From Mobula hypostoma (lineage: Eukaryota), in assembly GCF_963921235.1 (NCBI RefSeq), contig NC_086107.1, forward strand, positions 110,610,001-110,674,000: DNA of 64,000 bases, read 5' to 3'. Position numbers and translations under genes: made by a program. Every line of letters begins with the position of its first letter. Positions within the stretch are counted from its first letter, which is position 1. The notes under the pieces were generated by a model that was given only the letters and a program-made list of their open reading frames with translations, was not told the DNA's origin and did no database searches. Shown in pieces: positions 1 through 64,000 of this stretch.

Positions 1-860
1 GATGTAAGTAATAATAAAGTCTATTCAATGTGAAAAGTAGTGGTCCCAATACTGTCCCCTGAGGAACACCACTAGTCACTGGCAGCCAACCAGAAAAGGC
101 CCCCTTAATTCCCACTTGTTGCCTCCTGCCTGTCAGCCATTCCTTTAACCATGCCAGTATATTTCCTGTGATACCATAGGATTTTATCTTGTTAAGCACC
201 CTCATGTGAGGCACCTTATCAAATGCCTTCTGAAAATTTTAGTAAATGACATCCACTGCCTCTCCCTTGTCCACCCTACTTGTTACTTCCTTGAAGAATT
301 CAAACAGATTTGTCAGGCAAAATTTCCCTTTACAGAAACCACACTGGTTTTGAATTATTTTATCATTTGTCTCCAAGTAGCCCGAAACCTTGTCCTTAAT
401 AATGGACTCCACCTCTTTCCCAACCACTGAGGTTAGGTTAACTGACCTAATCTCTTTTGTCTTCCTCCCTTCTTAAAGAGTGGAGTGTCATTTGCAATTT
501 TCAGTCCTGCAGGACCATGCCAGAATCAAGTGATTCTGGAAAGATCATGACGAATGCATCTGTTATCTCTTCAGCAACCTCTTTCAGGACTCTGGGATAT
601 TGTCCATCTGGTCCAGGTGATTTATCCACCTTAAGATCCTTCAGTTTGCCTAGCACTTTTTCCTTTGTAATAGCAATGGCACTCACTCCTGCTCTCTGAC
701 ACTCAGTGACCTCTGGCACACAGCTGGTGTCTTCCACAGTGAAGGTCAAAGCAAAGTACTTATTAAGTTCATCTGCCATTTCTTTGTCCCCATTACTACC
801 TTACCAGCATAACTTTCCAGTGGTCCAATATCAACTCTCACCTCTCTTTTATTCTTTATA
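1..860 (-). mobile_element. CR1 LINE ORF2 (RT region) fragment, frameshifted
   Basis: Minus-strand ORFs give KVDKSPGPDG.YPRVLKEVAEEI and GFCKGKFCLTNLFEFF..VTSRVDKGEAVDVIY, typical CR1 RT motifs; runs off the window start. Confidence 0.9.
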
Positions 861-1795
861 TAATTGAAAAAGCTTTAGCTCAGTTCAATTTTAGTTTTAG
901 AAGTGAAACGTCAGAGCTGTGGAATAGAGTTGGGGGGAGGGATTTGTTTACTGGAAGGAGAAATTGATTAGGTATCTGATTTTGATTCAAATGGGACGGA
1001 GAATGAACGTGGTAACAACTGACTTGCCTGCGTAGATATTGGGATCCCTCGTTTACATCAGCCTGTGTTTAAGAACGGGAGGGTAGTTTCTGATGATGGG
1101 CAGAAGGTCTGATTCTGTTAGACGGAGCTCTTCTTGTCCCGGTGAAGCTGCTGACAGACGGCCACTCCAGCTCACTTGGACCTCCGGCCAGGGACAGATG
1201 TAAGACAAGGGCAGTCCTGTCAAATTTGGCGATTTGGATGGTGGTAAGGACATGTTAATAAAAGGTGCCGATGTGCTAATTAACATGGTTTATCTGAGGT
1301 TGGATGAAAAGGGCTGGGCTCTGTGAAGCCGGATAGAAGAGGCGACAATCTGTTCAGTTCTATAATTAAAATACCTGAATCACATTCAAGAGAAATTTGC
1401 CTTGTTGGTTGAGCTACAACAGGCTCCAAAATTTCCGAAAATCCAAAAAAAAGGGCCAGAGGAAGTGGCGGACTGCACTGTTCGCCCCAGTCACATGCGA
1501 TTGGGTAAAGCACTACAGATGATCGTCATCCCTGTTAGTTTTGACATTCGAGGTTCAGGATTATTTATTGTCATTCTTCAGCAAGCGTGTGTAAAGGAGA
1601 ACAAAATAATTGTTCCTCTGGATTCAATGCAGCTTTAAAAGACATAATATGCATAAGAACACAATGAGTGCACGATTGGTTTAACGCATACAAAGTGCTG
1701 GAGGAGCAAGATGTTGGGCGCCGCGGTAGTGTGGCGGTTAACGCGACACTATTACAGCTCGCAGTGTCGGAGTTCAGAGTTCCCAATGGCCCCTG

Positions 1796-2368
1796 TAGCT
1801 AGATAGATAGATACTCTACTGATTCCAAAGGAAATTACTGTGTCACATTAGCATTACAAGTGCACAGATATAAATATTAGAAGAGAAGTAGAAAGAATAA
1901 AAAATAAGTTACCACAAACAATCTCACAGGAGAGGGTTATCACTTCCCTGGCTATTGGTTTAGTCTTTATAGACCCCAATGGCCGAAGGTAAGAACGACC
2001 TCAAACAGTGCTCTTTGTCTTAATCTATTACTAAAAGTGCTCCAAGTGTTGTGGTATGAAGAGGGTGAGAAACATTGTCCAGAATTGCCAGGATTTTCAA
2101 TCAGGTCTTTTGTTCTACCACAGCCTCCAGTGTGTCCAGTTTGACCCCTATAACAGAGCCTGCCTTTCTAATCAGTTTGTTGAGCCTGTTGGCATCACCT
2201 GTGTTGATGCCATCGCCCCGGCACACCACCGCAGAGGAGATTGTACTGGCGACAACAGACAGGTAGAACACGTGAAGGAGAGGCCTGCATTCTCCAAAGG
2301 ACCTCAGCCTCCTCAGGAAGTAGAGGTGACTCTGGCCATTCTTGTACACAGGCTCTGTGTTGGTGCTC
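1796..2368 (-). mobile_element. Rex1/Babar-like LINE 3' fragment inserted in a V-SINE
   Basis: LYFLRRLRSFG...VVC.GDGI...ANRLNKLIRKAGSVIG motif and (TATC)n tail at ~1800; SINE head at ~1716-1790 resumes at ~2370-2425. Confidence 0.8.
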
Positions 2369-2968
2369 TGTGTAAGGAGCCTCTGTATGCCCTCCCTATG
2401 GAATTCATGGGTTTTCTCCGGGTGCCGCAGTCCCTGAGTTGTTCTTATCCAGCTTGTACTTCCACCGAGCGAACACTGGAGTGCAACATCGAGCAAACAC
2501 TGGAGGGCAGCACAGAGCGGACACTGCTTTGTGTCATCAACAAACTTAGATATATCACCTGATTGTCTCACGGATTTAGATTGTGAACAGTTGGGGCTTC
2601 GACATTCTACTGGTCACAGTTTACCCCACCCCAACAAAAAAAAACTGACCTGCACATTCCTATACACAAATGAGAATCTGTAGGTGCTGGAAATCTTGTG
2701 CAACACACCTCCACAAACGCTGCCTGTCTTGCTGAGTTCCTCCAACATTTTGTGTGTGTTGCTGTACTTTGTTTCAGCTCCTCAATCCACACCAGTTTAT
2801 TATCTACTATTGCACCTCCTAATTATGTTTCATGAACTTTCGGGAGGTATATTATTTGGAAGAACTCGTGAAAGTGCATACCCAACACACCTGTAGATTT
2901 ATCCTTATCTATGCTGTGAGTTACATCCCAGAAAATACTCCAGGCATGATTTCCCTTACAATAATGTG

Positions 2969-3050
2969 GTCGTCATGGCCGAGAGGTCAAGGTGATGGAC
3001 TAGAAACCCATTGGGGTTTTCCTGCACAGGTACAAATCCTGCCACCAACA
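2969..3050 (+). pseudogene. tRNA-Ser(AGA) pseudogene
   Basis: 82 nt colinear with vertebrate tRNA-Ser-AGA (GGCCGAG.GGT.AAGG.GATGGACTAGAAA.CCATTGGGGT..); acceptor stem is disrupted and T-loop reads GGTACAAATCC. Confidence 0.85.
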
Positions 3051-3069
3051 CGTGCTCCCACTGTTTTTG

Positions 3070-3342
3070 GGGTGCCACGGTAGTGCAGCATTTAACGCGA
3101 CTCTGTTACAACTTGGGGCTTCAGAGTTCAGAGTTCAACGCTAGCACTGTCTGTAAGAAGTTTGTACATTTTCTCTGGGTGCTCCAGTTTCCTCCCACAG
3201 TCCAACGATGTACTGGTTAGTAAGTTAATTGGCCATTAGAAATTATCCTGTGATAAGGCGAGGGTTAAATAGATGGGTTGCAGGATGGGCACGACTCATT
3301 GGGCTGGAAGCGCCTGTTTTGCGCTGTTTCTCTAAATAAATA
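3070..3342 (+). mobile_element. tRNA-derived V-domain SINE (HE1-like)
   Basis: tRNA-like head, GGGTGCTCCAGTTTCCTCCCACAGTCCAA core and (TAAA)n tail; many related copies (e.g. ~4100-4310, 34595-34810, 51895-52065, 55998-56090). Confidence 0.75.
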
Positions 3343-3419
3343 AGCCCATGCCAATTCTACTTCCTCTTCTAAATTTTCTCAAAGTTCCCCATTACCACTT
3401 CCTTAGTTCAAGATACATA

Positions 3420-3675
3420 TACGCAAACGGCAAAGGAGGTGGATTGGACACACCTTGAGAATGCCAACCAACAACGTCCCCAAGCAGCCATTAAAATGGA
3501 ATCCCCATTTTAGGAAAGTGGAAAAGGGGACATCCAAAGAATACAGGGAGGAAAGGCACTGAGGCTGAAATTAGATCACGGGGACACTCTTGGTCCACGC
3601 TTGAGAAACTGACTCCTTCAGAGGACGATGGGGATGGGAGGTGATCGACGGCCTATGGGCCCAAGAAGAAGACTT
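3420..3675 (+). mobile_element. RTE-clade LINE 3' end
   Basis: Translates as [34 protein letters not shown], the RTE ORF C-terminal motif; (AAG)n tail. Confidence 0.8.
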
Positions 3676-4802
3676 CCTTAGTACTGAAATAGATTCTAGC
3701 GTTTTCCACACTGCTTCTGTCAAGATAAGTGGTCCATAATTCCTGTTTTCTCCCTTCTTTCTTAAATAACAAGGTTACATTTGCTACCTTCTAATTTCTG
3801 TGAATAGATTTGCAATCTATTGAGTTTCTACACTATACCTGTGTCATCACCTCTTTCAGCATCCCAGGACATGATTATCAGGGTCTTGGAAATGTATTCC
3901 TTTTCCGTCTCAATAATTCCTCTGACACTGGATCTGAATTGATGCTACTTTCTGTGAACACCATCTCTGGAAATTTTTCTGCGCTTTCCATAAAAAAAAC
4001 AGCACAAAAAATTTGTTTAAATTCCCTGCCATTCCCTTGATCTCCAAAATAGTTTCTCCTTTCTCAGTTTGTAGGGGACTCATTTATCATTACTAATCAG
4101 CCCCAGTGACTGGGGTTGAATTCCCGCCACTGACTGTAAGGAGTTTGTACTTTCTCCCTGTGACTATGTGAGTTTCCTCCAGATGCTCTGGTTTCCTCCC
4201 ACATTCCAAAGATGTACGGCCTAGTAGGTTAGTTGGTTGCATAGGAGTACTTAGGTGGTGTGGGCATATTGGGACAGAAGGGCTTGTTGTTGAGCTGTTA
4301 AAAATAAGTTTCTTTCTGTAAATCTATGGAAATCTCCTTCTATGTGCCTCATGTTCCTTCTCAATATCTTGAGACTCACTTGCTAAATTCTGAATAATTC
4401 CCATTATTTAGTTTTTGTGACAACATTATATGCCTTTCCGCTGATCTAGAACTTTTGTTGTTTATCACACCTGGATCACTTTTCACCTAACATTTACAAG
4501 GAGTACAGAGATATATGAACTTTTATTCTGTATCAATTCTTAAAATGTTAATCTTTGCTGATAAACTCTCTAAAGTAGTCATCTTGTGTTTCATGCCTTC
4601 ATTGGTTTGCTTTACTTAAATTTAAGACCCTGGCTTCTGATTGACTTTGATCTCTGCCACTTTTTATAAAAAGTTCAAAGCTCAGAGTAAATTTATTAGC
4701 AAAGTGCATTTCTGTCACTGTATACAACCCTGACATTCACTCATTCACAGTAAATACAAGAAACACAATGGAATCAGCGAAAGATCTCACTCAGCAGAAC
4801 TG

Positions 4803-5305
4803 ACAATTTAATTCCGATTCCCATTCTTGTTCCAACATGTCGATCCATGGCCTCCTTTTGTGCCAAGATGAGGCCACCATCAGGGTGGAGGAGCAACACC
4901 TTATATTCCATCTGGGTGCCCTCCAACCTAATAGCATGAATATTAATTTATCCCAGTATAAAAACCCTCCCCCTCCCCCTCCCCTCTTGTTCTGTTCCCC
5001 ACTCTGGCCTCTCCTCACCGGCCTATCACCACCCCCGGGTCCCCTCCTCCTTCCCTTTCTTCTATGGTCCATTCTCCTCTCTTATCAGATTCCTTCCTCT
5101 CCAGCCCTTTACCTTTCCCACCCACCTGGCTTCGCCTATCACCTTCCAGCTATCCTCCTTTCCCTCCCTCCAACCTTTTATTCTGGCATCTTCCCCCTTC
5201 CTTTCCAGTCCTGAAGAAGGGTCTCAGCCCAAAGCACTGACTGTTTTTTTCATTTCCACGGATGCTGCCTGACCTGCTGAGTTTCCTCAGCATTTTGTGT
5301 GTGTG
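4803..5305 (+). mobile_element. Penelope-like element 3' fragment (endonuclease C-terminus plus pLTR-like tail)
   Basis: MSIHGLLLCQDEATIRVEEQHLIFHLGALQPNSMNI, a pyrimidine-rich UTR, then a degenerate CTGAAGA-AGGG..CCC-AAAG hammerhead-like motif at ~5207-5243. Confidence 0.8.
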
Positions 5306-5306
5306 A

Positions 5307-5826
5307 TTTATTAGGTATACCAGTACACCTGCTCATGAAAGCAAATATATAATCAGCCAATCACGTGGCAGCAACTCAATGCATAGAAGCATGCAGGCAT
5401 GGTCAAGAGGTTCAGTTGTTGTTCAGACCAAACATCAGAATTGGGAAAAATGTGTTCTTAGTGACTTTAACTGTGGAATGATTCTTGGTGCCAGACAGGG
5501 TGGTTTGAGTATCTCAGAAAGTACTGATCTCCTGGGATTTTCATGCACAACAGTCTCTAGAGTTTGTGGAGAATGGTGTGAAAAGCAAAAAAAAAACATC
5601 CAGTGAGTGGTAGTTCTGTGGGCGAAGGGAGAATGGCTGGACTGCTTTCAGCTGACAGGAAGGTGAGAGTAACTCAAATAACCATGTGTAACAACAGATG
5701 TGTGTGGAAGAGCATCTCTGAAAGCACAACATGTCAAGCCTTGAAGCAGAAGACTATGAATGTGCTCTCAGTACCTCCTGCACCCTATAAAGACCACTTT
5801 ATTAAGTACAGGAGGTACTGAGTGTA
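5307..5826 (+). mobile_element. Tc1/mariner non-autonomous deletion derivative, copy 1
   Basis: LSDFNCGMILGARQGGLSISESTDLLGFSCTTVSRV, the Tc1 N-terminal HTH; ends ACTGAGTGTA; homologous to 37884 and 44510. Confidence 0.8.
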
Positions 5827-5989
5827 GATTAAGGCACCCAGTGATTACTGGGCCACTAATTTTGCGTGACCTTGCAATCTCCTGATTTGTACTTCACTGG
5901 CCATTGTCACTGCTCTTTGGGACCTTCCACCAAACCTTTTTGTGCCTTGCTGTCTTTTGTTTCCTCCCAAACTGATTTAATCACAAACC

Positions 5990-7145
5990 ATTCTGAGTTG
6001 GTGCCAACCATGGAAGTTGCGTCCCAGCTGTCTTCATGATACACAGGCCAGCACGCAAGTCAGGGCAGTATGAGACGTTGCCCCTGCAGCAGACCCTACC
6101 TCTCCACGCAGCTGATGAATCTAAAGGAATGGCAGAGACTGATACAGTTTGGCACCTGTGGCATCACAAGAGTTGCCAGTCGGCATTGAACTCAACGTAG
6201 CCTTAGGGACTCCAGCTCCGGATTTTTTCCTCAGGGTTTATTCCCAAAGTCTTCCCCATGAGTGGCTATAGTTACAAAGCAGCGGAGGTTTGAGATCAGA
6301 GTTTTCCTTCTCCTAGAAGAGCTAATATCCGGGGCTGATGAGCCCCATCTGCCTGAAACGACTGGTTTTAAGGTGTCTTTCCTCCTTCTCCTGTCAGAAG
6401 AAACAGTTCCTCCAGGTTTAGATAGATAGATAGATAGATAGATATACTTTATTGATCCCGAGGGAAATTGGGTTTTGCTACAGCCGCACCAACCAAGAAT
6501 AGAGCATAAATATAGCAATACAAAAACCACCAACAATCAAACAACAAAGTGCAAACTATGCCAGATGGAAAATAAGTCCAGGACCAGCCTATTGGCTCAG
6601 GGTGTCTGACCCTCCACGGGAGGAGCTGCAAAGTTCGATGGCCACAGGCAGGAACGACCTCCCGGGCCGCCCAGTGTTGAATCTCGGTGGAATATGGCCG
6701 AAGTCCAACAGTAAAAAGTTCAATATCCGGTCTACAAACACGTTCCTCAATCGTAATATGACCCGGATTGCACCATCTGTTGTTAACCAGAACAGCAAGC
6801 TCCCAATTCCTTTAGGCTTACCACTCTCAGTGCACTTCCGTTCAGCCCGAACGGTCTGGAAGTTTCGAACGGGTATGTCCTCGTGCAGCCCCGTTCCAGT
6901 GAAACACATAACACTGCACTCCTGAAATGTTCTCTGACGCCTGGCTAGCGCCGTGAACTCGTCCATTTTATTACCCACCGAATTCCTCTTCTCCTTAAGT
7001 CTCTGTAGCTAAGCCTTATGTGAAGTCCAGGAGCTGGTTGTCAGAGGCTATTCAAGACACACGCCATTGGGAGCATTTAATAGGTAGTGGGAGCTTGTTG
7101 CCCCTGCCCCCCCCGACCCCTGGCTAGAACAACTTTAAGGAACCT
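5990..7145 (-). mobile_element. Interspersed repeat, probably an RTE 5'-region derivative, split by the 6419-7006 insertion
   Basis: Colinear with 32660-33240 on both sides of the insertion. Confidence 0.6.
6419..7006 (-). mobile_element. Internally deleted (bipartite) Rex1-like LINE
   Basis: Endonuclease N-terminus (NKMDE...CSVMCFT.T.L) is joined at ~6690 to the ORF end (PPR....RSFLPVAI.L..SS), 3'UTR and (TATC)n tail. Confidence 0.75.
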
Positions 7146-7647
7146 CTCCATTCTTTAATAATAAGAATATCCCAATCCTCTCCCACTTTGTCTGCCTCCT
7201 GTGAGAGTCAACTGTGTTGGACTATTTAATTCTCAGTCTTGGTCACCTTGGAACCATACTGCAGAGAAGGTATTAGATCACTGCCATCCATTTTCATTTG
7301 AGCCATTATGTCATGCACCTCGTTAAGAATGCAATGTGCATTCAGATAGCGGCCGGTTCTTCCACTTTGTCCCTGTTGCTCTGTTAATTTCCTCAGCATC
7401 AGCTGTGCCTGTGAGTTGGTGCTGTGAAGATGGTCCCAAGCTGGGGTCCCCAGTCCGACCTGCAGCTGACTTGTCTTTACACTACTGTTTCTGAGAGCTT
7501 GCTGTTGTCCTCAGCACTGGCCGTAGCTGTGAATTAGTGCCTTCTAGACCTTGTTTGGCTGGAAATGTTTGCCATCAGTATCGCAATAGTTAGAGCTGAC
7601 GCCTGTGGAAGGTTGCTATCTGGGCAGACAGGACTAGCGACTTTCCA

Positions 7648-8250
7648 CGCCACACCAGCAGGTTCAGGAACAGTTATTACACTACATCCATCAGGCTCCT
7701 GAACCGGTGTGGGTAGCTTCACTCACCCCAACACTGAGCCGATTCCACAATCTATGGACTCACTTCCAAGGACTCTACATCTCATGTTCACTGTATCATT
7801 TATGTTTACCTATCGATCTATCTACTTCTCTCTCTATCTCTCTCTCTCTCTCTCTCTCTCACTTATTTACTCTCACTCACTCTATCTCTATCAGTTTATT
7901 TCTTTATCTGTCTATCTATCTATCTCTTTATCTGTGTATCTTTTTATCTATCTCTTTATCCGTCTCCCTATCTCTGGATCTTTCTCCCTATCTATCTATC
8001 CTGATCTTTTTATCTATCTATCTATCTCTTGGTCTCTATCTATATCTCTCTGTCTGTCTGTCTGGCTCTCTCTCTCTCTCTATCTATTTATTAGTTATAT
8101 TTTTTATTTGCTCTATTTGTCTCCTTATAACCACTTATTGTTTAACAGTCTTTATTTATGTATATATTTTAAATAAATTCTATTGTATTTCTTTTCCTGT
8201 AAATGCCTGCAAGCAAATGGATCTTGAAGGAGTAAATGTACTTTGACTTT
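7648..8250 (+). mobile_element. Rex1-like 3' end with an internal (TC)/(TATC) microsatellite expansion (~7810-8100)
   Basis: CAGGTTCAGGAACAGTTATTAC...ATCAGGCTCCTGAAC 3' motif, a simple-repeat tract and a TTTGAC tail. Confidence 0.7.
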
Positions 8251-8339
8251 GATTTAGTGCCTGGGAGATGCAAAGAGACAATAGCTCTGGCACTGAGCTA
8301 GGGTGGCAGTCAAAGTTCACAGTTCAAGTTTGGAGGGCA

Positions 8340-8728
8340 TGAGAGGCTAGACAAACTTGGGTTGTTTTCCTCGGAGTGGCGGAAGCTGAGGGGAGATCTG
8401 ATAGAGGTTGATAAGATTCTGAGAGGCATATTTAGAGTAGACAGAAAGTATCTTTTTTCCGGGGTTAGAAATGCCTAATATCTGAGGGAATGCATTGGAG
8501 GCGAGAGAGGGTAGGTTGAAAGGGGACGTGAGGGGTAAGTTTTTTTTACTCAGAAAGTGGTAGATCCCTGGTATGGTTAGGCACACAGATGTGAGGAAGA
8601 TGGAGAGATATAGACATTGTGTAGGGAGGAGGGATTAGTTTGTGGGATTAAAAAAATTACTTTTTAGCTGGTTTGGCACATCATTGTGGGCTGAAGTACC
8701 CTTTTCTGTGCTGCACTGTTCTATGTTA
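8340..8728 (+). mobile_element. CR1 LINE 3' fragment
   Basis: LGLFSSEWRKLRGDLIEVDKILRGI motif; 3' hairpin and TGTTCTATGTT tail. Confidence 0.85.
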
Positions 8729-9954
8729 ACTGCCCACTCCCTCCCCTCTTCATCCCACCCTCACTCTCACCCTACCCTGCCAAAGCCAGAGTGCAGTCCT
8801 GACGCTTGTACACAGCTGAAGCCTGCTCCTCTATTGAGAAACTGTCCTTGCACTTGAGTTCCAGGGCAAACATTTATGCAGAGGGCCAGCACGGTGACTG
8901 GCCTTTCTGGCCCAGCGAGCCTGTGCCGTGCATTTAAACCCACGTGGCCAGTTAGCTTACCGACCTGCCTGTCCTTGCAATGTGAAGAAGATGGAGATTG
9001 TGTAGATAGGAGGGGTTAGTTTTTGTTTTTTTTCTCAAAATTTACTTTTTAGCCGGTTCGGCACAACATTGTGGGCAGAAGGGCTTGTTCCTGTTCTAAG
9101 TAAATTTATTATCGAAGTGTAAATAAGTTTTGATCCTACAGTATACTGGTGTCACTGGAAGTAATTTACTCTCCTCAGTACTCTCTGTGGGTGGCCAACA
9201 GAACAGAAATCTCTAGGATATGGGATGTGTGGTTGTTGGTAAAGATAGAGAATATGGCAATTATATAATAGATTCATGTTGCATTGAAATTTTTACACAC
9301 GGCCCTGTGGAGCTTACACATCTCTTATCCATAAAACATTTCTTCATGATGTTAAGAGGCTGGCATTTCCCGTTGTAGGTTAGTATGTCAACGTCTGTCA
9401 TTCAGTACAAATTCACAGGTGGCGTACCTGACTGGCTCAACATCTCCAACCACTTGCGTTTCAGTTTCAGACTTCTAGCATCTGCAGAGTTTCCTTTGCA
9501 TTTACAGTTGCCTCTTCTCTTCCAAGAGTGCCTGCTTTCAGTAGGTCATGCCCCTCTCTCTCTCTCCATCTGGTCAATGGAGATCAAGATGCCTATCTAA
9601 CCTAGACCCAATTGCCAGCATTTGGCCCATAACCTTCTAAATCCTTACATAAGGCCATAAGATATAAGAGCAGAATCAGGCCATTCAGCCCATCGAGCCT
9701 ACCCCGTCATTCCATTGTAGCTGAGTGATTATCCCTCTCAATCCCTTTTTCCTGCCTTCTCTCCGTAACTTTTGACACCCTGACTAATCAAGAAGCTATC
9801 AACCTTTGCTTTAAATATATCCAGTGACTTGGCCTCCACGGCTGTCTGTGGCAGAAATCCCGTAGAGGTGCTAACTTTGTTTCTCTTTCAGCAACTGCTG
9901 AATGAATCATTGAGTATTTTCAGCATTTTCTGTTTTATACTAGTTATTTATTTT

Positions 9955-10160
9955 ATTTTATTTAGAGACTTGGCATGGTAGCAGGACCTTATGGCCCAGT
10001 AAGACCGCGCCGCCCAATTACACCCACGTGACCACTTAACCAAGCCGCCCACGTGGGAGGAAACCGGAGCACCCGGAGGAAACCCACGTCATCACGGGAA
10101 GAACGTACGAACTCCTTGCAGGGAGCAGCGGGAATTGAACGCGGGTTGCTAACTGCCTCA
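9955..10160 (-). mobile_element. V-domain SINE
   Basis: Reverse complement of the V core, GTGGGAGGAAACCGGAGCACCCGGAGGAAACCCAC. Confidence 0.75.
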
Positions 10161-10684
10161 CTACTGTGGAGTGCAGCCATGGAGGGCTATGGTCTGGGTG
10201 CGGGACTGGTTGAATAACAGTTCAGCACTGACTAGATGGGCCAAAGGGCCTGGCCTTGCGTTGTAGTGCTCCGTGGTTCCATCTTTCGCTCTGTCAGCTT
10301 GAACAGCGATGTTACAGATGTTGATTTCCGGGCGGGTGAGCCCTAGTCTGTCACCAATGTACATTCCGGGTGTATCTTGCTTTGTGGGAAGTTTACTTTT
10401 CTTCAGGACTGGATGACTACGTTTGTTGTACATCAGTCCTCAGAGGCAGAAATGGAAGCGCAGAACAGTGATGGAAGGTGCAACTTCATGTACTGTTGAG
10501 ATCGACTTTTGGCTATAGGAGTAATGTTCCAATAGGGAGCAGGGCTTGCTGTGATTCATGGCGATATCACAAATTGCAGCGGAGACGTAACGGGCAAAGC
10601 TGGAAAAAAGCCAAAAGGTCACCAGCAACACTAAGAATTCTTGGAGGGAACAGGGAGACCCACAAGCCCATCACACACACAGTA

Positions 10685-11090
10685 AGTAGGACCAGAATTA
10701 GGCCATTTCGCCCATGGAGTCTGCTCCACCACTCCATCATGGTTGATTTATTATCCCTCTCAACCTTCTCCCTGTAACCTTTGACACCCTTACTAATCAA
10801 GACCATATCAACCTCCACTTTAAATATACCCACTGACTCGGCCTCCACAGCCATCTGCTGCAATGAATTCCACATACTGACCGTGGTCTGGCGAAAGAAA
10901 TCCCTCCTCATCTCTGTTCTAAAGGGATGTACTTCATATTCTGAGGTTGTGCCCTCTTGTCCTTTACTCCCCTCCAGATCCACTCTAGGCCTTTTGATAG
11001 GTTTAAGTGAGATGTCCCCTCATTCTTCTAAACTCCAGCAGATACAGGTCCAGCATCATCAAATGCTCCTCATACATTAACCCTTCCATC
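10685..11090 (-). mobile_element. CR1 LINE 3' fragment
   Basis: PFRTEMRRDFFRQ..VSMWNSL...AVEAESVGIFKVEVD; a similar fragment lies at ~9650-9860. Confidence 0.85.
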
Positions 11091-12054
11091 GCTGGTCTCC
11101 CCTCTGACAGGACACTTTATTGGATTTTTTTTTCACCTGTGGGATATGGACTTTTCAAACCAGCCAGACTGCTGAGGTAAATGCCTCTCTTTGAATCAAT
11201 TTGAAATGCACTCGGGGCTGCTGCCTTGAATCGAGGCGAGACTTCACGTCTGGATGTTTTGAGATGAGTTCCTCATTAAAGGTCAGCGGATGTGTGTCCA
11301 CAGTGCAAAGCCGTGCATAATTGGGGACAAATTGGCAGTCGTTCAGATTCCAAGCGGCTGGGGAAGTGAGAGTGTTGGATGGTTAATTTTGATTGACTAA
11401 CTTTTGCCAATAACCAATAATCCACTTCAAACAAAGTCCCTGTGCACCAACAGTTTAATTCCTTGCAGAACTTTAGTTGAGAGGTTGTTGAAGTGGAATA
11501 TTGAATGAGGCTATTTTCTTTAAGATGAGGCCTAGTAGCTCCTTTGGTGACAATCCTGGAACAGTAACCAAGAGATGTGGGCTAACAATCCTCGACAAAT
11601 TAAAATCTCCCTGAGATGAAAATTCAAATTAAATTAATTGATCCAGGATGAAAACTAGTATCATTTAAGGTATCAGAATTGCCGGAGAAAAACCTGTCAG
11701 ATTGATTAAACACAAGGGATTCTCAAAAACAGTTACTTTCCCCAAGCAGCAAGGCTGATCAACACCTCCACCCATTAACCCAAACCCCCCACACCCCCAA
11801 CCACCACTACTTTATCATTTCTGGTCAGAGTCGTCTTATGTACAGACACTCCTGTGCCTAGCATCACTTTATGGACATGCAATCAATCTTTGTATAGAAG
11901 CTATCTTATGTGTTCATGTTTATTGTGTTTTTATTATAATTATTGAGTTCTTTATTTCATTCTGTTTCTTTTGCTTCATTAGATCCAGAGCAATAATTAT
12001 CTTGGTCTCCTTTACATTTGTGTACGAGAAATGACATTAAGCAATCATGAATCT

Positions 12055-13115
12055 TGTTAGATGTTGGAAATCCAGAGCAAAACACACAAAATGCTGGAGG
12101 AACTCAGAAGGTCAGGCAGCATCTATGGAAAAGAATAAGTACTGGATGTTTTGGGTTGAAACCCTTCATCAGATTTTGTAAAGAAGGGGGAAGAAGCCAG
12201 AATAAGAAATTGGGTGGACTTTTAGCAGTATGCATCAGCTGGTGATAGGTGAGACCAGGTTCAGAGGTTCATTTATTATTAAAGTATACAACTCTGAAAT
12301 TCTTCTCCATGAAATGAAGAAAGAAAAGAAAATGGTACCACAACCATCAACTGCCCCCAAATCCCCCCTCCCTGCACAAAAAAACCCAAAATGGAACAAG
12401 CACATTGACTCCCAAATCCCTCTCCCCACAGACAAAAAAATGAGAAAGATTTGGTGAAAAGCACGGAATATAAAAAAACTATAAGACTGGAAAAAATAGT
12501 CTATAGTCCAAGTCCATATCCAAAATGCAGAAAACCTGGGTAGCATTCGCCGGGTACAGCGGCAGCCTCTTCCCTCTCTGATAGCAGAGCGATCCCCCAG
12601 CGATCAAGAGGCAAACTGCCTCTGCCATCTGGAATCCTTTCGGAGACTGCTCAGACGCCAAAGTGATCTCCAAACCGCAAATCACGGGCTCCAACAGTTC
12701 CAGAGTCACATTGCAGATGAAAAAAAATGTAAAAGACATAAAAGAAGTGAAATATATGGTTTCATGATCTATCCAGAAGATGTCAACAGAAGGAGCATTG
12801 CATGCAGGCGCCATCTTGAGCAGAAGGGTAAACACTGGGTGGCTGGGGGTCGGTAGGGGAGGGGGGATGAAGTGAGAAGCTGGGAGGTGATAGGTGGAAA
12901 ATGTAAAGGGCTGGAGAAGAAAGAATCTAATAGGAGAGGTGAATGGGCCACATAGGAAAAAGGGACGTGTGGGGGGAGCACCAGAGGGAGGTGATGGGCA
13001 AGTGAGGAGAAGAGAAGGTGTGAGAGGGGGGAGAATAGCGAATGGAAAATGAGAGATAGGGGAGGGGGCAGAATTTAACAGACGTTAGAGCAATTGATGT
13101 TCATGCTCCCAGACA
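12055..13115 (-). mobile_element. Penelope-like 3' fragment interrupted by an unclassified retroelement (~12260-12825)
   Basis: GATGTTGGAAATCCAGAGCAAAACACACAAAATGCTGGAGGAACTCAG tail and purine-rich UTR, matching 4803-5305 in reverse. Confidence 0.7.
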
Positions 13116-13419
13116 GAATATGTCCCCTCTGCTCTGAGGCCTCCTTCACCATTCATACCAGTGTTACCTGCAGAAAGACAGCCAGGCTGTGATTCCTCCT
13201 GTAGCCGAATAGTCAGCTGATATTCACCTTTGGGAGCCATTCGTGAGCGATGGCTGAAGGGGATTCGAGCCCTGCGCCCACCTCCCATCCGAGTCTTCTT
13301 CAACTATTCGCTCGAGTGTTGCCTGCAAAGACAGCCAAGCTGTGATTCCTCCGCTAGTCGAATAGTCTGTTTTACCATGGGGGGGGGGTTGATTGCGTTT
13401 TAGTGGGGGGGGGGGTGGT

Positions 13420-14830
13420 GATAACAGGATCGTCTTGTCGCTAATATGAGCCCATCACATCGAGGCACGAGGAGAAACGGTGGGAAGAAAGAGTTGACAA
13501 GCGGGATGCTTTCCATTTTGGGATTCAGCGATGCCAGCGCGGGATCAGCCCCTTGTGGGAACCGAGAGCATCTGGTAATTGAGGAGGAAGAATTATCTTC
13601 CCCACTAGGGAGCCAGAAGGATGTTAGAGTGGGAGCACTTTGCGCTCCTTCGTTTTGACTATTATATACAGATTATCACAGTTTATTGATTGCTCTGCGA
13701 CTCGCAGGCCCCTGGAGGCGGGGGATTGAGATTTACGAATGAAAAGAGCTGTTGCTGTGGATGTACTATTGAATCAAGGGCGGCTGTCCGAAACCTCAAG
13801 CCCGTCCTGCTCTCGGCGCCAAGGTCCAGCGCTACGTTTGGGACGAGCCACCCCGAACTGTGCGCTGCCAACCCGGCGCGCAAAATCTCTCAGAGGACGC
13901 GCACCAGGGTCTGCCGTGGACTTCCCTGCCACTCGCGAGCTTTAAAGCCACGGCGGGAGAACTTGAACCACTCACTTCCCTCTTTACGTCGGCGGGACAG
14001 CAGGGGAAACCCGCGAGCAGTTTCGAACTCGTGGGAGTGCACATCTCGCACACCCTCTCACGGTCCCAGAACACAACCAAGAAAGCTCACCAGCTCCTGA
14101 AACTATGTACGTAAGCTATCTTACGTACTTATATTAATTGTGTTTTTTATTATTGAGTTTTTTTGATCTTATTGTGTTTTCTTTGGCCAATCGTGGGGGT
14201 GATAAACTCTCTGTGGTGGTTTTGTCGTATTCGTGTTCCCCCGACTTTGAACACCTAACGATCAAGTGCCGACCGTTCTGCTAACAGTACCAAGGAGTTC
14301 TCGTCCGTGATCCTGACTGCAGTTTACATACCACCATTGGCCGACTGTAATTCGTGTTCCGCCGAGGGTTTTCGGCCCGAAACGTCGACTGTACTTTTTT
14401 TTTCTATAGATGCTGCCGGGCCCACTGAGTTCCTCCAGCATTTTGTGTCTGTGGCTCGGATTTCTAGCGTCTTCAGGTTTTCTCTTGTTTGTAATTCGGC
14501 TCTTGAGATAGCGCAAGGTGCAGCCAGTCACCGAACTAGAAACAGTCCGCGACCGACGCATTTCAAATCACAGTCGGGGACTTCAATCAGACATGTTTGA
14601 AGAAATCTCTGCCCAGTTACCTTCAGCATATAACCTGTAGTACCAGACTAGACTGCTGACTACTATGCTATATAAGGATTGCCTACCGATCCATGCCCGG
14701 ACCACTTTTCGGAGAATGGGATCATTTGGCTGCCCTTCTCCTAACCGCACACAGGCAGAGGCTGAAGACTAAAGCTCCGGAGATTAGGGCCACAACGAGG
14801 TGGTTGCGGAAGGCAGAGGAGCGGCTGCGG
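13420..14830. promoter_or_regulatory. CpG-island-like region (candidate promoter/enhancer)
   Basis: GC-rich, CpG-dense unique sequence at ~13690-14075; CpG retention extends into the adjacent repeats. Confidence 0.5.
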
Positions 14831-16695
14831 GATTCAGTGGACTGGGCCGTGTTCAAGGATTCATCTGTAGATCTGAATGTAAACACTGTGGCCGTCACGG
14901 ACTTTATAGAAAGTGTCCCAACAACATAACTCAGGGCTTTCTCCACCAGAAGCCCTGGATGGACCATGAGATCCGCATTCTGCGGAGGGTCAGATCATGT
15001 CTGGCGAGCAAGAGACAAGAGGTCCAGGCACGACCTCAGGAAAGCCATCTCACAGACAAAGTGGTAATTCCGGACTAAACTGGAATAACTGAGGGATGCA
15101 CAACAGCGATGGCAGGGATGGAATGCCGTCACCTCTTACAAAGTGAAATCAAGCGACATAGGTGACAACAGGGCTTGGCTTCCAGATGAGCTCAATGCCT
15201 CCTATGCTCGCTTTGACCGTCAAGCCACGGAGAAACCATTACAAACCCCTGATCACCCTGTGATTTCAGTCTCTGAGGTTGACGTGAGAGCATCCTTCTG
15301 GAGTGTGAACCCACAGAAGGCATCTGGACCCAGATGGGATACCTGGCTGAGCAGTAAAGACCTGTGCTGATCAACAGGGTGGGGCATTCCCTGGGATCTT
15401 CAACCTCTGGCTTCCGCAGTCTGAGGCACCCACCTGCTTCAAGCACGCCTGACCTGCGTCAATGACTATTTCATTTACATCCACTGTGATGAAGTGTTTT
15501 GAGAGATCGCTGATGAAACAGATCAACTCCTGCCTGAGAAGCAACTCGGATCCGCTCCAATTAGCCTACCGGCACGACCGATCCAAAGCAGATGTCATTT
15601 CATTGGTTCTTCACTCAACCCTGCAACATCTGGACAGCAAACGTGCATACATCAAGATGCTCTTTATTGACTACAGTTTGGCATTCAGTACCGCCACCCC
15701 CTCAAAACTAATCAATGGACTGTGTGTCTAAGCGTGGTTCTAATGCCATATTTAAATTGGCTGAGGACACCGCTGTCATTGGCCGAATCAAAAGTGGTGG
15801 TGAATCAGCATATAGCATATAGCAGGAAGATTGAAAATCTGGCTAAGTGGTAACACAACAACAACCTCTCACTTAATGTCAACAAGACCCAGGAGCTGAT
15901 TATTGACTTCAGGAGGAGAAAACCAGAGGCCCATGAGCCAGATCTCATCCTGAGATCAAAAATAGAGATGATTGGTGTTATCTTTTCAGAGGACCTGTTG
16001 TAGGCCCAGCACATGACTGCAATTAGAAAGAAAACCAGGAGCACCTCTATTTCCTCAGAAGTTTGTGAAGATTCGGCATGACATCCAATACTTTGGCAAA
16101 GTTCTATAGATGTGTGGTGGAGAGCAGATTGACAGCCTGGTGTGGAATCACCAATGCCCTTGAATGGGAAATCCTACAAAAAGTAGTGGATACAGCTCAT
16201 TTCATCACGGTTGAAGCCCTCCCCACCATTGAGTACATCTACATGGAGCGCTGTTGCAGGAAAGCAGCATTCTTCTCCAAGGACCCCCACCATCCAGGAC
16301 ATGCTCTCTTCTCGCTACTGCCATCAGGAAGAAGGAACAGGAGCCTCAGGACTCACACAACCAGGTTCAGGAAAAGTTATTACCCCTCAATCTGTCATTC
16401 AACTTCACTTAACCCATCACTAAACTGTTCCCATGACCTATGGACTCACTTTCAAGGACTCTTCATCTCATGGTCTCGCTATTTATTGCTTATTTATTAT
16501 TATTATTATTATTATTTTCTCGCTTTTGTATTTGCGCAGTTTGTAGTCTTTTGCACATTGATTGTCTGTCCGTCCTGTTGGGTACTGTCTTTCATTGATT
16601 CTGCTACGTTTCTTGGATTTGCTGGGTGTGCCCACAAGAAAATGAATCTCAGGGTTGTATATGGTGCAATAATGAACTTACTTTGAACTTTGAAC
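14190..16695 (+). mobile_element. Rex1/Babar-like LINE, long decayed copy (endonuclease end, RT, 3'UTR)
   Basis: ILTAVYIPP; LPDELNASYARF; DPLQLAYR..RS..D.IS..LH..L.HLD....Y.KMLFIDYS.AF; LPSGRR.RSL...TTRF..SYYP; (TTTGAAC) tail. Confidence 0.9.
14355..14489 (+). mobile_element. Short Penelope-like pLTR insertion with 9-bp TSD
   Basis: Flanked by TGTAATTCG at 14346-14354 and 14490-14498; contains GGCCCGAAACGTCGACTG. Confidence 0.8.
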
Positions 16696-16834
16696 TGTAA
16701 AAACTTCTTGCTGCATCGGATCCGGAGTAACAATTACATCATTCTCTTTTGCGCTTGTGCGCTGAAAATGACATCAAACAATATTGAATTGAATCTTCCA
16801 CAACAATCTGTGCCAATGTGCCTCAATTATCATA

Positions 16835-16995
16835 TCAAAATGTCCTAAGGCACTTCCATAGGAGTGCTAGCAAACAAGTCATCAAACCAGATCACACAAG
16901 GACACTGGGCACGTCAACGGAGGATGTTTTAAAGAGGGTAGAGAGGCGGTGAGGTATAGGCGGGGAATCCTAGAGCTTGGATCCTCAGCAGCTGA
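16835..16995 (-). mobile_element. Old L2-like LINE 3' remnant
   Basis: Resembles an L2 3' end (GGTAGAGAGGCGG..AGGT.TAGG.GGGGAAT.C.AGAGCTT); recalled similarity only. Confidence 0.45.
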
Positions 16996-17870
16996 TCAGA
17001 ATCAGAATCAGGTTTAATATCACTGGCATATGTCGTGAATTTGTTGTTTTGCAGTAGCAGCAGCACAATGCAGTACATAATATAAGTTGCAGTGAGAAAT
17101 ACATAGAACAATACGGCACAGTACAGGCCCTTCGGCCCACAATGTTGTGCCGACCCTTAAACCCTGCCTCCCATATAACCCCCCCACCTTAAATTCCTCC
17201 ATATACCTGTCTAGTAGTCTCTTAAACTTCACGAGTGTATCTGCCTCCACCACTGACTCAGGCAGTGCATTCCACGCACCAACCACTCTCTGAGTAAAAA
17301 ACCTTCCTCTAATATCCCCCTTGAATTTCCCACCCCTTACCTTAAAGCCATGTCCTCTTGTATTGAGCAGTGGTGCCCTGGGGAAGAGGCGCTGGCTATC
17401 CACTCTATCTATTCCTCTTAATATCTTGTACACCTCTATCATGTCTCCTCTCATCCTCCTTCTCTCCAGAGAGTAAAGCCCTAGCTCCCTTACTGCATAT
17501 ATTAAATAAGTAGTGCAGAAAGAAAGGGAAAATAGTGAGGTAATGTTGACAGGCTCAATGTCCATTCAGAAATCTGATGGCAGAGGGGAAGAAAATGTTC
17601 CCGAAGTGTTGGTAGTAGCATTGAGAAGGGAGAATGCCCTGGCTGATGGGGGTCCTTAAAGATGGATGCTGCCTCTTTGAGGCACTGCTCTTTGAGGGTG
17701 CCCTGGGTGCTGGGGAGGCCAGTGGCCGTGATGGAGCTGGCTGAGTTTACAGCCTTCTGCAGCTTTCTCCGATCCTGTGCAGTGGCCCCTCCGTACCAGA
17801 TGGCGATGCAACCAGAGGGATTGCTCCCACGGCAACTCTGCAGAAACCTGCGAGTGCCTTCGGCTCTCCT
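16995..17870 (-). mobile_element. Rex1-like 3' fragment, split by the CR1 at 17101-17490
   Basis: (TCTGAT)n tail at ~16995-17010; the ORF-end motif continues after 17495. Confidence 0.75.
17101..17490 (-). mobile_element. Young CR1 LINE, 5'-truncated
   Basis: Uninterrupted RELGLYSLERRRMRGDMIEVYKILRGIDRVDSQRLFP...; near-identical to 57355-57748. Confidence 0.92.
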
Positions 17871-18009
17871 CCGAGTTGAAAGCGCGACCGCTGATGCTGG
17901 AGCCGTGCAACTCAGGGGACGTCAGTACCGGAGGTGTGGAGAGATCTCGACTTGATTATTCCGGGGAACATTTCGGAGACTGAAGGGGTGCATGGAGGGA
18001 TAAGAAACG

Positions 18010-18815
18010 AGTGAAGAATTCTTGTGAGCCCAAGTGCGTGCCTTCAGGCTCCTGTACCCGCTCCTTGATGGTAGCAATGAGGAGAGGCCATGTGCTGGGT
18101 GATGGGGGTCTTCAATGATGGATGCTGCTATTTTCACCATTTTGAGGCATCGCCTTTTGACGATGTCCTGTATAGTCATAGTCATACTTTATTGATCCGG
18201 GGGGAAATTGGTTTTCATTACAGTTGCACCATAAATAATAAATAGTAATAGAACCATAAATAGTTAAATAGTAATATGTAATTTATGCCAGGAAATTATG
18301 AAATAAGTCCAGGACCAGCCTATTGGCTCAGGGTGTCTGACCCTCCAAGGGAGGAGTTGTAAAGTTTGATGGCCACAGGCAGGAATGACTTCCTATGACG
18401 CTCAGTGCTGCATCTCGGTGGAATGAGTCTCTGGCTGAATGTACCCCTGTGCCCAAGCAGTCCATTATGTAGTGGATGGGAGACATTGTCCAAGATGGCA
18501 TGCAACTTGAGGCTAGTGCCCGTGATGAAGCTGGCTGAGGTTGCAACCTTCCGTAGCTTCTTCCAATCCCGTGTAGTGGCCTCTCCATACTAGATGGTGA
18601 TGCAACCACTTAGAAAGCTCTCCACGGTCCATCTGTAGAAATTTGCTGAAGTCTTTGGTGACATTCCAAACCTCCTCAATCTCCTAGTGAAATAGAGCAG
18701 CTGGTGCACTCCTGTCATAATTGCATCAATACGTTGGGCCAAGGGTCCATCCATAGAGACGATGACACCCAGGAGCTTGAACTGCTCATCCTTTCCACTG
18801 CTGATCCCTCGATAA
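18010..18815 (-). mobile_element. Rex1-like fragment with a second Rex1-like 3' end nested at ~18170-18505
   Basis: AASIIEDPHHPAH.L.SLLPS..GYRSLKA; nested copy reads LIPPRCSTERHRKSFLPVAIKLYNSS with a (ATGACT) tail. Confidence 0.8.
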
Positions 18816-19510
18816 GGACGATGGCCGGATAGGCCACAAACTGCAGAGTTTTAGTTCAAGTTTGTAGAGGGCACAAAGGGTGAGACCAGGTGGGTGGGCT
18901 CCAGTAATGCTGCTTTCTAAAGAGCTTCCCCAACATAAATGCAAGTAGCTCCTATTGAAGTGTATTGGAACAGCCAGACCTGGAGATGACTGCAGCAGGT
19001 GAACTGAAGCCAATTCCCAAAGCCAAGCCTGGCAACATTTTTTGAAATGGTCAAAAAATACGTTGCCTTTGCCCTTTTGAGAGGATCTGCTTCTCCCTTG
19101 GCCTCATCATCACTCAACAGGTAAAGAAATTCTCCTCAGAACACTTAGCCCTTTGGGACGATCAACCCTCCTGCCTATGAGGATGAAATTCCCCCTCCAA
19201 AGCCACCAGCCATTTTGTTTTGAATCTGGATCACAGTGCCTGAGATGGTGGAGAAGCTGGAGAGTCAACATTCATAAGTACCTGGATGGTACTAGAATTG
19301 TTAAGGCATAGAAGACTCTGGACCAACTCATTGTTGATGAAATCAATGTAGATGAGTAGTTGGTATGGACATGGTGGATGAAGGACCTGTGTTTCTGCTC
19401 TGTGACTCCATTACTACAACTGTGGTTATGCAGCACTGAAACAGGACTTTCAGCTCATTTGTAGAGCAGAGTTGATGGGCTGAATGGTCTACTTTGAAAT
19501 TCTTGGTGCT

Positions 19511-20016
19511 AAACACAAAATAATCTGCAGATGCTGTAAAAGATCAAAGCAACACTTTTAGTACACTGGATGAACTCAGCAGGTCGGGCAGCATCAGTCA
19601 GAAACGATGAGTCGACGTTTCGGGCCGGAACCCTTCGTCAGGACTGAAGAATGAAAGATGGGGAAGGATTCGAAGAATGCTTGTAGCGTCAGTTGATAGA
19701 CCAGTAATTTGAAAGACAAAGGGGTGGGGGAGGGGAAGCATTGACGTCTTAGCCCTGAAAACAATGGGTGGTAGAAGAAAGAGGCGGAACCATGAGGGAG
19801 CTGGGGGAGGGGGTAGAGTGAAATAGGGATAGGGGAAGGGAGGGGGAGGGAATTACCGGAAGTTGGAGAATTCTATGTTCATACCAAGGGGCTGGAGATT
19901 ACCTAGACGGTATATGAGGTGTTGCTCCTCCAACCTGAGTTTAGCCTCATCATGGCAGTAGAGGAGGCCATGTATGGACATATCTGAATGGGAATGGGAA
20001 GAAGAGTTGAAGTGGA
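19511..20016 (-). mobile_element. Penelope-like element, 5'-truncated, well preserved
   Basis: HFNSSSHSHSDMSIHGLLYCHDEAKLRLEEQHLIYRLGNLQPLGMNIEFSNFR*; probable TSD GTGCTAA at 19506-19512 and 20017-20023. Confidence 0.88.
19610..19645 (-). ncRNA. Minimal type I hammerhead ribozyme motif in the Penelope-like tail
   Basis: Minus strand AGUC-CUGACGA-A-GGG-UUCCGG-CCC-GAAA-CG-UC-GACU: intact core, stem I, stem II and palindromic ACGU stem III. Confidence 0.7.
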
Positions 20017-20409
20017 GTGCTAACTAAGTTGTCTACCTGAGCTAATCCCATTTGCCTGCATTTGGCCCACATACCTCTAAATCTGTCCTATCGTGTAGAT
20101 TCCTAAATAGCTTTAAAATGTTGTAACTGTGCTTGTCTCCATAATTTCTTCTAGCAACAACCTGATAATGAAATAGAGGAAAAGTTGCCGCCAGGTCCTC
20201 TTTTAAATTTTCCCTTTCTCACTTAATCAACAACGGAACCCCCACCTTACCCCCAGAACAAGACTGTGACCATTTACCTTAACTGTTTCTCTCAAACTTT
20301 TATATAACTGTACGAGGTCACCCCTCTGTCTCCTACACTCCAAGGGACAAAGTCCTTAGCCTAACCAGCTTCTCTTTATAACTCAAAACCTCCTTCCCCA
20401 GGAACATCC

Positions 20410-20750
20410 TCATGAGGGATGGGAGGGATCTCATTGAAACCTCTCGAATATTGAAAGGCCTAGGTAGGGTGGATGTGGACTCAATGTTTACAGTAACGGG
20501 GGAGCCTAGGACTAGAGATCAGAGCCTCAGAATGCAAGGACGGCCCTTTAGAACAGAGATGAGATGGAATTTCTTTAGCCAGATGGTGGTGACTCTCAAG
20601 CCAAGATGGTCAAGTACAGAGTATATTTAAGTGGAGGTTGATAAGTTCTTGATTAGTCAGGGCATCAAAGGTTAGAGGGAGAAGGTAGGTGAGTGGGGTT
20701 GAGAGAGGAAATAAATCATTTATGATGGAGTGGAGGAGCAGACTCGATGT
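20410..20750 (+). mobile_element. CR1 3' fragment (an older minus-strand CR1 remnant lies at ~20030-20410)
   Basis: DLIETSRILKGLGRVDVDSMFTVTGEPRTRDQSLRMQGRPFRTEMRWNFFSQ. Confidence 0.85.
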
Positions 20751-20939
20751 GATACTCCAAGTGTGCTCCATATTCCATATTTCCTTGGGATGTAATGGGA
20801 GGCCATTTGGCCCATCATTCATGCTGGCTCCCAGAGCTATCCCATTTCTCCACTGGAACCCTGTAACCTATTCTCAACCACCTGCCCATTAACACTAGCT
20901 GGCCTTCCCACCTGCCACCTACAGAAGGGGTTAATTTAG

Positions 20940-21890
20940 TCAATGTCAAAGTAAATGTACTATCAAAATACGTATATGCCACCATATACAACCCTGAGAT
21001 TCATTTTCTTGCAGACATTCACAGCAGAATAAAGAAATAAAACAGAATCAATGAAAAACTACAAAGACTGACAATCAATCAATGTGCAACAGAAGACAAA
21101 CTGGTCGAATGCATAAATAAATAAATAGATAGATAGATAAATTGGATACTGAGAATAATACTGAGTCCTTGTAAGTGAACCTGTAGGTTGTGGTATCAGT
21201 TTGGAGTTGCGGTGAGTGAAGTTATCTACGTTGGTTCAGGAGCCTGATGGTTGAGGGGTAATAACTGTTCCTGAACCTGGTATTGTGGGACCTAAGGCTC
21301 CTGTACCTCCCTCCTGATGGCAGCAGCGAGAAGAGAGCATGACCAGGGTGGTGGAAAGAAGCTCCAGAAAGTTGTAAAATTAGTCAGCTCCATCATGGGC
21401 ACTAGCCTGCACAATATCCAAGACATCTTCAAGGAACGATGCCTCAGAAAAGGTGGTGTCCATCATTAAGGACCCCCATCACCCAGGACATGCCCTCTTC
21501 TCATTGTTACCATCAGGGAGGAGGTACAGAAATCTGAAGGCACACACTCAGCGATTCAGGAACAGCTTCTTCCCCTCTGCCATCCGAGTCCTGGATAGAC
21601 ATTGAACCCATGAGCATTACCTCACTTGTTTCTAGATATTACTTCTGTTTTCACACTATTTTTAATTTAACTATTTAATATACATATATACTTACTCTGA
21701 TTGATTTCCTTATCTATTTTTTTTTCTGTATTTCCATGTATTGCATTGTACTGCTGCCGCTAAATTGACAAATTTCATGACATACGCTGGTGATATTAAA
21801 CCTGATTCTGACGGGTGCTGCTTTCTTGTGACAGCGCTGCTTGTAGATGTGCTCAGTGGTGGGGTGAGCTTTACCCATGATGGAATTTAC
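20940..21890. mobile_element. Minus-strand Rex1-like 3' end with a plus-strand Rex1-like copy nested at ~21352-21812
   Basis: Both carry the PHHPGHALFSLLPSGRRYR region, in opposite orientations. Confidence 0.8.
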
Positions 21891-22154
21891 CGTGGTCATT
21901 TAACCTAGCAACCTTTGTGAGGTCTTTGTGATGTGGGAGGAATCCGGAACGCCCAGAGGGGGAAATGCAGCCAGTCACAAGGGGAGCGTGCAAACTCCAC
22001 AAAGGCAGCAAGGACAAGATCGGCCTGCCACCACAGTACCTCACTGTATTGCACTGTTAATTGGTACAGCTTCAGAAGAGATTGCCAGCTTAAAAGTGGG
22101 CTTCCATGAGGTGCTGAGAGTCATCAGCAGTAGCAGTAAGGTACACCACCTCAA

Positions 22155-22440
22155 AGGGCGCCACGGTAGCGACGCGGTTAGCACGGTGCGCTCAGGGCAC
22201 CAGAGTTTGAAGTTCATTTCTGGTGACCTCTGTAAGCAAGTTTGTCCGTTCCTTCCCATGTGTTGTGTGGGTTTCCTCCTGGTGCTTTGGTTTCCTCCAA
22301 CAGGCAAACAAGGAAGTTAATCGGTTGGTGTAAATTGTGCTGTGACCAGGCTAGGATTAAGTTGCTGGGTTGCTGGGTGATGCGGCTTGAAGTTCTGGAA
22401 GGGCAGGCTTCCATATTTGTCTCAGAATAAAATAAAATAT
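22155..22440 (+). mobile_element. V-domain SINE
   Basis: GGGCGCCACGGTAGC head, GGGTTTCCTCC.GGTGCT..GGTTTCCTCC core, AATAAAATAAAA tail. Confidence 0.75.
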
Positions 22441-22599
22441 GTAAAGTCATGAATTAGCAACTGACTGGGCGCTCTGGTCCAACAAAGAATGAAAAAAGCG
22501 TTTGGCAGAGATGAAAATGGTGAGTGGCAACCAGGTGAAGCTGTGGTATGGGATATGTGTGCGGTAAGCAGCTGACACAGAAGGCCACAGACAGCGATA

Positions 22600-22850
22600 A
22601 GCGATCTCATAGCCGGCAGATCAGGTCGATGCGCTGCGGGGGCTACAACTTCGAGCCACGGACGGCGGCGGGCAATTGAACAGTTAATGAGAGGTGTCGA
22701 GTTTCAGAACAACATCGTCCTTGATGATGGTGGGGCCCAGCATGTGGGTGCCGAAGGAAAGGCTAAAATATTCGCTGCAAATTCCTCCCGAAATCCCCAA
22801 CATCCCAGAAGCCAGAGTCCAGCCAATTCCATTCACTCCACATTATAAAA
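22600..22850 (+). mobile_element. Old CR1-group LINE remnant (probably continues at ~23950-24125)
   Basis: Decayed NI.VLDDGGAQHVGAEGKAKIFA ... QPIPFTPH motif. Confidence 0.5.
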
Positions 22851-23940
22851 GACCATAAGATACAGGAGCAGCATGAGGCCATTCATCCCTTCGAGCCTGC
22901 TCCCCCATTCCATCAAGGCTGATTTATTTTCCCTCTCAACCCCACTCTTCTGCCTTCTCCCCGTAACTTTTGACACCCTTACTAATCAAGAACTTATCAA
23001 CCTCTGCTTTAATTATACCCAATGACCTCACCTGCATGGCCGTCAATGGCAATGAATTTCACAGATTCTCTACACTCTGGCTAAAGAAATTCTTTCTCAT
23101 CTCGTTTCTAAAGGGATGACCCTCTATTCTGCGGCTGTGCCCTTTGGTCCTAGACAGCCCCCCAACTACAAGAAATATCCTCTTCATGTCCTCTCTGATA
23201 AGGCCTTTCAATATTCAACAGGTTACAATGTGATCCCTCCTCATTCTTCTAAACTCTAGTGAGTACAGACCCGGAGTTGTCCTCGTATGTTAATCCTTTC
23301 ATCCACGCGCCTCCCCCCTCCCCACACCCAAGTCATCCTCGTGAACCTCCTCGGACCCTCTCTAATGCCAGCACGCCCTTTTTTAGAAATTAGATTAGAA
23401 TAGATTATGAGGACACGCAGTCCTCTTTTATTGTCATTTAGTAATGCATGCATTAAGAAATGATACAATGTTCCTCCAGAATGATATCACAGAAACACAA
23501 GACAAACCAAGACTAAAAAAACTGACAAAAACCACATAATTATAACATATAGTTACAACAGTGCGAAGCAATACCGTAATTTGATGAAGAACAGACCATG
23601 GGCACGGTAAAAAAAAGTCTCAAAGTCTCTTGAAAGCCCCATCACCTCACGCAGACGGTTGAAGGGAGAAACTCTCCCTGCCATGAGCTTCCAGCGCCGC
23701 AAACTTGCCAATGCAGCAACCTGGAAGCACCCGACCACAGTCCGACTCTTGAGTCCGTCCGAAAACTTTGAGCCTCCAACCAGCCCTCTGACACCGAGCA
23801 CCGAGCACCATCTCTGCTGAGCGCTTCAACCCCGGCCCTGGCAAAGCGGAGGATTTGGGGCCTACCCCTTTGGAGATTCTCGATCACACATTCTCGCTAT
23901 CGGGCCCAAAACTGCTCACAATAGTCCAAATGCGGCCTCA
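22850..23940 (-). mobile_element. CR1 fragment interrupted by an unclassified retroelement (~23390-23895) with a (TAATC)n tail
   Basis: CR1 3' sequence at 22850-23385 resumes as GGGCCCAAAACTGCTCACAATA at ~23902. Confidence 0.75.
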
Positions 23941-24633
23941 GGATTACATCCTTGTCCTTGCTGGATGCGGTAAAGTCTGCCAGACCCAGCAACATCCTAG
24001 CTGTTGTGTCAAAGACCTGTGCTGTCTCATGAGCTGACATTTTCAACAAGTAAGACCCTTGTCACCTTGACATTCAGTGGCATTATCATCGCTGTGCTCC
24101 CTCCCATCAACGTCCTAGTGCCATTGTTAAACATTGAACAGTACAGCACAGTACAAGCCCCTCAACGCACGCTGTTGTGTTGACCTTTTAACTGACTCTG
24201 AGATCAATCTACGTGGCCCTCCATTTTTCTACCATCCATGTGCTTAGCTAAGAATCTCTTAAGTGCCCCTCCTTTATCTGCCTCGACCACCCTCCCTGGT
24301 AGCACACGCCATGTACCCACCACTCTCTTGGTAAAAGACTTACCTCCTCTACTTTCCTGCAATCACCTTAAAATCATGCTCTGTTTTTATTTGTCATTTT
24401 TGTACTGGGAAAAAGTTGCTGGTTGTTCACCCTATCAATGCTTATACCCCTTTATCAAGTCACATCTCAATCTCCTTCTCTCCAAGGAGAAAAGCCCCAG
24501 CTTTCTCAACCTTTCCTCAAAAGACATGCTTTTTAATTCAGAAAACATCATGGTAAACCTTCTTTCACCCCCTCTAAAACTTCCACATCCTTCCTATAAG
24601 GAGTTGACCAGAACTGAACATAATACTCCAGGT

Positions 24634-24863
24634 AAACACGAGGAATTCTGCAGATGCTGGAAATTCAAGCAACACACATCAAAGTTGCTGGTGAACGCAG
24701 CAAGCCAGGCAGCATCTCTAGGAAGAGGTACAGTTGACGTTTCAGGCCGAGACCCTTCGTCAGGACTAGACGAAGTGTCCTAACAAAGGGTCTTGGCCCG
24801 AAACGTCGACTGTACCTCTTCCTAGAGATGCTGCCTGGCCTGCTGCGTTCACCAGCAACTTTG
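24634..24863. mobile_element. Penelope-like inverted pLTR pair with 14-bp TSD
   Basis: TSD ATAATACTCCAGGT at 24620-24633 and 24864-24877; internal inverted arms ~24677-24765 and ~24777-24865. Confidence 0.88.
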
Positions 24864-25174
24864 ATAATACTCCAGGTGTGGTCTAACCAGAGTTTTATAC
24901 AGCTGCAACATTACCTCATGGCACTTGAACTCAATCCCCCCAACTAATGAAGGCCATCACACCATATGCTTTCTTAACCACACTATCCATTTGCATGGCA
25001 ACTTTGAGGGATCTATGGACGTGGACTTGAAGATCCCTCTGTTCCTCCACATTGCAAAGAATCCTGCTGTTAATTCTATACTCTGCCTTTGTTTGATCTT
25101 TCAAAGTCAACCACCTCACACTTTTCCACGTTGAACTCCATTTGCCACTAATCAGCCCAGCTCTGCATCCTATC

Positions 25175-25335
25175 GTAAACACAAAATAATCTGAAGATGC
25201 TGGGGTCAAAGCAACACTCACAACACACTGGAGGAACTCAGCAGGTCGGTCAGCATCTGTGGAAACGATGAGCTGACGTTTCGGCCCGGAACCCTTGCTG
25301 CCGACCTGCTGAGTTCCTCCAGCATGTTGTGTGTG
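25175..25335. mobile_element. Penelope-like short insertion with inverted end and 13-bp TSD
   Basis: TSD TCTGCATCCTATC at 25162-25174 and 25336-25348; CTGGAGGAACTCAGCAGGTCGG occurs in both orientations. Confidence 0.85.
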
Positions 25336-26189
25336 TCTGCATCCTATCAATGTCCTGTTGCAACCTATGACAACCTTCTACCTTATCCAGAGCACTTCCA
25401 GCCTTCATGTCATCTGCAAACTTACTAACCCACCCTTCCATTTCCTCACCCAAGTCATTCATAAAAATCTCGAAGAGCAGGAGTCCCGGAACAGATCCGC
25501 ATGGAATACCAGATAGCAGTGTGGAGTACCTTCGTGTAGCAGTTTAGAAAACCAGCTGCTATCTTCTCAAGGGCAAAAATGGATGGGCAATAAATGCTGG
25601 CATCGTTAGTGATGTCCAGATCCCAAAATTAAATGACTGATAAAATCTCACTCCTGAACTGTTCTTTTAATATCATTTGGGAGCTGTAGTGATGATTTTA
25701 ATCTTGCGTCAGCCCACAAGTCTATAGAATAGCAGATTCCTTGTATTTGATTACATTGTGGTTCACTGCGCGGGCCACATTTGTGGTCACTGGTCTCTCT
25801 GTTTCTATAGCACAGTATGGTGTTACCACTTCCTATTTCTATAGCACTGGGTTTTCTGTAGTACTGAGCTGTTGGCATTTCCGTATCACTGGATGTGGTT
25901 GGCCTTTCTGTTGTTCTGAGTTTTTACAGGATGGGCTGGCTAGCTCTATGCCCAGCCCTCTCCCTTTAGTACCGGCTTTGGGACCATCCATGGTGAAGTT
26001 CCAGTGGCTTACTATTACCAAGGCTGAGCTAAAGCAGGGAGATTGCAGTGCTGAATATCTTCAGTACTGGGATCTTCCTGTGCTGTGTGATATTAACCCT
26101 GCAGACTAACGGGCTTCCAGCTGTGCCTGTTGGTTACCCTCTGACAGACCATAGGATACAGGGGCAGAATTAGGCCCATCTCGTCTAAA

Positions 26190-27297
26190 GTCCTCCCCAC
26201 CACTGGGCACAACTTCACGGAGCGCTGACACGGGAAAGCAGCATCCATCATCAAGGATCCCCACCACCTGGGGAAGAAGGTACAGGAGCCTCGAACTCAA
26301 GTTCAGGAACAGTCATTACCCCTCAACTATCAGGCTTTTGAAACAGAGGAGATAAGTTTACTCAACTCACACCATCACTGAACTGTTCCTAGAATGTATA
26401 GACTCACTTTCAGTGACTCTTCGTCTCATATTCTCAATATTTATTGGTTATACTTTATACTTTATTGTCGCCAAACAATTGGTACTAGAACATACAATCA
26501 TCACAGCGATATTTGATTCTGCGCTTCACACTCCCTGGATTACAAATATTAAATATTAAAGATATTAAAATAGTTAAAATTAGTAAATATTAAAAACTTA
26601 AATTATAAATGATAAATAGAAAATAGAAAAATGGGAAGTAAGGTAATGCAAAAACAACCCAGAAGCAGGTCTGGATATTTGGAGGGTACGGCCCAGATCC
26701 GGGTCAGGATCTGTTCAGCAGTCTTATCACAGTCGGAAAGAAGCTGTTCCCAAATCTGGCTGTACGAGTCTTCAAGCTCCTGAACCTTCTTCCGGAGGGA
26801 AGAGGGACAAAAAGTGTGTTGGCTGGGTGAGTCGTGTCCTTGATTATCCTGGCAGCACTGCTCCGACAGCGTGCGGTGTAAAGTGAGTCCACGGACGGAA
26901 GATTGGTTTGTGTGATGTGCTGCGCCGTGTTCACGATCTTCTGCAGCTTCTTTCGGTCTTGGACAGGACAACTTCCATACCAGGTTGTGATGCACCCTAG
27001 AAGAATGCTTTCTACGGTGCAGCTATGAAAATTAGTGAGGGTTTTAGGGGACAGGCCAAATTTCTTTAGTTTTCTCAGGAATATTTATTAATTATTATTA
27101 TTATTTATTTCAGTATTTGTACAGTTTGTTGTCTTTTGCACATTGGTTATTTGTCCGTCCTGTTGGGTGTGATCTTTCATTGATTGTACAGTATTGTGTT
27201 TCAGCATCAACTGTGAATGCCCACAAGAAAATGAATCTCAGGGTTGTATATGGTGACGTACGTGTACTTTGATAATAAATTTACTTTGAACTTTGAG
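26190..27297 (+). mobile_element. Rex1-like 3' end, split by a younger minus-strand copy
   Basis: GAAAGCAGCATCCATCATCAAGGATCCCCACC; the 3'UTR resumes at ~27080 and ends in a TTTGAAC tail. Confidence 0.75.
26450..27080 (-). mobile_element. Young Rex1-like LINE 3' fragment
   Basis: TAQHITQTNLPSVDSLYTARCRSSAARIIKDTTHPANTLFVPLPSGRRFRSLKTRTARFGNSFFPTVIRLLN; near-identical to 59710-60133. Confidence 0.9.
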
Positions 27298-27611
27298 TCT
27301 GCTCCGCCATTCAATCATCTCTGATATTTTTATCAACTCCATTCTCTTGTCTTCTCCTCATAAACCTTAATCCTCTTTCCAATGAAGAAACTGTTAATCT
27401 CTGCCATAAATGCACGCAGCCATCTGTGAAAATTCCACACATTAACCTTCCTCGTAGCTGACAAAAATCCCTTCTTTGTTCCAGAGGTGTGTCCCTTTAT
27501 TTTGAGTGTTTGCCCTCAGATCTTAGACTCCTAATGGAAACTCCTCTTCACGTCCACTCTGTCCAGTTTGGGAAGTAATTTGGCAGGGCATTTTAATGCC
27601 ACCTGTCCTTA

Positions 27612-27990
27612 TTGGGTGGCAGGGGTGTGGAGATGCCACCAGAGGAGGCGTAAGGCACTCTTTCCCTCCGCTAGCCTTGCAGAGAACCCTTTAGCAAGGT
27701 GTAGCACCTTCTTAGCCCTGCCATCCCTGATCAGGGTCACGTGAAACCAAGGGAGCAGATGGTCGTATGAGCAGTGGTTATGCGACCACTGACGCCAGGC
27801 AGACAATCTCTCAATGACCGGGGTCACTCACCTTGTAAAGACACTACCCAGAAGAATGGCAAACCACTTCTGTAGAAAAATTTGCCAGGAACAATCACGG
27901 TCAGGGAAAGACCATGATTGCACGTGTCATACAATGTGGCACATAATGATGATGTCATATGACCCGGGCACATTATGATGACGATGTCCT
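27612..27990 (+). mobile_element. RTE-related non-autonomous element/SINE
   Basis: AATGGCAAACCACTTCTGTAGAAAAATTTGCC (RTE/Bov-A-like motif) and (GAT)n tail; the same 3' part occurs at ~37395-37495. Confidence 0.6.
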
Positions 27991-28154
27991 TAGCTAAGGG
28001 AGGGAGAATAAAAAAAAACAGGTGATTCTGGGCAGCACATGTAGGAATGTGTAGGGATTATCCTTATGATTTCAGGATGAAGGTGAAATAGTCCTGTTGA
28101 GGGTCCGTGGAACTCAGAACAGACACTCGGCCCTTCAAGTTTGTTCTATCATTG

Positions 28155-28445
28155 ACCACGGTTAGCGTAACACTATTACAGCTCAGGGCATTCTGGAGTT
28201 TGCCGGCTGGTGGCGTAGTGGCATACTGGGGTTCAGAGTTCAATTCCAGTGCCGTTCCATAAGGAGTTTGTGCGTTCCTCCCGTGAACTGTGTGGGTTTC
28301 CCCCAGGTGCTCCGGTTTCCTCCCATACCAGTTCGTAGATTAATTAGTCATTGTAAGTTGTCCTGTGATTAAGCTGGGGTTAAATAGGTGGGTTATTGGG
28401 CTGCAAGGGCTTGTTCCACTCTGTCTCTCTCAATAGATAAATAAT
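28155..28445 (+). mobile_element. V-domain SINE
   Basis: GGGTTTCCCCCAGGTGCTCCGGTTTCCTCCCA core; a short piece of another SINE head sits at ~28202-28225. Confidence 0.75.
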
Positions 28446-28629
28446 ACATAAACACGCCTGACCTGAAGCTCATTCTGTTGATCCAGAGAGCCCTTGATAC
28501 TTCCATTTGACACAATGCATCAGCTCGGTCTCAGAAGCATCAGTGACCCAAATCCACAGCCTGATGACTGAATCAAGTTCATATTAACTGCTCGCTGCTC
28601 AGTGTTCAGCCACAGCCATTCAGTGTCTT

Positions 28630-28870
28630 TCACTTTCACAGTCCCTTCCCCTCCATCCTCCTCGTTGCATGTCCTCCCTCCCACTCTCTCCCCCTCTTCT
28701 GTCCTCCAGCTCTTTCCAACCCACCCACCCCTTCCTTTCTCCCTCCTCTCTTTCTTTCCATCTCTGTTCCTCTCCCTCTTTCTTCCCTTGACCTTCCCGT
28801 CTTTCCCGTGCCATCCCCTCTTCCCCTCACACCACCACAGCTTTCTCTCTGTCTCTCTGCTTCTTCTAAC
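28630..28870. repeat. CT-rich low-complexity tract
   Basis: Strongly polypyrimidine sequence on the plus strand. Confidence 0.8.
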
Positions 28871-29844
28871 GTACCTTCAGTCTCTCACACTCCAAGCACA
28901 CACTCTTGTCCCTTCTGTTCTGCTATTCTGGTAGTAGTAGATCTGTGAATATGTTGATTGGACATCTTCCCCCAGCTCAGATTTCTTTCTTCTAAATGAA
29001 GGAAGACATTTCCTGAAGAATCCCATTTTTTTCCAGGATTACTGAGACAACTAAAAGCAGCGTCAGTTATTTTACTGTGTTTGAATAGTCAGTGTAATGT
29101 TGGACTGATGAACTTCCAAGTCTGATCCCTTTCCCTCTGCTCCGAGCAGACCGGTTTGGGAGGCTCTGCACTGATTGTTTGGGAGAAAGTGGAATATTGA
29201 ATCAGCGGATCTGCTTTGGAAGTCCTTGTACTTTGTGAATCGCTCTCTCTCTCTCTTTTGCTCGTCAGAGGGGGAGAGTTTGTTGCAGATTCTTGAGTCA
29301 GAGAACTGGGGGGGGATTAAAAAAGTGATGTGGCAGACTGTAACGTTGCAATCAGCGAGTTGTTTTTTTCTTGTTTTGTTAGTCTCTCGTCTCGCTGTGT
29401 GACACCTCTCTGCCCCTTTATTAGGGACAGAGAGAGAGAGCGAGAGAGAGAGAGAGAGAGAGAAGCCTGTGGTATGATCAAAGGATTAGTTTTTGTTGGA
29501 CTGCTGATCATGGTCTCCCTTGGGGTCTTTGCTATTGCTTGCTTGGTGGGTGGAGGGGGCTGATGCTTTTTGCTGTAGTAGGTGGGGGAGGGTCAATGCT
29601 TTGCTGTGGCTTGTGCGTGGGAGGGGGAGTGGAGGGGCTTTGGGGTTTGAATGTTTTGACTGTCAGCCATTCTTTGGGGCACTCTTCTGTCTTTGTGGAT
29701 GTCTGCGAAGAGCAAGAGTTTCAGGTTGTATACATTCTCTGATATTAAATGAAACTATTGAGCGATTGAATAAGAGGATTCATCGTGGGGGTTAATCTAT
29801 CTGTAGCCAGTTCTATTCTCTTGTGAAACCTAAAGATCCCAGCT

Positions 29845-30220
29845 TTGCATCAGCCTTGTTGGGTAGGCTGTGCCATTCACAGGTCCAACATTAGACACCT
29901 GAAACAAGTATTATATTCCAAGCTCTGTTGTATAAGATTGCTGGGTGGATAGAGAAAAGGACGTGCTCGACGTTCCTTGAAGAAGTACAATATCCCCACT
30001 GTCTCCTGGGGATATCTGGCCCAAGAACGCTCAAAGTGCAAAAGACCATTTGGGGTGCTATTGATAACCTCAGACCCATGCATAACCAGCAAGAAGAACC
30101 CTGGTCAGCACTGACCACTATGTCGGCCTCTACTTGCCCCATCTCTGTAACAGTCTGTGGTCCCACGTCAGTTACTCGAGGCCCCAGAAAACCAGATCAC
30201 CCTCAATCCTGAGGGTCTGC
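29845..30220 (+). mobile_element. Old RTE/BovB-like LINE 3' ORF remnant
   Basis: Frameshifted ..WVG....RSNIRHLKQVLYSKL....SLKKYNIPTVSWGYLAQERSK, matching the RTE C-terminus. Confidence 0.65.
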
Positions 30221-31984
30221 CTCAGAAGGTTAATAAGAGTAATAAACTTTAAGATTTTGGACTGGAGGGGAGTAGACTGTGCTGTGGTTCTTAAGTTGGC
30301 CGCGTGGAAGCAGATTTGTAGGTTTGGTGAGTGAGACAGAAGGGACTGATATGAGTAAGCATATTCACCATTTATTTACAAAGGTAAAAAATTTGATCAA
30401 ATATCTAAGTTCCCCCAAGTTCCATGAACTACAAAGCAAAATATTCAACGAACGGATACTGAACTAAAAGTGCGAGTCTGGAGCAAACTTCTTCACTGGT
30501 TCTTCGGCACTGGCTGCGACCTCAGTGGGACGAGGACCCGGAGACAAAAGGGAAGAGATGAAGCCTCCCGCACGAGCTTTCCTTGCACCCCTGGGGTGCT
30601 CGAAACTGGGCACTGGTGCCCTGGCACACAATGCCACCAATGGGAAAGAGCTGCTGCATCCTTCAAACGGAGCAATCGACAGGAACGGCTTTCGACTGAC
30701 ACGTAAACTAACCCCCCCCACCCCGGCCACACATAACAACATGTTCACAAAGTCTTGGCATGGAATGAGCCAAGCTCTCAGTGGGTCAGGTGGCATCTGA
30801 GAATGGAATGGGGGGAGCAAGTGGACTTCCCGACCTGAAATGTTAATTGTGTCTCGTCCGCGGATGCCGCCTGACCTACCGAGTGTTTCTGACATTTCCT
30901 GATTTTTGTTTTAATTATCGGAGAAGAGCTCGTTCCATTTATTGCCAGCTTGAAGTGAGGAGGAACTTGACCTGAATTCCTGACACCTCCGTCGCGGTCT
31001 TCATCTATTAATTATGCCCTGTTGGTTCCTAGTTGGCACCTCATTTAGTCTGTTATTATGATCTAAGCACTTAGCTCGGAATTTTGACCTCTGCAATCGA
31101 ATGATATGAAAAGTGACAAAACTCATTGTCAAATGAACATGCGGCTTTATCAAGCTCTGAGATGTCCAATACTAAATTAGTCAGAAAGTACAAGGCAGAG
31201 GTCATGGGCAATTTATTAGGTGCTGTTTGACACAAGCTTTTGAATATTACAATATGGGAATAATTAATGTGTAAATATTTATGCAGCACAATCAGGGACA
31301 TTTGCCCTTTTCACTTGTTGCTCTTTTGGGAGGTTTAATTATCTTTCATAGTGCCAGTGTCTGAGTAAGACCAAGTGTCAATAATTCCTTTCTTGCGTCC
31401 GTGCATGGTATAAATACTCCAATGTCCCATTCACTGTGGCCAGTGTAGCTCTGCTCACAGAACAATAATTAAGGGCAAGTCAGCTATCACATTTTAAGTC
31501 TTCCTCCTGCCCCTGTGTCCTGAAAGAATTATACCCATTCATTGTGTAATCATTGTTATTAATATTCATGGGCATTATCTTCCATTTCCCAGAGCTGAAT
31601 GCCATATGCCACTAATTTGCTCAGGCACTAATTTAAAAATGCATTTGAAGGTTGTTCAACGCCTTGTCTTTCTGTCGATTCATTATTATTGCCACTCTGC
31701 TTAAAATTCAGTTCTCAAGGTCATTAATAAATTTGGTGGATAGCGAGAGCTACAGGAATGATCCCTGTAGATCCACCAGTCACTATTCCCCCGCGCCAAT
31801 AATTACCAGTCATAACTCCACACTCTGTTCTATTGTGAAGCCAATTTTCTATCCAAGTGGCAATATCTCTCTCACTCCCAAGAGCATTTATTTCCAAAAT
31901 GCTTTTAGTGTGGAATAAAGCAAAATCTGTTACTGGAGTCAAAGTATCTAATATTCACAGGGTTTTTTCCTATCCTTTCATGTT

Positions 31985-32350
31985 CTTCTTGGGCTTTTAG
32001 CTCCCAGTGGAGCGTGGGCCATCAATGACCTCCCATCTCCATTTGCCTCTGGTCTGAGCCAACTTCTCGACGGTGCACCCATCATCTAATTTCAGCCTCG
32101 ACCTCTCCATGTGTTCTTTGAATGCCCCTTTTTCCTCTTTCCTTGGGGATTCCATTTCAATGCCTGCATGGGGATGTTGTCAGTTGGCTTCCTCAAGGTG
32201 TGGCCAATCCACCTCCATTTCTGTTTGCATCTCTGTGGATTCCTGAATGGTGTTTTCCCACAGTATCTGGTTGGTTTGGCTGTGCAGGATCCTGACGACT
32301 TACCCTGCGCTGCATCGCGTGCTGTCTCGGTGACGAGCCTCTTCTCACAA
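31985..32350 (-). mobile_element. RTE LINE 3' end
   Basis: [41 protein letters not shown]; same family as 3420-3675. Confidence 0.85.
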
Positions 32351-32559
32351 AGTTGATGGAGTCATCAATGTCTCTGTAACCTGTTGTACCTGCTGTACAG
32401 GGGATTGGTTTATAGAGCTTCCCCAGAGCCCTGTTGGCCAGCCTTACCCGTTTCCACCTCTCATGACGGGGACGGAGGTTGGACTTGGAGAGGTCATCCC
32501 TTCACGAAGTCAGCTGTAACCATGTTAGGTTTCCCCCTGTCTTTATCAGCTTAGCCCAT

Positions 32560-33240
32560 CTCACCCTTCACTCCAAGACGCCAGTCTGCGCTTCTAGGAA
32601 TGGTGGTAACCTTCCCTTGCTGGGTGGGAGTATATACTCACCTTGAGGTCCTCTTTTGGCCAGGGTCGACCGTGAATGTTGCGTCCCAGCTGCCTGCTTG
32701 ATACGCAAGCCAGGGCAGTACAGTATGGAGAGCAAGCTGTTCCCCATGCAGCAGGCTTCCCCTCTCCACGCAACTGATGAGTCCAAGGGAACAGCAGAGA
32801 CCGATACGGTTTGGCACCGGCGGCGTTGCAGGCATTGCCAGTCAGTGTCGGACTCAACGTAGGATTGGTTTAGGGAGTCCAGCCCCGGATTTTTCCCTTG
32901 GGGTTTACTCACGAAGCCTTCCCCATGAGAGGGTATGGCCGCAAGGCAGCAGAGGTTTGAGATCAGAGATTTCCTTTGCCGAGATGAGCTGCTAACCACA
33001 GCTGACGAGTCCCATCTGCCCAAAGTGACTGGTTTTAAAGCTCCACTAAGCCACCATTGCCCCTTCTCCTGTCAGTAGAAACGGTTCCACCGGGCCTAGT
33101 AGCTAAGTCACACGTGAAGGCCAGGAGCTGGACTTGGATGTCGGAGGCTATTGGAGTTGCACACCATTGGGAGCATTTAATAAGTAGTGGGAACTTATCC
33201 CCACTACTTGCCCTGGCAATAACTACCTTAAGGAACCTAA
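32560..33240 (-). mobile_element. Interspersed repeat, probably RTE 5' region; may form one deleted element with 31985-32350
   Basis: Homologous to 5990-7145; adjacent to the RTE 3' end. Confidence 0.55.
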
Positions 33241-33749
33241 TGGTCACCAGGCGTGTGGAAAATCCCTGAGCCCACTTCATAGGTACTCAGAAAATCACAA
33301 AAGTGGTCTACTAAAGAGGATGACACATTTACCAAATTTATTTGTGTTTTATTTTGACGATGTAATTGGTAACATATGAAAAATGGAGATCGTCATTACT
33401 TGTGCATGAAGTTGTTCGGTATTTAGATTGTCAAAAGGCATGTATTAAAGTTGTTTGACAAAATAGGGAAAGAGGTGATACATTCAATCCCTCCATCACA
33501 GGTCAAGCCTTCCCTACCGCTGAACGTATCTACACAGAGCGCTGCCACAAGGAAGCAAACATCCATCATCAAGGAAGCCCCATCATCCGGGCCTCGCGCT
33601 CTTCTCGATGCTGCGATCGGGAAAGAGATACAGGAGCCTCAGGACCCACATCACTGGATTCAGGAACAGTTATTACCCCTCACCATCTGGCCCCTGAGCC
33701 AGTGTGGATAACTTCACTCACCCCCACACAGAACTGATTCCACAACCAC

Positions 33750-34395
33750 TGTATAGAATTCTATAGGTCAGGCCACATCTGGAGTATTCCCCACAGTTCT
33801 GGTCGTCCCACTGTAGGAAGGATGTTGAGGCTTTGGAGAGGGTGCAGAAGAGGTTCACCAGGATGGTGCCTGGTTTAGAGGGTGTGTGCTATCTTAAGGG
33901 ACTGGATAAACTTGGGTTGGTTTCTTTCAATAGGTACATTTAATGTCAGAGAAATGTATACAATGTATGTCCTGAAATTCTTTGGAGCGCTAGAGGCTGT
34001 GGGAGATCTAATAGAGGTTTACAAAGTTATGAGAGGCATAGGTAGAGTGGACAGACAATATCTGTTTCCCAGGGTTGAAGTGTCTAATACCAGAGGGCAT
34101 GCATTGAAGGTGAGAGGGGGTAGGTTCAAAGGGGATGTGAGGGTTAAGATTTTTACTCAGAGAGTGGTGGATGTCTGGACTGCGCTGCCTGGTACAGTGG
34201 TAGAGGCAAATACAATAGAAGATTTTAAGAGACATTTGGATAGAAACATGGATGTGAGGAAGATTGAGGGATATGGACATGATGTAGTTAGGAGCGATTG
34301 GAGTTTGAGTGTTTTTGATTTGTGTTTTCACTGGTTTGGCTCAACATTGTGGGCTGAATGGCCTATTTCTGTGCTGTACTCTTCGGTGTTCTATA
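33750..34395 (+). mobile_element. CR1 3' fragment inserted in a Rex1-like 3' end (~33470-33750 and ~34395-34590)
   Basis: RPHLEY..QFWS.H.RKDVEALERVQKRFTRM.PGL ... GDLIEVYKVMRGI. Confidence 0.88.
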
Positions 34396-35134
34396 TAATT
34401 TTTTATTATTATTTGTTTTTACTTTGCATTTGCTCAGTTTGCCTTCTTGAGCACATTGGTCGTTTGTCCGTCTTTGTAGCTTTTCATACACTCTTCTGTG
34501 TTTCTTTGTATGTACTGTGAATGCCTGCAAAAAATGGATCTCAGGGTAGGATATGGTATGTACTTCGCTAATAAATTTAATTTGAACTTTGTACATGCCG
34601 CCGCTGTCTGTAAGGAGTTTGTACATTCCCCCTGTGACCGCGTGGGTTTCCTCCGGGTGCTCTGGTTTCCTCCCACAGTCCAAAGACGAACCGGTTGGTA
34701 GGTTAATCGGGCATTGTGAATTGTCCTGTGTTTAGGCTGGGGTTAAATCGGGGCAGTCAGGGGTTGCTGGGTGGCGTGGCTCGAAGAGCTGGAAAGGTCT
34801 ATTCTGCTCAGAAAAAAATAGCACAAATAGAGGACTGGATTACCCTTAGCGTGGGTGTGGGGTCAGGGAAAAAGAAAATTAGAGCGGAACCAAGGGACAT
34901 GAGAGCATCGGTAACTGGGAAAGAAGATAGGGAGTGGGGACCAGCAAAGGTTCGAAGAGCTGACTAGCCCCTACATTATGAGAATCTGAGAATAAATGGG
35001 CCAATTTCAGATCAGCAGTTTGCAGGCCGAGGGGTTTCACAAGGATCTGTTCTGGGCTTCACAAACACACAATCTTCAGAGGTGAGTTACATGAAGCTGT
35101 CAATGCAATCAACCCGCAAGTCAGTTTTAGAGTC

Positions 35135-35600
35135 ACAGAGCCATAGAAAAGTACAGCACAGAAACTAGATGGCCCTTCAGCCCATCTGGTCTGTGCTGAA
35201 CCATTTAAACTGCCTACTCCCATTGACCTGCACTGGGACTATAGACCTCCATACCCCTACCATTCATATACCTATCCAAACTTCTGGTAAAAGTTGAAAT
35301 CGAGCACAGAAGCACCACCTGCACTGGCAGCTCGTTCCACACTCTTACGACCATCTGAGCCAAGATTTCCCTTCATGTTCCCCTTAAACTTTTCATCTCT
35401 CACCCTTAACCTATGACCTCTGGTTGTAGTCCCTCCCAACTCCAGTAGAAAAAGCCTGCTTGCATTTACCCTATCTATACCCCTCATAATTTTGTATACC
35501 TCTATCAAATCTCCTCTCAATCTTCTGCACTCCAAGGAATAAAGTCCGAACCTATTCAATCTTTCCTTGTAACTCAGGTCTTCCAGTCCTGGCAACTCTT
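35135..35600 (-). mobile_element. CR1 3' fragment
   Basis: LPGLEDLSYKERLNRFGLYSLECRRLRGDLIEVYKIMRGIDRV. Confidence 0.9.
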
Positions 35601-35729
35601 TTGATGACACAACATCAGTTGTGAAGACAGAAGGCTTGTGAAGGCAATGGGCCTTTGGAAATGTAACCTGGGCAAACATGAGGTTGTGCACTTTACCAGG
35701 ATGAACAGAAAAACGAAATGCTATTGAAG

Positions 35730-36050
35730 TCCCTCCTCCTTCACTTTCTCCTAAAATCCACTCTCCTCTCCTATCAGATTCCTTCTTCATCAGCCATTTA
35801 CCTTTCCCACCTTTCACCTGCCAGTTTCTCACTTCACCCACCCACCTACCTTCCCCCCACCAAGTTTCACCAATCACCTGCCAGCTTGTACTCTTCACCC
35901 TCCCCCCTCCCCACCAATTTCTTATTCTGGCTTCTTCCCCCTTTCTTTCCAATCCCGATGAAGGGTCCCAGCCCAAAATATCGACTGCTTATTCCCCTCA
36001 AAGGATGCTGCCTGGTCTGCTGAGTTCCTCCAGCATTTTGTGTGTGTTAG
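35730..36050 (+). mobile_element. Penelope-like 3'UTR/pLTR fragment
   Basis: Homologous to 5040-5305; decayed hammerhead motif CCGATGAAGGGTCCCAGCCCAAAATATCGACTG; a minus-strand copy lies at ~36490-36625. Confidence 0.75.
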
Positions 36051-36902
36051 TATGCTATGGAAGTCAATATTTTTAATATATTCATCAAGGAATGTGGGCT
36101 TCGCAGGCTGAGCCTGCGTTTAACTGCCAATCTCTAGATGCCCTTGGGAAGGCAGTGGTGAGATGGCGTTCCGAACTTCTTGCACCATGGCCTGGTGTGG
36201 TAACACCAACGCCCAGGGACAGCAACGACTACCGAAAATACTGGATACAGCCTGGTCCGTGACAGGCAAAATGCTCCCCCGACCCCACTGAGTACTTTCA
36301 CATGGAGCACAAACGCAAGGGAGCAGCATCCACCATCAAAGACCCCCACCATCCAGGCCACGCCCTCCTCCCGCTACTGCCATCGGGCAGGAGGTACAGA
36401 AGCCAAACGACTTCGCGGCCAGGCTGCAACACACAATGCCTCCAGTCACGCACGGCGCAAGGCACATATAAGATAGCAAGCTCATCGAAGAAACAAGAGA
36501 AAATCTGCAGATGCTAGAAATCTGAGCAACGCATACAAAATCCTGGAGGAGCTCAGCAGGCTAGGTAGCATCTGTGGAAAAAAGTACAGTCGATGTTTCA
36601 GGCCGAAACCTTTCAGCAGGACTAGTCATATAAGCTCATATAAGATATCAGTAAAATACAATCACACAAAAAAAAATCCAAGACCCTGAGTCCATTAATG
36701 TTGCAGCAGTCTGCAGTGAAACACAGGTCATGTATAGTTTTACATACAGTTCTATTGTATTTCTTTTTTGCTGTAAATGCCTGTAAAAAATTAATCTTAA
36801 GATAGAATATGGTAATACATTTATACTTTGATAATAAATTTATTTTGAACTTTGAAGATTGATTATGTTAGATTAGCTTTCATTGTCATATGTACATTGC
36901 AG

Positions 36903-37390
36903 TGCAGTGTAGGTTCACAAGGTTAATTCCCGGGATGGCGGGACTGTCAGATATTGAAAGATTGGAGCGACTGGGCTTGTATACTCTGGAATTTAGAAGG
37001 CTGAGAGGGGATCTTATTGAAACATATAAGATTATTAAGGGATTGGACATGCTGGAGGCAGGAAGCATGTTCCCGCTGATGGGTGAGTCCAGAACCAGAG
37101 GCCACAGTTTAAGAATAAGGGGTAGGCCATTTAGAACGGAGTTGAGGAAAAACTTTTTCACCCAGAGCGTGGTGGATATATGGAATGCTCTGCCCCAGAA
37201 GGATGTGGAGGCCAAGTCTCTGGATGCTTTCAAGAAAGAGATGGATAGAGCTCTTAAAGATAGTGGAATCAAAGGTTATGGGGATAAGGCAGGAAATGGA
37301 TACTGATTGTGGATGATCAGCCATGATCACAGTGAATGGCAGTGCTGGCTCGAAGGGCCGAATGGCCTACTCCTGCACCTATTGTCTATA
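36903..37390 (+). mobile_element. Young CR1 3' fragment
   Basis: Open frame RFTRLIPGMAGLS..ERLERLGLYTLEFRRLRGDLIETYKI...GIKGYGDKAG; intact 3' hairpin and tail. Confidence 0.92.
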
Positions 37391-37883
37391 AGTCAACGGC
37401 AGATCACTTCTGTAGAATTTGCCAAGAAGAGTCATGGTCAAAGGCCATGATCGCCCACGCTGTATGACATGGCACATAAAGATAATGATGATGACGTTGA
37501 TCCATCAAAACATAGAGTGAAATGCAAATGCGTTAACGAGAAACACCATCGGAGAGATGCTGGGCAAGTGAACCATGCTTCCGGCACCAACAGAGCAAGC
37601 CCACAGCTTGCTAACCCTATCTTGCATGTCTTTGGAGTATGGGACGGAAACAGAGCACCTGAAAGAAACCTACAAGTCATGTGGAGAACGTACGGTGGTG
37701 GGAATGAATCCTGATCACTGATTACTGCTGCCGTAAAGCACTACACTAACCATTATGCACCGAGCCGTCTTTCTGAGATGTGGGGATGCTTATGATACTG
37801 TCAGGGAGGGAGTGGTAGGATTTTGACTGAGTGATGGTGAAGATATAGCAATGAATTTACTAGAAGGGATGGTGTGTTGCAAA

Positions 37884-38443
37884 TACGCTTAGTGGCTGCT
37901 TTATTAGGTACATTCTGTACACCTGCTCGTTAATGCAAATTTACAATCAGCCAACCATGTGGCAGCAACTCAAACTACAAAAGCATGCAGACATGGTCAA
38001 GAGGCTCAGTTGTTGTCAGACCAATCATCAGAATGGGGGAAGAAATGTGATCTAAGTGACTTTGGCTGTGGAATGATTGTTGGTGCCAGATGGGGTGGTT
38101 TGGGTATCTCAGAAACTGCTGACCTCCTGAGATTTTCACACACAACAGTCTCTAGAGTTTACAGAGGATGGTGTGAGAAACAAAAAACATCCAGTGTACG
38201 GCAGTTTTGTGGGTGAAAACATCTTATTAATGAGAGAGGTCAGAGGAGAATGGCCAGACTGGTTCAAGCTGATAGGAAGGTGACAGTAACTCAAATAACC
38301 ACATGTTACAACAGTGATGTACAGAAGAGCATCTCTGAACGCACAACACCTCGAACCTGAAAGTGGATGGGCTACAGCAGCAGAAGACCACGAGCATACA
38401 CTCAGTGGCCACTTTATTAAGTACAAGAGGTACCAAGTAAAGT
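37884..38443 (+). mobile_element. Tc1/mariner non-autonomous derivative, copy 2
   Basis: GKKCDLSDFGCGMIVGARWGGLGISETADLLRFSHTTVSRVYRGWCEKQKTSS; terminal-repeat-like CACTCAGTGGCCACTTTATT. Confidence 0.85.
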
Positions 38444-38884
38444 TAATTTCCTTGAAGAGATGCTGTGTTGGAAATGCATCACTGCTCCTTAACCATCGCA
38501 AGGTCCTGGGACACTCCTAACAAAATTTTGAGGATTAAAAGATTTCCAGGCCAGATAGTAATCATTGAGCATTCGTGTTCAGATGAATGTTAGTATCGTT
38601 CTAACTGAATCGCAAAGTATGAGGTCACAGTGTACAATTATAAAGCCAACGACATTGTGGCTTTTACTTTAAGAAGGCTGTAGTGGAACAGTAGGAAGAT
38701 ATGCTATGGAGGTGTAAGGCTTTAGTGAGATCCCACCTGGATATTGGACGTATTATTTGGACTCCTACTCTCAGGAGAAGTAAAGTTGATTTGGAGGTAG
38801 TGGCTTGACAGTTTGATGTGCGGTATGGATGATTTGAATGATCCCTGTGCTCCGGGGTTAGAGGAATGAAAGGTGAAGCATAAT

Positions 38885-39240
38885 AGTGCGACCACTAAAG
38901 TCGAGTATGATGTTCTTCCAAGGAGTTATTCCCTGAGTAGAGAATGCCTGGCGTGATTCTGTTTAACGTGAGGAGACCACACTGTCCTTTACAGATCAGG
39001 GTTAGAGTCCAGTGCATGGAGTGCAAGACGACTGGGGACCCTTCACTGCTACAGTCTTGCACCCTCACTACCATGGTGATGTGTCAGCATCTTCTGCCAC
39101 CTTCACTGTTGAAATCTTGTTTGGATCGCTGTTTGTCTGGATCGTCCTCCTTGACGTTACTCCAAAGGTGACCCTACCAGAAGCTAAGCTCCTGACGGCA
39201 ATGCTCTGGGAATCTCAGGAACTCACAAGCTTCTCAGCGA
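38885..39240. mobile_element. Unclassified interspersed repeat (possibly RTE-related); copies at ~39690-39850 and ~55630-55910
   Basis: Shared CAGATCAGG...GTCCAGT.GCA.GGAGTGCAAGAC...TGGG.ACCCTTCACTGCT in three places. Confidence 0.6.
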
Positions 39241-40939
39241 TTATATGCAAAGAAGCTAGTTACTCCTTTCCCTGCCTTGTGGCGCATCAGAAACACCTTG
39301 CCGCTACTTTAGCATTTTGTCTGGTTTTTTTAGCTCGACGCTCAACCCAGCACGGATGGAAAGCATGCAAGGAGCAGGCCTGGGATCACTCGCCTCGAAG
39401 TCTGTTGCTGATGCCCCAACACCGCCAGCCAGCTGCTCAAGAAGCTTACTGAGGCAGAACTGATTGGCATGAGTGGTTGTCTGTGTCAGTCAGAGAGCAA
39501 GCTGGGCAGGCGTGGTCTCGTCATAAGGATCTGAGCTTAGAAGGACGTCCTTCCCCCAGAGGACAGTGAGTTGGGAAACCTTTACCCCGGAGAATGGTGA
39601 ATGCTGAGACAATGAATAAAGCAAAGGTGGAGGTCGATAGATTTCTTTGGCATCCAAGGAATATGGGGATCATGGTGGAATGTGGAGCTGCGTATGATGT
39701 TTCCCCAAGGAGTTATTCCCTCAATGGAGAATTCCTGCGCATAAGTTTGTTTAACGTGGAGAGGCTGATGCAAGGCAGTCCTTGGCAGATCAGTGTCAGG
39801 TCCAGTAGCATAGAATGCAACACTTCTGGGGACCCTTCTCTGCTGTAGCCTTCTTCCGCCTTCACCACCTTTGCGATGACTGAGCTGAACTGAGTATGCC
39901 TGGACCCTTTCGATGACTTTGTGATTTGGTGTTTTATATTCTGTGTTTTTCTCGCTCTTTTTTTTTGCTGTTTGTGCAATTTGTTTTTTTTTTGCATGTT
40001 GGGGCTTTGATGTTTTTCTATGAACGGGTTCCAGGGTTTTCTTGGTTTCGTGGCTGTCTGTGGAAAGATGAATCTCAGGGTTGTATACTGCATACACGTG
40101 TTGATAACAAGTGAATCTCCGAGGGACGTGATTGAATGGCAGGGCGGACTCAAGGAGCCGCGTGGATGACTCCTGCTCCTTTTTAAGCCCAAACTTCATT
40201 CCCGTCCAAGGATAAGGTTTTCTGACGAACAGCAGTGGGGTGGATGGGGTGGAGGGAGGAACTTGACTTTTTTCGCTGTTGTTGCCTTGTTGCCTGGCAT
40301 GTTCTGCTTTGTTGCGTTCCGTGTTGTTCTACTGAGTGTGGCGGGCATGCGCTTCTGCCGCCAGAATGTGCAGCTACCCTCACGGCTGCCCCCAGCGCAA
40401 CTTTGAGTCCGTTGGTTGTGAGCGCAAACGACTCATTTCACCGTATGTTTCGATGCATGTGTGATAACTAAATCTAAATTGAATCTAATTTAAATGTAAA
40501 CTTTTTACACACAGGATGGTGGGTGCGTGGGAAACACCGCCGGGGAGGCAGATACATCGGGGACAATTGAATAGGCACATGGATGATAGAAAAACGGATA
40601 GGGTTAGATTGATTGTAGAAAAGGTTAAAAGGCTGGCACAACATCATGATCCAAAGGCCTGTTTGGTGCAGTAACTTTCTGTGTACTATGTTTTATCTGA
40701 TATACAGGGAATCTTTTAATCCCTACCAAACCCCAGTAAATTTAATTACCGGGTGCTTTTCACATTGCCTGTCGGCCACAGTAATTACATCTCTAAGCAA
40801 CCTTACAAGGATGTAAAGTGCTGTGGGATTCCCTAAGATATGAAAGGTATCATACTCCTAGCGACTGCACAGAAACAGGCCCTTCTGCCCATCTAGTCCC
40901 TGGTGACCATTATCCTACATTTATCTAATTTATTTTTAC

Positions 40940-41970
40940 TTAAAGTCAAAGTAAAATTTATTAACAAAGTACGATTATATTATCATATAATACGTTGAGA
41001 TTCATTTTCTTGCGGCATTTACTTGAAAATAAATGCAATAGGATTTATGTCAAATATACATAAACTGACGAATAACCAGGGTGCAAAAGAAGACAAATTA
41101 ACACCAAGAGCATGAATTGTGGAGTCGTTGAAAGTGAGTTGGTAGGTTGTGGGATCAGTCCAGTGTTGAGGTGAGTGAAGTTATCCACAGCTGATGGTTG
41201 ATGGGTAATAACTGTTCCTAAACCTGGTGGTGTGGGGCCTAAGGCTTCTGTACCTCCTGCCCTGTGGTAGTAGCGAGAAGAGAGCATGGCCTGGATGGTG
41301 GCATTGTTTAACGATGGAAGGGTTGCTTCATGTGTCAGAGCTCTGTGTAAATGTATTCAGTGGTGGGAGGGCTTTGCCTGGTGGTATTCCCTCCACGTCC
41401 TTGCCTCCAGTCTCTATCATAACCCATTCATGAGGGGTAATTTACAGTCACCAATTAACCCAATGAGGGGTGGGTCTTTAGGATGTTCAAAGTAAATTTA
41501 TTATCAAAGTACATATACAATTCTGAGATTCATTTTCCTGTGGCCATTCACATTAAATACAAGAAACACGACAGAATCAGTGAAAGACTGCACCCAACAG
41601 AACAGACAGACTATCAATGTACTGTGCACGATGTACAATGCACAACAAACTGTGCAAAGACAAAAACAAATAAATTAATAATAATAAATAAGCAATAAAT
41701 ATTGAGAACATGTGATGAAAAAATTCCTTGAAAGTGGGTCCATAGGTTGTGATGGGGAGAGTGAAGTTAAGTGAAGTTATCCCCTCTAGTTCTGGAGCCT
41801 GATGGCTGAGGGGTGATAACTGTTCCTGAACCCGGTGGTGAGTCCTGAGGCTCTTGTATATCCTTCCTGATGGCAGCAGCGAGAAGAGAGCACAGCTTGG
41901 ATGATGGAAGTCCTTGATGTTGGATGCTGCTTTCTTGTGTCAGCACTCTATGTAGCTGTGCTCAGTGGAG
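40940..41970 (-). mobile_element. Two tandem Rex1-like 3' ends
   Basis: AGCCTGATGG.TGAGGGG.A.TAACTGTTCCT.AACC.GGTGG...GCAGCAGCGAGAAGAGAGCA occurs twice. Confidence 0.75.
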
Positions 41971-42392
41971 GGAAGTCCCTGAGACCCAATGGACTGTGAC
42001 TCCTGTACCTCCTTCCCCTGGCACCAGCGAGAAGAGAGTGTGGCCAGGATGGTGGGTGTGGAGGCCAAATCTCACAAGAAAAACCCATGAGGTCACAGGG
42101 AGAAGATGCAAATTCCCAGGGTCAGGCTTGAATCTGGTCACTGGCGACACTGTCTACTTTTTTACAGACTGTTATGTAGCTATGGGAAGATGAACAGGTT
42201 AAATTAGATTGAGAAATTGGATTAAGAGATTTACTGGATAAGCTGTGTTAAGCATTTAGCTATTCCAATGACGATGCAACTGAGCAAGATATTAACCGAA
42301 TTCAGCCGCCTTGGATTGTTCAATCCCCTTTTAGATGTTGCATAATCTTTGGTGGGCCCATCTTGGTAATTAAGAATGTCTTTATTTTCACT

Positions 42393-42530
42393 AGCTGGCT
42401 GGTGGCGTAGTGGCATCAGCGCCAGACTTTGGAGCTGAAGGATCCTGAGTTCGAATCCAGCCGGCTCCCTTGCACACTTTCCATCCGTGCTGGGTTGAGT
42501 GTTGAGTTAGCAACTTGGCTTCGTAAAAAT
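42393..42530 (+). mobile_element. tRNA-derived SINE with Pol III A and B boxes
   Basis: TGGCGTAGTGG (A box) and GAGTTCGAATCC (B box); copies at ~45600-45805 (+) and ~39260-39432 (-). Confidence 0.8.
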
Positions 42531-42709
42531 AATGGCGTCCTGATGACTCCAGTCGGAGTTAAGGGCTTTCTTCTTATTATTATTTTTACTATGGATTCTG
42601 TTGACAAGTTGTATTTTCCTGTGGTTGGGGTATGGTTGAAGACTCCAGTGTTGCCTGAAACCTTGTAGGTATGTGCCACCTCTAGGGTACTAGCCATGTC
42701 TGTATTGCC

Positions 42710-43090
42710 ATAGGAGTGGAATTTGGCCCATCATGTCTGCTCTGCCACCCCATCATGGCTGATTTACTATCCCTCTCAACCCATTCTCCTGCCTTTTCCC
42801 TGTAACCTTTGACGCCCCTTAATAATCAAGAATCTATCAACCTCTGCTTTAAATATACCCAGTGACTTGGCCTCCACAGCTGTCCGTGGCAATCAATTCA
42901 ACATATTCAGCACCCTCTGGTGAAAGCAGTTCCTCCTCATCTCTGTCCTAAAGGGATGTCTTTCTATTCTGAGGGTATGCCCTCTGGTCCTAGACTTCCT
43001 CCTTTATAGGAAACATGCACTTCCACTCTAACTAGGGTTTCAACATTTGGTAGGTTTCAATGAGATCACCCCTCATTCTTCTAAACTCTA
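42710..43090 (-). mobile_element. CR1 3' fragment (non-amplified counterpart of the satellite source)
   Basis: Contains a single CCCTCTGGTCCTAGACT..C...TATAGGAAACAT...CCACTCTA unit in normal CR1 context. Confidence 0.85.
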
Positions 43091-43424
43091 GGTTTCACCC
43101 TGGAGTTAGTGGGTGGAATTCCATTGTGTATTTGTGGGGTTTTAGCTTCTATTTCAGACTCTGATTTAATTTTCTAGTGATCAATTTTGTTTGTCATTAT
43201 TTTGAGGTATGTCTGAAATGGTGAGTCTAGCTCAGCAGGATTTAATCAATGCTCTATAACCTTCTGTATCATCAATCTGTTTCCCTCAACCTTCGTACTT
43301 AAACAGTTGTAGTGCTAATATAATACCCAATCATATGCTTCATAATTTCCCTGAAGCCATTTCAACTTATTTCCCTCTCCTTGGCCAATTATACCAACTG
43401 TTTTAGTTTGTAGATCCATAATTA

Positions 43425-44225
43425 CACTGGACAACAATTTTTTTTCAAGGCTTTGCTTCCTAAGAATTTCTCTTTGTTTATGATGGACTGCTTGAAGCTG
43501 AACACAAAAATAACTTCATACTGCGGGTATCACGTAGGAATTTGGAGAAACAAAAAATTAACTTCTATTGAATATAATGTGTTTTGCACAATGGTGCTGC
43601 CCGTTTGCAATAGTTCTGCAAAGCTAGAAATGTTTTGTTGATGATTTTCATTTGTACTCAGTGTCTGAGGCTTTTCGTTAAGTGTCCAACAATAATCAGC
43701 CAGCACTGATGGATTCCAGTTGCCCTGACACCGTTTCTCCATGACCGCAATGTCCTGGTGAAACCTTTTACCATGCTCATCACTGACAGTGCCAGGATTT
43801 ACAGGGAAGAAGTCTAAATGGGAATGCAGAAAATGAATCCTCAGTGACATGTTGCACTTCATGGTTTTGTATGCCTGAAATATGTTGTCAACCAGCTGCA
43901 CATAGTTTAGTGCTCTGTATTTGCCAAAAAAATTTCAGCAACATCTTTGAATGGCTTCTGTGCGATTTTTCTCTGGTCCTATTAGAAGTTCTTCAAATTG
44001 CCTGTCTTTGATGACCTGTTTGATTTGTGGACCAACAAAAATGCCTTCCTTAATCTTACCATCAGTTATTCTGATTTGAATTATGAATTGAAGTAACAAA
44101 TATAGGCAATTTCATAAAACTGGTGTGTGATAGGGAAATTTCATGGTGATTTTCATGATCAGCAGCCCCAAATCCATAAGATATACCTAAAAGTATTCAG
44201 GAAACAAAATCTTTGTTGTTCAGTG
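43425..44225 (-). mobile_element. Chapaev3-like (CMC) DNA transposon, internally deleted, both ends present
   Basis: TIRs CACTGGACAACAA ... TTGTTGTTCAGTG; transposase C-terminus KIKEGIFVGPQI and CNMSLRIHFLHSHLDFFP.N.G.VSDEHG.RFHQDI..MEKR.QG.W....LADYCW. Confidence 0.8.
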
Positions 44226-44509
44226 TAATTAGAACATTCTAAATTTGTTTAAGTTGACCCTTCTACTTCCTTCAGCTCTGTCTAACCAAAGAAGTGGCCA
44301 ATTTGAACCTCCAAATTCTCAGAGGAAATTCTATTTTACTCCTGAAGGTAATCTGGTTGCTATGGTGATTTTTCACTTGCAGTGTATCTTCCAACACACA
44401 GCCTTTAAATCTTTAGGTTTAAGTCACATTGTTATGGCTTTCTATTATCCCCATTGCTGTACAAAACCTAATTGTCTCATTGTATTAGCATTTTGTTCTG
44501 AGTTACGAA

Positions 44510-44832
44510 TACACTCAGTGGCCACTTTATTAGGTAAACTTGTACACCTGCTCGTTAATGCAAATATCTACTCAGCCAATTGCATGGCAGCAACTCTGTG
44601 CATAAAAGCATGCAGACATGGTCAAGAGGTTCAGCTGGTGTTCAGACCAAACATCAGAATGGGGAAGAAATGTGATCTAAGTGACGTTGACTATATGGAA
44701 TGATTGTTGGTGCCAGATGGGGTGGTTTGAGTATCTCAGAAACTGATGATCTCCTGGGATTTTCATGCATAGTGGTCTCTAGAGTTTACAGAGAATGGTT
44801 GCGAAAAACAAAAAAAAACCTCCAGTAAGTGG
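44510..44832 (+). mobile_element. Tc1/mariner derivative, copy 3 (left part)
   Basis: TA-CACTCAGTGGCCACTTTATTAGGTA left end; MGKKCDLSD transposase start. Confidence 0.85.
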
Positions 44833-45119
44833 ATGTTATAAGGGGGAAGAGGCCCAATAAAGCCAGCTAATTGACTTTGATAACAACAGGTGAGAGATAT
44901 ATGTTGGTCAGGACTTTGGGAGAGTTCAGTTGTCTCTTGAGCAATGCTGTGGTCCTTCTTGGCCCAGGGGTTTGTGTGCTATGTGTGTACGGGTGTGAGA
45001 GATGGGGCTGGGATAAATTTTCTCAGATCTACTCTTAACTGCTGCGTAACTGAGGATGAATTAAAGAGGCGGTGTCGTGGGCAGTCAAATTGAAGTGTTA
45101 AAAGGGATCAGAGCTTTAC

Positions 45120-46056
45120 TCAAATTTCGAAGTTTGAACTTCAGGGTAAGTTTATTATCAGAGTACATATATGTCACAAAGTACAACCCTAAGATTTGTT
45201 TTCTTGCAGGCATTCAGAGTAGAATAAAGAAGTACAATAGAATCAATCAAAACCAACACACGCAAAGAATGACAAATTGTGCAAATACAACCAAGTATGT
45301 AAATAAATAATTAGAGAGCATGGATTGTAGGGTCCTTTAAAATGAACCTATAGGTAATGTTCAGTGATCATTTCGGTGTTGTGGTGAGAGAAGGGGTCCA
45401 TGCTGGTTCAGGAGCCTGATGGTTGAAGGGTAGTAACTTAGACTTCAGTGTTCCTCACCTTCAAAAGGCGATGTCTCAAAAAGGCGGCAACCATTATTAA
45501 GGACTCCCACCACCCAGGAGATGCCTTTTTCTCATTACTACCATCAAGAGCCTGAAGGCACACACTGAATGTTTCGGAAACAGCTTTCTCCCCCCCTCTG
45601 CCGGCTAGTGGTCCCAGTGGCATCAGCACCAGACTTCGAGGCAACTGGTCCTGGGTTTGAACCTGGCCGGCTCCTTGCACGCTTTCCATCCGTGCTGGGT
45701 TGAGCGTCAATCTACCGACTCAGCCTCGTACAAAACAGGCGAAACGCTAAAGAAACAGCAAGATTGCAGCCCGATGAGCCACGAGGCGCGGAGAGGAATT
45801 ACTAATACTTCTCCTCCTCCTCCATTAGATTCCTGAATGGACACCGAATCCATGAACACAATATTTTTGAATCAAAATTTTTAACAAATCAATGTTCTTT
45901 CCCTCTCTTTTGCACTGCTTATTTAATTTAATTTTTATATATACATACGTCATATTGTAATTTATCGCTTTTTATATTATTATGTATTGCTATGTACTGC
46001 TGCCACACAACAAGTTTCATGGAATATGCCAGTGTTATTAAACTTGATTCCGATTC
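45120..46056. mobile_element. Adjacent minus- and plus-strand Rex1-like 3' ends, with a SINE nested at ~45600-45805
   Basis: 3'UTR motifs in opposite orientation; FKRRCLKKAATIIKDSHHPGDAFFSLLPS. Confidence 0.7.
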
Positions 46057-47287
46057 TGGCTACTGGCTGCCTCAGGTGAGGACACGTGGCCAGACTGTCT
46101 GGAGCATAAAGTTGTTCACCCCCTGCTTTCTGTGCCCAGGTAGTGACAGAGTAATGAAGTGACAAGCTGTTCTTTTATTTGCTCTAATCGGCCTGATCAC
46201 GCGATATAATTTCATTGCCGAGCTCCCTGCTCCCTGACCAGCTGTCAGAGAGGGGACGTAGCCGGGTGGTGGAAGGTGGGGGGGGTGGGGAATCTGGGAT
46301 TTGTCGTCAGCCTCCTGCAAGCACCTCACTGGCACCTAGTAAGAGCCTTCATCCAAATCCCTTTCTCTCCTCTTCTTCTGCTTCAATCTCCTGAACCGCC
46401 GTGGATAACGTTACTCACCTCAACACTAAACTGATTCTACAACTTTGAGACCCACTCTCAAGGACTCTATGACTCATGATCTCAGTGTTATTAATCAATT
46501 GATTGATTAATTAACTCACAATTTATTTATTTGACTATTTTTTTTTTGTATTTGCAATTTGTCTTCTTCTGCGCTTTGGTTGTCAGTCTATTGTATTTCT
46601 TTGTTCTGCTGTGAATGCCTGTGAGGGAATGAAGCTCAGGACATATCTTGATAACGAATTTGCTTTGAACTTTGAACTTTGGTCGCCAGCCGCCCAGATG
46701 CCAAGCACCGCGTCGCAGGGATCGTCCCAACAAAAAACCTGGAACGCCACTTCCACATGGAACTGTGTGACAATCCTCCTCCATGCTGGGAGCTTGAATG
46801 TCGGAATTTCACATGCTGCGTCTTAGTGTCAGCAGTCAATTGCCTCTTGTTAGATGGTATTAATTTGTGTTTCTCAGTGACCAACTTATTGCTTTTTTTT
46901 GTACACAGCGCATATTGAGTCTGTCACTGCACTGTATTTGCTGTTAAGTTGTGTCACTCAGGGAGCTACTGCTTAGGTTACGTACCAGCTAATATATTAT
47001 AAATGTGTTAAACCTCTCAACTTCGGTAGCCACACTTGCTCTAACATGGCACACTTAACTCAGGACGAGGAAGCTAATGATTCTTGCTCATAAATCCCTG
47101 TGTGTATGTAGGTCTGTCTCTCTCACTGCTTCCAGAAGTAGTTCAGTCCCTCAGACTCATTCCAATCTTTAGTGAGATTTTTGCCAATCAGTATCTAACT
47201 TCCTCTTCCTTGAACCCAACTCTGTCCACTCTTGAGGGTTTCTTTTGACCCTCTTCGACCTTGGCCTTTTGCGGGAAATTCCAGGTT

Positions 47288-47830
47288 TCAGAATCAGGCT
47301 TAATATCGCGGGCACGCGTTGTGAAATTTGTTGTTTTGTGGCAGCAGCACACAATAATAAAAACTATAAGTTACAATAAGAAGTTTATATATAAAATGAA
47401 AATTAAATTAAATAATTAGTGCAGAAGCGAGGAAAAAGTACTGAGCAACACACACAAAATGCTGGTGGAATGCAGCATCTGAGGTTGTCTTCATGGGTTC
47501 ATTGTCCTTTCAGAAACCTGATGGCAGAGGGGAAGAAGCTGTTCCTGAAGTGTTGGGTGAGTGTCTTCAGGCTCCTGTACCTCCTTCCTGGTTGGTAGCA
47601 GTGAGAAGATGGCACATCCTGGGTGGTGGGGGTCCTGAATGATGGATGCCGCCTTTTTGAGGCATTGCCTTTTGAAGATGTCCTGGCGTCTGGGAAGACT
47701 AGTACCCGTGATGGAGCTGGCTGAGTTTACAACTTACTGCAGCTTTTTCAGATGCTGTGCTGTGCCCCCCCACCCGTGCCAGTTGGTGATGCAACCAACT
47801 AGAACGCTCTCCACGGCAAATCCGTACCAT
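47288..47830 (-). mobile_element. Rex1-like 3' fragment
   Basis: (TCTGA)n tail; QDIFKRQCLKKAASIIQDPHHPG in reverse. Confidence 0.8.
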
Positions 47831-48174
47831 CGCCCCTTTGTGTGGGAAAATCACTTCCCAATTTCCTTCCGAAGTACCTTTACCGAACGTTATTATCCCC
47901 ATTTTTTCTGCTTTGAGGAGATTTGTTTTGATGTTTCTGGCTTACTGAATCCCTATAAATACCTTGATTACACCAACACTCAATCAATTCAGTTTCAGGG
48001 AAGGCAAAGCAGACTCAGGGAAACTCAGCTTCATAATTTCACCCTTCAAGTCTGGGCATTACTAGTTGAAGAATGCGGAGAATGAGAGGAAATTTTATAG
48101 ACATGAACACAGTTATGAGGGGTATAGATAGGGTAAAAGTAAGCAAGCTTTTTCCGTTGAGGTTGAGTGAGACT

Positions 48175-48962
48175 GGAATGGGCCTAATCTCAAACAGTAA
48201 CGAGGTGGTCTACAGGGAAGAAGTCATCTCTCTGACACAGTGGTGTCAAGAAAACAACCTCTCCCTCAACATCACAAAAACAAAGGAGCTGGTTGTAGAT
48301 TACAGGAGGAATGGAGAGAAGCTAGCCCCTATTGACATCAATGGATGTGGGTTTGAGAAGGTAAACAGCTTTAAGTTCCTCGGCATCCACATCACCGAGG
48401 ACCTCACGTGGTCTGTACACACCAGCTGTACACAGAACAGCGCCTCTTTCACCTCAGACGGTTGAGGAAGTTTGGTATGGGCCCCCAGATCCTAAGAACA
48501 CTCTACAGGGGCACAGTTGAGAGCATCACTGCCTGGTATGGGAACTGTACCTCCCTTAAATGCAGGACTCTGCAGAGATTAGTGCGGACAGCCCAGTGCA
48601 TCTGTAGTCGTGAACTTCCCATGATTCAGGACATTTACAAAGACAGGTGTGAGAAAAGGGCCCAAAGGATCATTGGGGACCCGAGTTCACCCCAACCACA
48701 ATCTATTCCAGCTGCTACCATCCGGGAAACGGTACCGCAGCATAAAAGCCAGGACCAACAGGTTCTGGGACAGCTTCTTCCACCAGGCCATCAGACTGAT
48801 TAATTCACACTGATTTGAGTGTATTTCTGTGTTACGTTGACTGTTCTATTTATTATAAATTACTATGATTGCACATTGCACATTTAAACAGAGATGTAAC
48901 ATGAAGGTTTTTACTCATATGTGTGAAGGATGTAAGAAATAAAGTCAGTTCAATTCAATTCA
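48175..48962 (+). mobile_element. Rex1/Babar-like LINE, 5'-truncated, inserted in a CR1 3' end (~48065-48175 and ~48962-49200)
   Basis: YREEVISLTQWCQENNLSLNITKTKELVVDYRR...FKFLGIHITEDLTWS; RLFHLRRLRKFG; (TTCAA)n tail. Confidence 0.9.
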
Positions 48963-49492
48963 GGGTGAAAGGTTTAAAGTTTAATGGGAAAAGCTTCTTC
49001 ACTCAGAGGGTGTGCAAGTGTGGAACGAGCTGCCAGCAGAAGTGGTGGATGGGGATCTGATTTCAGCATTTAAGTGAAATTTGGATAGGAACATGACTGG
49101 AAGGGTTATGGGGGTTATGGTCTGCGTGCAGGTCATTGGGGCTAGGCAGTTTAATAGTTCGGGACTATCTAGACGGCCTATGCTACAGTATTCTAGGAAT
49201 CAATGATTCTAACTTCTGGCAGAAATCTAGTTAATTAATGTAAGCTGTATCCCTTTCAATGTTGATGCATCGTTGTGGAGATACTGTGTTTAAAACGAAA
49301 ACTTACTTACAGATGGCAGGGTTCTTGCACTGTGGAGGAACAGAGGGATCGTGGGGTCCATGTTCAAAGATCCCTCAAAGTTGCTGCGTAAGTCGATAGG
49401 GTGGTTAAGAAGGTTAATGGTGGTTTGGCTTTCATTAGCCAGGGGACTGAGTTCACGAGTTGTAAGTTAACATTGTAACTCCACAAAACTCT

Positions 49493-49775
49493 ATTTATTT
49501 ATTTAGCAATACACTGCAGAGTAGGCCCTTCTGCCCCTTTGAGCCGTGCAGCCCCACAACCCCGATTAACCCTAACCTAATCACGGGACAATTTACAATG
49601 ACCAATGAACCTACCTGGTACGTCTTTGGACTGTGGGAGGAAACCGGAGTACCCGGAGGAAACCCACACATTCCACAGGGAGATGTACAGAGACTCCTTA
49701 CAGAACTGCACCGGAATTGAACTCCGAAATGCCCCGACCCGTAATAGCATCATGCTAACCAGTATGCTACAGTGG
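49493..49775 (-). mobile_element. V-domain SINE inserted in a CR1 fragment (~49320-49920)
   Basis: CTTTGGACTGTGGGAGGAAACCGGAGTACCCGGAGGAAACCCAC; CR1 sequence on both sides. Confidence 0.8.
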
Positions 49776-49929
49776 TTCCCACAGGTAGACAACACTTGGA
49801 AGATTGTGTTCAGTTCTGGTTGCCTCATCATTGGAAGGATGTGGAACCTTTGGGGAGGAGCAGAGGAGATTTACCAGGATTTTGCCTGGATTAGAAAGTT
49901 GGTCTCCTGAGGATAGGTTACTGAACAGA

Positions 49930-50668
49930 ATCAAAAGGAGCTGCAGAGAGTTGTGAGCTTAATCAACTCCATCATGGAAACTGGCCTCTGTAGTATCCAG
50001 GACATCTTCAAGGAGCGGTGCCTCAAAAAGGCGGCATCCATCATTAAAGACCCCCATTTCCCTGGACATGCCCTCTTCTCATCGCTACCATCAGGAAGGA
50101 GGTACAGAAGCCTGAAGGCACACACAACGATTCAGGAACAGCTTCTTCCCCTCTGCCATCTGATTTCTGAAAGGGCATTGAACACTACCTCACTACTTTT
50201 TAAATTTAACTATTTAATATATATATATAAAGTAAAGTAATGGCATCCGTTAGTCTTGCGAGACCATGGATCTGCGCCTGGAAAGTCTTCACTCTCCAGG
50301 GCGCAGGCCTGGGCAAGGTTGTATGGAAGACCAGCAGTTACCCATGCTGCAAGTCTCCCCTCTCCACAACACCAATGTTGTCCAAGGGAAGGGCATTAGG
50401 ACCCATACAGCTTGGCACCAGTGTCGTCACAGAGCAATGTGTGGTTAAGTGCCTTGCTCAAGGACACAATGCGCTGCCTCGGCTGGGGCTCGGACTCATG
50501 ACCTTCAGATCGCCAGTTGAATGCCTTAACCACTTGGCCACGTGCCCACATGTAATATATATATATATATATTTACTGTAATTCACAGTATTTTTTATTA
50601 TAAGGCATTGCATTGTACTGCCGCTGCATCACGTATGCCGGTGATATTAAACCTGATTCTGATTCGGA
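49930..50668 (+). mobile_element. Rex1-like 3' end with a nested SINE
   Basis: IQDIFKERCLKKAASIIKDPHFPGHALFSSLPSGRRYRSLKAHT; CTGATT tail. Confidence 0.85.
50230..50550 (-). mobile_element. tRNA-derived SINE with an RTE-like body and tail
   Basis: Head GTGGCCAAGTGGTTAAGGC...GAGTCCGAGCCCC; GTGTCCTTGAGCAAGGCACTTAACC; (TTTAC)n tail; inserted in a (TA)n tract. Confidence 0.8.
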
Positions 50669-50919
50669 ATGAAATATGTTGACCGTGGGATGATTTGACA
50701 CCCGACTGCTGATTAGTCAATCAATATCACCATTGTTCTAAAGTAGGAGAAATGGCTGCAAATTTGCACGCTGAGCTCCCACAGACAGCAAGCTGAAGTC
50801 TGGGAAAGAGCCAGGTTACAAAGAGAAGCTCCCTCATCCTTTTTCAGACCTGCTGAATAATTTTTTACATGCTTTAACCAGGCTTAAATTTCTAGCTTTT
50901 GTTTATTTATATATAAAAT

Positions 50920-51835
50920 ATATAGGTTCATGGGTTCAATGCCCATTCAGAAATCGGATGGCAGAGGGGAAGAAGCTGTTCTTGAGTCATTGAGTATGTA
51001 CCTTCAGGCTCGTAGGCTCCATAAAACACATTCGGTACCTCCTTCCTGACGGTAACAATGAGAAGAGGGCATGCCCTGGGTGATGGGGGCCCTTAATAAT
51101 GGACACCGCCTTTCCGAGGGACCGCTCCTTGAAGATGTCTTGGATACTACAGAGGCTTGTACCGATGATAGAACTGACTTAATTTTACAAGTTCTGCAAC
51201 TTATTTTGATGTTATGCAGTAGCATCCCCCTGCCACAACAGATGGTGATGCAGCCAGTCAGAATGCTCTCCACGGTACACTTGTAAGAAGGTTTTTGAGT
51301 GTTTTATTTGACAAACAAAATCTCCTCAAAGTCCTAATGAAATATAGCCGCTGTCTTGCCTTCTTTATAGCTGCATCGATATGTTGGGACCAAGTTAGGT
51401 CCTCAGAGATCTTGACACCCAGGAACTTGAAATTTTTTACTCTCTCCATTTCTGATCCCTCCATGAGGATTGGAGTGTGTTCCCTCGTCTTACCCTTTCT
51501 GAAGTCCGCAATCAGCTCTTTTGACTTACTGATGTTGAGTACAAGTTTGTTGCTGCGACACCACTCAACTAGCTGGTATATCTCACTCTCATCTCCATTT
51601 GAGATTCTACCAACAATGGTTGTATCATCAGCAAATATATGTCATTTGAGCCACACGGTCATGGGTATAGAGGGAGTAGAGCAGTGGGCTTAGCACTCAC
51701 CCTGAGGTGCACCAGTGTTGATCGGCAGTGAGGAGGAGATATTATCACCAGTCCGCACGGATTGTGGTCTTCCGGTTAGGAAGTCAAGGATCCAATTGCA
51801 GAGGGAGGTACAGAGGCCCAGGTTTTGTAGCTAAT
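50920..51835 (-). mobile_element. Rex1-like LINE RT/3' fragment
   Basis: ERVKNFKFLGVKISEDLTWSQHIDAAIKKARQRLYFIRTLRRF; LTGCITIC. Confidence 0.88.
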
Positions 51836-52189
51836 GAAGGTGGGATGTAGTGAGAATCTGGGAGGTGATGGGTGGAAAAGCTAAAGGGCTCGCAGTGGAG
51901 TGAATGCGTTTTCTCCAGGTGCTCCGGTGTCCTCCCACAGTCCAATGGTGTAGGTCAATGGGTCACTGTAAATTGTCCCGTGATTAGTCCAGGGTCAAGT
52001 CAGGAGCTGCTGGACAGCATGGCTGGAGGGGCTGGAAGGAATGATTCCATGTTGTACCTCAATAAGTTGGAGAGAAGAGTGGACAATGGGAGAAAGGACA
52101 CCAGAGGGAGGTGGTAGGCCGCTGAGGAGGAGAGAAGAGGTTGGAGAGGGAGCCAGAGTGAGGAATGGAAATGAATATAAGGTGTGCTT

Positions 52190-55100
52190 CTCTCAACTAA
52201 GGATGTCCTTCAATTCTGAGGCCGTGCCCTCTGGTCCTAGACTCCCCTACTATAGGAAACATCCTCTCCACATCCACTCTAACTGCGTCCTCTGGTCTTA
52301 GTCTCCCCCACTACAGGAAACATCCTCTCCACATCCACTCTATCTGTGCCCCCTGGTCCTAAGACTCCCCCACTATAGGAAACATCCTCTCCACATCCAC
52401 TCTATCTGTGCCCTCAGGTCCTAGACTCCCCCACCATAGGAAACATCCTCTCCACATCCACTCTATCTGCGTCCTCTGGTCCTAGACTCCCCCACCATAG
52501 GAAGCATCCTCTCCATATCCACTCTATCTGTTCCCCCTGGTCCTAAGACTCCCCCACTATAGGAAACTTCCTCTCCACATCCACTCTATCTGTGCCCTCA
52601 GGTCCTAGACTCCCCCACCATAGGAAGCATCCTCTCCACATCCACTCTATCTGTGTCCTCTGGTCCTAGACTCCCCCATTACAGGAAACATCCTCTCCAC
52701 ATCCACTCTATCTGTGCCCTCTGGTCCTAGACTCCCCTACTATAGGAAACATCCTCTCCACATCCACTCTAACTGCGTCCTCTGGTCTTAGTCTCCCCCA
52801 CTACAGGAAACATCCTCTCCACATCCACTCTATCTGTGCCCCCTGGTCCTAAGACTCCCCCACTATAGGAAACATCCTCTCCACATCCACTCTATCTGTG
52901 CCCTCAGGTCCTAGACTCCCCCACCATAGGAAACATCCTCTCCACATCCACTCTATCTGCGTCCTCTGGTCCTAGACTCCCCCACCATAGGAAGCATCCT
53001 CTCCATATCCACTCTATCTGTTCCCCCTGGTCCTAAGACTCCCCCACTATAGGAAACTTCCTCTCCACATCCACTCTATCTGTGCCCTCAGGTCCTAGAC
53101 TCCCCCACCATAGGAAGCATCCTCTCCACATCCACTCTATCTGTGTCCTCTGGTCCTAGACTCCCCCACTACAGGAAACATCCTCTCCACATCCACTCTA
53201 TCTGTGCCCTCTGGTCCTAGACTCCGCTACTATAGGAAACATCCTCTCCACATCCACTCTAACTGCGTCCTCTGGTCTTAGTCTCCCCCACTACAGGAAA
53301 CATCCTCTCCACATCCACTCTATCTGTGCCCCCTGGTCCTAAGACTCCCCCACTATAGGAAACATCCTCTCCACATCCACTCTATCTGTGCCCTCAGGTC
53401 CTAGACTCCCCCACCATAGGAAACATCCTCTCCACATCCACTCTATCTGCGTCCTCTGGTCCTAGACTCCCCCACCATAGGAAGCATCCTCTCCATATCC
53501 ACTCTATCTGTTCCCCCTGGTCCTAAGACTCCCCCACTATAGGAAACTTCCTCTCCACATCCACTCTATCTGTGCCCTCAGGTCCTAGACTCCCCCACCA
53601 TAGGAAGCATCCTCTCCACATCCACTCTATCTGTGTCCTCTGGTCCTAGACTCCCCCACTACAGGAAACATCCTCTCCACATCCACTCTATCTGTGCCCT
53701 CTGGTCCTAGACTCCCCTACTATAGGAAACATCCTCTCCACATCCACTCTAACTGCGTCCTCTGGTCTTAGTCTCCCCCACTACAGGAAACATCCTCTCC
53801 ACATCCACTCTATCTGTGCCCCCTGGTCCTAAGACTCCCCCACTATAGGAAACATCCTCTCCACATCCACTCTATCTGTGCCCTCAGGTCCTAGACTCCC
53901 CCACCATAGGAAACATCCTCTCCACATCCACTCTATCTGTGCCCTCAGGTCCTAGACTCCCCCACCATAGGAAACATCCTCTCCACATCCACTCTATCTG
54001 CGTCCTCTGGTCCTAGACTCCCCCACCATAGGAAACATCACCATAGGAAACATCCTCTCCACATCCACTGTACCTGTGTCCTCTGGTCCTAGACTCCCCC
54101 ACCAAAGGAAACATCCTCTCCACATCCACTCTATCTGTGCCCTCTGGTCCTAGACTCCCCCACTATAGAAAACATCCTCTCCACATCCACTCTATCTGTG
54201 CCCTCTGGTCCTAGACTCCCCCACTATAGGAAACATCCTCTCCACATCCACTCTATCTGTGCCCTCTGGTCCTAGTCTCCCCCACTACAGGAAACATCCT
54301 CTCCACATCCACTCTATCTGTGCCCTCTGGTCCCCGTCTCCCCCACTATAGGAAACATCCTCTTCACATCCACTCTATCTGTGCCCCCTGGTCCTGGACT
54401 CCCCCACCATAGGAAACATCCTCTCCACATCCACTCTATCTGTGCCCTCTGGTACTAGACTCCCCCACTATAGGTAACATCCTCTCCACATCCACTCTAT
54501 CTGTGCCCCCTGGTCCTAAAACTCCCCCACTATAGGTAACATCCTCTCCACATCCACTCTATCTGTGCCCCCTGGTCCTAAAACTCCCCCACTATAGGAA
54601 ACATCCTCTCCACATCCACTCTATCTGTGCCCTCAGGTCCTAGACTCCCCCACTATAGGAAACATCCTCTCCACATCCACTCTATCTGTGCCCTCAGGTC
54701 CTAGACTCCCCCACCATAGGAAACATCCTCTCCACATCCACTCTATCTGTGTCCTCTGGTCCTAGACTCCCCCACTATAGGAAACATCCTCTCCATATCC
54801 ACTGTATCTGTGCCCTCAGGTCCTAGACTCCCCTACCATAGGAAGCATCCTCTCCACATCCACTCTATCTGTGTCCTCTGGTCCTAGACTCCCCCACCAT
54901 AGGAAACATCCTCTCCACATCCACTCTATCTGTGTCCTCTGGTCCTAAACTCCCCCACCATAGGAAACATCCTCTCCACATCCACTCTATCTGTGTCCTC
55001 TGGTCCTAGACTCCCCCACTATAGGAAACATCCTCTGCACATCCACTCTATCTGTGCCCTCTGGTCCTAGACTCCCTCACTATAGGAAACATCCTCTCCA

Positions 55101-55410
55101 CATCCACTGTATCTGTGTCCTCTGGCCCTAGACTCCCCCCACTATAGGAAACATCCTCTCCACATCCATGGTATGCTGACCTTTCAACATTTAATAGGTT
55201 TCAATGAGATCTCCCCTCATTCTTCTAAACTCCAACGGTACCAGCACAGAGCCATCAAACGCTCCTCATGTGTTAACCCTTTCAATCCTGGGATCATCCT
55301 CGTGAGCCTCCTTTCGACTTTCCCCAATGCCAGCATAACCTTTCATAGACAAGGGACCCAAAACTGCTCACAACACTCCGGGTGCGGTCTGACAAATGCC
55401 TTACAAAGCC
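52190..55410 (-). mobile_element. CR1 ORF2 3' fragment hosting the 61-bp satellite
   Basis: Flanks 52190-52225 and 55168-55410 are contiguous CR1 sequence (EFRRMRGDLIETY...SLRIEGHP). Confidence 0.85.
52224..55168. repeat. 61-bp tandem satellite, ~48 copies, with a 490-bp higher-order repeat
   Basis: Unit CTCTGGTCCTAGACTCCCCCACTATAGGAAACATCCTCTCCACATCCACTCTATCTGTGCC; variant AACTGCGTCC recurs at 52281, 52771, 53261 and 53751. Confidence 0.97.
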
Positions 55411-56903
55411 TCCTGGAGGATGTATTATAATGGAGACATTGCAGAAAATGCTCGCTCAGGTTGACCTATGGAGGTTGAACTCCAGCCCGGATCTGTATCC
55501 CAGTTCTGACAACGATTGTTGGCCTTCCCTTGCTGATCTATCGTACATGGTTTTGCCTCAGGATAGTGGCCATCCCATGAAGACTACTTGAAGATCAGAA
55601 TGAATTGTTAATCTGTCTTTTTCCTGGGTAGTAGTGGTAGTGCGGTCACTCGAGTCGAGTGTAATGTTCTCCTAAGTTGTTGTCTATTGGTGGGTCTTCA
55701 GGTGGCGGTAGAGGCTGATCTGGGATCCACATGTCCAGGATGCTGGGGTTAAATCCCTTAATGGAGAATGCCTGCACGTGACTTTGTTGAACTTGGGGAG
55801 GCCGATGCTCGGGCAGCCACCGCGCAGTCCTGCCAGATCAGGTTCAGGGTCCAGTGGCACGGAGTGCAAGACATCTGGGAACCCTTCACTGCTGCAGACT
55901 TCCTCTGCCTTCCCCACGTCCGTGATGTGTCATCATCACCCGCCAGCTCCGCCCGGATTGCTCTTTGCCTGGAACTTCCCCTTGACCTCACTGACCTCGG
56001 GCGCCATGGTAACGTGGCGGTTGGCGCGACGCTATTACAGCTGAGGACGTCATCGTTGGAGTTCAATTCTGACACCACCTGTAAGTAGTCTGTGCAAGAA
56101 ACCATATAAGTAGAACAAAGTAAATCTATTTCAGTGCATAGGCACATGGATGAAAGAAAAATGGAGAGCTTATAGTGAAGGAAGGTTTAAACTGACCTTA
56201 GAGCAGGTTAACATTGTGGACTGAAGGGCCTTTTCTGTGCTGTACTGATCTATGCTTTATGTTCTAAAGTGATCAAAGTGGTCATAGTGGTCATCAAACT
56301 TTAATGATTAGGGTTTTGTCAGTTGGTTCAAGAACCGAATGGTTGAAGGGAAGTAGCTGTTCTAGAACCTGGTGTGGTTCAGTTGTATGTGGAGTCTGTG
56401 AGTGTGGGCGATGCTCCCTGCTAGACACTTCATATTTCCTTATGACAGAGGAGGAGGCTATTCAGCCCATTGAATCCATGCAAGCTCTCAAAGCAAACCC
56501 TTTTCCCTCAGATACTTTCCCATAACTACTCTCTCTCACCCGCTCATTAACAATGCCTCTGGTTCTCCTATCTCCTAACCTGAACTGGAAGAGGGGGCAC
56601 TGTATGCTGACCTATTAACCCACCAACACAACTTTGGGATGTGGGAGGAATGTATGGGGGGCGGTTATCAGTGATAAGTTCTTTACACAGAGAGTGGTGA
56701 GTGCGTGGAACCAGGGGTGGTGGTAGAGGTAGATACATTAGGGACATTTAAGAATCTCTTAGGCACATGGATGATAGAAAAATGGAGGACTATGTCGGAG
56801 GGAAGGGTTAAATTGATCTTAGAGTAAGTTAAAAGGTCGGCACAACATTGTGGGCCGAAAGGCCTGTTCCGTGCTGTAATGTTCTATATTCTATGAAAAC
56901 TTC

Positions 56904-57748
56904 TTGTCGAAGATTGCAGAGAGACATTGCTAGGATGCAGAAGTGGGCTGAGAAGTGGCAGATGGAGTTCAACCCGGAGAAGTGTGAGGTGGTACACTTT
57001 GGAAGGACAAACTTCAAGGCAGAGTACAAAGTAAATGGTGGGATACTTGGTAGTGTGGAGGAGCAGAGGGATCTCGGGGTACATGTCCGCAGATCCCTGA
57101 AAGTTGCCTCACAGGTGGATAGGGTAGTTAAGAAAGCTTATGGGGTGTTAGCTTTCATAAGTCGAGGGATAGAGTTTAAGAGTCATGAGGTAATGATGCA
57201 GCTCTATAAAACTCTGGTTAGGCCACACTTGGAGTACTGTATCCAGTTCTGGTTGTTTCACTATAGGAAGGATGTGGAAGCATTGGAAAGGGTACAGAGG
57301 AGATTTACCAGGATGCTGCCTGGTTTAGAGAGTATGCATTATGATCAGAGATTAAGGGAGCTAAGGCTTTACTCTTTGGAGAGAAGGAGGATGAGAGGGG
57401 ACATGATAGAGGTATACAAGATATTAAGAGGAATAGATAGAGTGGACAGCCAGCGCCTCTTCCCCAGGGCATCACTGCTCAATACAAGAGGACATGGCTT
57501 TAAGGTAAGGGGTGGGAAGTTCAAGGGGGAGATTAGAGGAAGGTTTTTTACTCAGAGAGTGGTTGGTGCGTGGAATGCACTGCCTGAGTCAGTGGTGGAG
57601 GCAGATACACTAGTGAAATTTAAGAGACTACTAGACAGGTATATGGAGGAATTTAAGGTGGGGGGGGGTTATATGGGAGGCAGGGTTTAAGGGTCGGCAC
57701 AACATTGTGGGCTGAAGGGCCTGTACTGTACTATGTTGTATGTTCTAA
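56904..57748 (+). mobile_element. Young CR1 LINE, 5'-truncated, ORF2 C-terminus uninterrupted
   Basis: RLQRDIARMQKWAEKWQMEFNPEKCEVVHFG...LVRPHLEYCIQFW...; older CR1 3' ends lie just upstream (~56135-56265, ~56675-56895). Confidence 0.93.
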
Positions 57749-58154
57749 GATGGAGCAGCCGGCAGAAACCCACATGGTGACAGGGAGCAGGTGCAAACTC
57801 CACACAGACAGACCCGGAGATCAGGAACAAACTTGGGTCGCAGGAGCTGTGTGTCAGCTCCAGTACCCGCTGCAACTTTGCACCATCCCACTGAGTATGT
57901 TCAAATGGGAAATCCTCGAGAGGATAAGGGCCTGACTCTGAAATAGAGCGTGTAAAACTCTTAAAGTAAAGGTGGCACAAAAGCTGTGGGAGAGGATGAA
58001 GTGGGCAGGGAGAGCCCAGGAGAGGGTGAATTATCTGTGGGCTGTTTGTCCTTCTCTCGTCCTCACTAACGTTCTGTGTAAAGCCCTCAATTTGCTGCAG
58101 TTATTATACTGTAATATTATCCTCTCTCCTTTTCTTTCATCGTTCAAATGGCTC

Positions 58155-58781
58155 TGAGTCATTCAAAAATGAATCTTTTTTGTTTCTCAATAAGGTGTTT
58201 ACATAATTAGATTGCATTGAATAATCCAAGGAGTTGTATGCATGAATTCAAGCCTGCAGGTCTCAAGCATTGGCTAATGATTGCAAGACAGAAAAAAACC
58301 CAGATCAAGCGGGTTTTTATAGTTGCAAGTGCCAGTTCTGTCGCAGGGACAATCCTCGCCACCATCGAGGGCATCTTCGAAAGGCTGTGCCTCGGGAAGG
58401 CGGCATACGTCATCACCTGGGACATGCCCCCTTCTCATTGCTACCATCAGGGAGGGGCTATAGGAACCTGAAGAAGCACACTCAATATCTTAAGAACGGC
58501 TTCTTCCCCTCTGCCATCAGATTTCCGAATGGACAATGAACCCATGAGGCATCACCTTTCGAAGATGCCCTCGATGGTGGCGAGGATTGTCCCTGTGACG
58601 GAACTGGCACTTGCAACTACAAAAACCCGTTTGACCTGTTTTTTTTTGTTTTGCAACCGTTAGCCAATGCTTGAGACCTGCAGGCTTGAATTCATGCACA
58701 CAACTCCTTGAATTATCCAATGCAATCTAATTATGTAAACACTTTATTGAGAAAAATAAAGATTCATTTTTGAATGACTCA
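58155..58781. repeat. Inverted duplication, arms ~58155-58393 and ~58546-58781
   Basis: Arms are reverse complements with scattered mismatches; the ORF track shows paralogous peptides MNNPRSCMHEFKPAGLKHWL (+) and MDNSRSCVHEFKPAGLKHWL (-). Confidence 0.93.
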
Positions 58782-58874
58782 TGAACACTACCTTGCTATT
58801 CCTCTCTCACACTATCTATCTATCCATCTCTCTCTATTTATCTATATATGTATCTATTTATCTATCTCTCTATT

Positions 58875-59320
58875 TCAGAGTCAGAATCAGAATCAGGTTT
58901 ATTATCACCGGCATGTGACGTGAAATTTGTTAACTTAGCAGCAGCAGTTGAATGCAATACATAATCTAGAAGAGAAAAAATTAAAATAATAATAATAAAT
59001 AAACAAGTAAATCAATTACTGTATACGTATGTTGAATAGATTCAAAAAAGTGCAAAAAACAGAAATACTGTATATTAAGGTACAGTAGTTGCAAGGATTC
59101 AATGTCCATTTAGGAATCGGATGGCAGAGGGGAAGAAGCTGTTCCTGAATCGCTGAGTGTGTGCCTTCAGGCTCCTGTACCTCCTACCTGATGGTAACAG
59201 TGAGAAAAGGGCATGTCCTGGGTGCTGGAGGTCTTTAATAATGGACGCTGCCTTTCTGAGACACCGCTCCCTGAAGATGTCCTGGGTACTTTGTAGGCTA
59301 GTACCCAAGATGGAACTTGG
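58875..59320 (-). mobile_element. Rex1-like 3' end
   Basis: QDIFRERCLRKAASIIKDLQHPGHALFSLLPSGRRYRSLKAHTQRFRNSFFPSAIRFLNG. Confidence 0.9.
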
Positions 59321-59339
59321 GTACCAAGTAGCAGCAGTA

Positions 59340-59665
59340 TTCTATCTAATATCTATCTATCTCTCTATTATTTATCTCTCTATCTCTCTGTCTCTCTATC
59401 TACCTACCTACCTATCTATCTGATCTATCTATCCATCCATCTATTTATCTATCTATATAATTATCTATCCATCTATCTATCTATCTATTGACCTATCTAT
59501 ACATCCATCTATTTATCTATATAATTATCTTTCTATCTGTCCATCTATCTATCTATCTATTGATCTATCTATCCATCCATCTCTCTATCTATCTACCTAC
59601 CTACCTATCTTTCTCTCTATCTACCCATCTAACTACCCTTCTTTCTATCTACCTACTTGTCTATC

Positions 59666-59712
<47 letters not shown>
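59340..59712. repeat. (TATC)n/(TC)n microsatellite tract
   Basis: Visible simple repeats; similar tracts at ~58800-58872 and ~63450-63527. Confidence 0.9.
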
Positions 59713-59714
<2 letters not shown>

Positions 59715-60133
59715 CTTGGACTCACTTTACACCGCACGCTGTCGGAGCAGTGCTGCCAGGATAATCAAGGACACGACCCACCCAGCCAACACACTTTTCG
59801 TCCCTCTTCCCTCCGGGAAAAGGCTCAGGAGCTTGAAGACTCATACGGCCAGATCTGGGAACAGCTTCTTTCCAACTGTGATAAGACTGCTGAACGGATC
59901 CTGACCCGGATCTGGGCCGTACCCTCCAAATATCCGGACCTGCATCTCAGTTTTTTTGCACTACCTTACTTTCCATTTTTCCGTTTTCTATTTATGATTT
60001 ATAATTTAAATTTTTAATATTTACTATCGATTTGTAATCCAGGGAGCGGGAAGTGCAGAATCAAATATCACTGTGATGATTGTACGTTCTAGTATCAATT
60101 GTTTGGCAACAATAAAGTATAAAGCATAAAGTA
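59710..60133 (+). mobile_element. Young Rex1-like 3' end
   Basis: LDSLYTARCRSSAARIIKDTTHPANTLFVPLPSGKRLRSLK; AATAAAGTATAAAG tail. Confidence 0.9.
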
Positions 60134-61019
60134 TCTACCTGTCTATCTATCTCTCTCTATCTCCCTATCCTTTCATTATTGAAAAGCCTCTGATTCAATC
60201 GGTAATTAATCTTTTTTGTTTCTCAGTAAGGTGATTACATAACTAGGCGGCATAGAACAATGCAAGGAGTTGTGTGCACGTATTCAATCCTGAAGGTCTT
60301 AGGCACCGGCTAATCATGGCAAAACAAAAAACAGGTCACGCGGTTGCTGGTGGGATCTTGCTATGCAGAAAGCCGCTGTCAATCTGCTGCTCGCAGCATC
60401 AGCGTGGCACTTGACAGTAACCTGCCCCGTGGTGGGTGCTTTGTCATGCTTTCAAAAGCGGCTATATAAATCAAGCTGTCGGCTCCCGAAGCCGTTCGGA
60501 TCGTCTGGCGGACTGCTGGTGGGGCGGCCGATGGGTAGTTGGCAGGGCACAGGTTGCCAGGGCCATCTGCAGGGTAAGGCAGGAGTGCGGAGGAAAGAGC
60601 ACCACGGTGCACAGCGGGTCAGCACAGCTGATATCATTAAGTGAATTCATGCATTCCGATTGCATTTAAGAGGAATCTGTCCCAGACTGGCTCAACGTCA
60701 AGTTTAAGTACCTTGATAGCAAAGACTTGTGCAATGTCAGACAATGCAGATCTTGCCCTGCAGGGGATGGAGGGCATTTCTTGGAGATGTGATCCAGTGT
60801 ACAGAGGACCAGCATCAACTCCCGTGGTTTATATGTGTGCTGGACACTCCCCTTTGGTGTACAGTGTGATCCCTCCACTGTGTGTGAGACCCTCCCCTGC
60901 AGTGTGTACACTGTAGCCCTCTCTGTGGTGTACGCTGTGACCCTTCCTGGTCAGGGCCAAACTCTTCCTGCTCACAGTTGGTAGTGACTCTATCAGAGTC
61001 AAAACCATCAGAACCAAAT

Positions 61020-61218
61020 CAATCCTGGATCAGGTCGAGAATCAGGAGGAAAATGAGGATGAGGATCAGGATGAGGATGAGGATCAGGACGAGGATCAGG
61101 ACGAGGATAAAGGTGAGGATCAGAATGAGGATGAGGATGAAGATCAGGATGAGGATGAGGATGAGGATCAGAACAAGGATGAGGATGAGGATAAAGGTGA
61201 GGATCAGAATGAGGATCG
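61020..61218. repeat. Imperfect hexamer repeat (GAGGAT/CAGGAT)n at the tail of a minus-strand Rex1-like element (~61200-61560)
   Basis: 6-bp periodicity; runs directly into GGTTGATTATCACTGACATA 3'UTR sequence. Confidence 0.9.
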
Positions 61219-61739
61219 GGTTGATTATCACTGACATACTGTAGCATGTTGTGAAACGTATTTTGTGGCAGCAGAACAGTGCAATGCAAATAAAAATATG
61301 CTATAAATTCCAGAAAGAAATGTAAAATAAATAAATTGTGCAAATAGAGAGCAAAATAGCGAGATAGTGTTCATGGACTCATGGCTATTCAAAAATCTGA
61401 TGGGCAGAGGGAAAAAAGCTGTTTCTAAAACTTTGAATGTGTGTCTTCAGGCTTCTGTACCTCCTCCCTGAAGGTATCAGTGAGAAGAGGGCATGTCCTG
61501 GGTGGTGGGGGTCCTTGATAATGGATGCCGCCTTCCTGAGGCACCGCGTTTTGAAGATTCCCTCATCACTGCCCAGGAAGCAGCCTCGGGACAGGTCCCC
61601 CATGGATTAGCTGAGAAGCAACTTCACTGTGACCTGGAGCGGGCTGTAATAGTTAACCCTGTTCTCCACCTTCACCAAAACTGAATTTCAGATGCTGGAG
61701 TTCCCCGCCACCTCAGGTTTTCCTGGTTTAGCCTAACGG

Positions 61740-62370
61740 TTATAGAACACAGAACATTACCACACAGTACAGGCCCTTCTAACCTTCTTTGATATCAATC
61801 CAACTCTTTCCTCCTACACAGTCCTCCATTTTTGACTATCCATTTATTTATTTAGAGATACAGTGTTGAACAGGCCTCCCCGGCCCACCGAGACCCACCG
61901 CCCAGCATCCCACCTACTTAACCTAGTCTAATCACAGGATAATTTACAATGACCAATTAACCTACTAACTCCAGTGCCTTTGGAATGCGGGAGAAACCCA
62001 CATGGTTACGGGAAGAACGTGCAAACTTCTTGCAGATAGCAACAAAATTGAACTTTGAACTCCGATGGCCCGAGCTGTAATAGTGGTGTGCTAACTGCTT
62101 CACTACAATGGCGCCCCTAATGTATCCGCCTCTACTATCACCCCTGGTGGGGTTCTCCACGCACCTACTCTCAATGTAAAAAGACTTAACTCTGACAACC
62201 CTCCCCCATACTTTCTTCAAATCTCATTGAAATTATGCCCCTTGTATTAGCCTTTTCCAACCCGGGAAAAAATCTCGGGCTGTCCATTCTATCTATGCCC
62301 CATATCACCCTGTGCACCTTTATCTAGTCACCTCTCATCCTCTTTCTCTCCAAAGAGAGAAGCCCTAGCT
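61740..62370 (-). mobile_element. CR1 3' fragment with a nested V-SINE (~61843-62116)
   Basis: KLGLLSLERKRMRGD; SINE core and head in reverse. Confidence 0.8.
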
Positions 62371-62644
62371 TACTATCCGACTTCCACTGCCCCCTGGTCT
62401 GCTGGTTGCTAAGGGAGTTGCGGCCTATTGCCAGAGAGTAAGTGTGGAGGGATGCCAAGTGGCTGTGAAAGGTTTGGTGCTCGGTGCTAGTAAGGCCAGT
62501 GAGAGAATGCGTTTGAACTGTCAGAGAACAAGTACAACGGCAGGTGCTGGAACCACAAGTGAGAGCAGAAACGCTGGAAGAACTCAGCCAGTCGAGCAGC
62601 ATCTGCGGAGGGGTAGCTCAGTCAACGTTTTGGGTCTGCAAGCC

Positions 62645-62910
62645 TTCTCAGAAAGTGCAGCCTCTTGTTGGTGATGGGCCGCTGCTCGGCACTTTCGTGG
62701 CGCAAAGGTGACTTGGTACTTATCAGCCTGTGCCGGAGCATTGTCTTAAGTCTTGGCTCAGGCCAACATGAGCTGCTGCGCTTGCTGAGGGGCTGCGGAC
62801 GGAGCTGAGTGTTCGCAAGCAGCCCCGTTTCTGACCTTATGATGCAGGACAGGTCTTTGATGAAGCAGCGGAAGGCGATTGGGTCAAGAGCACCCATGTG
62901 AGGATACACC
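62645..62910 (-). mobile_element. Old CR1-group RT remnant
   Basis: PHMGALDPIAFRCFIKDLSCIIRSETGLLAN resembles PQGSVLGP..F..FINDL...I.SE...FADD. Confidence 0.65.
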
Positions 62911-62939
62911 ACACTCACTCATGTAAAGATAAAAATAAA

Positions 62940-63430
62940 AATGAGCTTTTTTTTTGTCACACGCACATCAAAGCGTAGTTTGCGTCAAAGACCGACGTAG
63001 TCTGAGGGTGTCTTAGTGTCACCATGCTTCCAACGCCAACTTGGCATGCCCACCTGACCCATACACATTTGGAATGTGGGCGGAGACCCGAACACCTGGA
63101 GTGAACGCAGGCGGTCACATTCAAAACTACAAACTCCTTGCAGGCAGCGTTGGAATTGGCGCCACGGTTAGCACAATCGCTTTACAGCACCAGCAATCAC
63201 CATCTGGGGTTCAATTCCCGTTGCCGTCTGTAAGGAATTTATGCATTCTCCCCGTGACTGTGTTGGTTTTTTTTCCATGTGCTCTGGTTTCCTCCCACAG
63301 TCCAAAGACACACGGCTGGGGTTAGGGTCAGTAAGTTGTTGGTACGCTAAGATGGCATCGGAAGTGTGGCGAGGCTTGTGGCTGCCCCCAACACAATCCT
63401 CGCTGATTTGAATTGACACAAGTGACAGAT
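62940..63430. mobile_element. Two V-domain SINEs in opposite orientation
   Basis: Minus copy ~62940-63158, plus copy ~63158-63430 with the CTCTGGTTTCCTCCCACAGTCCAAAGAC core. Confidence 0.7.
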
Positions 63431-63945
63431 TTCAAAGTTCAAAGTATGTATATCAATCTATCTATATCTATATATCTATGGTATATCTATCTATTTACTG
63501 ATCTATATCTATATTTATCTATCTATCAAAGTACATGCATATCACCACATACAATCCTGAGATTCATTTTTCTGCAGGCATACTCATCAAATCTATGGAA
63601 TAGTAACTATAACAGCATCAATGAAAGATCAACCAGAGTGCAGAAGACAACAAATTGTGCAAATGCAAATATCAATAAAGAGCAATAAATAATGAGAACA
63701 CGAGATAACAAGATAGAGTCCTTAAAGTGAGATCATTGGTTGTGGGAACAGTTCAATGATGGGGCAGGTGAGTGTCGTTATCCCCTTTTGTTTAAGGGCC
63801 TGATGGTTGAGAGGTAGTGACTGTTCTTGACTTGGTGGTGTGAGTCCTGAGGCTCTTGTACCTTCAACCTGATAGCATCAGCGAGAATGGACTGGGTGCT
63901 AAGGATCTCTGATGATGGATGCTGATCTCCTACAACAGCATTTGA
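63430..63945 (-). mobile_element. Rex1-like 3' end
   Basis: TCAAAGTTCAAAGTA tail; CCTGATGGTTGAG...CTGTTCTTGA...GAGGCTCTTGTACC. Confidence 0.75.
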
Positions 63946-64000
63946 AATATCTTTATTGCCATTGCATAGTACAAGTTGTCATGCACCAATACAGCGAAAA

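Follow-up and report, generated by a model that had tools for sequence, protein, structure and literature searches.

The tandem array at positions 52224–55168 of the analyzed window (the whole 64,000-nt stretch of Mobula hypostoma DNA) is probably a non-functional, transposon-derived minisatellite that represents one locus of a family shared by several rays and carries a recent block duplication at its edge. Its unit is a 61-bp piece of the ORF2 of a CR1-type LINE, and the same head-to-tail junction between units exists in four organisms. The array is real and was accurately described in the first-pass annotation, yet it is ordinary in kind. The locus consists of the following features:

52201–52223, minus strand: LINE flank on the 3' side, a clean match of 23 bp, with a degraded match possibly extending to 52190 (at most 34 bp)
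52224–55168, minus strand (the LINE sense): tandem array of the 61-bp piece of CR1-type LINE ORF2, delimited with Tandem Repeats Finder and by cutting in the LINE register
52224–53939, no strand assigned: eight-unit, 490-bp block in 3.5 copies that are 0.23% apart, from the lag-490 comparison and the unit cut
53939–55168, no strand assigned: remainder of the array, 19 full units and 1 partial unit without long-range order
54024–54054, no strand assigned: 15-bp slippage duplication within unit 30, from Tandem Repeats Finder and the unit cut
55169–55411, minus strand: LINE flank on the 5' side, running to the unit from residue 838 of the ORF2 protein P0012 and containing stops and a frameshift
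55169–55179, no strand assigned: block of 11 nt, adjoining the array on the right, in which 5 of 8 scored columns differ from the LINE family

Tandem Repeats Finder placed the array at 52224–55168, with periods of 61, 122, and 490 bp, and the cut in the LINE register divided these 2.9 kb into 48 units of 61 to 62 bp (47 full and 1 partial, with 28 distinct sequences; length and period are as given in the assembly), in line with the approximately 48 copies counted previously. With 48 head-to-tail units of this size, the array is a minisatellite under a definition that calls for units longer than ~6–10 bp and up to ~100 of them per array (PMC6947457). Satellites proper form long heterochromatic arrays with very many copies; at 2.9 kb, the array at the studied locus falls short of this. 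Neither a canonical G4 motif nor telomeric dimers were detected in the array. A protein search with a plus-strand frame of 55 residues, present in the tandem form alone, produced no hit among 16 candidates, a weak negative that concerns longer proteins only. Pattern scans for the junction in metagenome and viral contigs, and for a motif from within the unit in metagenome contigs, likewise gave no match; as such collections probably contain no ray DNA, these negatives carry no weight.

On the minus strand, the unit reads DRVDVERMFPIVGESRTRGH and matches residues 917–936 of P0012, a LINE ORF2 protein with Exo_endo_phos and RVT_1 domains, with 14 of 20 residues identical, which bears out its earlier assignment to LINE ORF2. 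Together with both flanks, the unit is colinear with residues 838–942 of the same protein, and, being colinear with the parent element and bordered by parent sequence, it has the hallmarks of a transposable element (TE)-derived minisatellite. The unit lies colinearly between its own flanks, and the proposal that the array expanded in place stands. The companion claim, that both flanks are contiguous CR1 sequence, was right as to colinearity on the two sides, but the 3' side amounts to just 23–34 bp and reaches residue 942 only, neither the remainder of ORF2 nor a 3' tail being present. No continuation was found on the 3' side within the window, and hence no intact tail; beyond this flank lies another dispersed repeat (52099–52171 matches 12979–13048 at 77%). 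No LINE match was found upstream of the residue-838 side either, that is, further 5' of 55169–55411. With flanks confined to 55169–55411 and to 23–34 bp, the host LINE copy is a decayed remnant of ~330 bp. The protein matches come from cartilaginous fishes and are either unnamed or labeled "uncharacterized", and a sister LINE fragment has named relatives in Hypanus, Mobula, Leucoraja, Chiloscyllium, and Callorhinchus. We provisionally take the element to be of the CR1 type, the label of the first-pass annotation, on the strength of C-terminal motifs. In batoids, L2/CR1/Rex is the main LINE class.

We aligned the contigs of four sequencing runs, X1, X5, X9, and X15 (organisms A, B, C, and F, respectively), on 55032–56200, an interval comprising 2.2 units at the end of the array together with the right flank. 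Between 35,323 and 66,848 contigs aligned per run, so that the LINE family is evidently very numerous. Monomeric family copies in all four runs align over 55052–55114, that is, 61 + 2 nt, with loose ends on both sides. This interval equals one unit plus the shared dinucleotide CT, so the tandem joint involves 2 nt of microhomology, and the loose ends confirm, without recourse to the protein match, that either side is colinear. Among the 32 contig pieces listed (of 210,939), 20 of which are located in the array, at least six (three from X9 and one each from X1, X5, and X15) bridge the junction 55114|55115 with at least 31 letters to the left and to the right. Thus, the junction is bridged in all four runs examined, with the same unit boundaries in several species. 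Two claims of the first-pass annotation, that the repeat was invented at the studied locus and that this locus might seed a larger family, are left without support by this observation, the same junction being already present in four organisms.

The depths of the contigs bear on the number of loci. X1 contigs with a depth of ~10 are identical to the window flank along 466 and 411 bp, and X1 may be the source sample. The bridging X1 piece has a depth of 91, compared with 10.2–10.4 for the exact flank contigs, and carries 11 differences; in the studied array, only one segment has 11 differences to the bridging interval. Two further X1 pieces, each covering a whole unit and extending past both junctions, have depths of 131 and 205, with one candidate array segment each. 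X1 junction variants at such depth exceed what the studied array can supply, with the caveat that contig depth is no copy number. From these variants, we infer that the junction occurs at more than one locus per genome, although the other haplotype, a single large array at another location, or a longer array collapsed in the assembly could also account for them. Among the 32 of 210,939 pieces listed, a second locus with its own flanks was not seen, and within the window the junction has no match outside the array, the five other aligned copies of the segment being monomeric.

In X5, the orthologous flank is present, with 30 differences in 881 bases (3.4%) and a depth of 56–69 for the flank pieces, against a depth of up to 4905 for the go-back joints; such joints appear in 11 of the 12 rows listed (12 of 800) and reach a depth of 939 in X15. 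Two of the X5 go-back joints, 55076 to 55038 and 55136 to 55038, imply a period of ~41 bp as worked out by hand, and variants of the unit that are shorter, but from the same LINE segment, may on the evidence of these joints exist in organism B. The depth summed across the unit exceeds that of the next flank bin by a factor of 5–9; this ratio is not a copy number, and the flank is more diverged. Word shares in the runs of organisms C–I, of which C and F are among the four aligned, range from 0.17 to 0.29, close to the 23% of distinct 31-mers that belong to the array, and flank repeats could contribute to these shares. Neither the depth ratio nor the word shares enter the argument. X9 and X15 have zero cover of 55422–55616, which does not imply absence of the orthologous locus; a piece with 16 differences was found in X15 at 56019–56200.

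The 490-bp block sits at the left edge of the array and comprises its first 28 units, 1716 bp or 3.50 copies, matching the earlier report of an exact eight-monomer period repeated about 3.5 times. Units 1–8 measure 61, 61, 62, 61, 61, 62, 61, and 61 bp (six of 61 bp and two of 62 bp), for a total of 490 bp. The block copies show 5 differences in 2208 compared bases. At lag 490, all differences before 53940 stem from just two private substitutions (52679 and 53226), the isolated changes that had been pointed out previously. At lag 8, 20 consecutive units match, compared with a maximum of 6 when the unit order was shuffled (10,000 shuffles, lags 1–15), and the number of differences per unit is 0.2, against 4.6–6.4 at the remaining lags from 1 to 10. 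Hence, at this lag the block copies are far closer to each other than the monomers are, which is the signature of a higher-order repeat. Within the block, units 3–4 differ from units 6–7 by 2 and 1 substitutions, respectively; this likeness is the trace of an older 184-bp duplication, a layer absent from the first-pass annotation.

High identity between tandem copies is also what an assembly artefact can generate, and, the block copies being 99.8% identical, the 490-bp period or its copy number might be unreal. We consider this highly improbable, given that two of the copies carry private substitutions, that the window contains no N, that the fourth copy stops at an internal unit duplication (the block ends where unit 28 recurs exactly as unit 29), and that the X1 flank contigs equal the window over their 466 and 411 bp. 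Length polymorphism of the array is plausible.

The rest of the array had been characterized as less ordered, with a 15-bp slip near 54040, and both statements held: its 19 full units and 1 partial unit show no long-range order, and the slip maps within unit 30. In this part, neighboring units are slightly closer to each other than distant ones, with 3.6 vs. 4.6–5.0 differences (lags 4–10). Variants are distributed over the units as a mosaic, the four-gamete test being failed by 29 of 105 pairs of variable sites, as exchange between units would predict; recurrent mutation may add to this number.

Three clocks are available for the relative dating of these components: the block copies differ by 0.23%, the flanks of organisms A and B by 3.4%, and pairs of monomers by 4.46 positions per 61 bp, or 7.3%. 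Monomer diversity is therefore twice the A–B flank divergence, which does not support the earlier view of the array as young. The two private changes in the 1716 bp of the block correspond to 0.07 of half the A–B divergence (95% interval 0.008–0.25), and the block probably postdates the A–B split, with the caveat that gene conversion could have reset it and given it too young an appearance. Thus, among the components of the array, only the 490-bp block is young, whereas the monomer array is older. The majority unit shows no differences at the 40 columns on which at least 3 of 4 in-window paralogues agree. Measured from the family majority, the distinct monomers differ at 57 of 1064 positions (5.4%) and the flanks without the edge blocks at 4 of 70 (5.7%); monomers and flanks are thus equally far from the majority, so that array and insertion are of roughly equal age, which fits a founding of the array at insertion or soon after.

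The interpretation put forward in the first-pass annotation, a young satellite that originated solely here, is forming a higher-order repeat, and possibly seeds a family, draws on genuine features of the locus, namely, the colinear flanks, the monomeric state of the other in-window copies, and the very young block at one edge. We nevertheless regard it as very improbable: the junction is bridged in four organisms, the probable source organism has variants for which the studied array does not account, and monomer diversity exceeds the A–B divergence. The array is, moreover, only 2.9 kb long, contains no CENP-B box, and has 10 CpG dinucleotides where 141 are expected. The suggested transition from a monomeric to a higher-order satellite is likewise not supported: with 48 units the array is a minisatellite, and alternating subvariants are also reported for snake sSat3 (PMC10702118).

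The edges of the array are relevant to a different scenario, in which ectopic gene conversion or break repair transferred the units from another array to an old, monomeric copy of CR1. Such import would likewise leave colinear flanks, and similarity to the family is lost abruptly at the right edge, in the 5 of 8 columns of the 11-nt block. A second short cluster of differences from the family lies at 55235–55246, and the two clusters are possibly repair scars. Taken whole, the flanks differ from the family majority at 16 of 89 positions, compared with 2 of 39 for the average monomer (one-sided Fisher p = 0.043), but the excess is confined to the edge blocks: the clean left flank gives p = 0.22, and, without the 11-nt block, the comparison becomes 4/70 vs. 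2/39 (p = 0.63). Import thus appears very unlikely.

The main rival to a shared origin is a hotspot, whereby the same 61-bp segment would duplicate independently in many ordinary copies of CR1, either while these are reverse transcribed or when they are later replicated, and each array would be born in place. In favor of it, the family is very numerous (35,323–66,848 aligned contigs per run); in the family majority, the unit is bracketed by an imperfect short direct repeat, as read by eye; some joints imply other periods, the ~41 bp worked out by hand; and hotspot regions within elements are reported for AluS and LTR12 (PMC3389668). The joint, however, uses the 2 nt of microhomology rather than the longer imperfect repeat, and no structural cause for a hotspot was found: the 61-bp unit shows no unusual fold or hairpin propensity (z of 0.08 to 1.36) and no canonical G4, and its mean G4Hunter score of 0.73 is unexceptional, being equaled or surpassed by other CR1 stretches within the window. 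With the same joint in four organisms and so little homology to produce it, a single origin is favored, and we consider the hotspot unlikely, if less so than the other alternatives.

Under the single-origin reading that we favor, the segment near the end of the CR1-type ORF2 was joined head to tail at the CT microhomology, the joint itself being directly observed in the contigs. In the weakest step of the scheme, this joint would have formed once in a source lineage, before the species split, and the pre-duplicated, frameshifted source element would then have been mobilized in trans into new loci. Every new insertion would thereby have started with two or more units; against such a source, a two-unit element with an intact tail was not observed. 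A partnership between retroelements is on record for sharks and rays, in which the SINE HE1 is partnered with the LINE HER1 (PMC3747384). After insertion, units would have multiplied locally and swapped variants through slippage, unequal exchange, and gene conversion, a mechanism suggested by the observed mosaic pattern. A recent eight-unit misalignment, probably after the split from organism B to judge from the clocks, would have duplicated the leftmost 490-bp block, which could then have copied itself to 3.5 copies, being now the best-matching register. The higher-order repeat would accordingly be a by-product of unit turnover rather than a developmental stage. More tentatively, we propose that rays possess an as yet undescribed, multi-species family based on one fixed 61-bp piece of CR1 ORF2, which might have been seeded genome-wide by a pre-duplicated, frameshifted, non-autonomous CR1.

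The closest known case is that of the squamate SINE-derived satellites, above all sSat3 (Vassetzky, Kosushkin, and Ryskov 2023, PMC10702118). In snake sSat3, a 67-nt SINE piece, common to snakes, forms up to thousands of loci, the units are 89% alike compared with 64% for the parent copies, up to 25% of the long loci have alternating subvariants, and the number of units is not constant between orthologues (PMC10702118). The ray array resembles sSat3 in that a short internal retroelement piece (67 nt in sSat3, 61 in the ray array) is tandemly repeated and bordered by parent sequence, in that one unit is found in many species, and in that the units are closer to each other than parent copies are. 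It differs in that the parent is a LINE coding region instead of a SINE and in that the alternation is an exact 8-mer, where dimeric and trimeric patterns are mentioned for sSat3.

Other systems are more distant. Among human minisatellites and satellites, at least 7,276, or 23%, have their origin in TEs; they expanded by local duplication, usually in a polar fashion, and, for LTR12, in which the repeats lie within the source element, spread by transposition has been proposed (PMC3389668). These human minisatellites consist mostly of two units, with Alu and LTR examples, in contrast to the 48 units and higher-order structure of the ray array. Among CR1-containing tandem repeats, chicken HinfI (SCR1) and the CR1-C-related Cen2/3/4/7/11 (PMC9659126, PMC6947457) are pertinent: HinfI, too, places CR1 sequence, including part of ORF2, in a vertebrate tandem repeat, but its unit embeds a CR1 piece with the 3' UTR, whereas the ray unit is 61 bp of ORF2 only, in a small array. 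Chicken CNM, with 26–98 monomers per block and 5–162 blocks at CENP-A-bearing centromeres (PMC9974502), shares with the ray array short monomers arranged in near-identical blocks, and its active blocks can sit at the array edge; it is far larger than the 8 monomers in 3.5 blocks of the ray array, which shows no centromere sign. Searches directed at elasmobranchs, together with passages of three genome papers, yielded no description of the unit, although repeat libraries or supplements may already contain it.

As a single locus, the array carries little weight, TE-derived minisatellites and internal block duplications being well known. If many arrays share the ancestral unit and breakpoint, they amount to replicate experiments on the gain of higher-order periods, and they would carry the pattern of the squamate sSat repeats over to cartilaginous fishes and to the coding region of a LINE. 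If the seeded family is real, it would provide parallel arrays with a known ancestral sequence, in which the births of higher-order repeats could be counted and dated.

Half of the window matches itself. Among the 134 open frames of at least 62 codons outside the self-matching repeats, two matched RVT_1, two matched ALKBH8_N, which we take to be LINE remnants, and 130 had no match; no clear host-gene domain was found among them (short exons would escape), and the window has no Rfam match. On the minus strand, 26–874 holds a reverse-transcriptase region that is frameshifted and belongs to the same type of LINE as the array (residues 423–708 of P0012, 61–69% identity). Another CR1-type subfamily is represented by two 3' pieces, 17101–17492 and 57353–57743, which are 95% identical in opposite orientation. 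This pair is far younger than the remaining copies in the window, and the second piece lies in a 285-codon open frame (56833–57690). An inverted pair of ~240 bp, 58155–58393 and 58546–58781, is 92% identical and 150 bp apart, and self-complementary stretches occur among LINE fragments at 24678–24865 and 25214–25336 (89% over 188 bp and 77% over 132 bp, respectively). Simple repeats are represented by a degenerate tandem array with 6/12/18-bp periodicity at 61053–61224 and by long degenerate (TCTA)n-type microsatellites that adjoin LINE remnants, at 59341–59716 and 7817–8085.
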